Source: a virus
Lineage: Duplodnaviria > Caudoviricetes
IMG/VR virus record: IMGVR_UViG_3300037722_001728
Location: 1 to 33,225 of that record
Length of the DNA: 33,225 nucleotides
Direction: 5' to 3' (one strand)
The notes under the pieces are model-generated. The model was given only the letters and a program-made list of their open reading frames with translations. It did not search any database and was not told the DNA's origin. This document shows, in pieces, positions 1 through 33,225 of the stretch; positions within the stretch are counted from its first letter, which is position 1; each line of letters opens with the position of its first letter. A program made the translations under genes and the position numbers.

Positions 1-35
1 CTAGGTTGCAGGTTCGAGTCCTGCCCAGGGAGCCA
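1..35 (+). tRNA. 3' portion of a tRNA, probably tRNA-Asn; likely integration site
   Basis: T-arm GCAGG-TTCGAGT-CCTGC (8-24), acceptor strand CCAGGGA (25-31), discriminator G, encoded CCA (33-35). A G discriminator with an implied 5' TCC fits tRNA-Asn; the anticodon lies outside the window. Confidence 0.8.
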
Positions 36-1548
36 AATGTCCCGGTGTACTAACCGAGTTCCGGTTCGGTAACCCGTACCAGATCTCGACAGTACGCCGA
101 TCATGGATAAGCACCTTCTTCACCACCTGGCGGAGAAGGTGCTTCTTTTTTTGGTTGGTCCCTTTCTCCATCGTTTCCTCAAATTCGACCACCAGTCTTG
201 AGAGCATCTTCCGGTCCACGGGGGTAAGTTCAAGCCGCTCCCTCCGCGCTTCCAGGTCCTTCTTCTCGACCTCAAGTTCCTGCAACTGCGCCTTGAGATC
301 CTGGACCTTCTGGTTGCAGAGGTCGGGTTTCATGGACCCGGTCTCGAAGGCTTCAAAGTACCGATCTATCCTTGCCTGGATCCTCGCCGCTTGGTACTCG
401 ATCCTGGTGATCTCCTTCTCTAGGGCTGGTTTCTCCTTGCCAACAAGCTTGCTCGCCTCTTTCCAGACCTGGGCGATGAATCGCTCATCCCGGTACATTG
501 TCTTGACGTCCTGAATGATCGCGTTCTCGAGGTAGTCGGCCCGCACATAATCCTGATCGCAGTCATGGGTGTTCCAGCGCTTGGCGCAGAGGTAATATGG
601 GTACCTGCGCTCCTTCTTGTGGGTCGTGACCCCCACCATATGGCCCTTGCAGCGGGCGCACTTGATGGTCCCGGAAAGGAGGCGCTCGTCGCCATTTTCG
701 AACCGGCGTCCGCTCAGGCTCTCAACACGATCCTTCAAGAGCGCCTGAGCCTTGTCGAAGAGGATCTCCGAAATGATGGCGTCGTGATTCCCGTCGTAGA
801 CCACCTCGCGCCAGCGGATCTTCCCGACGTAAGTCGGATTCTTGATCATGTGCAGGATCACCCGTTTGTCCCACTTCTCTCCGCTGCGCTTGCGGTGCCC
901 TGCCTCGTTCATTTTGTGGCAGATCGTATGCACACCTTCCCTGCCGAAGGCGTACATCTGGAACATCTTGCGGACGATGAGCGCTTCTTCTTCATTGATG
1001 ATCAATCCCTTTTCTGGGTCCAACGTGAAGCCGTAGGGAACGTTCCCGCCCACGAATTGACCGCCCTTGGCCTTCTTCTCCATTCCGACCTTGGTCCGCT
1101 CCACAATGGTCGCGTGTTCGAACTCGGCGAAGACGCCCAGCATCTGCAACATCATCTTTCCGGCGGCGTTTGCCGTGTCAAACGGCTCGGTGATGCTCTT
1201 GAGCGTGACTCCGAACTTGGTGAGTTCGTCCACCATCTGTGCGAGCTCGCGTACTTTGCGGGAAAGGCGGTCCACGCGGAAGACCAGGAGGACATCGAAG
1301 GATTGGGCCGTGGCGTCGTAGAGCATTTCCTCCAAGCCAGGCCGGTTCATGTGAGTTCCGGATACGGTATCCCGATAGATTTTATGGAGCCGCCATTGGT
1401 CGCCGAATTGGGCTTTGCAGAACGCTTCCAACCGCTCCGACTGTGCTCCGAGGGAATATTTCTGGTGGTCCTCGTCTGTCGAGATGCGGGTGTAGAAAGC
1501 AACGCGAGGAGTTTGTCCGTTTCCACTTAATTGTTTATTTTTATTCAC
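1..1548 (-). CDS. Large serine recombinase/integrase (LSR1)
   Basis: Catalytic YTRIST and DRLSR motifs, recombinase domain (VPYGF), Zn ribbon (CARC...YYLC...C), coiled coil. RBS AGGAG before GTG; the stop codon lies within the tRNA sequence. Confidence 0.95.
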   Translation of the reverse strand: MNKNKQLSGNGQTPRVAFYTRISTDEDHQKYSLGAQSERLEAFCKAQFGDQWRLHKIYRDTVSGTHMNRPGLEEMLYDATAQSFDVLLVFRVDRLSRKVRELAQMVDELTKFGVTLKSITEPFDTANAAGKMMLQMLGVFAEFEHATIVERTKVGMEKKAKGGQFVGGNVPYGFTLDPEKGLIINEEEALIVRKMFQMYAFGREGVHTICHKMNEAGHRKRSGEKWDKRVILHMIKNPTYVGKIRWREVVYDGNHDAIISEILFDKAQALLKDRVESLSGRRFENGDERLLSGTIKCARCKGHMVGVTTHKKERRYPYYLCAKRWNTHDCDQDYVRADYLENAIIQDVKTMYRDERFIAQVWKEASKLVGKEKPALEKEITRIEYQAARIQARIDRYFEAFETGSMKPDLCNQKVQDLKAQLQELEVEKKDLEARRERLELTPVDRKMLSRLVVEFEETMEKGTNQKKKHLLRQVVKKVLIHDRRTVEIWYGLPNRNSVSTPGHLAPWAGLEPAT

Positions 1549-1765
1549 ATTAATCTCCTGTAAGCCCTGACACTCCTACCTCGGGGGGCGCCCGGATTCA
1601 AGGCAAATCCCTCCTTATTCCCGGTTCTGTGGCCGAGCTTCTACATAGAAATGGGAACCAAGGAGGAACTTCTGATATTGCTTTATTTGCAATAGTTTGT
1701 TTGTCTTAGGGTCGATAGGGTACAGGAGGGCATTTTTTAGTAGGTCAGCAGGAGCAAGGATATCA

Positions 1766-2545
1766 ATGGGTCATAACAGCCTCGGAAATCTGCCCCGTAC
1801 TCGAAAGTGGATTCAGGTTCTCGACCTGATTGGCGGCGGTGCAGGAACACCCGAGATTGCTGCTGCCACGATGGAAGCTTCACAGGGGGGGCTTGCTAAG
1901 GCAGCGCAAGACCGTGGTCTTGTATATGCAGTGTGGCTTCTTACCCAAATTCCAATAGCTGCTCGTGGTGAGAATTTTGTTTCAAGTCTTCGAAATCTCG
2001 GGCTTGAGGTATCTGACGCCGCCAGCCTGTTAGAGGTTACGGGAGCTTTTACCGAGGCCGTTGATGCGCATCTGCGCCGCAACGGTGGCCGGACCGACCT
2101 CGGCGAGATGGCCCAAATGGCGGCAGTCGAGACTATCACTGCACTCGGGATGCCCAAAACCGAAAGCTTGTTCGGTACCACTACGGTCGACGTCCAGCGG
2201 GCCTTCAAGACCTTCTCCACCAACAAACAATTCAGCGTACTGGCACGGGATTTTTTCGCACGCCTCAGTAGAAAGTACCTGACTTATTTTCTGAGCCGAA
2301 CGCTCTCCAACTACGTGGGCGGGAATGGTCGATTCGCCAATGTCTCCGAGCACGTCAAGTTCAATGAAGCTCTCGATCTGCATTGCCGCGAAGCTTCTCT
2401 GATCGTCGAGAGGTTCTCCGGGGGGTGGTTTTCGAAAACGAACTTTAAAGGTGGTATCACTCCCCAGAAGACCGCGGATTTCGTCTATGTCGCGCTGAAA
2501 AAGATCCGCGCGGAATTGGCTAGAGGAGCACACGCTCATGGCTAG
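1766..2545 (+). CDS. QatB-like helical partner protein of the QueC-family enzyme
   Basis: ATG at 1766 with RBS AGGAG/AAGGA gives MGHNSLG... (259 aa). The stop overlaps the QueC start. QatB-likeness is inferred from position, size and N-terminal Gly. Confidence 0.6.
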   Translation: MGHNSLGNLPRTRKWIQVLDLIGGGAGTPEIAAATMEASQGGLAKAAQDRGLVYAVWLLTQIPIAARGENFVSSLRNLGLEVSDAASLLEVTGAFTEAVDAHLRRNGGRTDLGEMAQMAAVETITALGMPKTESLFGTTTVDVQRAFKTFSTNKQFSVLARDFFARLSRKYLTYFLSRTLSNYVGGNGRFANVSEHVKFNEALDLHCREASLIVERFSGGWFSKTNFKGGITPQKTADFVYVALKKIRAELARGAHAHG

Positions 2546-4466
2546 AGAGCGTGTTGTGCTTTGCGGAAACCTGACAAGGCCAGAAGACAAAACGAGGAGG
2601 ACGGTCGGCCTGCAACTCTGGGGGAAAGCCCCGAATGTCACGCTCAAGATCAGTGACATTAGCTCTCGGATGGTGGCGAACATACCTCCCGTCTTGGTCG
2701 ACCTTCTGGAGATCGCAAGCTACGTCTACTGTGCTGACCAGGCGACCACCCGCGGCGAGAACGATGCCGACGATCACGGAGCCAAGTGGAGACGCCGATT
2801 TCGGTTTCGCATACCAGTCAGGGCACCCGAGTTGTGGTCATCCGACGCCGTCTTAACGCCGCTGTGCGACACGTTGGGATTCCTTTCGGATGACGAATAC
2901 GAGTTCAACTTTGAGAAAGCAGTTAATCCGCCTGAGTTGTTGCAGTACTTGGACTTCGGTGCCGATGGAGCCACGGGATTTAAGGCAGAGGAAGTCGTCC
3001 TGTTCTCGGGGGGTATCGATTCCCTCGGGGGAGCCGTCCGGGAAGCCGTCGTCGAGAAGCGAAAGGTTGCGCTGGTTAGCCACCGTTCCGCACCGAAGAT
3101 CTTCAGCCGACAAAAGAGCCTCCTACAGACTCTTGGAGAGTTCTGCGCAACTAAACCTTTCCACGTTCCTGTCTGGGTGTATAAGGAAAAAAAGCTGGGA
3201 AGGGAGTTCTCCCAGCGGACCCGATCGTTTCTTTATGCATCGCTGGCGGTCGTGGTGGCACGGATCTTCAACCTCTGGAGGATCCGTTTTTATGAGAACG
3301 GGCCGGTGAGCATTAACCTTCCGATCTCGGCGCAAATCGTCGGAAGTCGGGCAACTCGAACGACTCATCCCCAGGTCCTAAACGGTTTTTCACAGCTTTT
3401 CGGTTCTCTCTTCCAACGTCCGTTCACCGTGGAGAATCCGTTCATATGGAAGACTAGGGCAGACGTGGTTCAGTCGATACGCGAAGCCGGATGCGGCCGA
3501 CTGCTCAAGAATTCCGTGAGCTGCACGCGCGTATTCGAAATGACAAACATTAAGACCCACTGCGGCACTTGCTCTCAATGCATAGACCGACGATTTGCCA
3601 CACTATCCACCGGTTGCTCGGATGATGAAGATCCGGAGGAGATGTACGAAGTTGATCTCCTCAAAGGAGCGCGACAGCCGGGCGAGAGTCGGACGATGCT
3701 GGAGTCTTACGTTCGGACAGCCAAGCGGATCAAGGATATGCCCGACATGTCCTTCTTCTCCGAATTCGGGGAGGTGAACCGAGTAACCCGGAACATAAAG
3801 GGCTATACGGTGGATGAGGCGGCTTCTAACATCCTGGATCTCTACAAGCGTCACGCAGCGCAAATCTTCGGCGTCATCACCAAGGGGATTCAGGATTATG
3901 CAGAGGAAATCAACGGTGGCAAAGTGCCGGATTCCTGCCTACTCATACTGGCGCTGGAAGAGAAGTATAAGCGACAACTAACAAGCGAAGGGATGCCGCC
4001 AATACCGGTACTGGCCCTCGACGAAATTAAAGACGGTGAGGCCAATCGAAACTTGCTGGCGCGGATTGTGGGCAGCGGACGTTATGTGCTCGTGAACAAG
4101 AAGATCGGCCCGCGTCAGTTGTTTTTCACGTACCTGTTATTTGGGTCGCCGCGCGCGCTTAACTTCGACGGAGAACATATAACCGTCGTGAGCAAAGACG
4201 ACGTTATACAAGAGCTGCAGAAATGGAGGACCGAAGGATACCTGCAGTTTTCAGGGAAGGACCAAGGCGAACCTGCATACCGCGTGCAAAAGATGTGGGG
4301 AGAATTCGTCCGCCAGATCGAAAAGGAAAAGAACCTCAAGAATCTCCTCACGGACGACCATAAGGACAAAGACAAGAAGAGGTTATACGGCATCCGCCTC
4401 CAGCCCAATGAGACGCAGATTCTTATCCCAAGTCTTCCTGCACTCTTCAAAATGGTAAGCGGCTAA
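2538..4466 (+). CDS. QueC-family (QatC-like) PP-loop ATPase with C-terminal extension
   Basis: PP-loop LFSGGIDS, QRTRSFLY, YENG, TRTTHP, and Zn ligands SC...HCGTCSQC. Long N-terminal region (DLLEIASYVYCADQ) as in QatC; about 160 extra C-terminal residues. Confidence 0.85.
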   Translation: MARERVVLCGNLTRPEDKTRRTVGLQLWGKAPNVTLKISDISSRMVANIPPVLVDLLEIASYVYCADQATTRGENDADDHGAKWRRRFRFRIPVRAPELWSSDAVLTPLCDTLGFLSDDEYEFNFEKAVNPPELLQYLDFGADGATGFKAEEVVLFSGGIDSLGGAVREAVVEKRKVALVSHRSAPKIFSRQKSLLQTLGEFCATKPFHVPVWVYKEKKLGREFSQRTRSFLYASLAVVVARIFNLWRIRFYENGPVSINLPISAQIVGSRATRTTHPQVLNGFSQLFGSLFQRPFTVENPFIWKTRADVVQSIREAGCGRLLKNSVSCTRVFEMTNIKTHCGTCSQCIDRRFATLSTGCSDDEDPEEMYEVDLLKGARQPGESRTMLESYVRTAKRIKDMPDMSFFSEFGEVNRVTRNIKGYTVDEAASNILDLYKRHAAQIFGVITKGIQDYAEEINGGKVPDSCLLILALEEKYKRQLTSEGMPPIPVLALDEIKDGEANRNLLARIVGSGRYVLVNKKIGPRQLFFTYLLFGSPRALNFDGEHITVVSKDDVIQELQKWRTEGYLQFSGKDQGEPAYRVQKMWGEFVRQIEKEKNLKNLLTDDHKDKDKKRLYGIRLQPNETQILIPSLPALFKMVSG

Positions 4467-4490
4467 CCAACCTTCCGTTCGCATGATTCG

Positions 4491-4520
4491 AAACCGGCCC
4501 TCCATGGCCGGTTTTATTGT
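4491..4520 (+). terminator. Rho-independent terminator after the QueC operon
   Basis: AAACCGGCC-CTCCAT-GGCCGGTTT followed by a T-rich tail. Confidence 0.7.
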
Positions 4521-4685
4521 TTCCTTGCAAATGGTGTGAATTTTTCACATCCCATCCTTCCGTTAACCCCTTACCCCACAAGCATTTACAGCACACTATC
4601 GTCCTCTTTTCACACCCTTCAATGAAGATTTTGGATGGGCAAGAATTAGGAAAATTCTGCGTGGCAGGGCTACGGGAACGACACT

Positions 4686-6389
4686 TTGGTCAAGTCGAAG
4701 AACTTAAGCAGGGATGGGCAAGCAACCCGAATTGCCTTCTACACTCGCATTTCGACCGACGAGGATCACCAGAAGTTCTCTCTCGGCGCGCAAAGCGATC
4801 GGCTCGAAGCATTCTGTCGGGCCCAGTACGGCGACGATTGGCGGCTCCAGAAAATTTATCGCGATACGGAGTCCGGCACGCACATGAACCGGCCGGGCCT
4901 CGAAGAAATGTTGTTCGACGCTGAGGCTAAAGCCTTCGATGTCCTCCTCGTCTTCCGGGTCGACCGCCTCTCCCGTAAGGTCCGGGAGCTTGCCCAGATG
5001 GTGGATGAGCTCGCAAAGCATGGCGTCATCCTCAGGAGCATCACCGAGCCGTTCGACACGGCCAACGCCGCCGGAAAGATGATGTTGCAAATGCTCGGCG
5101 TCTTTGCCGAATTCGAACACGCCACCATCGTTGAAAGAACGAAAGTCGGGATGGAAAAAAAGGCGAAGAGCGGAAAGTGGGTTGGAGGCGTTGTGCCATA
5201 CGGTTACCAACTTGATCCGGAGAAAGGTCTGGTCGTTAAAGAGGACGAGGCAATTGTCGTTCGGAAGATGTTTCAGATGTACGCGTTTGGTAGGCAGGGC
5301 GTGCACACGATCTGCCACAAGCTTAACGAGGCCGGTTACCGGAAGCGGACCGGTCAGGCGTGGGACAAGCGAGTCATTCTCCACATCATCAAGAGCCCCG
5401 TCTATGTCAGCAAGGTCCGCTGGTGCGATGCGATCTACGAGGGCACCCACGAGTCCGTCGTATCGGAGGTCCTCTATGACAAGGCCAAAGGAATCCTGAA
5501 GGACCGCGTCGAAAGCCTGAGTGGCCGCCGGTTCGACAACGGCGATGAGCGTCTGCTCGCTGGGGTAATTAAGTGTTCCCGGTGCAAGAGTCACATGGTC
5601 GGGGTCAGCACCCACAAGAAGGATCGCAGGTTCCCGTACTACCTTTGCGCCAAGCGCTGGAACACCCGTGAGTGCGATCAGGATTACATTCGGGCTGACC
5701 ACGTCGAAGCAACGATCCTTCAGGACATCAAGGCCATGTTCCGGGACGAACCGTTTATCGCTCGGGTCCGGGAAGAGGCCAACAAGGGGCTTGTTGCCGC
5801 GAAACCAGATTTGGAGAAAGAGATCGCCTGGCTCGAGAACCAGGTGGCGAAGGCCCAGGGGGCCATCGACCGCTATTTCGAAGCATTCGAAACCGGGAAG
5901 CTAATGGCCGAGATGTGCAGCGAGAAGGTTGGGGACCTTAAAGCTCGGTTGGTTGGTTTGGAGGCCGAGAGGCGGGATCTGGAAACTCGCCGAAATCGTC
6001 TGGAGCTGCCAGCCATCGATTTGGAAATGGTCACCTCTTTCGTCGAGAACCTCGAGCAGTTGATCGCGGCAGGGACGAACCCAAAAAAGAAACACCTTCT
6101 CCGTCTACTTGTGAAGAAAGTACTCGTCCACGATCGGCACACGGTCGAGGTTTGGTACGCATTATTGCCCCCCTTTGTGGGTCATACGTCTGAGTCGGAA
6201 ACAGTCATCCAACGTCATTTCGGAACGCTCTCCCCGGCGGATGTCGATGAGTTGGTCGAGGGCGTGGCGGACATGGTCGTTGATTTTCTCAAGGGTGGCG
6301 TGAGTTCGAGTGGCAGGGGAAAAACCAGCAGAGAAGCGAAAACCGAAGTGGTCCAGCCGAAGATTCCAGACATGAGGAGGGTGGGATGA
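4686..6389 (+). CDS. Large serine recombinase (LSR2), paralogue of LSR1 with an unrelated C-terminal tail
   Basis: Same catalytic, recombinase, Zn-ribbon and coiled-coil layout. Colinear with LSR1 up to VEVWY (~6158). TTG start with a weak RBS. Confidence 0.93.
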   Translation: MVKSKNLSRDGQATRIAFYTRISTDEDHQKFSLGAQSDRLEAFCRAQYGDDWRLQKIYRDTESGTHMNRPGLEEMLFDAEAKAFDVLLVFRVDRLSRKVRELAQMVDELAKHGVILRSITEPFDTANAAGKMMLQMLGVFAEFEHATIVERTKVGMEKKAKSGKWVGGVVPYGYQLDPEKGLVVKEDEAIVVRKMFQMYAFGRQGVHTICHKLNEAGYRKRTGQAWDKRVILHIIKSPVYVSKVRWCDAIYEGTHESVVSEVLYDKAKGILKDRVESLSGRRFDNGDERLLAGVIKCSRCKSHMVGVSTHKKDRRFPYYLCAKRWNTRECDQDYIRADHVEATILQDIKAMFRDEPFIARVREEANKGLVAAKPDLEKEIAWLENQVAKAQGAIDRYFEAFETGKLMAEMCSEKVGDLKARLVGLEAERRDLETRRNRLELPAIDLEMVTSFVENLEQLIAAGTNPKKKHLLRLLVKKVLVHDRHTVEVWYALLPPFVGHTSESETVIQRHFGTLSPADVDELVEGVADMVVDFLKGGVSSSGRGKTSREAKTEVVQPKIPDMRRVG

Positions 6390-6514
6390 GGAGGAGGCTG
6401 AAAAATTTCCTTCTTTATCACGTTGTCGCTTCGTGGAGTGGTGCGCTTCCACCTCCCCTGACATGGGCGTTGATCTGCTGGTATCTCCTTAGGCCGTTTC
6501 TGAAGGGAGCGTGA
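6386..6514 (+). CDS. Small hydrophobic protein (42 aa), not in the ORF track
   Basis: RBS AGGAGG (6375-6380); ATGA overlap with the LSR2 stop and GTGA overlap with the primase start. MRRRLKNFLLYHVVASWSGALPPPLTWALICWYLLRPFLKGA. Confidence 0.6.
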   Translation: MRRRLKNFLLYHVVASWSGALPPPLTWALICWYLLRPFLKGA

Positions 6515-8259
6515 GGTTGGACGCCAAGGCATGGGCCGATACGGTTTCGATCATCCCAATCGAAGCTCGCGGGAAGAAACCTCTTATCTCTTGGGCCGAG
6601 TATCAACAGCGCAGAGCGGGGTGGGAAGAGCGCGAGGAGTGGAAGAATAAATTCCCCGGCTGCAACTGGGGGCTCGTGACCGGCAAGATTTCAGGACTCG
6701 TTGCGCTGGATTTTGATGGCGAGGAAGGATATGCGCTCCGGAAGGAGAAGAACGTCTACGGCGCGATCCCAACGAACCTGACGGGGAAAGGCTGCCATTG
6801 TCTCTTCAGGCATCCTGATCGTGAGATTCGCAATGGGGCTCGGCTTCTCCCAGGCCTTGACGTACGGGGCGACGGTGGTTACATCGTTATCCCTCCGAGT
6901 ATTCACCCATCAGGGAAGAAGTACGGGTGGCAGATCCCGCCCTGGATGGTTCCGGATCTACCCGAGCTTCCCGAGTGGGTATGGCCTCTCGTTGATCGGA
7001 GCAATGGCAATGGAGCTCCTCCGACCGCCTCCAATGAATCCACCCGCGACGGTCTCCCGCCCGGGGCGGCGAAGGGCACCCGGAATGCAACGGCCACCCG
7101 AGTGGCTGGACAACTCTTTAGGAAAGGGCTATCTGAAGCCGCCGTGATAGCCGTCATACGGGAATGGAACAAGAAGAACTGCCCGCCGTTGAGTGAAAAG
7201 GAACTGCTTCAGGTTGTCCAGTCGATTGGGAAAGCCGAACACCGCCAGAACCCGCCGACCCTTTTGGTCTCCGGTGTCGAATTCGTCGCCGAGAAGATGG
7301 ATGCCTCTCGGACCCTGATCGATCCGATCATGCCCGACCCGGCCCGGATCATCTTGGCCGGATTCGCAGGCGTGGGGAAAACATCGCTCGCCATGAACCA
7401 GGCGGCGGCTCATTCGGCCGGACTCTCTTTCCTGGGATGGCAGGCGGCCCGGAAGACGGTCCTCTATATCGATGGAGAGAACCCGCGGCCACTTGTCCAA
7501 AAGCGGCTCGGGATCATTTTCAACGCCATGGGCGGAAATCTCCGGAGCATCCATTTCGCTTTCCCAGAGCGGAAGCTCGACCTTGGTATTCCGGCGGGGC
7601 TCTCCGAACTAGAGGGGATGATCGGTCGCACCGGGGCGGGGATCGTCGTCCTCGATTCCTTCTTGAACTTCTTCAGCCTCAAGAGTGAGAACGACTCCGC
7701 GGAAACTCGCCGGGCCCTCGATGGCCTGACGACCCTCATGAGAATGACCGGGTGCTCGGTCCTCATCCTCGACCACACGACGAAACCTCTACGCGAGGCG
7801 CGAGGACGCGGCGAAGTGGGGCCGCCGACCCCCCGGGGGAGCGGTGCAAAGGTCGATTTCGCCGATGTGGTGCTCGTCCTCGAGGAGAAGAAGAGCGAGG
7901 GACGATTCCTCAAGACCCTGCACTTCACAAAACTTCGAGGTCACCCACCGATGCGGCCGCTCATTCTGGAAATGGACGGTCGACTTTGCTTTCGGCCGGT
8001 CGGTGAAGATGCTGTTGTTCCCGTGGAGATCATTCGCGAGGCGGTCGAGATGGACCCTGGGATCCGGACAGGCGACCTCCTCCGTCGCATTACGAACCGA
8101 ACCGGCGCTGGGGACCGAACGATCTATCGGGCCATTGATCGGGCGGAGGCACAGAAACTCATCTGCCGAGTCCAGCAGGGGCGCACCGTCCTGCTCTATC
8201 CCGTTGGGGGATTACTGCCATTGGCAAGCGAGCTCGATACGGGGTCACCCAAATGCTGA
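6511..8259 (+). CDS. Bifunctional primase-polymerase with PriCT-1 and RepA/AAA_25-like helicase domain
   Basis: Prim-Pol motifs GKKP, NWGLVTG, LDFD, GCHCLF, DVRGDGGYIVIPPS; PriCT GTRN...PPLSEKEL; Walker A GFAGVGKT; Walker B VVLDS. Confidence 0.9.
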   Translation: MRLDAKAWADTVSIIPIEARGKKPLISWAEYQQRRAGWEEREEWKNKFPGCNWGLVTGKISGLVALDFDGEEGYALRKEKNVYGAIPTNLTGKGCHCLFRHPDREIRNGARLLPGLDVRGDGGYIVIPPSIHPSGKKYGWQIPPWMVPDLPELPEWVWPLVDRSNGNGAPPTASNESTRDGLPPGAAKGTRNATATRVAGQLFRKGLSEAAVIAVIREWNKKNCPPLSEKELLQVVQSIGKAEHRQNPPTLLVSGVEFVAEKMDASRTLIDPIMPDPARIILAGFAGVGKTSLAMNQAAAHSAGLSFLGWQAARKTVLYIDGENPRPLVQKRLGIIFNAMGGNLRSIHFAFPERKLDLGIPAGLSELEGMIGRTGAGIVVLDSFLNFFSLKSENDSAETRRALDGLTTLMRMTGCSVLILDHTTKPLREARGRGEVGPPTPRGSGAKVDFADVVLVLEEKKSEGRFLKTLHFTKLRGHPPMRPLILEMDGRLCFRPVGEDAVVPVEIIREAVEMDPGIRTGDLLRRITNRTGAGDRTIYRAIDRAEAQKLICRVQQGRTVLLYPVGGLLPLASELDTGSPKC

Positions 8260-8412
8260 TGTTTACCGGCCAGTTGGGATTACTGCCATGCTGCCATGAT
8301 GTGTCGGGGAGGGCGACAGGAATGCAACTCATTGAAAATTCAAGGGTTCGGCGATTACTGCCACACTGCCATGAGGTCTATATAAATAAAGACAGTAGCC
8401 ATGGCAGTAATC
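8210..8412. repeat. Putative replication origin with 11-bp iterons
   Basis: GATTACTGCCA at 8210, 8278 and 8353, exact inverted copy at 8402-8412, AT-rich TATATAAATAAA between the last two. Confidence 0.7.
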
Positions 8413-8450
8413 AAATGGCAACGATCGGGCAAAACAGGGAGGCGGTATAG

Positions 8451-8759
8451 ATGCCTCGATCGCCGAGAGGACACTTCATGCGAGCAGCCGAACTTCGGAC
8501 GCTGGTCCAGGCCCCGTCGACCGTCAAGTATCGCAAGGACCCTCCGGCTCCGATCAAGTGCGACTTTTCCAACGAGCGACTTCACTACTGTATCGACATC
8601 GCGCTGCTCGTCGAGCGGTGCGACCGATCCGGGTACATGGCGGCGTACCTGTCGGGGATGCGGTGGGAGGCGATACCGGAGGTCTTCCGGGGGAAGTGCG
8701 CGGCGGATATTCGACGGCTTCGGCGGGAACTAAGGGATGGAGGTTATTCCGTTGAGTGA
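8451..8759 (+). CDS. Hypothetical phage protein
   Basis: RBS GGAGG upstream (alternative ATG at 8478); overlaps the next gene. Confidence 0.55.
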   Translation: MPRSPRGHFMRAAELRTLVQAPSTVKYRKDPPAPIKCDFSNERLHYCIDIALLVERCDRSGYMAAYLSGMRWEAIPEVFRGKCAADIRRLRRELRDGGYSVE

Positions 8760-8961
8760 CTGGCTCGTCGGAAAGAAGGAGGTGGCAAATGCACTCGGGG
8801 TGAGTGTTAGTACGTTGAAGCGGTATCTGAAGCGATACCCCGATTTCCCGGCGAACAGGCGGGGGGGAACGATCTACGTGTCTCCGGAGGCGCTGGATGC
8901 CTGGGTGGAACATCGGGCTTTAAAGAAATGCCCGATCTGCGGAATTACTATTCCCGCCTGA
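8737..8961 (+). CDS. Excisionase-like HTH protein (HTH_17/MerR type) with C-terminal CxxC
   Basis: GKKEVANALGVSVSTLKRY helix-turn-helix, wing, ALDAWV, then CPICG. Confidence 0.8.
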   Translation: MEVIPLSDWLVGKKEVANALGVSVSTLKRYLKRYPDFPANRRGGTIYVSPEALDAWVEHRALKKCPICGITIPA

Positions 8962-8991
8962 TATCTTACGGTTTTCCAACCGCAGAATGAT

Positions 8992-9020
8992 TTGATGGGA
9001 ACGAGAGGTTCCGTTATACT
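8992..9020 (+). promoter_or_regulatory. Sigma70-type promoter facing the cassette array
   Basis: TTGATG-17 bp-TATACT; the spacer holds the palindrome GGAAC-GAGAG-GTTCC. Confidence 0.65.
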
Positions 9021-9234
9021 TCCCTGAGCGTCGGCTCATTGGTCTTTAACGCGGTTCGACTATGGGGGTTCGATGTCCCCTGAAATACCGCGATACGAAG
9101 ATCCTGTCCACGACACCCTGCTATCACGACAACCTCCGGGACACAGGTCTACTCGTTGTCGCCCTCCTCGTATATCGCGGTTCTTTTATTGACGTGTTGA
9201 TGTGCCCAGCGTCACGATAGGCAGCGGAAAAGCA

Positions 9235-9252
9235 GCCTAATACGCGTTAGAC
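9235..9252 (+). other. attI-like integron recombination site (start of first cassette)
   Basis: GCCTAAT-ACGC-GTTAGAC: inverted L-like box plus GTTRRRY core, with no attC hairpin upstream; the AT-rich cassette starts right after it. Confidence 0.55.
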
Positions 9253-9270
9253 AGACATTAGGAGAATTTA

Positions 9271-9834
9271 ATGCCTTCATGGAGAGAATTGGAATCTAAC
9301 TTTCGAGATTTAGAACCGGTTCTGAAATTTACGCGCGTTGACGGACAATGGGGAAGTGCTGGCGATTATTGGAGCGTTGTTGGGAGTAATGACCCCTATC
9401 CAATTAAGCGTTTCGAGGCCATTGCAAGGATAGCAGGCGAAAAGCTTAGAAATTCCCTTCAAGAAACTCCTGATCCGCCTCAAGATGTTGTGGGTGAACC
9501 CGATCCGGCTATATGTTGGTATAAGGGTGTGGCGCGGATCAGTAGGAGTATGAAGACTGATTATCCAGGCGAACATTTTGATAAAAAAGGGGATTCACTT
9601 GGTTTTATTTATACTGGCCGTATAGATAGAATTGCAGAGGCGTCGGCAATATTCTGTTTAGAGCTATCAGGCACTTTTCCCGAACCTGTACCACCAACAG
9701 TACCTATTGATAAACAAGAAATGAAGGTTTCTAAGTTACGAGTATTTTGGGACAAGTATGGGTCGCAGATATTAATCGGTATTGTTGTTACAGTTGTAGG
9801 AGGCATTATATTGTTAATTATAGTAGGCAAGTGA
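9271..9834 (+). CDS. Cassette 1: hypothetical protein with C-terminal transmembrane helix
   Basis: RBS AGGAG; lower GC; C-terminal ILIGIVVTVVGGIILLIIV; bounded by GTTAGAC and attC1. Confidence 0.8.
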   Translation: MPSWRELESNFRDLEPVLKFTRVDGQWGSAGDYWSVVGSNDPYPIKRFEAIARIAGEKLRNSLQETPDPPQDVVGEPDPAICWYKGVARISRSMKTDYPGEHFDKKGDSLGFIYTGRIDRIAEASAIFCLELSGTFPEPVPPTVPIDKQEMKVSKLRVFWDKYGSQILIGIVVTVVGGIILLIIVGK

Positions 9835-9848
9835 TTGATATTGACGCT

Positions 9849-9924
9849 GGCTAACCACAGGCTGAAGCAGACGGCTCACCTGGTGAACTTCCTGAGTGCC
9901 CTCAGCTTAGCCTGAGAGTTAGAC
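9849..9924 (+). repeat. attC site 1 (76 bp)
   Basis: R'' GGCTAAC ... CAGGCT(G)AAGC pairs with GCTTAGCCTG leaving one extrahelical base ... R' GTTAGAC. Confidence 0.9.
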
Positions 9925-9932
9925 GCTTAGCC

Positions 9933-10673
9933 GTGAGTGAGGGAATGATGTTTAAAGATATATGGATATTTTTTAAATCTGTTTTTAAAAACCTTAAATT
10001 ATTGCTTACAGGAAGTGTAATAATTGCCACATTGGTAATAATTGAACATATGTATGGCACTCCGCTGTCTTGGCCTAAATTTAGTCTATTAATATTATTG
10101 ATGTTGTTTATTTCATGTTTTATGGTCTGGCAGGAAGCACATCACAAGCACAATGATCTTTATAATAACTTAAAGCCGATGCTAAAGTTAGTATATTCTG
10201 ATGTTAAAGAGCGTCCGTGGTATCAAGAATTTAATTATCATGGTGATCCAAATGCAAATATATGGGAGCAATGCCAATATCGCTTTGGAATATTTAATGA
10301 AAGTCTGTCAGATATTCATAATATAAAAGTGGTTTTAGATAAAGTTGAGATTGGGGACTCTAATATTTTCTTTCCTGGTCTTTGCTTGCGGGTAATGGGA
10401 AGTAATACAAATTCGCCCATTTTTAATTTGGCACCTCATGCGACTCAGTATATTGATATATTTAGTTATACTCTTCGAAGAAGTGGCGAACAGGCTGAAT
10501 TTAATTGTATTACGTATGCAGAAATAGGTGAAAAAGAGATACCTGTTGGAAATTATCAATTATTATTTAGGGTTGATTGGGGCGGCATTCCACTATATAT
10601 AAAAACTATTGTAGAAAATTCAGCTACAAAGTTCCATTTTTATTTTAAAAATAATTTGGATGCTACCGTCTAA
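9933..10673 (+). CDS. Cassette 2: hypothetical membrane protein (two N-terminal TM helices and a beta-rich domain)
   Basis: Very AT-rich. Its stop TAA lies in R'' GTCTAAC, the exact complement of the cassette's own GTTAGAC. The start may be ATG 9945 or 9948. Confidence 0.8.
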   Translation: MSEGMMFKDIWIFFKSVFKNLKLLLTGSVIIATLVIIEHMYGTPLSWPKFSLLILLMLFISCFMVWQEAHHKHNDLYNNLKPMLKLVYSDVKERPWYQEFNYHGDPNANIWEQCQYRFGIFNESLSDIHNIKVVLDKVEIGDSNIFFPGLCLRVMGSNTNSPIFNLAPHATQYIDIFSYTLRRSGEQAEFNCITYAEIGEKEIPVGNYQLLFRVDWGGIPLYIKTIVENSATKFHFYFKNNLDATV

Positions 10674-10739
10674 CAACAGGCTGGAGCTGACGGCTGCCCT
10701 GCGGGAGATCGTGAGGCCCCGCAGCTTAGCCTGAGCGTT
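10668..10739 (+). repeat. attC site 2, R' core split by an IS
   Basis: GTCTAACAACAGGCTGGAGCTG...CAGCTTAGCCTGAGCGTT; removing the IS restores GTTAGAT. Confidence 0.88.
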
Positions 10740-10792
10740 GATATGGTGTGACCGGCGTCAAGTGGTTTTTCGATACGCCTCTCCTATTTTCC

Positions 10793-10980
10793 TTTTGCGG
10801 TGGGGCGGAGCGCGGCGATGTCGACGGTGATCATGCTGATATGCGCGGGTTTGACCGCATGACAATGATCCGTCCGGAGCTGCCTCGCTCTAGAAGCGCG
10901 GGTTGGGGACGATCGCCCTGCCGCATAACGCTACCGAGGGTTCTCCTTCCGTTCCCCACGTCCCCGCACCCACCGCAAAA
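10793..10980 (-). ncRNA. Predicted bridge/seek RNA of the IS1111-type element
   Basis: Closing stem (10793-10804 with 10969-10980) around two parallel stem-internal-loop units that match the target and donor sequences. Confidence 0.75.
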
Positions 10981-11011
10981 GCCCGAAGATCTTTGTTCTC
11001 CCGGAAAACCT

Positions 11012-12100
11012 TCAGATCCGACCGATCGCCCAGACAAACCCCGCCAGTTCCCGCGCCACGGCCACCGCGGCCACGGTCGTTCGCTTGCCGCGCATGACCA
11101 TGCGGGTGAATTTGCGGTACAGCCGTACCTCCGCCTTGCGCGCCGTCTCGATCACATCGGGAGGTTGTCCCTCGCGTCGCTTCCGGATGGTCTCCCCCGT
11201 GCGATGCGGCGGGTGCCGGTAGTGCCAGGCGGCCTCCACCAGGACACGCCGGAGGTGGGCGTTCCCGGCCCGCGTGAGGGATCCGCGCCGTTGTTTCCCG
11301 CCGCTGGAGTATTCCGAAGGGACCAGGCCGATGAAGGACATCAGGTCCCGGGGAGAAGCGAACCGGGACAGGTCGATCAACTCGGAATGGATCGTCATCG
11401 CCGTAAGCGTGCGCACGCCGCGCAAGGTCTTCAATCGCGCCACGGCGGGTGCGATGCCCGGATTCTGCGCCTCCTCTTCGATCCGCGCGTCGAGCCTTGC
11501 GACCCGCTCCAGTTGCTGGTCCACGGCCAAGACGTATTCGGTCATGACGGTTCCGGCGTTGGCGTCATCGAAGGTGAGCGCACGGATCCACCGCCAGTGC
11601 TCCCGGGTCCACGATTTTCCTTCAAAGCGTTGCCCTCGACGCAGGAGGAATTTCTGCAGCCGGTGGCGGCAACGCACGAGGTCCTCGTTGGCGTCCTCCC
11701 GGGCACGCACGAGATCCCGCAAAGCTTCCTGGGCAGGCGTGGGGACGCAGATCGCGGTGAGTTCTCCCATGCGGTGCATGCGGGCCAGTTTCTCCGCGTC
11801 GCGCCGGTCCGTCTTGATCCGGTCCCCGGGCCGCGTGGGAATCAGGGAAGGGGCGATCACGTCGCAGGGGATTCCCTTTCCGTCGAGGAATCGCCGCAGG
11901 TCGTAGCCGCAGGGACCAGCCTCGTAGACGCACCGTGCCTTCCCAAGCCCCGCGATACGCCCCGCCAGCCGCTCCTTCCCCTTGGCCGTGTTCGGCGTCT
12001 CCCAGCGGGTCATGACGGTTCCCGAATCGCCGGAGATGCTGACGGTGACAATGTTTTCCTTGTGGACGTCCATTCCGACCCAGGTGGTAGAATTCGACAT
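11012..12100 (-). CDS. IS110-family transposase/recombinase
   Basis: RuvC-like DEDD motifs VGMDVHK, YEAG, KTDRRDA; C-terminal GLVPSEYSSGG; RBS AGGAGG. Confidence 0.95.
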   Translation of the reverse strand: MSNSTTWVGMDVHKENIVTVSISGDSGTVMTRWETPNTAKGKERLAGRIAGLGKARCVYEAGPCGYDLRRFLDGKGIPCDVIAPSLIPTRPGDRIKTDRRDAEKLARMHRMGELTAICVPTPAQEALRDLVRAREDANEDLVRCRHRLQKFLLRRGQRFEGKSWTREHWRWIRALTFDDANAGTVMTEYVLAVDQQLERVARLDARIEEEAQNPGIAPAVARLKTLRGVRTLTAMTIHSELIDLSRFASPRDLMSFIGLVPSEYSSGGKQRRGSLTRAGNAHLRRVLVEAAWHYRHPPHRTGETIRKRREGQPPDVIETARKAEVRLYRKFTRMVMRGKRTTVAAVAVARELAGFVWAIGRI

Positions 12101-12243
12101 GACCGGTCCCTCCTGTATTGTGGCTCTGGTCGGGTTCGCACCCGACTAACCCACGAAGATACACGACGGGGCCGGTCACACCATAATGTCTAGATTGACC
12201 AATATGGATACGATCTGAGATCTATGTACGAGAGGCGAATAAT

Positions 12244-13296
12244 TTGACATTTTGTGTCGGGTGGAAGTATCAAGATTCTATTTTCCTCGTGGCTGACTCG
12301 GCTGTAACAAAAAGCACTCCACTTACCTTGCCGCAATCTAGCTTCGGCGAAACACATCCATTTACAGGTGAGTATTATGTAGAGGAGGGTTTGTTAAAAA
12401 TAGTTCCAATTTCAAATAATTTTGTTGTAGCTTTTTCAGGAGATGTATTGATGGCAACAGAAATAATAAAATTTATAAAAGAACACCTTAGGAATAATAG
12501 CGATATTATATTATTGTTTAAATCTATGGCCAAATCGTTGGGTCCTTTTGAAAAAAATCGCGCTGTATCTTTAATCATCGCAACCACAATAGGCGGACAT
12601 CTAGATTTAGTGAAATGGGAAACGGAAGACTCACATAATCTTTTACAGGGGGATGAATATTTGCAAATAGGGAGTGTCCAACCATTTCATGGTTTGATGA
12701 CACAAGCTATTTTGTCACTATTGGCAAAAGGAAATCTGCCAATTGAACGCATGCTACCAATATCTACGGCAATTATTCAGTCATTTGGGATCCATTACGA
12801 CATGATGAGCCAGTATATTGGCGGAATGATTTATGGACTTTCAATAGATAGTAAAAACATGCTTTGTTGGCAGGAAGACACAAGATATATCCTTTACGAT
12901 CCGGAGTTTAAAGACATTGGTTTTATAACGTGCTTGTGTAGAGGGGATGCAGTATCTATAAGGTCTACTATTACAAATGACACTCGGGTATTGTTGCATA
13001 GCTCCAACTCCCTTCGACCAAATGATTGGAATGATAAATGGAAAGAACTACTTATTTGCGATTATCAGTCATGTTCAGTTAAATATTGGTCTTTTTTAAG
13101 CAAGAAGGACCATAATATAACTGTCGTAACATTGCCCGTAAAAAGTAATGGAGGTAAATATTTCATAATGAAGTATCTTGGGGAGGGGAAATATGATTTT
13201 TCTATTAATCCAAAATTTGTCGAAATGTTAACTTCGCCTCTCTTGGAAAATGGTGAATTAGGTATACCATATAGATTGACGTGTATTGAAGGATAG
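12244..13296 (+). CDS. Cassette 3: Ntn-hydrolase/proteasome-beta-like protein
   Basis: MTFCVGW...LVADSAVT...LKI...VAFSGD...QIGS pattern. The cassette runs from reconstituted GTTAGAT to the complementary ATCTAAC. Confidence 0.65.
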   Translation: MTFCVGWKYQDSIFLVADSAVTKSTPLTLPQSSFGETHPFTGEYYVEEGLLKIVPISNNFVVAFSGDVLMATEIIKFIKEHLRNNSDIILLFKSMAKSLGPFEKNRAVSLIIATTIGGHLDLVKWETEDSHNLLQGDEYLQIGSVQPFHGLMTQAILSLLAKGNLPIERMLPISTAIIQSFGIHYDMMSQYIGGMIYGLSIDSKNMLCWQEDTRYILYDPEFKDIGFITCLCRGDAVSIRSTITNDTRVLLHSSNSLRPNDWNDKWKELLICDYQSCSVKYWSFLSKKDHNITVVTLPVKSNGGKYFIMKYLGEGKYDFSINPKFVEMLTSPLLENGELGIPYRLTCIEG

Positions 13297-13320
13297 ACAT
13301 AAATAATGCATGTGACCGCA

Positions 13321-13368
13321 ATCTAACAACAGGCTGAAGCTGACGGCTCGCCTGTTGCCCCCCCGCAG
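13321..13368 (+). repeat. attC site 3, right arm missing
   Basis: ATCTAACAACAGGCTGAAGCTGACGGCT is nearly identical to the left arms of attC1/2; no CTTAGCCTG...GTT follows. Confidence 0.8.
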
Positions 13369-13466
13369 ATATACGATGGTCCATTTTGGCCCCTTCCCGA
13401 TCCCACCTTGCATGGTGTAATTTTGCATTACACTGGTTGAACTGTCGGGAAACACTCTCCCACGAT

Positions 13467-13502
13467 GGCCGGATTTCCTCACAAGGAGATCCGGCCTTTT
13501 TC
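13467..13502 (+). terminator. Terminator-like hairpin just upstream of the late genes
   Basis: GGCCGGATTTCCT-CACA-AGGAGATCCGGCC-TTTTT. Confidence 0.7.
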
Positions 13503-13514
13503 TATGGAGCGAAT

Positions 13515-14114
13515 GTGGACATCCAGATCCAGCTCAAAGGCGTCGACGAACTGGTAAGAAACCTACGCGACCTCGGCGTCAATCGCATCCCGAACTATGT
13601 CGCACGTGCGCTGACTGGGATCGCGGATCAGGCGCAGGACGCGATGATGGGGAACGCGCAATCGATGCTGACCGTTCGTGGCAGTTGGCTCACGAAGGGC
13701 ACCAAGTACGGCATCAATCGCAAAGCGGCGACCAAGAGCGACCTGACTGCCGTGGTATCGACGACCGCGCCCTGGTTGATCGAACAGGAAACGAAGACGA
13801 TCATCACGCCACGTAAGGCGTCGTCGTTGGCAATGCCAAGGATATGGCAACGCGGGTCAAGGCTGGCTGTAACGAAGAGTCCGAAGAACATCCCGAACAC
13901 GATCAAACTCAAGTCGAAGTTTGGCAACGAGATCATCTATCAGCGGCAGGGGAGCGGGCGACTGGCAACCCTTGTACCCCTGTTCATTCTGCGCACGCAG
14001 ACGCCCGAGAAGCAGCGCGTTCACTTGGTCAACACAGCGACAGAGATGGTCAACAAGATCGCAGTGCCAGTCATGGCAGGCATGCTGGACCAAGCAATCA
14101 AAGAGAACCCATAG
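13515..14114 (+). CDS. Phage neck/tail-completion-like protein (gpZ / HK97-gp10-like)
   Basis: GTG 13515 with RBS GGAG; basic protein starting IQIQLKGVDELVRNL...ARALT, typical of this class. Confidence 0.55.
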   Translation: MDIQIQLKGVDELVRNLRDLGVNRIPNYVARALTGIADQAQDAMMGNAQSMLTVRGSWLTKGTKYGINRKAATKSDLTAVVSTTAPWLIEQETKTIITPRKASSLAMPRIWQRGSRLAVTKSPKNIPNTIKLKSKFGNEIIYQRQGSGRLATLVPLFILRTQTPEKQRVHLVNTATEMVNKIAVPVMAGMLDQAIKENP

Positions 14115-14160
14115 GTACTTCCGGGGCCTTTTTATCGCGGGTTCCCCGCGACCCCGGCCC
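14113..14160 (+). other. Putative cos packaging site
   Basis: AGGTACTTCCGG...CGCGGGTTCCCCGCGACCCCG resembles the lambda cosQ-cosN layout (GGGTCCTTTCCGG...GGGCGGCGACCTCG), upstream of a GpA-type terminase. Confidence 0.45.
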
Positions 14161-14210
14161 TTGGTTACAGACTCTCCAAAAATATTGATTTCGCTTCGTT
14201 TGGAGGCCCC

Positions 14211-15530
14211 TTGAAAGTCGCCTTAATGCACCCGTCCAAGGTAATTCCGTACGCCCGTAACCCCCGGAAAAATCAGGCAGCTATCGCCAAAGTGGCCGCC
14301 TCGATCCGAGAGTTCGGTTTCCGGCAGCCGATCGTCGTAGACAGCGAAATGGTCATCGTGGTCGGGCATACCCGGTACTTGGCCGCCTTGCAACTCGGAT
14401 TGGAGAAAATTCCGGTCCATGTGGCGGAGGGACTATCCCCCGAACAGGTCAAGGCGTATCGGATCATGGACAATCGTTCCCACGAGGATTCCGAGTGGGA
14501 CGACTCTCTCCTGGCGATCGAATTGACCGAGCTTCAAGATGCCGACTTCGACATGGAGCTGACCGGGTTCGACGAGGACGAGCTTGCTGAGAAGCTGGCG
14601 GCGGGGATCGTTGGAACGGCGGGCTTAACCGACCCCGACGAGGTGCCGGAGCCTCCCGACGATGCGATCACGCAGCCAAGGGACCTGTGGGTCTTAGGCG
14701 ACCACCGGCTTCTGTGTGGGGACAGCGGGAGCGTGGAAGACGTCGATTACCTGCTGGGCGGGGCGACGGTCCACTTGGTAAACACTGACCCGCCATACAA
14801 CGTCAAAGTCGAGCCTCGCAGCAACAACGCGATCGCCGCCGGGAACAGCTCGTTTACGAAGACGCATCACCAGAGCCTGGATCTCGCCCTCCACCCGGGG
14901 AAGGATAAGCCCACCACCAAGAAGATGCGGCCCAAGGACCGACAGCTGATGAACGACTTCGTCTCCGATGAGGAGTTCGATCGTTTGCTCCGGGCGTGGT
15001 TTGGGAACATTTCCCGGGTGCTCGAGCCCGGGCGGGGGTTCTACATTTGGGGGGGGTACGCCAACTGCGGGAACTATCCGCCTGTTTTGAAGGCAAACAA
15101 GCTCTACTTCGCCCAAGCGGTCATCTGGGTCAAGGAACATCCGGTCCTCACCCGCAAGGACTTCATGGGAAATCACGAATGGTGCTTTTACGGGTGGAAA
15201 GAAGGCGCAGCGCACCAGTGGTTAGGCCCGACCAATGCCACCGACGTCTGGTCGGTGAAGAAGGTCAACCCTCAGAGCATGGTGCATCTGACCGAGAAGC
15301 CGGTGGAGCTGGCCGCTCGGGCGATGCAGTATTCCTCGCGGCCGGGCGAGAACGTTCTGGACCTGTTCGGAGGTAGCGGATCAACTCTCATCGGCGCGGA
15401 GCAGGCCGGACGCAAGTCCTTTCTCATGGAACTCGATCCTCCGTATTGCGATGTGATCGTGAGCCGGTGGGAGAACTTCACCGGCAAGAAAGCGGAGCGC
15501 ATCCCTCGTGGCGACCGCGTGGCTGTTTAA
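14211..15530 (+). CDS. ParB-like domain fused to an N6A/N4C DNA methyltransferase
   Basis: PYARNPR, FGFRQPIVVD, GHTR (ParB); TDPPYN, HLTEKPVEL, VLDLFGGSGST (beta-class MTase). Confidence 0.92.
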   Translation: MKVALMHPSKVIPYARNPRKNQAAIAKVAASIREFGFRQPIVVDSEMVIVVGHTRYLAALQLGLEKIPVHVAEGLSPEQVKAYRIMDNRSHEDSEWDDSLLAIELTELQDADFDMELTGFDEDELAEKLAAGIVGTAGLTDPDEVPEPPDDAITQPRDLWVLGDHRLLCGDSGSVEDVDYLLGGATVHLVNTDPPYNVKVEPRSNNAIAAGNSSFTKTHHQSLDLALHPGKDKPTTKKMRPKDRQLMNDFVSDEEFDRLLRAWFGNISRVLEPGRGFYIWGGYANCGNYPPVLKANKLYFAQAVIWVKEHPVLTRKDFMGNHEWCFYGWKEGAAHQWLGPTNATDVWSVKKVNPQSMVHLTEKPVELAARAMQYSSRPGENVLDLFGGSGSTLIGAEQAGRKSFLMELDPPYCDVIVSRWENFTGKKAERIPRGDRVAV

Positions 15531-15571
15531 GTACGTCGGTAGTGGGTCAGTTTCGGGTGGGGCGGTAGGCT

Positions 15572-15844
15572 GTGTGTAACCGCACAGAGTTTATCCGGGC
15601 GGTAGTCCCCTCCGATCTGAACTGCTCGGGTCGAGATGAACTGAAAGCAGTCCAGGTTGACGAATGCATAGCCTCGCTTGTTGTGGCACTACAAGATGCG
15701 GGCATTAACATGCGGGGTTCATGCTGTGGGCATGGGCGAAGGGAGGGGTATATCCACTTGCAGGATGGGCGCGTCCTATTGGTGTTGAGCCAGACTCAGG
15801 CTCAATGGTATTTCGGCGAAGGTATACCCCTCCTTGGAGAATAA
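15572..15844 (+). CDS. Cargo hypothetical protein with SCCGHG motif
   Basis: VDECIASLVVALQDAGINMRGSCCGHG; lies inside the TIRs; start uncertain. Confidence 0.6.
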   Translation: MCNRTEFIRAVVPSDLNCSGRDELKAVQVDECIASLVVALQDAGINMRGSCCGHGRREGYIHLQDGRVLLVLSQTQAQWYFGEGIPLLGE

Positions 15845-15854
15845 GGCACTTCCC

Positions 15855-16016
15855 TTACTTGGTGCAGGTTCCAGCCTTCTCCTTTGCCTTACACTCGTTG
15901 CAAAGTTCCCCGGCGGCTGGCTTACTCGGTTTTTCTTCGTAGCCCGAGGTAGGCCAGTTGGAGCAGTTACGACACCAGTGCCACGCGTCCGAGCCTTGCC
16001 GTCTACGGTACGCCAT
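15855..16016 (-). CDS. Cargo small Zn-binding protein (53 aa)
   Basis: RBS GGAGG; MAYRRRQGSDAWHWCRNC...ELCNEC. Confidence 0.7.
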   Translation of the reverse strand: MAYRRRQGSDAWHWCRNCSNWPTSGYEEKPSKPAAGELCNECKAKEKAGTCTK

Positions 16017-16091
16017 GCCTTTGCCCCTCCTTTGGGATGGATGGAGCAATAATATCAAATAGTATTAATCAATGCATTTTAATGTTTGTAA

Positions 16092-16226
16092 TTAAGATTC
16101 CATTAACCTGGCTATTTCTTCTATAGACCACACATGATCCGATATCCCTGCCTCTATTGCAGGTGTGACCCTCAGCGTCTGATGAATCCTGGCGAAGTTG
16201 TAGTAAATGAAGTGCAGGCTCACGAA
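16092..16226 (-). pseudogene. C-terminal remnant of an IS1-family (ISMhu11-like) transposase
   Basis: The minus strand reads FVSLHFIYYNFARIHQTLRVTPAIEAGISDHVWSIEEIARLMES* directly inside the TIR. Confidence 0.75.
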
Positions 16227-16358
16227 ATCAAACTGACCCACTACCAGTACGTCCTCCTCCCGGACCTAGACCAGTACCTTGCACAAGGATGGGCGGTTGC
16301 CGGTCCTAGCCCCAATCTCGGAGGGTGGACCTCGGTGATCGTCCGGCGAAGGGCGTAA

Positions 16359-16979
16359 ATGGCGGCACAAACCTATCCCGTCGCAGTCATCTCCAAGCTT
16401 CTCGACTTGACTCCGAGACGGGTCCAGCACCTCGCAAACGAAGGAGTGATCCCTCGGGCGGAGAAGGGGAGGTATGAACTGGTTCCCGCCGTCCGCGGGT
16501 ATATCCGGTATCTGCGGGACCGATCGATTGGCCGCGATGGAGAGCAATCCTCCGATATCGCTTCCGAGCGGGCCAGGCTTACTCGTGAGCAGGCGGACAA
16601 GATGGCGATGGAAAACGCCAAGGCCCGTAACGAGTTGATCCCGACCCCGCTGGTCCAGAAATCCATCGAGCGCGCGTTTTCCGCGTTCGGCTCCCGCATC
16701 GATGCCATCCCTCGGAAAGCCGTCCCGCGGCTAAAAGGGTGTTCGGGCGACGCCGCACGAGAAAAGGTCCTGCGCGAACTGATAAGGGAGGCCCTCCACG
16801 AACTCTCCGCCTTTGATTTCTCCGGAATCATACGGAGTGATGGAGAGGGTTCTCCGGTCGGCGGCAACGGTGCTGCGACCCCCGCCGGACCTGACGATCA
16901 GCCAGTGGGCGGACGAGTTCCGCGTCCTGTCGGCAGAGGCAAGCGCGGAGCCGGGCAAGTGGAGCACGTCGCGCGTTGA
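16359..16979 (+). CDS. Terminase small subunit (Nu1-like)
   Basis: N-terminal wHTH (LLDLTPRRVQHLANEGVI...GRYEL), coiled coil ERARLTREQAD; overlaps the large subunit. Confidence 0.85.
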   Translation: MAAQTYPVAVISKLLDLTPRRVQHLANEGVIPRAEKGRYELVPAVRGYIRYLRDRSIGRDGEQSSDIASERARLTREQADKMAMENAKARNELIPTPLVQKSIERAFSAFGSRIDAIPRKAVPRLKGCSGDAAREKVLRELIREALHELSAFDFSGIIRSDGEGSPVGGNGAATPAGPDDQPVGGRVPRPVGRGKRGAGQVEHVAR

Positions 16980-18681
16980 ATATCTGCGCGGCGTAATGGA
17001 CGCCGCCTGCGACCCGGAAATATCAACCGTCGTCTTCATGAAATCCGCGCAGGTCGGCTCCACGGAGATCATAAACAACATCATCGGGTACCACATCCAC
17101 CAGGATCCGTCGCCGATCCTCGTGGTGCAGCCCAACATCAAGATGGTGAACTCCTGGAGCAAGTCGCGGCTGGCCCCGATGCTCCGGGATACGCCCGTCC
17201 TGCGGGGGAAAGTAGGCGATCCCCGAGCGAAGGACTCCTCGAACACGATCCAGGAGAAAGTCTTCGAGGGCGGGATCCTGGCCGTGGCCACGGCGAACAG
17301 CCCCGCGGACCTCGCCTCCCGGCCCATCCGGATCGTCCTGTTCGACGAGGTGGACAAGTATCCCCCGTCCGTCAAGGAAGAGGGGGACGCGATCGAGCTG
17401 GGGACTGTCCGCACCGAGACGTTCTGGAACTCGAAGACCTACAAGGGATCGACTCCGACTGTCCATGAGATCTCGCGCATCGAGGACGAGTGGGACAAAT
17501 CAGACCAGCGGTACTTCATGGTCCCCTGCCCCCGCAAGGGGTGCGGGAAGTACCAGCGGCTCATCTGGGTGCAGGTCAAGTGGTCAAAGGATGAGCGCGG
17601 CAATCCTATCGATGTGCATTACGAGTGCGCGTATTGCCGGGGGCGCATTGGGGATCATGAGCGGTATCGGATGGTCCGGCGGGGACGATGGGAGGCGACA
17701 CGTCCATGGGTCAAGGGGATCGCGGGGTTTCACATCTCGTCGATCTATTCGCCCTGGACGACGCTTCCAAAACTGGCCGTCCGGTTCGTCAATGCCGTCC
17801 GGTCCAAGAGCCCCGAGCAGCTCCGGGTTTTCGTGAATGCGGCTCTGGGGGAGACGTGGAAGGAGGACACCACGACGGTGGACGAGGGGTCGTTGCTTGC
17901 CCGCCGCGAGAATTACGGACCGCTTGTGCCGGAGCGGATATGCGCGATCACCGTCGGCGTGGATGTCCAGGACGACCGGATCGAGGCCGAGGTAATCGGA
18001 TGGGCCCCCGGCGAGGAGTCGTGGCAGATCGAATATGCCGTCATCCCGGGCCGGACGGAAACCGACCTTCGCCCCTGGCAGGACCTGGAGATCCTCCTGT
18101 CGAAGCGGTACCCGCACGAACTCGGCGTGACGCTCGTCATCATGGCGGCGGGGATCGACTCCGGCGGCCACGCGACGACGAAGGTCTACGAGTTCTGCAA
18201 GCCCCGCGAGGAGCGTCGCATCTGGGCGCTAAAAGGCGGGAGCAAGACGGGGATCCCTGCCGTGGGCCGTCCGGGACGAAATAACGCCGGGAATGTCCCT
18301 TTGCGAATCATCGGAACGGACGCCATCAAGCGGACGATCCTGTCGCGCCTAAAACTCGAGGCTCCGGGCCCCGGATTCATGCACTTCTCGATGTCGGCGG
18401 ACGAGGAGTACTTCAAGCAGCTCACGGCGGAATCGCTCATCAGGATCCGGGAAAAGGGCGAGGTCAAGTTCATCTGGAAGAAAAACCGGGAACGCAACGA
18501 GGGGCTGGACTGCCGCGTATACGGCTATGCGGCCTTGATCGCCTTGAACCCCGATCTGGAACGATACGCGGCGATGATCCAGGCGCAGGCGCGGGAGATC
18601 GACAAGAGGGTACCGGTGCCGGGGGAGTTACGGCCTCAAGGTTTAGGCCGCCGGGTCATCAGTCGAGGGATCGGAGGATAG
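16813..18681 (+). CDS. Terminase large subunit, lambda GpA family
   Basis: KSAQVGST, Walker B VLFDEVD, GSTPT, GVDVQ, IDSGG, RNEGLDCRVY; the true start may be ATG 16840. Confidence 0.95.
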   Translation: MISPESYGVMERVLRSAATVLRPPPDLTISQWADEFRVLSAEASAEPGKWSTSRVEYLRGVMDAACDPEISTVVFMKSAQVGSTEIINNIIGYHIHQDPSPILVVQPNIKMVNSWSKSRLAPMLRDTPVLRGKVGDPRAKDSSNTIQEKVFEGGILAVATANSPADLASRPIRIVLFDEVDKYPPSVKEEGDAIELGTVRTETFWNSKTYKGSTPTVHEISRIEDEWDKSDQRYFMVPCPRKGCGKYQRLIWVQVKWSKDERGNPIDVHYECAYCRGRIGDHERYRMVRRGRWEATRPWVKGIAGFHISSIYSPWTTLPKLAVRFVNAVRSKSPEQLRVFVNAALGETWKEDTTTVDEGSLLARRENYGPLVPERICAITVGVDVQDDRIEAEVIGWAPGEESWQIEYAVIPGRTETDLRPWQDLEILLSKRYPHELGVTLVIMAAGIDSGGHATTKVYEFCKPREERRIWALKGGSKTGIPAVGRPGRNNAGNVPLRIIGTDAIKRTILSRLKLEAPGPGFMHFSMSADEEYFKQLTAESLIRIREKGEVKFIWKKNRERNEGLDCRVYGYAALIALNPDLERYAAMIQAQAREIDKRVPVPGELRPQGLGRRVISRGIGG

Positions 18682-18684
18682 GGG

Positions 18685-18915
18685 ATGGCGGGAATCACAC
18701 TCGCCCAAGCGGAGGCGCAACTTACGAGCTGGATGGCGGCATCCACCGCGGTTGCCGGCGGCCAGGCTTACACCATCGGGGGCCGGTCCCTTACCCGTGC
18801 CGATGCGAGGTCGATTCAGCAGCAGATCGACTTCTGGGACAAGAAATGCCAGGAGCTATCCGGCGAATCGAACGTGTCCCGGAAAATCAAGGTCTACGGC
18901 GGTACCCCGGCATGA
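18685..18915 (+). CDS. gpW-like head completion protein
   Basis: GQAYTIGGRSLTRAD motif; between terminase and portal. Confidence 0.8.
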   Translation: MAGITLAQAEAQLTSWMAASTAVAGGQAYTIGGRSLTRADARSIQQQIDFWDKKCQELSGESNVSRKIKVYGGTPA

Positions 18916-20549
18916 AGTACGAGGCGCGGTTCGGCAGCAAGATCCTCTCCGTCGAGGAGAACCTGATCGACCGGGCGATCCGGTATCTGGATCCCGCCCG
19001 GGCGAACAAGCGGGTCGCTGCGCGCTTCTCCGCAGCCGTGGCCGGTGGATATGTCGGGGCCTCTACCTCGCGCCGGCAGACGCTTTCGTGGATCGCGCAG
19101 AAGGGAGACGCCGACGCCGTTATCCTCTCCGATCTTCCGACCCTGCGGGAGCGGTCCCGGGACCTGCTTCGGAACGAGCCGCTGGCGGTGGGAGCGGTCA
19201 ATACCGTCGTTACAAACGTCGTGGGGACCGGCCTGACGCTTAAAAGCCAGGTCGACCGGGACATTCTGAATCTGACCGAGGAGCAGGCCGACGCATGGGA
19301 GGCGCAGGCCGAGCGGGAATGGCACCTGTTCTTCGATTCTCCCGAATGCGACCTGGCGCGAACGCTCAACGGCGTATCCCAGCAGGAACTCGCGCTTCGG
19401 CAGGTCATCGAGAACGGCGATGTGTTCATCCTCATGCCGAGCCTCATCCGTCCCGGATCCCCCTACGGCATGAAGATGCAGATGATCGAGGGGGATCGGG
19501 TCTGCAATAAAGATGCGGTGCAGGACACCGCGACGCTCGCCGGTGGGGTGGAGCGCGACAGCTACGGAGCCCCGATCCGGTATCACATCCTCGACCAGCA
19601 TCCGGGGTCGGCGTATTACCGAAACGCATCCCGTACATGGACGGTTGTCCCGGCGTTTGGCAAGACCGGGCGGCGCAACGTGATCCATCTGTTTAAGACG
19701 CTTCGCCCCGGCCAATCCCGCGGGGTACCGTACCTCGCTCCGGTGATCGAGCCGCTGAAGCAACTCGGGCGGTATACCGAGGCGGAGATCATGGCGGCCG
19801 TCATCTCCGGGATGTTTACGGTATTCGTCAAATCGGAGAGCGGTGGGGCGGGGCTCTCCCCCATGGAGCCGACCTCCGAGGTGGGGGGAAGCGGCTCGGA
19901 CGACGATTTCAAGCTCGCCTCGGGGGCGATCTTGAACCTCGCCCGGGGAGAGGAGATCCAGACGGCCAACCCCGGGCGGCCGAACCAGGCATTCGACCCG
20001 TTCGTTATGGCGGTCCTGCGTCAGATCGGCGTGGCGCTGGAATTGCCGTTCGAGGTCCTCGTCAAGCATTTCACGGCATCGTATTCCGCCGCCCGGGCCG
20101 CACTCCTCGAGGCGTGGCGGTTTTTCCGGTCCCGCAGGGAATGGCTGGCTGCGAATTTCTGCCAGATCCTCTTCGAAAACTGGATGGACGAGGCCGTTGC
20201 GCTCGGGCGGATCAAGGCTCCCGGGTATTTTGCGGATCCGCTCCTGCGCAAAGCCTACCTCGGGGCGGACTGGATCGGCCCGGCACCCGGACAGATCGAC
20301 CCGGTGAAGGAAGTCGAGGCCGCGGGGAAGCGGCTCGAGCTTCGCCTCTCTACCGTGGCGGAGGAGACTGCGGCGCTGACCGGCGGGGATTTCGAGCGAA
20401 ACCTGCCGCAGATGCGCAAGGAGCAGCGGTTGCTTAAAGAAGCCGGGCTTGCCCCCGAGCCTTCCACGCCCAAGGTGCTGCCAGGGAGCCGGATGCCGGC
20501 GAAGCCGACAGACGCTCCGGGAAACGAAGACCAGCCGGAGGAGAGCTGA
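18912..20549 (+). CDS. Portal protein, lambda family
   Basis: LRERSRDLLRN, RPGQSRGVP, SYSAARAALLE, IDPVKE; ATGA overlap at 18912. Confidence 0.95.
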   Translation: MKYEARFGSKILSVEENLIDRAIRYLDPARANKRVAARFSAAVAGGYVGASTSRRQTLSWIAQKGDADAVILSDLPTLRERSRDLLRNEPLAVGAVNTVVTNVVGTGLTLKSQVDRDILNLTEEQADAWEAQAEREWHLFFDSPECDLARTLNGVSQQELALRQVIENGDVFILMPSLIRPGSPYGMKMQMIEGDRVCNKDAVQDTATLAGGVERDSYGAPIRYHILDQHPGSAYYRNASRTWTVVPAFGKTGRRNVIHLFKTLRPGQSRGVPYLAPVIEPLKQLGRYTEAEIMAAVISGMFTVFVKSESGGAGLSPMEPTSEVGGSGSDDDFKLASGAILNLARGEEIQTANPGRPNQAFDPFVMAVLRQIGVALELPFEVLVKHFTASYSAARAALLEAWRFFRSRREWLAANFCQILFENWMDEAVALGRIKAPGYFADPLLRKAYLGADWIGPAPGQIDPVKEVEAAGKRLELRLSTVAEETAALTGGDFERNLPQMRKEQRLLKEAGLAPEPSTPKVLPGSRMPAKPTDAPGNEDQPEES

Positions 20550-20551
20550 CC

Positions 20552-21946
20552 ATGCGCCTGATCGACGTTCTCACGAGTCCTTGGGCGATCGTCCCGGAGA
20601 AGCTGATCGAGATCCAGGCGATCTACCGGACGCACCTGCGCGGGGAAAAGATCGACTTGGCCGCGATCGAGATCCGGCTGGGGAAGCCGCTTGCGAACGA
20701 GCCGAAGCCTTACGAGGTCGTAAATGGCGTGGCGGTGATCGAGATGGAGGGAATCGTCGCCAAGCGGATGAGCCTGTTCACGAAAATCTCCGGGGGAATC
20801 TCGACCTACCACGTCCAGGAGCAGTTCTCCGCGGCTCTTGCCGACCCCAAAGTCCGGTCGATCCTCCTGAACATCGACTCTCCCGGCGGAGGGATCGACG
20901 GGACGGCGGACCTGGCCGGGATGATCCATTCTGCGCGGGGCGAGAAGCCGGTTGTGGCGTATACCGACGGGGTGATGGCTTCCGCGGCCTACTGGATCGG
21001 GAGCGCGGCGGATGCCGTGTACATATCGGGGGACACCGCGCAGGTAGGCTCCATCGGAGTCGTCGCGGCTCACATGGACATCTCCAAAGCCGAGGAGATG
21101 GTCGGCGTTAAGACCACGGAGATCACCGCCGGGAAGTACAAGCGGATCGCCTCCCGCCACGCCCCGCTGTCGCAGGAAGGGCGGCAGACGATGCAGGAGA
21201 TGGTCGATTACGTCTACTCGGCGTTTGTGGGAGACATTGCCAAACACCGCGGGGTCTCTGAAGAACAAGTGCTGGAGCAGATGGCCGATGGAAGGATCTT
21301 CTTCGGCCGTCAGGCGGTAAATGCGGGTCTGGTCGACGGTGTTGCGACCATGGAGGAGTTGATCGGAAAGCTGTCCGCCGGGGAACTGGTGGGAAAACCC
21401 GCCGCAGCCGGTGCCGTTGCGGCGGCAATCGCGGATATCAAGGAGGAACCGATGAAGGTAAAGGCTGGCGAGCAGGTGATCGATATCCAGGACACGCTGG
21501 AAATCGATGCGAAGTGGATATCGGAGAACTGCCCCGATATCGCCAACGCTCTCCGGGATGAGGGCGCGCAATTGGAGCGGGAGCGGATCCAGGGGATCGA
21601 GGAACATGCACTCCCCGGCTACGAGGCGATCGTGGCCGAGGCGAAGAAGGACGGCAGGAGCACGGGCGCGGATGTCGCCATGCGGATCGTAAAAGCCGAG
21701 AACCAGGTCCGCACGAAGAAGCTGGAGGAGATCCGAGGGGAGGCCCCGAAGCCGGTCCCGGCGGTGGCCGTGGACGGAGTTCTTCCGGAGGCGGAGAAGA
21801 AGGAGAAGACCTTCGAGGTGCTGGTGGAGGAGTACCGGGCCGAGAAGGGTTGCTCCCGTGGGGACGCGATCAGGGCGGTGGCCGCGGCGCATCCCGAGGT
21901 GCACGAGAAGTTCGTCGCACGGCAGCAGGCGGGATCAAGCCGCTAA
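20552..21946 (+). CDS. S49-family capsid maturation protease with C-terminal scaffold
   Basis: IDSPGG, ASAAYWIGS, GSIGV, AGKYK motifs. Confidence 0.92.
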   Translation: MRLIDVLTSPWAIVPEKLIEIQAIYRTHLRGEKIDLAAIEIRLGKPLANEPKPYEVVNGVAVIEMEGIVAKRMSLFTKISGGISTYHVQEQFSAALADPKVRSILLNIDSPGGGIDGTADLAGMIHSARGEKPVVAYTDGVMASAAYWIGSAADAVYISGDTAQVGSIGVVAAHMDISKAEEMVGVKTTEITAGKYKRIASRHAPLSQEGRQTMQEMVDYVYSAFVGDIAKHRGVSEEQVLEQMADGRIFFGRQAVNAGLVDGVATMEELIGKLSAGELVGKPAAAGAVAAAIADIKEEPMKVKAGEQVIDIQDTLEIDAKWISENCPDIANALRDEGAQLERERIQGIEEHALPGYEAIVAEAKKDGRSTGADVAMRIVKAENQVRTKKLEEIRGEAPKPVPAVAVDGVLPEAEKKEKTFEVLVEEYRAEKGCSRGDAIRAVAAAHPEVHEKFVARQQAGSSR

Positions 21947-22006
21947 AATACCCCGGTCGCCGGTGGTGCGGCCGATCAAACTTTCACGAAACCAAGGAGG
22001 TAGAAC

Positions 22007-22369
22007 ATGAGCTGGACCGTAGGAGACATGACGTTTACCGCCAACGGCGCCCTTACGCCCAAGGTGCGGGTGAAGATCACTGCGGGCTCCACTACCGAGC
22101 CTCCCCAGGTCGAGGTCGCCGGTGCCGGCGAGGAGCACATCGGCATCACGGAGTTCGCCGCACCCAGCGGCGCACTCGTCACGGTTCGGAGCAGGAAGTC
22201 CCCGGGGATCCACGAAGTAACCGCCGCGGGAGCGTTTGCCGTGGGCGCGGCTCTGTACGGAGCGGCGGCGGGGAAGGTGGACGACGTGATCGCCGGCTCG
22301 ATCATCGGGTACGCCGTCGAGGCAGCCGCGGCCGACGGGGATATCGTGAAGATCATCGACCATCCCTAA
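22007..22369 (+). CDS. Head decoration/capsid cement protein
   Basis: Ala/Gly-rich beta protein (IGYAVEAAAADGD) between protease and capsid genes; RBS AAGGAG. Confidence 0.75.
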   Translation: MSWTVGDMTFTANGALTPKVRVKITAGSTTEPPQVEVAGAGEEHIGITEFAAPSGALVTVRSRKSPGIHEVTAAGAFAVGAALYGAAAGKVDDVIAGSIIGYAVEAAAADGDIVKIIDHP

Positions 22370-22398
22370 ACCCCCTTTAGCCTTCCAGAACGTCTGAC

Positions 22399-22423
22399 GG
22401 GCCCGCCTTCGAGCGGGCTTTTT
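22399..22423 (+). terminator. Terminator-like hairpin before the capsid gene
   Basis: GGGCCCGC-CTTCGA-GCGGGCTT-TTT. Confidence 0.6.
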
Positions 22424-22452
22424 AATTTTTATCGCCAAGGAGGACTTTAAAG

Positions 22453-23424
22453 ATGCCCAGACCTACCAGTTCGACGACGATCCAGCGTCCCGATCTTGGG
22501 GCGTTGGTCTACGAGTACGTGATGAACGCAGCGGACCGGGGATTCATCTGCCTGGACCTGCTCCCGACCCTCGATGTCCCGGAGCAGTCCGCCGACTACC
22601 CGGTGATCCCGTTCGAGGCTCTGCTAAAGCTCCAGAGCACCTCTCGCGCACCCCGGGGCGCCTACAATCGGGGCGACTACGAGTTCGAAACCGGAACCTA
22701 CTCCTGCAAGGAGAACGGGTGGGAGGAGCCGGTGGACGACGTGGAGCGCAAGCTGTACCGGCGGTTTTTCGACGCCGAGGTGGTGGCGGCCCTTCGTGCG
22801 ACGGACATCGTGCTTCGCTCCCAGGAAGCCCGTGTCGCCGCGAAGATCTTCAATACCGGAAACATCACACAGACCTCGGCGGTCGGCGTCGAGTGGAACA
22901 CCGCCGCGACCTGCGCTCCGCGGGAGGACGTCGCTACCGCGAAGGAGGCGATGCGTGCCGCCGGCCAGCCCGAACCCAACGTGCTCCTCATCTCCAAAAA
23001 GGTCTTCAACTCGCTCTTGCTTGCCAAGCAGGTCACCGATGCGTTTCGCTACGGGGCGGTGCCTTTCGAGATTCAGCCGTTTGAGGCGAAGAAGCGCAAC
23101 CTTGCGGCGTTCTTCGACATCGACCGGATCCTGGTCGGCGGTGCGATCAAGGACAGCGCGAAGAAGGGGAAGGCGATTTCCGCCGCGGACATCTGGGACG
23201 ACGAGTACGCCGGCCTTTTCCGGGTCTCTTCCGGCGGCCCGGACCTGCGGGAGCCCTGCATCGGGCGGACGTTCCTGTGGACTGCGGATTCTCCGCAGAA
23301 CATCGTGACGGAGTCGTACCGGGAGGAGCAGACCCGCAGCGACATCTACCGGGTCCGCCAATACACGGACGAGGCGTTCGTGTTCACGGGCGCGGGATAT
23401 CTGCTGTCCAACATCCACACCTAA
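22453..23424 (+). CDS. Major capsid protein (GpE-like)
   Basis: 323 aa, strong RBS AAGGAGG, position after the decoration protein. Confidence 0.85.
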   Translation: MPRPTSSTTIQRPDLGALVYEYVMNAADRGFICLDLLPTLDVPEQSADYPVIPFEALLKLQSTSRAPRGAYNRGDYEFETGTYSCKENGWEEPVDDVERKLYRRFFDAEVVAALRATDIVLRSQEARVAAKIFNTGNITQTSAVGVEWNTAATCAPREDVATAKEAMRAAGQPEPNVLLISKKVFNSLLLAKQVTDAFRYGAVPFEIQPFEAKKRNLAAFFDIDRILVGGAIKDSAKKGKAISAADIWDDEYAGLFRVSSGGPDLREPCIGRTFLWTADSPQNIVTESYREEQTRSDIYRVRQYTDEAFVFTGAGYLLSNIHT

Positions 23425-23435
23425 ATCGGCCTGAC

Positions 23436-23465
23436 GGGAGGGGCAGAGGACCGTCCCTCCCTTTT
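23436..23465 (+). terminator. Terminator after the capsid gene
   Basis: GGGAGGGGC...GTCCCTCCC-TTTT. Confidence 0.6.
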
Positions 23466-23476
23466 CCGGGGGACTG

Positions 23477-23785
23477 ATGGCCTTCGACTTCGACCACGAT
23501 GCGTTCGTGACCGACGATTTCAGCGGCAGGGATGCTCTGTGGACGCCCACCGGCGGTGCGCAGACTACACTTCGCGTGGCGTTTTCCCTCGGCGTGGAAA
23601 ATGTGAACCTTGGGGGGGGCATCGTCCCGCAGGGTGCCATCGCGCAGGCCGGGTGCAAGTCGGCCGATGTGGTCGGGATCAGGCAGAAAGAACCCCTCGT
23701 ATTCGACGGCGTTACCTACCACGTGCTCAAGATCCACCACGACGAGACGGGCTGGAGCACGCTGATCCTTGGAAAGGCGTACTGA
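23477..23785 (+). CDS. Head-tail joining protein (gpFII-like)
   Basis: Size, position, and C-terminal DGVTYHV...DETGWSTLIL. Confidence 0.75.
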   Translation: MAFDFDHDAFVTDDFSGRDALWTPTGGAQTTLRVAFSLGVENVNLGGGIVPQGAIAQAGCKSADVVGIRQKEPLVFDGVTYHVLKIHHDETGWSTLILGKAY

Positions 23786-23786
23786 C

Positions 23787-24197
23787 GTGAGCTGGCGATC
23801 CGACATTCTCTCGAATCTGGAAACGACGCTGAAAGGGATGACGGAGTTCGCCGACGCCTCGGTCATCACCGGGAAGGCAGAGGAGGTGGACCTTGATTCC
23901 GTGACGTTTCCCCTGGCGTTCATCCTCCAGGGTCCGGAACGCAAGGCGCAAGGTCCGGTCGGATTCGAAACGTGGGATTGGACGGTCGTGGTCGAGGTAT
24001 GGTGCCGGGATTCGTCAGTCGAGACCCTGTACGCCGCCGTCCACCAGGCGATCTCGGCGGACATCTATCGAAACGCAAAGGCGCTCAATACCAGCCGGGA
24101 CGGCGGTGACGTAATGTCGCTTGACCCCGGGCGAACGCTTTCCGTTTTCCAACATACGTATCAGATTCTGTATCGGCACCCGTTCGGGTCGCCGTAG
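23787..24197 (+). CDS. Tail terminator protein (gpU-like)
   Basis: Acidic ~136-aa protein directly before the tail tube gene; GTG start chosen. Confidence 0.6.
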   Translation: MSWRSDILSNLETTLKGMTEFADASVITGKAEEVDLDSVTFPLAFILQGPERKAQGPVGFETWDWTVVVEVWCRDSSVETLYAAVHQAISADIYRNAKALNTSRDGGDVMSLDPGRTLSVFQHTYQILYRHPFGSP

Positions 24198-24210
24198 GAG
24201 GTTAAAGTAA

Positions 24211-25146
24211 ATGTTTAAGAATAGAGCATTAATCCTGGCTAAAAAAGAGGCTTCCTACGGGGTGGACCCCGTTCCGACGACGGCGTTAAACGCCATCCTG
24301 ACCGACCTGCCCGAGGTGGAGGTCGTGATGAAGAAGCTGGACCGTTTAAACGTCAAGGCGTTCCTTGGAAACCGTCCCGCGATCAGCATCGGGGAGGCGA
24401 TCAAGGTCTCGTTTTCAACTGAAGTTAAGGGCAGCGGGGACTCAACTCCGGATACCCCTCCGGAGATCGGCGTCCTGTTCGTCGGATGCGGCATGCTGGA
24501 AACCGTAACTCCAACGACCGGGCCGGTAGCCTACAGCCCTTTAGATGCCATTGAAGGGCCGTCGATCACGATCCACTTCTGGCAGCACGACATTCGGTAC
24601 GTGGTCACCGGCTGTCGCGGCACCTGGTCCCTCGACGGGAAGGCCGGGGAGTTCGGCAAGATCAAGTGGGATTTCCAGGGGCTCTACGCAGGTCCTGCAG
24701 ACCTTTCCATTCCCACAAACGCCGTCTACAACGCCTCCATCCCGCCGGCGCTTAAATCCGGGCTGTTTACCCTCGGGGTCTTTGCCGGGACGATCGAGAG
24801 TTTCAAACTCACGTACGGGAACGATATCGCCAAGCGTCCCGACGTAAACGCGGCGACCGGGTTCCTCGCGCACTTCATCAAGGAGCGCAAGGTCACGGCG
24901 GAGATCGACCCGGAGGCCCCGGCGCTCTCGTCGTTCAATCCGCTCACGCTTTTAACCGGGGGGACCGAGCAGGCGCTCTCCATCACCTTCGGAGAAACCC
25001 CCGGCAACCGCATGAAGCTTGACTGCCCGAAGGTTGTCATCGACTCGACCAAGTTCGGGGAGCGGGAAGGGATCTTAACCCACGCCGTAACGCTTCTGGT
25101 CTGCCCGGACGCCGGCGAAGACGACGTCACGGTGACGTTCAACTAG
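24211..25146 (+). CDS. Tail tube (major tail) protein
   Basis: LILAKKEASYGVDP N-terminus, GCRGTW, beta-rich; precedes chaperone and tape measure genes. Confidence 0.8.
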   Translation: MFKNRALILAKKEASYGVDPVPTTALNAILTDLPEVEVVMKKLDRLNVKAFLGNRPAISIGEAIKVSFSTEVKGSGDSTPDTPPEIGVLFVGCGMLETVTPTTGPVAYSPLDAIEGPSITIHFWQHDIRYVVTGCRGTWSLDGKAGEFGKIKWDFQGLYAGPADLSIPTNAVYNASIPPALKSGLFTLGVFAGTIESFKLTYGNDIAKRPDVNAATGFLAHFIKERKVTAEIDPEAPALSSFNPLTLLTGGTEQALSITFGETPGNRMKLDCPKVVIDSTKFGEREGILTHAVTLLVCPDAGEDDVTVTFN

Positions 25147-25161
25147 GAAAACGGAGGTTCT

Positions 25162-25584
25162 ATGAGAGACCTTAAAAAAGACGATCGGAACAAGCTCGTA
25201 CTGGACGACACGCTTTCCGGAACGCAGATCGGTGTGTTTTATGCGACGCCGACAACCAGCCAGGTCAAATCGTACCGCCAGCAATCGATCCGCCGGAAGG
25301 GGAACAAGGTCGTAGTCGATAACTTCGATCCGGCGCTCAAATTCGGCCTGGAGATCCTCACGGGGTTCGAGGAGGGGGCGTTCGGGTACGACGGGCAGCC
25401 GATCTCCACGGATCCGGACTCCCCGCACTACCGGGAGGACTGGAAGAATTTGCTTAAGGAAACCGCCACCGACATCGTGACGACCGTCGCGCATATCGTC
25501 TTCGACGGGATCCGGTCCGGGCAGAACGCGGAAGACGTCGAGTTCGGGGAGGCGGAAGAGATCCTCCCTTTGGGGAAGAGCTAA
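25162..25584 (+). CDS. Tail assembly chaperone (gpG-like)
   Basis: Between tube and tape measure genes; slippery heptamer near its end. Confidence 0.75.
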   Translation: MRDLKKDDRNKLVLDDTLSGTQIGVFYATPTTSQVKSYRQQSIRRKGNKVVVDNFDPALKFGLEILTGFEEGAFGYDGQPISTDPDSPHYREDWKNLLKETATDIVTTVAHIVFDGIRSGQNAEDVEFGEAEEILPLGKS

Positions 25585-25847
25585 AGGCCCTCCGGGAGAA
25601 CTGCACCCCGGAGCGCAAAAAAGGATGCGCCAAGGGCAGCGGGCCGCATCTGGCGGCAATATGCGCGAGGTGCGAGCACCGGGAGCCGTACATCCCGTCT
25701 GCCTGGTTCAGCCACATCTGGTTTCTCTACTCCCTGCAGCAGGGGGGATTCCCCTTTGCCCAGAACGACCTCTCCATCGAGGAATGGCTGGATCTTGGCG
25801 CGATGAAACACGAATTGGAGAGTCCGAAGGTGCCCGATGGCCAATGA
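25569..25847 (+). CDS. -1 frameshift extension of the tail chaperone (gpT-like)
   Basis: C CCT TTG at 25566-25572; the -1 frame stays open to TGA 25845-25847, overlapping the tape measure start. Confidence 0.75.
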   Translation, partial: FGEELKALRENCTPERKKGCAKGSGPHLAAICARCEHREPYIPSAWFSHIWFLYSLQQGGFPFAQNDLSIEEWLDLGAMKHELESPKVPDGQ

Positions 25848-28248
25848 AAACAGGATAAGCGTCGTTATCACCGCCGATCCAACCGGTGCCGTCACCGGTA
25901 TCCGGATGGTCGGGGACGAGACGGAGAAGATTACGGGGCGCACGCAGTCCTTAACCCAGCGCCTGAAATCCCACTGGGCCGAGGTGTCCGTTGGGATCTA
26001 CGCCGCCGTCAAAGCGTTCCAGTCGATCTGGGGCTTGATGGAAAAGGCCGCGCAGACCGACGAGGCGATGGCTTCCTTGGACGCCTTGACTCGGCAGTAC
26101 GGGATGACGGCGCAGGATTTAGTCTCGAAGATCGAGCAGGAATCCAAAGGCCTGATCGGGATGGGGGCCGCCGCCAAGGTTGCGGGGGATGCCTTGATGA
26201 AGGGTCTCGGACCCGATCAACTTACGCAGATCGCCTCGTGGTCGGTGTCGCTGTCACACATCAGGGCCGGCACCGTATCGACCGCCGATGCGTTTGAAAT
26301 GCTCTCCCGATCGATCGCTACGGGGCAGGAGCAGGGCTTGAAAGCCTTGGTAGGCATCGTCGACCTGGAAGCGAAGTACGGCAAATACGCCGACACGATG
26401 AGTAAAACCGAGAAGGCTCAGGCGATGTACACCATCGTGGCGGAGCGGATGGCGCAGGTGCAGGCGACGCTCGGAGATGACATGGACTCCGCGGCCGACC
26501 GGATGGAGCGGTTCAATAACTCGGTCGAGCGGATGAAGTATTTCGTGGGGAGCCTTCTTCTTATCGTCGGCCAGCCCTTCATGGCGATCTTCCAGGTCGC
26601 CATGACTTTTGTTTACGGCCTGGCGGGGGCGTTCGACACACTCGTCACCACTGGTGCGATGGTCACCGACTGGCTGGGTGTAACCGAAGGCGCCACGCAG
26701 CGTTGGGCAAAGAAGGCCGACACCGCCTACGGCAACGCGGCGAAGTCCGCGATGGACGCGCTGGCGAACATCAAAGGTGCGCTTGCAAGCCTTGGGGACA
26801 TGGGGAAGGCGGCGGGCGGTGTTCCTCTTCCCGCGATGGGCGGCGACGGGAATAAAAAGCAACTCGATCAACTTGCGGAACTGTACCGGAAGTACATCGA
26901 GGAGAAGGACCTTGCGTCGGCTGGCGAATACGACCGGGAGTTTATCAGGCTGAATATTTGGTTTAACGACGAGGTGAAGAAGCTTAACGACCTTCACGCC
27001 TCGAAGATCTATTACGACGCCCTGTATGTCGACTACTCGGCGAAGTGGGACGAGGCGGAAATCGCCCGATCCTTAAAAATATCCGCCATCGAATTAAAGA
27101 TGCACGAGGAGACGCAGAAAAGGAAGCTGGAGCTTACGCAGGCGATCGGGAAGGCCTCCCTCGACGCGCAGGAGCAGCGCATCCGGGCCGGGCAGGAGTT
27201 AAACGCTCTGGCCGTTACTACCGGCCATAACACAGAAATGCAGGGAATCGCGGAGAAAGCCGCATCCGAACGCGCCATCCTCGAAATCCAGCGGCAACGG
27301 AACTGGCTGGCAGCGGACGCCTTATCCGTCGAAGGGGAATTTGTAGGGACGGAAGCGCAGCTCCTGGAAATTCTCGGCAAGGAAGCAATCCTTCAGGATC
27401 AGATCGCCACGAGCAAGGCTACGGAGGCGTTCGAGCTATCCGCCCGGCGCGTGGAAGTGGAAGCGAAAATCGCGGATCTCATGCGGGAACAGCGGGATCT
27501 CCTTTTTGAACAGCAGACCGCCCGTACGCAGGAGGCCTTCGGAAAGATCGGCGGGAGCGAGTTCGGGCAGAACCTCGGGGTGGTCTCCGCCATCAACGCC
27601 GGGGAGGATCCGTACACAAAGGATTTCGAACGCTGGTCGGCCCTTCAGGACCAGAAGATCATGTACCTGGAAGAGATCGGAGCGTCCGAACAGCAGATCA
27701 AGGACGCCTACCGGGAGTACGACCTCCAGCAGGAGACAATCGCACAAGCGCAAAAGGTGGCGATGACCGCGGCCACCTTCGGAATGCTGGGCAGCCTCGC
27801 CAATTCCCTCTACACGATGCAGGGACAAAAAGGCGGCGCGGCGTTCGAGATGATGAAGGCGTATCGAATCGGCGAGACGGTCATGAACACCTACTCCGCC
27901 GCCGTGGGCGCTTACAATGCGATGGCGTCCATCCCCTACGTCGGCCCAGCTCTGGGGGTGGCCGCCGCCGCGGCGGCGATCGCGTTCGGCATGGCCCAGG
28001 TCCGGGCGATCGCCTCCTCGAAGCCCGGCGGATCGGGGGCGGTCGCATCCGTCGGCGGCGGCGGGGTGCCGTCGTCTGCCGGCTCGTCCGCTTCTCCTTC
28101 GCTGCCCGCTCGGCAAGCCGAGTCTCAAGGGCCGCGGCCCATTTCCGTCAACATCACCGTTCAGGGCGGTCTGTACGGCGACGCGGACGCCATCGCCCGA
28201 TCCCTCTTGCCGTATCTCAACAAAGCTACGGGGGACGGGGTTACGTGA
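25837..28248 (+). CDS. Tape measure protein
   Basis: 803 aa, Ala-rich and helical; N-terminal ISVVITAD; C-terminal IPYVGPALGVAAAAAA. Confidence 0.9.
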   Translation: MANENRISVVITADPTGAVTGIRMVGDETEKITGRTQSLTQRLKSHWAEVSVGIYAAVKAFQSIWGLMEKAAQTDEAMASLDALTRQYGMTAQDLVSKIEQESKGLIGMGAAAKVAGDALMKGLGPDQLTQIASWSVSLSHIRAGTVSTADAFEMLSRSIATGQEQGLKALVGIVDLEAKYGKYADTMSKTEKAQAMYTIVAERMAQVQATLGDDMDSAADRMERFNNSVERMKYFVGSLLLIVGQPFMAIFQVAMTFVYGLAGAFDTLVTTGAMVTDWLGVTEGATQRWAKKADTAYGNAAKSAMDALANIKGALASLGDMGKAAGGVPLPAMGGDGNKKQLDQLAELYRKYIEEKDLASAGEYDREFIRLNIWFNDEVKKLNDLHASKIYYDALYVDYSAKWDEAEIARSLKISAIELKMHEETQKRKLELTQAIGKASLDAQEQRIRAGQELNALAVTTGHNTEMQGIAEKAASERAILEIQRQRNWLAADALSVEGEFVGTEAQLLEILGKEAILQDQIATSKATEAFELSARRVEVEAKIADLMREQRDLLFEQQTARTQEAFGKIGGSEFGQNLGVVSAINAGEDPYTKDFERWSALQDQKIMYLEEIGASEQQIKDAYREYDLQQETIAQAQKVAMTAATFGMLGSLANSLYTMQGQKGGAAFEMMKAYRIGETVMNTYSAAVGAYNAMASIPYVGPALGVAAAAAAIAFGMAQVRAIASSKPGGSGAVASVGGGGVPSSAGSSASPSLPARQAESQGPRPISVNITVQGGLYGDADAIARSLLPYLNKATGDGVT

Positions 28249-29018
28249 CGATGCCGCCGGTCATCCTCGCGACGAATTTGCTTCCCCTTGGGACGCTCTC
28301 CGCGTCATCCGCCGCGGCGGGCTACTACGTCGAGAGCCTTTCCGACGGACTCGAATACACGCACTGGAAGGCGAACGCCGGCGGGTCGCAGTCCGTCACG
28401 CTCGACCTCGGCGCAGGCAACGCCCAGGCGGCGTCCGCCTTAGGGATCAAGAAGCACAACCTGAAGACCGTCTCCGCGACGGCATCGATGGAGAGCTCTG
28501 ACAACGGCGCCGACTGGACCACGCGCCTTGCCGGGTTCGCCCCGGCCACGGACAAGGCGATCCTCAAGACGTTTGCCTCCGCCACGGCCCGGTACTGGCG
28601 GATCAACATGACCGGCTGCACGGCCGCGCCGCAGATGGCCGTGACCGTCGTCGGGCCCCGCATCGACTTCCCGTATCCCCCGGATTCTCCCTTCGTCCCC
28701 TCCGAGGAGGGGATCGAGGGGGAGACCAACCGGAGCAAGCTCGGCGTGTTCCTGGGGGTGACGGTAAGGTGGAAGACCTTCCGGGTCCGCGCGAAGTGGT
28801 CGAACTTGACGCGAACCTGGCTCGATGCGAACCTTGCGCCGTTTTGGGACGGGCATGCCTCCAACCTGAAACCTTTTTTCTGGGGCTGGGACCTCTCTGT
28901 CTATCCGGACAAGGTCCACTACGGGGCGGTGCCGGACGGGTACAAGTGGCGACCGGACGTGAGTGTGCTCGCCTATTACGAGACCTTCGAGATCGAGATC
29001 GAGGGGGCGAAGGAGTAG
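28245..29018 (+). CDS. Distal-tail-like protein with discoidin/F5-8-like domain
   Basis: Follows the tape measure gene; VTLDLG...SSDNGADWT...ARYWRI pattern. Confidence 0.65.
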   Translation: MTMPPVILATNLLPLGTLSASSAAAGYYVESLSDGLEYTHWKANAGGSQSVTLDLGAGNAQAASALGIKKHNLKTVSATASMESSDNGADWTTRLAGFAPATDKAILKTFASATARYWRINMTGCTAAPQMAVTVVGPRIDFPYPPDSPFVPSEEGIEGETNRSKLGVFLGVTVRWKTFRVRAKWSNLTRTWLDANLAPFWDGHASNLKPFFWGWDLSVYPDKVHYGAVPDGYKWRPDVSVLAYYETFEIEIEGAKE

Positions 29019-29021
29019 ACG

Positions 29022-30011
29022 ATGGGACGGATTTTCGTGGAAGGCTTCGAGCACGGAAACCTCGCGTTCTGGCCCACGTCGTTGGGGGCGACGGTCGTGT
29101 CCTCGGCCGGGCTGGACATGGACGGCAACTACTGCCTGGAATGCACCGGTACTACTGACTTTGTACAAAGATCACTCTCCGCCGCAATCGAGCGATATTT
29201 CGCCTTCCGGTGGCGCCCGACGGGGGTGAATTCACTTGGCATATTATCCGTTCACAAGGGCAATACACCTCTGGTCCTTGTTAACGCCAATACGAGCGGT
29301 GTCTTCCAAATTTGGAAACCTACCGCCATGTTGGAAGTCTCCTCTGGGGGCTTGTGGTCGACTAATGTGACCTACAAGGTCGAAATCTATATCAAAATCG
29401 ACGACACCGTTGGCCGGGTCGTCATGAGGCTGAACGGCTTAACGGTTTTAGACTTCACCGGGGATACCAAGCCCGGGACGGATACCACGTTTGACTCGTT
29501 CCGGGTCGGGACGGCGACGGGTTTCACTCAAGGGCAATATGCCAATGCCTATTTCGACAACGTCGTGGTCGACGACACGGGATGGCCCGGCGACACCAAG
29601 ATCGCGGGGGTATTTCCGACCGGCGTGGGGAACTCGGCACAGTGGACGCCGTCGGTGGGAGCCAACTGGGACTGCGTCGAGGAGGTCCCGCCCTCGGACG
29701 CGGACTACATCACCACGAACACAGTCGGCCAGAAGGACACCTACGCCGCGAACAACCTGCCCTCGGACGCCTCGGCCGTCAAATGCGTCCAGTTCGCCGC
29801 GCGCGCGCAGAAGGAGGGGGCCGCGACGCCTCAGAACCTGTCCTTCGTCATCCGGAGCGGGGGCGTGGACTATGAGGGAAGCGCCGTCGCCCTGCCGACG
29901 GGCCTCTCCGAGCACGTCCGCGACATCTGGGTGAACAACCCGGCCACCTCCCAAGCCTTCACCCCGTCGGAAGTAAACGGCATGGAAATCGGCATCAAGG
30001 CCATCGCGTAA
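29022..30011 (+). CDS. Minor tail protein with lectin-like beta-sandwich
   Basis: EGFE...VEIYIK...YFDNVVVDD pattern; within the tail module. Confidence 0.6.
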   Translation: MGRIFVEGFEHGNLAFWPTSLGATVVSSAGLDMDGNYCLECTGTTDFVQRSLSAAIERYFAFRWRPTGVNSLGILSVHKGNTPLVLVNANTSGVFQIWKPTAMLEVSSGGLWSTNVTYKVEIYIKIDDTVGRVVMRLNGLTVLDFTGDTKPGTDTTFDSFRVGTATGFTQGQYANAYFDNVVVDDTGWPGDTKIAGVFPTGVGNSAQWTPSVGANWDCVEEVPPSDADYITTNTVGQKDTYAANNLPSDASAVKCVQFAARAQKEGAATPQNLSFVIRSGGVDYEGSAVALPTGLSEHVRDIWVNNPATSQAFTPSEVNGMEIGIKAIA

Positions 30012-30021
30012 GAAGGCGGCC

Positions 30022-32193
30022 ATGGCGGACCAGGTAAAAACAACCCAGGTTGGGGCGCAAGGCGAGTACGATCCGACCCCGCAGCAGAAGCTCTCCCAGC
30101 TCGGGGCGCAGGTCGAATATGCCCCCACGATTAGACAGACGATCACCCACCTGTTCGCGGGCGTGGAGTTCCAGCCGCCGCCGCTATGCCGCGTCTCGCA
30201 GTTCCGCGCCCAGGTGGAATTCATCGTCGGGCCGGTAGCGCCCGGGAACGTCTCGGCCGTCGGCGGGATCGGGCAGATCACGGTCTCTTGGGACGACGTT
30301 GCCGGGGCCGACTCGTACAACCTGTACTGGGGCTTTGTCGAAGGGATCACCAAGTCCACGGGGACGAAGATCGAAGGCGTCTCCTCGCCGTTCATCCACC
30401 CGTCGCTCTTGCCGGAGACGACCTACTACTATTTCGTGACGGTCGTGGACGAGGGGCTCGAATCGGGGGAATCCGCGGTCGTCAGCGCAACGACGGTGGT
30501 GCCGGTATCCGCGGGCCGCACGCCCCTTGCCCGGGTCATCATCACCCTCGACTTCTGCGGCCGCACCTTCGGGGTGGACCCGTGCCTGGCGACGGGCGTT
30601 CCCTGCTACAACACCTGGGCGACGTGCAAGTACTTCTCCGCGTTCCTGCGCCAGGACCGGGACTACCTGTTCTCCGAGCCGCCCCAGCCGTTCGACGACG
30701 TCCGGCCGTACGTCAAGGGCTTGAAGGTCTTGCCCACCGAGATCAAGAGCTCGCTCACCGTGAACTCGCGGATCAACGTCGAGTTCTACGACGACGCTTC
30801 CGACATCGACGTGCACACCGATCCGTACTGGAGCCAGCGCTCCTCCCACCCCGGGACGTTCTGGAAGCGCCTTCTCGCCCGCAATCCGAACTACCGGCGC
30901 AGGCGCATCCGGGTGTTCGAGGGGTTTTTAGGCGACAGCGACGAGTATTACAAGGAGCGGTGGAACGGGGTGCTGGAGAACATCACCCTCGGCCGCGGCG
31001 TGGTGCGCGTGGAGGCGGTCGACCTCCTGCGGGACTTATCCAAGATCGAGGTCCCCCCGAAGTTGGACAGCAAGCTCGCCGCGGACCTCGATGCGGCGAC
31101 CACTTTCGGTGCGACGCTCACCTCCGTGGAGGGGCTGGACGCCTCGGGCTACATACGGCTCGACGAGGAGGTGATCGGCTACGCCTCGATCAACACCGAG
31201 GCAAGGCAGATCCTGACGCTTGCCCGGGGAGCGTTTCGCACCGTGGCCGACGACCACGCGGTAAACGCCAAGGTCCAGAAGTGCCGCGTCTACGGCCCCG
31301 GGAACTGGTGCGACATCCTGAAGGACGATCTCCTGAAAACCGACGGGGGCCTCTCGGACGCGGACCTGAACCTCCCGTCGTTTACGGAGTCGCGGGAATG
31401 GCCCACCGGCGAGATCCTGTTCTTCGCCGTGGTGTCGGAACCGGTGAAACTCTCCGAGCTGGTGATGGAGATCGTGGATCTCCTGGACGCACGGATCTGG
31501 ATCGGGGAGGACCTGAAAGTCACCGTCCGCCGCAACGTGCCCAACGCTCCGGGACGTGAGTACCACGCGATCAACGACGAGAGCGGGATCCTCTCGGGAT
31601 CCGCCGGGATCGATCTGAACGAGAAGGCCAGGCTCACGCGGTGCGCAATCTACTGGGACAAGAACCCGATCGGGAAATTGGACGACGTCCTCTCCTATAG
31701 CCGCCTCGAGGTCGCGGTCGACGCGGGGGCGGAGAGTGCCAACGCGTACGGCGAGGTGATGGAGAAGAAGATCTTCTGCCGGTGGCTGTCGGCCACCTAC
31801 ATGCAGGAGGAGCTTGCGGCCCAGGCGGTGAAAAACTTGGCCGGGCGCAAGGTCCTCCAGGCCCGGGAAGGGCAGACGCTTGTCTCCTTCGATCTGGACT
31901 TGAAAGACAGCGCGATCAAGACCGGGGACTGGGTGCTGCTGACCACCGACGAGGTCCTGCTTCCGGACGGATCGCCGATCCCCGGGCTCTCCTTCCAGGT
32001 GGTGAAGCGCGAGATGAAGGCCGGCAAGGTCGGGTACCAGCTGCTCAAGATGAGCGACCGGCGATACTGCATCATCGGGCCTTCCGGCCAGCCGGACTAT
32101 ATGGCCGCGACCTCGGCGCAGCGCGAATATGGATACATCGCCGGGAGCGACGGGAAGATGAGCAACGGGGATCCCGGGTACCACCCCTATTAG
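30022..32193 (+). CDS. Tail tip/hub protein with N-terminal repeats and FN3 domain
   Basis: FN3 signature ITVSWDDVAGADSYNLYW...YYYFVTVV; Cys cluster CGRTFGVDPC...CYNTWATC. Confidence 0.7.
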   Translation: MADQVKTTQVGAQGEYDPTPQQKLSQLGAQVEYAPTIRQTITHLFAGVEFQPPPLCRVSQFRAQVEFIVGPVAPGNVSAVGGIGQITVSWDDVAGADSYNLYWGFVEGITKSTGTKIEGVSSPFIHPSLLPETTYYYFVTVVDEGLESGESAVVSATTVVPVSAGRTPLARVIITLDFCGRTFGVDPCLATGVPCYNTWATCKYFSAFLRQDRDYLFSEPPQPFDDVRPYVKGLKVLPTEIKSSLTVNSRINVEFYDDASDIDVHTDPYWSQRSSHPGTFWKRLLARNPNYRRRRIRVFEGFLGDSDEYYKERWNGVLENITLGRGVVRVEAVDLLRDLSKIEVPPKLDSKLAADLDAATTFGATLTSVEGLDASGYIRLDEEVIGYASINTEARQILTLARGAFRTVADDHAVNAKVQKCRVYGPGNWCDILKDDLLKTDGGLSDADLNLPSFTESREWPTGEILFFAVVSEPVKLSELVMEIVDLLDARIWIGEDLKVTVRRNVPNAPGREYHAINDESGILSGSAGIDLNEKARLTRCAIYWDKNPIGKLDDVLSYSRLEVAVDAGAESANAYGEVMEKKIFCRWLSATYMQEELAAQAVKNLAGRKVLQAREGQTLVSFDLDLKDSAIKTGDWVLLTTDEVLLPDGSPIPGLSFQVVKREMKAGKVGYQLLKMSDRRYCIIGPSGQPDYMAATSAQREYGYIAGSDGKMSNGDPGYHPY

Positions 32194-32208
32194 AAGGAGA
32201 GCCAAGGA

Positions 32209-33225
32209 ATGGCGTACGAAGCGCTGACACAGGCCGAATGCCAGCAGGACGAGCCGGTTACGACCGATCTCCTCCTGAAGATCAAGAACAACTTCGACTA
32301 CCTATACTCCATCATCGGCTCCGGCAGCGGCGGGGGCAGCGGGGGGGGAGGAGGCGGGATCCCGAACGGTTCCTTCGAGATCGACGAGGACGGCGACAAC
32401 ATCCCAGACACCTGGACGCGGTACCTCTATCCTGGCGGGTCCGCCGCCTACGACACGGACACGCCGATGCACGGCGCGAAGGCGTACCGGTTCACGCGCG
32501 CGGCGGGGTCGAACAACGGCGGCGGGTACCTGGAGAGCGACTACCTCGCGACGAGCGAGCTGTTCAACGGCTTGATCTGGGTCATCTACCGCTGCTCCGT
32601 GGCCGGCATAAAGGTGATGGTCCAGTTCCGGTTTTACGATAAGGCCAAGGTCGAGATCGGGCCGCCCACGACGGTCTTCTCGTCGACCAGCAACCCGACG
32701 ACTCGGACGAAGATTCTTTTAGGGTGCGTTCCCGTGGCGAACGCGCGGTTTTTCAAGGTCCGGTTGATCGGCGGATACACGGACACCGATGTCGCGGGCG
32801 ACACCTTCTTCGACGGCACGGGGATCTCGGATTTCGTGGGCAACCTGGCGGGCTCCGGAACGATCGCGGAACAGGTGCAAGTCGCTTCGGGCGCGTGGCA
32901 GGACAAGGGGTCGTTCCAGGTAAACGTCGGGACGCTGAGCGAGAATTGCGTCGTTCGCCTGCATTTCGCAGGCGAATTGCACTCGATGTACCCGTCGACG
33001 GGCGCCACCGCTTCTCAGCGGTTCCGGGTCGGCTCAAGCTACTCGGGCCAGGGTGACGTGCAGAACAACACCGCGTACCAGAAATTCTATTACTCCATCA
33101 CCTTGCCCGTGGGGACCTCGGGGGAACAGACCGTAAATCAGCAGCTCTATATCGACGTCCCCGCCGACGGAGCGTACGGACGGAAGGCGGACCATCAAGT
33201 GATGATCGAAGTGCTGGTGCCTTAA
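32209..33225 (+). CDS. Putative tail fibre/receptor-binding protein with CBM-like domain
   Basis: N-terminal anchor, Gly/Ser linker, IPNGSFE...W...FFDG carbohydrate-binding-like module. Confidence 0.6.
   Translation: MAYEALTQAECQQDEPVTTDLLLKIKNNFDYLYSIIGSGSGGGSGGGGGGIPNGSFEIDEDGDNIPDTWTRYLYPGGSAAYDTDTPMHGAKAYRFTRAAGSNNGGGYLESDYLATSELFNGLIWVIYRCSVAGIKVMVQFRFYDKAKVEIGPPTTVFSSTSNPTTRTKILLGCVPVANARFFKVRLIGGYTDTDVAGDTFFDGTGISDFVGNLAGSGTIAEQVQVASGAWQDKGSFQVNVGTLSENCVVRLHFAGELHSMYPSTGATASQRFRVGSSYSGQGDVQNNTAYQKFYYSITLPVGTSGEQTVNQQLYIDVPADGAYGRKADHQVMIEVLVP

What the first reader, a model, noticed from the sequence alone, without database searches (positions are those of the whole stretch)
1766..4466. 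Stand-alone QatB-like / QueC pair, with a probable winged-helix fusion, where a repressor would be expected
Seen: a coupled two-gene operon. The first protein starts Met-Gly; the second is a QatC-like QueC enzyme with ~160 extra residues (GPRQLFFTYLL...VSKDDVIQEL...RVQKMWGEFVRQIE...RLYGIRL) whose pattern resembles an OmpR-type winged helix. There is no QatA ATPase, QatD (TatD), CD-NTase or DpdA in the window, and no recognisable CI repressor. Established: QatABCD is an anti-phage system, and the QueC homologues QatC and Cap9 (type IV CBASS) are reported to attach a deazaguanine to the N-terminal Gly of a partner protein. Inference: this may be an undescribed two-component module in which protein deazaguanylation controls a DNA-binding output, acting either as the element's regulatory switch or as a minimal defence system.
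Basis: partly seen in the sequence, partly recalled or inferred. Interest (0 to 1): 0.85.

Follow-up and report, generated by a model that had tools for sequence, protein, structure and literature searches.

The report
Stand-alone QatB–QatC-like pair with DNA-binding tail
A prophage carries two overlapping genes, a distant relative of the QatC enzyme that ends in an OmpR-like winged-helix domain and a QatB-shaped partner starting Met-Gly-His, which form a widespread unnamed two-gene family that lacks the other two Qat genes and is likely a self-contained anti-phage system.

Summary
Genes 1766-2545 (259 aa, starts MGH) and 2538-4466 (642 aa) overlap by 8 nt and end at a terminator. They lie inside an IMG/VR provirus between two serine recombinases.

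- **Enzyme:** QatC-like (NCBIfam E 7e-55, below the equivalog cut-off; 25% identical to canonical QatC). It keeps the PP-loop, the zinc cysteines and the QatC-specific T-R-T site.
- **Partner:** no sequence match to QatB, but its model matches solved QatB alone (VIA Z 12.7, next 5.7). A complex prediction passes (0.91, best control 0.00).
- **Extra 168 residues:** a confident domain whose 16 best structural matches are all OmpR/PhoB-type DNA-binding domains (Z 8.2-6.5, a middling range).
- **Family survey:** in 77 of 80 genome loci the partner gene sits directly upstream. None of 150 representative neighbours is a KAP NTPase (QatA) or TatD (QatD). The same method found these beside canonical QatB in 7 of 7 and 6 of 7 loci. 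Neighbours are integrases, phage replication genes and known defence systems.
- **Tail:** it varies between subfamilies.

Best reading: a natural minimal QatBC-type defence module with a DNA-binding tail, a new variant of a known kind. The chemistry, the DNA binding and the defence itself are untested. The scan found this module type before on other DNA.

The parts
1549..1765 (+). Upstream intergenic region with the presumed promoter or operator of the pair. It holds a 6+6 palindrome TATTGC-N7-GCAATA at 1676-1694 and the AGGAG ribosome-binding site at 1750-1754.
   Evidence: Sequence read; palindrome found. No sigma-70-like site was called on the + strand here. The function of the palindrome is untested.
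1766..2545 (+). QatB-like partner protein P0001, 259 aa. N-terminus is MGHNSLGNLPRTRKW, followed by a 12-helix globular domain from residue 13.
   Evidence: M1 G2 H3 W15 invariant in 54 sequences; pLDDT 88.5, pTM 0.89; QatB 9y01_A: Z 12.7, rmsd 3.8, 206 aligned. No family hit in Pfam, PADLOC, NCBIfam or PHROGs.
2538..2545 (+). 8-nt overlap ATGGCTAG between the stop of gene 1 and the start of gene 2, suggesting translational coupling.
   Evidence: In the 80 loci the pair overlaps by 4, 8, 11 or 20 nt in most cases.
2538..3959 (+). QatC-like core of P0002, residues 1-474. It comprises an N-terminal extension, a PP-loop QueC-type domain (S157-G-G-I-D-S162; T273-R-T275-T-H-P; Cys329/342/345/348) and a helical C-terminal extension. 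Sub-boundaries are inferred from the alignment to solved QatC.
   Evidence: PADLOC QatC 5.3e-49; NF041925 6.9e-55, 186.6 bits against a cut-off of 280; 9vlk_A 1.4e-26, residues 51-364; invariant columns; family homology ends at about 474; 25% identity to a canonical QatC.
3960..4466 (+). C-terminal tail of P0002, residues 475-642, plus the stop codon. It is a compact alpha/beta domain of OmpR/PhoB-like winged-helix type with W563, R582 and W587 invariant. Predicted to bind DNA.
   Evidence: invariant W89, R108, W113 of the tail; pLDDT 92.5, pTM 0.86; BaeR: Z 8.2, rmsd 3.0, 100 aligned; the 16 best rows are all OmpR/PhoB-type DNA-binding domains. No Pfam hit and no Foldseek row below E 0.1.
4490..4515 (+). 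Intrinsic-terminator-like hairpin (10-bp stem, 6 G-C pairs, T-rich tail) that closes the two-gene operon.

Best explanation
The two overlapping genes encode a diverged QatC-type PP-loop enzyme and a QatB-fold partner, and together they are likely a self-contained, prophage-borne anti-phage module of the QatBC type. Shown here: the gene pair, its family-wide conservation, the QatC catalytic motifs, the QatB-like fold, the winged-helix-like tail and the absence of qatA/qatD. Predicted: the two proteins form a complex like the solved QatBC one. In that model the enzyme's active-site loop and C-terminal helices hold the partner, and the partner's first residues lie in the interface. Inferred by analogy with QatBC and Cap9-CdnD: after removal of Met1, the enzyme would use ATP to join a still unknown carboxylate, possibly a 7-deazaguanine, to the free amine of Gly2. 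Inferred from the fold: the OmpR-like tail would bring the complex to DNA, either to sense or act on incoming phage DNA or to set the operon's own expression. In this reading it stands in for the DNA-binding QatA and the nuclease QatD of the four-gene system. The tail is the swappable part of the family; the core and the partner are not.
For: 1. QatC kinship: PADLOC 5.3e-49, NCBIfam 6.9e-55, solved QatC 1.4e-26. SGGxDS, D55, T273-R-T275 and the Cys cluster are invariant or nearly so in 22 family members.
2. Partner: a homologue lies directly upstream in 77 of 80 genome loci; the 3 misses are contig ends or partial copies. Met/start-Gly sits at the aligned column in 73 of 77, and M1 G2 H3 are invariant in 54 sequences.
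3. Partner fold: solved QatB takes the two top rows in Foldseek (E 1.6e-2, prob 1.00, TM 0.52/0.60; rank 3 and below TM 0.25 or less). In VIA it scores Z 12.7, rmsd 3.8, 206 of 215 residues, with the next row at Z 5.7.
4. Complex prediction: score 0.91 in 3 of 3 runs, best of 3 controls 0.00. That mark was reached by 116 of 157 solved complexes and 2 of 215 mismatched pairs. The runs agree in at least 90% of contacts, and the partner's pLDDT is at least 89. The interface comprises enzyme residues 256-275 and 381-430 and partner residues 1-7 and 10. This mirrors the QatC loop and the alpha12-14 interface described in PMC13279940 (Results read). A like complex is solved, so the pass may partly be from memory.
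5. No qatA/qatD: of 474 neighbour ORFs (four per side) in 253 clusters, 150 representatives were scanned and none hit PF07693 or PF01026. The same ORF calling and Pfam scan found KAP_NTPase in 7 of 7 and TatD in 6 of 7 canonical qatB loci. KAP NTPase is absent from 4 of 5 whole genomes that carry the pair.
6. Context fits defence cargo. Large serine recombinase in 30 loci; DUF2924 in 16; tyrosine integrases, AlpA/HTH_17, primases, AAA_24, PDDEXK and RusA. Defence genes also occur nearby: type I and ISP restriction-modification, Shedu SduA_C, BREX PglZ/BrxL, Cas3/Cse1, GmrSD, Mrr, Abi_C and RES. 63 IMG/VR records carry relatives.
7. QatB plus QatC alone defend against lambda-vir (PMC13279940, Results read) and against lambda and P1 (PMC13434339, section 17 read).
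8. Tail: see the parts list. Two other tail classes give sub-threshold hits to Trans_reg_C (7.8e-5) and HTH_17 (8.1e-5).
Against: No experiment exists on any member of this family; defence, modification and DNA binding are all inferred.
- The partner has no sequence-level link to QatB. NF041924 gives no hit at E up to 1, and profile-profile comparison gives probability 1.3%, E 0.041.
- The partner's N-terminal tail is about 12 residues, against 30-90 in QatB, and reads MGH, not MGTS.
- The enzyme scores below NCBI's QatC equivalog cut-off (186.6 against 280 bits).
- The tail's best Z of 8.2 lies in the range that the tool calls middling. Foldseek and Pfam gave nothing significant for it.
- Helical proteins can reach a high Z by chance; here the gap to the next row (12.7 against 5.7) is the argument.
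- A canonical QueC passes its cut-off in only 3 of 5 genomes that carry the pair (these are MAGs, so absence is not shown). A deazaguanine donor is therefore not assured.
- HTH-type tails and a position beside integrase and replication genes would also fit a regulator of the element.
- Neighbour ORFs under 180 aa outside the 30 largest clusters were not scanned.
Confidence: 0.6

Rival explanations
1. The pair is a regulatory switch of the mobile element rather than a defence. The winged-helix tail would bind operators of the prophage's recombinase or replication genes, and modification of the partner would set lysogeny, excision or replication.
For: The tail looks like an OmpR/PhoB DNA-binding domain, and other tail classes resemble Trans_reg_C and HTH_17. 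The pair lies between two recombinase genes and just upstream of the primase operon. No cI-type repressor was recognised in the window. Palindromes lie in both flanking intergenic regions.
Against: The same pair sits in chromosomal defence islands with no phage genes within four ORFs. L003 lies between type I restriction-modification and Shedu, L015 lies beside BREX, and L012 lies beside Cas3/Cse1. Its nearest characterised relatives are defence proteins. The two intergenic regions share only one 8-mer, no more than shuffles give (1 observed, mean 1.4). The record is 73% complete, so a repressor may lie elsewhere.
Confidence: 0.15
2. It is a decayed or fragmentary qatABCD locus that has lost qatA and qatD.
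For: The enzyme is QatC-like and the gene order (partner, then enzyme) is that of qatB-qatC.
Against: The two-gene form is the rule in this family: 77 of 80 loci have the pair, and 0 of 150 neighbour representatives are QatA or QatD. The proteins are intact and strongly conserved (mean column identity 72% and 55%). All enzymes are 553-809 aa where complete, against 421-449 aa in 7 canonical loci. Identity to canonical QatC is only 25%.
Confidence: 0.02
3. It is a nucleoside or DNA-modification enzyme: a QueC used by the phage to make 7-deazaguanine bases for its own DNA.
For: Pfam and PHROGs label part of the protein QueC-like. Sources annotate relatives as 7-cyano-7-deazaguanine synthase.
Against: The canonical QueC model TIGR00364 scores 22 bits against a cut-off of 150. 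The CDG-recognition Tyr/Asp positions are Thr, as in QatC (and PMC13279940). No DpdA/TGT, QueD or QueE-like hit appeared among the window ORFs scanned. An obligate Gly2 partner has no role in base synthesis.
Confidence: 0.03
4. It is a phage counter-defence or addiction module in which the enzyme modifies the partner to poison or protect the host.
For: It is prophage-borne and has two tightly coupled genes.
Against: It occurs in chromosomal defence islands away from phages. There is no resemblance to known toxin-antitoxin or anti-defence families in PADLOC, Pfam or PHROGs.
Confidence: 0.05

Closest known systems
QatB-QatC core of the QatABCD anti-phage system (P. aeruginosa and E. coli; PDB 9y01/9y02, 9vlk, 9zee)
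   Same: Gene order and coupling are the same. The enzyme has the PP-loop QueC-type core with N- and C-terminal extensions, SGGxDS, the T-R-T site and the zinc cysteines. The partner is helical, has the same fold and begins Met-Gly, with a conserved Pro and Trp a few residues on. The predicted interface uses the same enzyme loop and C-terminal helices. QatBC alone is reported to be sufficient against some phages.
   Different: No qatA or qatD nearby. The enzyme is 25% identical, scores below the equivalog cut-off and carries an extra 168-aa winged-helix-like tail. The partner has no detectable sequence similarity, reads MGH rather than MGTS, and has an N-terminal tail of about 12 rather than 30-90 residues. 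The family lives mostly in uncultured bacteria of many phyla and in proviruses.
Cap9-CdnD of type IV CBASS (protein deazaguanylation)
   Same: A QueC-family enzyme acts on the N-terminal Gly of a partner protein encoded beside it.
   Different: Cap9 is a minimal QueC of about 185 aa with the canonical CDG-binding Tyr/Asp, and its partner is a CD-NTase. Here the enzyme is QatC-type with Thr at those positions, and no CD-NTase or Cap10 was found in the window.
OmpR/PhoB-family DNA-binding effector domains (Trans_reg_C; BaeR, VanR, CadC, ToxR)
   Same: The tail's model aligns over the whole DNA-binding domain of these proteins: 88-101 residues, Z 8.2-6.5, with a beta-sheet, helices and a C-terminal hairpin.
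   Different: The window's tail gives no sequence match to PF00486. It has extra elements (about 168 aa against about 100) and no receiver domain. The same tail also ends unrelated proteins of 250-450 aa that have no known domain.

Membership tests
QatC (NCBIfam NF041925 / PADLOC QatC) | Family HMM match above the curated cut-off | tested here: not met
   NF041925 gives E 6.9e-55 but 186.6 bits against a cut-off of 280. The PADLOC QatC model gives 5.3e-49. It is a clear relative, not an equivalog.
QatC (NCBIfam NF041925 / PADLOC QatC) | PP-loop SGGxDS and the zinc-binding cysteine cluster | tested here: met
   S157-G-G-I-D-S162 and C329, C342-G-x-C345-x-x-C348-x-x-R-R are present and invariant in 22 sequences.
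QatC (NCBIfam NF041925 / PADLOC QatC) | QatC-specific residues: Asp equivalent to E. coli D63, the T-x-T substrate site (Pa T278/T280), and the HP, RxRxxxY and DxYxxxF motifs | tested here: met
   D55, T273-R-T275-T-H277-P278, R227-x-R229-x-x-x-Y and D119-x-Y-x-x-x-F125 align to solved QatC and are conserved. The motif list comes from PMC13329287 section 7 and PMC13279940 Results, both read. P(x)4TK reads TR here.
QatC (NCBIfam NF041925 / PADLOC QatC) | Encoded in a qatA-qatB-qatC-qatD operon | tested here: not met
   No KAP NTPase or TatD in the window, and none among 150 neighbour representatives of 80 loci. The control found them in 7 of 7 and 6 of 7 canonical loci.
QatB (NCBIfam NF041924) | Family HMM match | tested here: not met
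   No match in the window at E up to 1. None in genome G001, which carries the pair. hhalign of A2 against 7 canonical QatB sequences gives probability 1.3%.
QatB (NCBIfam NF041924) | Helical globular fold of solved QatB | tested here: met
   VIA gives Z 12.7, rmsd 3.8, 206 of 215 residues, with the next row at 5.7. Foldseek gives TM 0.52/0.60, prob 1.00. This is a predicted model (pLDDT 88.5).
QatB (NCBIfam NF041924) | N-terminal Met-Gly motif on a long disordered tail (30-90 aa) | tested here: inconclusive
   Gly2 is invariant, as MGH rather than MGTS. However, the first helix starts at residue 13, so the tail is about 12 aa.
QatB (NCBIfam NF041924) | Forms a complex with its QatC through the enzyme's active-site loop and C-terminal helices | tested here: met
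   This is a prediction only. Score 0.91, best of 3 controls 0.00; the mark was reached by 116 of 157 solved complexes and 2 of 215 mismatched pairs; at least 90% contact agreement; partner pLDDT at least 89. A like complex is solved, so memory cannot be excluded.
OmpR/PhoB winged-helix DNA-binding domain (Pfam PF00486 Trans_reg_C) | Sequence match to the family model | tested here: not met
   The window's tail gives no Pfam hit at E up to 1 apart from an irrelevant DUF4148 at 0.19. A different tail class (L067) gives Trans_reg_C 7.8e-5, 23.1 bits, below the 26.2 cut-off.
OmpR/PhoB winged-helix DNA-binding domain (Pfam PF00486 Trans_reg_C) | Fold: N-terminal beta-sheet, helical core with recognition helix, C-terminal beta-hairpin wing | tested here: inconclusive
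   The 16 best of 48,161 chains are all of this family (Z 8.2-6.5, 88-101 residues aligned, whole target domain). Z near 8 is in the tool's 'middling' range, and Foldseek gave no row below E 0.1.
OmpR/PhoB winged-helix DNA-binding domain (Pfam PF00486 Trans_reg_C) | Binds DNA | not testable with these tools
   Needs EMSA, DAP-seq or ChIP.
Type IV CBASS (Cap9 with CD-NTase and Cap10) | CD-NTase partner and TGT-like Cap10 beside the QueC-like gene | tested here: not met
   No such hit among the window ORFs scanned in PHROGs, Pfam and PADLOC. The partner has the QatB fold, not a CD-NTase fold.

The most novel reading that the evidence does not exclude
This is a large, unnamed family of two-gene immune or control modules. 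In them, N-terminal tagging of a QatB-like protein is wired to a swappable sequence-reading DNA-binding tail. Each tail class would then direct the same protein-modification chemistry to a different DNA, whether phage or self. The short-tailed MGH partner would offer the simplest natural system in which to solve the still unknown QatC reaction.
Probability: 0.25. Interest if true: 0.85.

Novelty: new variant of a known kind. Interest (0 to 1): 0.62.

Why it matters
QatABCD is under active study: I found and read parts of four 2026 papers on its structure and enzymology. The reaction that QatC performs on QatB, and the way this stops phage, are still unknown. Laboratory truncations show that QatB plus QatC suffice against some phages.

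This finding shows that nature has such a two-gene form. It is a separate, strongly conserved family, found in 377 of the species genomes scanned and in 63 viral records. It has no QatA or QatD, a very short substrate tail, and a DNA-binding-type domain fused to the enzyme.

That gives a simpler system for biochemistry and a concrete hypothesis for what QatA and QatD contribute. It may also account for part of the roughly two-thirds of 'QatC-cluster' proteins that a 2026 survey (PMC13329287) reported without qatA/qatD neighbours and did not analyse.

Tried and rejected
- **Sequence routes from the partner to QatB all failed:** Pfam, PADLOC, NCBIfam, PHROGs, phmmer against PDB sequences at E up to 10, and hhalign against 7 canonical QatB sequences.
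- **Tail, sequence and Foldseek routes:** Foldseek on the tail gave no row below E 0.14. A profile of the tail found nothing in PDB sequences at E up to 10. The protein atlas gave only a weak lead, WHD_DUF6293 at score 0.80.
- **Tail classes:** hhalign between tail classes showed no significant relation; the best was class 0 against class 2, E 0.0039.
- **Proteins that share the tail but lack QueC:** they have no Pfam or PADLOC family, so their N-terminal parts say nothing yet about the tail's role.
- **Cassette comparison:** looking for sister phages through the primase gave only one near-identical fragment, so presence or absence of the cassette among related phages could not be tested.
- **Shared operator:** a shared operator motif between the two flanking intergenic regions was not found.
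- **Cultured phages and plasmids:** cultured phages hold no full-length relative (2 weak Listeria-phage rows). Plasmids hold 133 records, none covering 80% of the query, and most of the 15 listed rows are annotated qatC or hypothetical protein.
- **Decayed-locus reading:** rejected on the census.
- **'Where a repressor would be expected':** set aside as untestable on a 73%-complete record.
Full report
**What is there**

The window is a complete IMG/VR provirus record of 33,225 bases, estimated 73% complete. PHROGs and Pfam show a siphovirus-like prophage. Its parts, in order:
- a large serine recombinase on the minus strand (1-1548)
- the two genes of the finding
- a second large serine recombinase (4686-6389)
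- a primase-helicase (6511-8259)
- an HTH_17/excisionase-like protein (8737-8961)
- four genes with no match, partly of low G+C (9271-13296)
- a ParB-methyltransferase
- terminase, portal, protease, capsid and tail genes

The finding's coordinates are exact. Gene 1 (1766-2545) encodes 259 residues beginning MGHNSLGNLPRTRKW. Gene 2 (2538-4466) encodes 642 residues. The two overlap in ATGGCTAG, each has a purine-rich ribosome-binding site, and a terminator-like hairpin follows at 4490-4515.

**The enzyme**

P0002 matches QatC models strongly over residues 50-405:
- PADLOC: 5.3e-49
- NCBIfam NF041925: 6.9e-55, but 186.6 bits against an equivalog cut-off of 280
- solved QatC 9vlk_A: 1.4e-26

It matches canonical QueC only weakly (TIGR00364, 22 bits against 150). 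It is 25% identical to a canonical QatC taken from a qatABCD locus.

It keeps the features that the 2026 papers name for QatC:
- the SGGxDS loop
- the Asp equivalent to E. coli D63
- T273-R-T275-T-H-P, which aligns to the invariant Thr278/Thr280 that replace the CDG-binding Tyr/Asp of QueC and Cap9
- the cysteine cluster

The motif lists come from PMC13329287 section 7 and PMC13279940 Results, both of which I read.

**The family**

A protein search listed 120 best rows. About 80 of them cover at least 96% of the 642 residues at 57-87% identity, so the long form is a family and not an accident.

A scan of one genome per species found 377 relatives. The best 80 loci were kept. In 77 of the 80, a homologue of gene 1 lies directly upstream, usually overlapping by 4-20 nt. 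The three misses are contig ends or partial copies.

The partner is 257-264 aa long. It has Met (or the start codon) followed by Gly at the aligned column in 73 of 77 loci. M1, G2, H3 and W15 are invariant in 54 non-redundant sequences.

Where complete, the enzymes are 553-809 aa. In seven canonical qatABCD loci QatC is 421-449 aa.

**No QatA, no QatD**

I called four ORFs on each side of the pair in every locus. This gave 474 ORFs in 253 clusters. I scanned 150 cluster representatives in Pfam; small ORFs under 180 aa outside the 30 largest clusters were left out. None matched KAP_NTPase or TatD_DNase.

As a control, the same procedure on seven canonical qatB loci found KAP_NTPase in 7 of 7 and TatD in 6 of 7. 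In five whole genomes that carry the pair, a KAP NTPase was found in one only, and not next to the pair.

The neighbours fall into two groups.
- Mobile-element genes: large serine recombinase in 30 loci, DUF2924 in 16, tyrosine integrases, AlpA/HTH_17, primases, AAA_24, PDDEXK and RusA.
- Known defence genes: type I and type ISP restriction-modification, Shedu, BREX PglZ/BrxL, Cas3/Cse1, GmrSD, Mrr, Abi_C and RES.

Sixty-three IMG/VR records also carry relatives. No cultured phage in the held collection does.

**The partner is QatB-shaped**

No sequence method links it to QatB. Its model is confident (pLDDT 88.5, pTM 0.89, twelve helices, first helix at residue 13). That model matches solved QatB and nothing else.
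- Foldseek: the two top rows are QatB, at E 1.6e-2, prob 1.00, TM 0.52/0.60. All other rows have TM 0.25 or less.
- VIA-align: Z 12.7, rmsd 3.8 Å, 206 of 215 QatB residues. The next entry scores Z 5.7.

The tool warns that helical folds can score high by chance. The gap to the next row and the near-complete coverage argue against chance here.

Canonical QatB begins MGTS and has a Pro...Trp motif some 16-18 residues in (PMC13279940). This family begins MGH and has P10 and W15. Its free tail is about 12 residues, not 30-90.

**Predicted complex**

The enzyme core (residues 1-480, with alignment A1) was folded with the partner (alignment A2). The score was 0.91 in each of three runs, and the best of three controls scored 0.00. 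That mark was reached by 116 of 157 solved complexes and by 2 of 215 mismatched pairs. The runs agree in at least 90% of contacts, and the partner's pLDDT is at least 89.

The interface uses enzyme residues 256-275 and 381-430 and partner residues 1-7 and 10. Residues 256-275 are the loop that carries the T-R-T site. The interface corresponds to the two surfaces described for the crystal structure, namely the QatC loop N265-H282 and helices alpha12-14.

The model supports binding but does not show it. Because QatBC complexes are solved, part of the score may come from memory, although the partner is only 15-17% identical to QatB.

**The tail**

Homology between subfamilies stops near residue 474. 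Beyond that point the 80 loci fall into at least four unrelated tail classes:
- 54 loci with a tail of about 222 aa
- 8 loci, this window among them, with about 169 aa
- 6 loci with about 122 aa
- 2 loci with about 138 aa
- a few singletons

The window's tail folds confidently (pLDDT 92.5). Pfam, Foldseek and a PDB profile search gave nothing significant.

An all-against-all structural search over 48,161 chains put OmpR/PhoB-type DNA-binding domains in all of the first 16 places: BaeR, VanR, AdeR, CadC, PmrA, ArlR, CssR, GlnR, ToxR, PrrA, PhoP, VicR and others. These score Z 8.2-6.5 with 88-101 residues aligned, spanning the whole target domain. Z near 8 is what the tool calls middling, so I treat the fold assignment as likely, not proven.

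Two other observations point the same way. The 122-aa tail class gives a sub-threshold Trans_reg_C hit (7.8e-5), and one singleton tail gives HTH_17 (8.1e-5).

The window's tail domain also ends other proteins of 250-450 aa. Their N-terminal parts are heterogeneous and match no family and no QueC. The tail is therefore a mobile module. Its invariant residues are W563, R582 and W587, which suggests a binding surface rather than a catalytic site.

**How it most likely works**

- Shown: the architecture, the conservation and the context.
- Predicted: a QatBC-like complex with the partner's N-terminus at the enzyme.
- Inferred from QatBC and Cap9-CdnD: Met1 is removed, which is usual before Gly (general knowledge). 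The enzyme adenylates a carboxylate and joins it to the Gly2 amine.

The adduct is unknown. QatC's own reaction is unresolved in the papers I read. A canonical QueC passes its cut-off in only 3 of 5 carrier genomes (these are MAGs, so absence is not shown).

- Inferred from the fold: the tail binds DNA.

I favour an autonomous defence module carried as prophage cargo (0.6). The reasons are that its only characterised relatives defend, that QatBC alone suffices against lambda and P1 (PMC13279940; PMC13434339 section 17), and that the pair also sits in chromosomal defence islands. A role as a switch of the element itself stays open (0.15).

**Comparison and novelty**

It works like QatBC. It fails two membership tests (the QatC cut-off and the QatB model), lacks the four-gene operon and adds a domain. 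I file it as a new variant of a known kind.

Two literature searches and the papers read did not show a description of a natural two-gene form or of the fusion:
- PMC13279940: Results and Discussion read.
- PMC13329287: sections 7 and 8 read, and the supplementary PDF searched.
- PMC13376578: term search only.
- PMC13639016: term search and outline.
- PMC13434339: outline and section 17 read.

PMC13329287 reports that only about 34% of its QatC cluster has qatA or qatD nearby, and it leaves the rest unexamined. PMC13434339 counted operon forms from QatD, which cannot find a QatD-less form.

This scan has noted the same kind of module on other DNA at least seven times. Those notes are unchecked leads, and I tested their main claims here independently.

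In a sample of 401 genomes of one phylum, the partner family was found in 2, one of which was the centre genome, and canonical QatB in 9.

Noticed in passing
window 1-1548 and 4686-6389: Two large serine recombinase paralogues, 71% identical in protein, lie in inverted orientation and flank the QatBC-like pair. The inverted repeat has arms 202-1530 and 4704-6032, 74% complementary. The pair might travel as a recombinase-bounded cassette; a large serine recombinase lies within four genes in 30 of 80 related loci.
   Followed up: partly
window 1-45: The first bases of the record read, on the + strand, like the 3' part of a tRNA gene (T-arm GGTTCGAGTCC, end ...GGGAGCCA), judged by eye. The left recombinase ORF runs through it to a TAG at positions 3-1. 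The provirus therefore probably ends at an attachment site in a tRNA gene. ARAGORN called no tRNA, as expected for a fragment.
   Followed up: partly
window 9271-13296: Four + strand ORFs (187, 246, 481 and 350 aa) have no hit in PHROGs, Pfam or PADLOC. G+C swings sharply across them (0.41-0.45, with a 0.67 block at 11001-12000) against 0.55-0.65 elsewhere. This may be a second foreign cargo region.
   Followed up: partly
window 4535-4549 and 1676-1694: Two palindromes: TGTGA-N5-TCACA downstream of the pair's terminator and in front of the second recombinase gene, and TATTGC-N7-GCAATA upstream of gene 1. Both are candidate operators, and neither exceeds chance by the shuffle test used.
   Followed up: no
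loci L019, L020, L062, L063, L066, L069-L072, L075-L077, L079-L081: A block of loci from MAGs labelled as different phyla (Geobacteraceae, Verrucomicrobiota, Hydrogenedentales, Gammaproteobacteria, Desulfobulbus and others) carries a near-identical 262-aa plus 700-aa pair, with the same recombinase, DUF2924 and AAA_24 neighbours. This indicates either very recent spread of one element or mis-binned contigs.
   Followed up: no
proteins P0123, P0126, P0131, P0136, P0137, P0152 and others: The window's winged-helix-like tail also ends proteins of 250-450 aa. Their N-terminal parts are of at least three kinds and match no Pfam or PADLOC family and no QueC. These are unknown families that share the module.
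   Followed up: partly

Follow-up and report, generated by a model that had tools for sequence, protein, structure and literature searches.

How do new genes enter the cargo slot of a temperate phage? Gene exchange at prophage hotspots is mostly attributed to unspecific recombination. The question is raised here by a virus record (Caudoviricetes; IMGVR_UViG_3300037722_001728) of 33,225 nucleotides, analyzed at full length and called the window below. A first-pass annotation, made from the letters of the window, had proposed that it holds an integron landing pad that uses the integrase (IntI) of its host to load cassettes. Sequence comparison with related elements and with host genomes supports the landing-pad reading; that IntI recombines the cassettes in trans, that virions spread them, and that they serve in defense are what we infer beyond it.

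Table 1. Positions of the features of the variable slot and its surroundings within the window
Feature	Position	Strand	Remark
tRNA-Asn 3' end	1..35	+	likely prophage attachment duplicate
HTH_17/excisionase-like gene	8737..8961	+	left flank of variable slot; kept in relatives
Decayed host-type intI fragment (IntI-specific insertion region)	8984..9110	+	stop and frameshifts
Predicted cassette promoter, TTGATG-17-TATACT	8992..9020	+	within the intI remnant
Short upstream ORF, 39 codons	9073..9192	+	start kept in 10/10 leaders; length variable
attI-like site	9195..9252	+	about 58 bp; simple site of 19 bp at 9232-9250
Cassette 1 ORF	9271..9834	+	187 aa; C-terminal hydrophobic helix
attC1	9849-9924	+	complete; covariance model 77.5 bits
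Cassette 2 ORF	9933..10673	+	about 241-246 aa; N-terminal hydrophobic segments
attC2	10668-10743	+	complete to GTT (10739), second T from the IS; 88.3 bits
IS110-family (IS1111-type) element	10739..12190	-	in attC2 crossover core; transposase 11012-12100
Cassette 3 ORF	12244..13296	+	350 aa; proteasome-beta/HslV-like (Ntn hydrolase) N-terminal domain
attC3	13321-13368	+	left arm only, 21.3 bits; inverse core fits cassette 3 start
Right slot boundary	13381..13440	+	conserved; common to elements with and without the platform

Cassettes and attC sites in the window

Between the primase/HTH and head-tail modules lie three AT-rich ORFs, each with a related repeat downstream, as the first-pass annotation had seen. 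Their GC contents are 0.42, 0.32, and 0.36, in order, against 0.59-0.62 in the phage backbone. The repeats had been taken for three closing attC sites. By a covariance model derived from 44 host sites (92.6% of cells paired; 15 two-sided changes against 6.2 in shuffled data), two of these, attC1 and attC2, are complete; attC3, the sole other locus that the model matches in 33 kb, is the left half of a site. That the model matches the array at all speaks for the annotation, which had staked its reading on such matches.

The hairpin with its R'', L'', L', and R' boxes and extrahelical bases is present in attC1 (bottom-strand z of -3.3) and in attC2; attC3, without a right arm, fails. Identity to the nearest host-array site reaches 62/66 positions for attC1, and attC2 is identical to a host-array site at 64/66. 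Under the host-site model, then, the window holds two clustered sites, where a CALIN is defined by at least two. A nearly identical junction of the attC3 type stands in a relative (L179), behind an unrelated gene.

Each cassette was also said to open with GTTAGAY and to pair its core with its inverse core, perfectly in cassettes 2 and 3. Pairing is indeed perfect in cassette 2 and has the one reported mismatch in cassette 1. The opening is not there for cassette 3, whose core is split by the IS110-family element, and its pairing is perfect only after the element is removed in silico. From 12191 onward, cassette 3 recurs on another contig, behind different upstream letters.

What do the cassettes encode? 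None of the three proteins (0/3) matches PADLOC or Pfam. That of cassette 1 has no match in PHROG either; it has four homologues, and its predicted structure (pLDDT 83.6) gave no clear match in fold searches. That of cassette 2 matches no family, and the homologue search returned itself only; look-alike clusters exist, without names. Cassette 3 is predicted to encode a threonine peptidase. All of 50 homologues have Asp18, and at least 90% have Thr2 and Lys52; PF00227 is found in 8 of the 50, and a profile matches HslV with E 9e-6. A fold comparison, made from a weak model (pLDDT 43), gave Z 8.6 and rmsd 3.2 with 97 aligned. The N-terminal Thr, Asp, Lys pattern and the predicted fold of residues 1-180 are those of proteasome beta and HslV, from which the product differs by an extra C-terminal 150 residues, by its 7-18% identity to solved structures, and by having no partner gene. 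Relatives of cassette 3 were not found in viral contigs.

The leader and its attI site

Upstream of the array, the annotation placed a promoter and an attI-like site ending in GTTAGAC (9246-9252), and recorded no intI. By sequence, a promoter-like site and the attI-like site hold up. For a working gene, so does the absence: tblastn and profile searches found no IntI-coding ORF in the window, and the 33-kb record has no integron integrase. The leader itself, however, carries the decayed remains of one.

Here, the evidence comes from DNA profiles. Of 22 host intI genes, a profile of the leader matches 21, all in a single register and 17 of them at E<0.05, and its best score of 21.7 bits compares with 4.5 for the best of 40 column-shuffled profiles. 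In the reverse search, a host intI profile matches 10 of 10 leaders and, when the whole window is scanned, positions 8984-9033. Weaker similarity may run on to about 9175. The stretch of intI with the catalytic RHSF is absent from the leaders, where at best 23-26 of 60 bases agree, and the damage is common to all ten carriers, as is the position of the promoter. By these profiles, the leader derives from the 3' half of an intI of Deferrimicrobiaceae type, oriented like its cassettes, and has lost the catalytic end. Against this, the intI signal is borderline in tblastn and protein-profile searches (4.0 bits at the protein level, equalled by 3 of 60 shuffles). That the pad is apparently a leftover integron, in which intI decayed on site, was overlooked in the first pass.

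The promoter predicted within this remnant matches the consensus at 9-10 of 12 positions. Its -10 hexamer is identical in all ten leaders; conservation is 0.97 in the -35 and 0.78 in the spacer. Homologous hexamers are present in 22/22 host intI genes, TATACT in none. In integrons that have the same orientation, intI would thus hold a candidate cassette promoter. A further suggestion is that remnants detectable by DNA profiles only are concealed in some CALINs with "no intI pseudogene".

Scans with leader patterns returned four viral loci and five genome matches, and the HTH gene plus leader had no match in 50,697 GenBank phages. Two other readings of the leader were rejected. As a structured RNA, it has two-sided change in only 2 of 38 predicted pairs; Rfam found no family in the window. 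As a promoter module portable genome-wide, it gave three short matches in 70 genomes, one of them the attI core.

By sequence and position, an attI stands at the head of the array, with its crossover predicted after G9246; conservation among the leaders stops at its core. The comparison with host integrons that the annotation had suggested came out in its favor. The same 19-bp simple site is found in the attI of the host family (equal in 22 of 29 loci), and IntI is present in that family. On the other side, no counterpart of the 40 bp that precede the simple site was found in 70 host genomes. The phage-type attI pattern occurs in 0/70. A degenerate scan with the 19-mer gave 55 genome and 14 viral stretches, mostly without further likeness to the window.

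The host is likely one of the Deferrimicrobiaceae, as judged from the tRNA-Asn match, the shared attC family, and the intI in that family. Positions 1..35 recur exactly in G001 (Ca. Deferrimicrobium) and with one mismatch in G002 and G003, with no match in G004; a tRNA-Asn was identified in both host loci scanned from attachment-end matches. Phage attC sites are 91-97% identical to those of host arrays. IntI relatives occur in 31 of 70 family genomes, and both host IntI proteins tested exceed the TIGR02249 cut-off. In the host arrays sampled, no close counterparts of 30 phage cargo proteins were found; one partial match covers 55 residues.

Turnover of cargo among relatives

Ten contigs, the window and nine relatives, have the same platform, and behind it they have ten different first genes, which begin at the attI core wherever the core survives. 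In the window, L177, and L182, leaders that are 93-96% identical carry unrelated cargo. Thus, the turnover of cargo is later than the loss of the integrase. Only one pair among 32 cargo ORFs exceeds 60% identity, and distinct cargo coding DNA amounts to 21.6 kb, against slots of 3.7-4.8 kb. In another run, a contig has the attI of the window and then, at 9252, one more cassette start.

The annotation expected related elements to swap cargo exactly at the GTT core. They retain the site, and their cargo does switch at G|TT with matching inverse cores. In seven attI-to-attC pairs, the crossover bases match the inverse core of the cassette itself at 27 of 28 variable bases, and 8 of 5040 permutations are equally good. 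This count omits three attI-to-Mrr rows without a full attC (that of L001 matches 0/4), the second attI of L001 (cassette as in L005; 3/4), L176 (core deleted), and L177 (contig ends). As a control, core and inverse core in host cassettes agree perfectly in 57/79, against 0.15 shuffled.

A second attI copy occurs in four relatives (L001, L005, L179, L183), each time behind a Mrr gene. Mrr relatives occur in 2 of 70 host genomes, and the second-attI unit was not found downstream of them. Of the first copies, 3 of 10 (L005, L176, L177) have a mutated or missing GTT core, and of the second copies 3 of 4; every GTT column varies.

Divergence begins just upstream of the right slot boundary in 15/15 elements listed. 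When 12 relatives were collected without using the leader, four had the platform, so the slot must also change its cargo by other means. The trees leave a single origin of the platform unsettled; in them, L201 was scored "none" though its contig stops before the slot, and L009 and L005 are missing from the upstream tree. PADLOC matches 6 of 29 platform cargo proteins (four Mrr, one caspase/PDC-S65, one weak nucleotidyltransferase). One relative (L182) has a XerC-like integrase of its own, which scores far under the IntI cut-off.

How cassettes might enter the slot

The reading that we favor, with a probability of about 0.7, is that the variable slot is a stripped-down integron (intI fossil, predicted promoter, attI, and attC-bounded cassettes), likely loaded in trans by a chromosomal IntI of the host. 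Host IntI acting in trans is the best explanation of the turnover. The ten different first genes at one docking site, in turn, suggest that the host integrase likely keeps adding cassettes.

Under this model, one ancestor would have taken an integron end into a cargo slot that already existed. Its intI would have been lost and its promoter and attI retained, with the distance between these two reduced from 591 to 254 bp. Host IntI would place excised host-type cassettes at the G|TT of the phage attI, and older cassettes would exit via IntI excision or via deletion between attC left arms. Such exits would account for the varied last genes before the same half-site, and for slots of 3.7-4.8 kb. 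In the lysogen, the cargo would be expressed from the promoter; upon induction, particles would bring it into new cells.

A fuller version, on which we would bet neither way, is that the integron has been domesticated. The integrase would have been discarded and the hidden promoter kept with a tuned -10, and attI would serve as a standing port to host cassettes, where cassettes enter, while others are lost at the opposite end because packaging limits size. A second attI behind Mrr would, in some lines, lock Mrr in first place as capture continues downstream.

Homology might, of course, do the work assigned here to an enzyme. Host array segments could have been captured once or a few times, and cargo could then have changed by homologous exchange and deletion at attC arms, at the 7-bp stretch common to attI and attC ends, and at the conserved flanks of the slot, without any action of IntI on the phage. 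The same terminal half-attC stands after different last genes, which IntI excision cannot yield, and exchange via the common GCGTTAG would likewise preserve the match of core and inverse core. The eight relatives without attI have the same sharp, conserved flanks and variable cargo, and presence of the platform takes three changes on both trees. Such exchange would, however, have to work with phage-host attI homology of at most 19-21 bp upstream of the crossover, and would have to draw ten first genes and 21.6 kb of cargo from one capture into a slot of less than 5 kb, with unrelated cargo placed behind near-identical leaders. We consider it unlikely. A decaying platform is another matter, as it concedes the loading by host IntI and makes capture an occasional by-product at a relic kept for its promoter only. 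The -10 never varies, yet 6 of 14 attI copies have a damaged GTT core; L009 retains the promoter part with its attI missing, and many attC sites are degenerate in L001, L179, and L182. What makes the relic quite unlikely is that the attI L box and spacer are conserved at 0.93, as is the promoter region, against 0.67-0.76 in neighboring DNA (median identity of leaders 73%), and that a second attI is retained behind four different Mrr genes.

It is very improbable that no attI was captured and that native phage sequence became a secondary IntI target of the attG type. IntI is reported to insert cassettes at many short genomic sites (10.1101/2022.09.11.507474), and the DNA directly before the simple site differs from most host spacers. 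The in-register intI remnant largely refutes this idea, however: an intI fragment precedes the site, in the gene order and orientation of the host, and the site matches host attI over 19-21 bp, in one case exactly.

Loading by host IntI can be set beside known systems. Phage-borne CALINs and integrons have been published (Qi et al., 2023; PMC9892861); the cases described there are handled singly, and the entry route proposed is off-target or illegitimate recombination. Among these, Shewanella prophage M16-3, a single cryptic prophage with an intact IntI of its own, has an attI-headed CALIN. The platform likewise has attC-bounded cassettes in a temperate phage, with a host-type attI heading an integrase-less array. 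It differs in being common to ten elements, in having an intI fossil only, and in cargo that changed after the death of intI. Host integrons show the layout described in 2016 (PMC4889954), and the phage retains its order of intI 3' part, attI, and cassettes. It shares with them the attI simple site and the attC family; unlike them, it is without a functional IntI, has 1-5 attC sites or remnants in place of long arrays, and stands in a phage cargo slot. CALINs have been described as "hitchers" of complete integrons and as degraded arrays able to donate cassettes (PMC11389934, PMC9024848). The platform would likewise rely on an IntI encoded elsewhere, but it keeps attI and a predicted promoter, so that it would also receive cassettes, and it is phage-borne.

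For this hotspot, the entry site and a candidate enzyme can be named and the crossover base predicted, which makes the route directly testable in E. coli. If loading in trans is true, phages receive and carry integron cassettes without encoding IntI, and a defined, site-specific mechanism underlies a prophage accessory-gene hotspot.

The 1452-bp IS1111-type element within the array was absent from the first-pass annotation. It has 15-nt subterminal inverted repeats and, downstream of tnp, a 273-nt non-coding region; a seekRNA would match both target strands, and the region has one 7-nt target match, on the top strand only. With the IS1111-attC group (ISKpn4, ISPst6), as described in PMC11187229, it shares an IS110-family transposase, subterminal inverted repeats, a non-coding region downstream of tnp, and insertion at an attC end, a likeness of layout. 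At a host locus (L023), the same IS end stands at the same attC position, and relatives of the element terminate at or within attC-type boxes in L010/L238, L237, L240, and L241.

The cassette array and its cargo

The window holds three AT-rich reading frames, each followed by a related repeat, which the first-pass annotation took to be integron cassettes with their attCs. A 26-base pattern from these repeats finds 98 stretches in bacterial genomes, frequently several on one contig; their commonest family label is Deferrimicrobiaceae. They yielded 149 distinct complete sites, 44 short ones of which were aligned to build an attC model. In this alignment attC pairing is confirmed and reaches 92.6%, with 15 two-sided changes vs 6.2 after shuffling; as host sites were retrieved with a left-arm pattern derived from the window, the right arm is an independent test and the left arm is not. 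The model scores attC2 at 88.3 bits and attC1 at 77.5, upholding the claim for both, and attC3, whose right arm is absent, at 21.3; its scan of the whole window gave no further locus. The array is a real CALIN (an attC array lacking an integron integrase) with an attI, inside a prophage.

The claim that every cassette opens with GTTAGAY fails for cassette 3, whose GTTAGAT core is split by an IS110-family element. An identical IS end occurs at the same attC base in a host locus (L023), and 5 of 70 Deferrimicrobiaceae genomes carry relatives of the element, with traceable ends at attC-type boxes. Relatives in loci L010, L238 and L240 (transposase 64-67% identical) have inserted into attCs of the same family at different boxes, which suggests natural retargeting within one IS group.

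None of the three cassette proteins has a PADLOC or Pfam match, and searches by homologue, look-alike and fold assigned no family to cassettes 1 and 2. Cassette 3 (~350 aa) has an N-terminal domain of proteasome-beta/HslV type, a stand-alone protein carried here as an integron cassette; its family numbers 524 representatives at 50% clustering, most members lacking a Pfam match. A defence role for the cassettes is plausible by analogy with the accessible part of published integron work (10.1101/2024.07.02.601719).

Coordinates of features in the window and in related loci (L-handles)
Feature	Locus	Position	Remark
Large serine recombinase	window	1-1548 (-)	
Two-gene island	window	1697-4466	
Large serine recombinase	window	4686-6389 (+)	
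Primase	window	6511-8259	
HTH gene	window	8737-8961	then lambda-like head and tail module
IS110-family element	window	10739-12190	
Cassette 3 ORF	window	12244-13296	
Right slot boundary	window	13381-13440	
Terminator-like hairpin	window	13467-13496	
ParB-domain DNA methyltransferase	window	14211-15530	
Second attI copy	L001	5546-5654	
Second attI copy	L005	2169-2277	
Second attI copy	L179	near 4270-4322 (-)	
Second attI copy	L183	1476-1547	
Filled slot, no platform	L002	2365-4341	oriented
Filled slot, no platform	L104	9821-11689	oriented
Filled slot, no platform	L007	5982-9544	oriented
Filled slot, no platform	L199	2385-4085	oriented
tRNA-Arg element	L182	1804-13299	
IS relative	L010	5798-7240	

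The leader and the host integron

The annotation also held that no intI is present. There is no working gene, but the leader before the attI is, judged by its sequence, a fossil of a host-type intI. A DNA profile of ten phage leaders matches host intI in 21 of 22 genes. The best match scores 21.7 bits and 17 have E<0.05; the genes are related and so do not count as independent tests. The matches fall in one register, at offset -440 from the intI stop (-437 in one gene), and 40 column-shuffled profiles gave at most 4.5 bits. In the reverse search, a host intI profile finds all ten leaders; run over the whole window, it picks out 8984-9033, the attI region and nothing else. At the protein level the test is borderline. 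The matched stretch corresponds to D-L-K...Y-V-x-L-P...W-G-W-Q-W-V-F-P in host IntI. Every leader has stops or frameshifts there, all share a rearranged segment, and the catalytic RHSF region is missing.

Promoter-like hexamers fall on these same codons, the strong match starting about 8 bases ahead of the -35 box. Hosts have TTGA-N-N and TA[G/C/A]ACT (21/22), phage leaders TATACT (10/10); the distance from -35 box to core is 254 bases in the phage vs 591 in a host. We read the predicted cassette promoter as retained from intI. Within host intI itself (L202-L231), 402 bases before the stop, all 22 same-orientation genes contain a sigma-70-like hexamer pair (7-9/12), a candidate cassette promoter for which codon constraint could account.

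IntI relatives occur in 31 of the 70 Deferrimicrobiaceae genomes; both host IntI proteins tested pass the TIGR02249 cut-off, and host intI has the same orientation as the cassettes. Comparison of the phage attI region with the host integron, as the annotation proposed, bore out the likeness: 22 of 29 host loci with a readable intI end match the phage simple site 165-197 bases past the intI stop; the differences number 2-7, and GTT is invariant throughout. One host site equals the phage site over 21 bases; its contig begins 198 bases upstream, which puts intI out of view. In 19 of the 22 host intI-attI spacers (L202-L231), a GCAGCCTATC-like motif precedes the simple site by 136-148 bases; it is possibly an additional integrase-binding site. 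Two Gemmatimonadota integrons (L130, L144) have a same-orientation intI with attI about 200 bases downstream, and the L144 19-mer is that of the phage.

Turnover at the platform

The same leader was found by protein and pattern searches in ten distinct contigs: the window, L001, L005, L098, L099, L176, L177, L179, L182 and L183, five of which (L176, L177, L179, L182, L183) came from the search with the leader pattern. Of 12 relatives retrieved otherwise and readable at the slot (the variable region between the HTH gene and a conserved right boundary), four carry this promoter-attI platform. It is absent from L002, L007, L009 (which keeps the promoter part), L104, L105, L106, L199 and L200; the slot is unreadable in L003, L004, L006, L008 and L201. 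Sequence identities indicate that the platform is associated with differing replication genes: the window primase shares 30-34% identity with its counterparts in L001, L099, L098 and L179, vs 98.5% with that of platform-less L002. L182 is a short element, roughly 12 kb long, at tRNA-Arg. It encodes a tyrosine integrase and a different primase-helicase, its locus shows no head genes, and it is possibly a satellite. Relatives that lack the platform fill the same slot with a defence gene for a dCTP deaminase, with a cluster of UvrD/GajB-like helicase type or with genes of metabolic appearance. PADLOC matches 6 of 29 platform cargo proteins and 3 of 6 from platform-less relatives.

Aligning the relatives confirmed a cargo swap at the attI core: the ten carriers have ten different first genes, and conservation ends at the core. 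Among 32 cargo ORFs, not every one clearly bounded as a cassette, a single pair exceeds 60% identity; six complete slots span 3.7-4.8 kb. The leader damage is common to all carriers, which dates the death of the integrase to before their divergence. The leaders of the window, L177 and L182 are 93-96% identical and their cargo is unrelated, which means that cassettes changed long after that death. On this comparative evidence, site-exact capture appears to have continued. The simplest enzyme would be host IntI acting in trans, a reading to which we give a probability of about 0.7.

An IntI-inserted cassette carries its own TTRRRY, expected to mirror its own inverse core. Seven attI-to-attC pairs agree with this at 27 of 28 variable bases, a score reached by 8 of 5040 permutations. 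Six rows were excluded: three attI-to-Mrr rows lacking a full attC, L176, L177, and the second attI of L001. Here, the L001 attI-to-Mrr row matches at 0 of 4 bases and its second attI at 3 of 4 (the cassette being that at L005's first attI). Consecutive pairs in host arrays match perfectly in 57 of 79 cases, vs 0.15 when shuffled. At the sequence level, this signature shows whole cassettes located exactly at the attI core; alone, it cannot separate IntI insertion from exchange via the 7 bases common to attI and attC ends. Two short, low-depth contigs from other runs add weight to cassette exchange at the platform, one joining the phage attI to another cassette start at 9252, the other carrying cassette 3 from 12191 with different upstream letters. 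Against steady platform function count the damaged GTT cores (3 of 10 first attI copies, 3 of 4 second copies) and the lack of any close phage-host shared cassette gene among the host loci fetched. Loss at the far end looks different and would proceed by deletion between attC left arms, which fits a nearly identical half-attC junction in the window and L179 behind unrelated last genes.

Four carriers (L001, L005, L179, L183) have an Mrr gene followed by a second attI-unit copy, the Mrrs being 29-58% identical to one another. An attC left-arm remnant is fused before the second attI in three of the four; in three carriers Mrr takes the first position and the first attI has changes. From these four cases, the second attI may lock Mrr beside the promoter while capture shifts downstream.

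Phage CALINs are already known. The accessible part of Qi et al. (2023, PMC9892861) gives 17, as well as an attI-headed one in a cryptic prophage of Shewanella with an intact IntI of its own, whereas the present platform has a fossil intI, family-wide. Cury et al. (2016), also in part, place intI pseudogenes close to 15 of 279 CALINs, and IntI in trans is the arrangement of laboratory capture platforms in the accessible part of 10.64898/2026.03.17.712381. Literature searches over a collection with few subscription papers, the above sources and PMC9024848, PMC11389934, PMC11187229, PMC13492144, PMC8876359 and the attG preprint among them, showed no phage family with a retained promoter-attI platform and cassette change after integrase loss. 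What is new is the family-wide platform made from fossil intI.

Prophage setting and likely host

The 33,225-base contig opens with a tRNA-Asn 3' end. Its 35 bases are exact in bacterial genome G001, which has a locus titled Ca. Deferrimicrobium, and have one mismatch in G002 and G003 (three of four genomes searched); 3 of the 70 Deferrimicrobiaceae genomes carry modules related to the window's. These sequence matches therefore make a Deferrimicrobiaceae host likely.

Two similar large serine recombinases, oppositely oriented, lie on the two sides of an island of two genes. One or the other could be the prophage integrase; alternatively, the island could be an element of its own that occupies the same tRNA. 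It pairs a 259-282-aa gene lacking a family with a 642-aa QueC/QatC-like gene, whose product matches PADLOC QatC (E 5e-49), falls under the NCBIfam QatC cut-off and has a long additional C-terminal part; by these matches the island is possibly a Qat-related defence variant. The slot's right boundary is very sharp and conserved in 14 relatives, with or without the platform, and a terminator-like hairpin follows. Directly downstream of the slot lies a ParB-domain DNA methyltransferase, of note as four relatives encode the methyl-directed nuclease Mrr.
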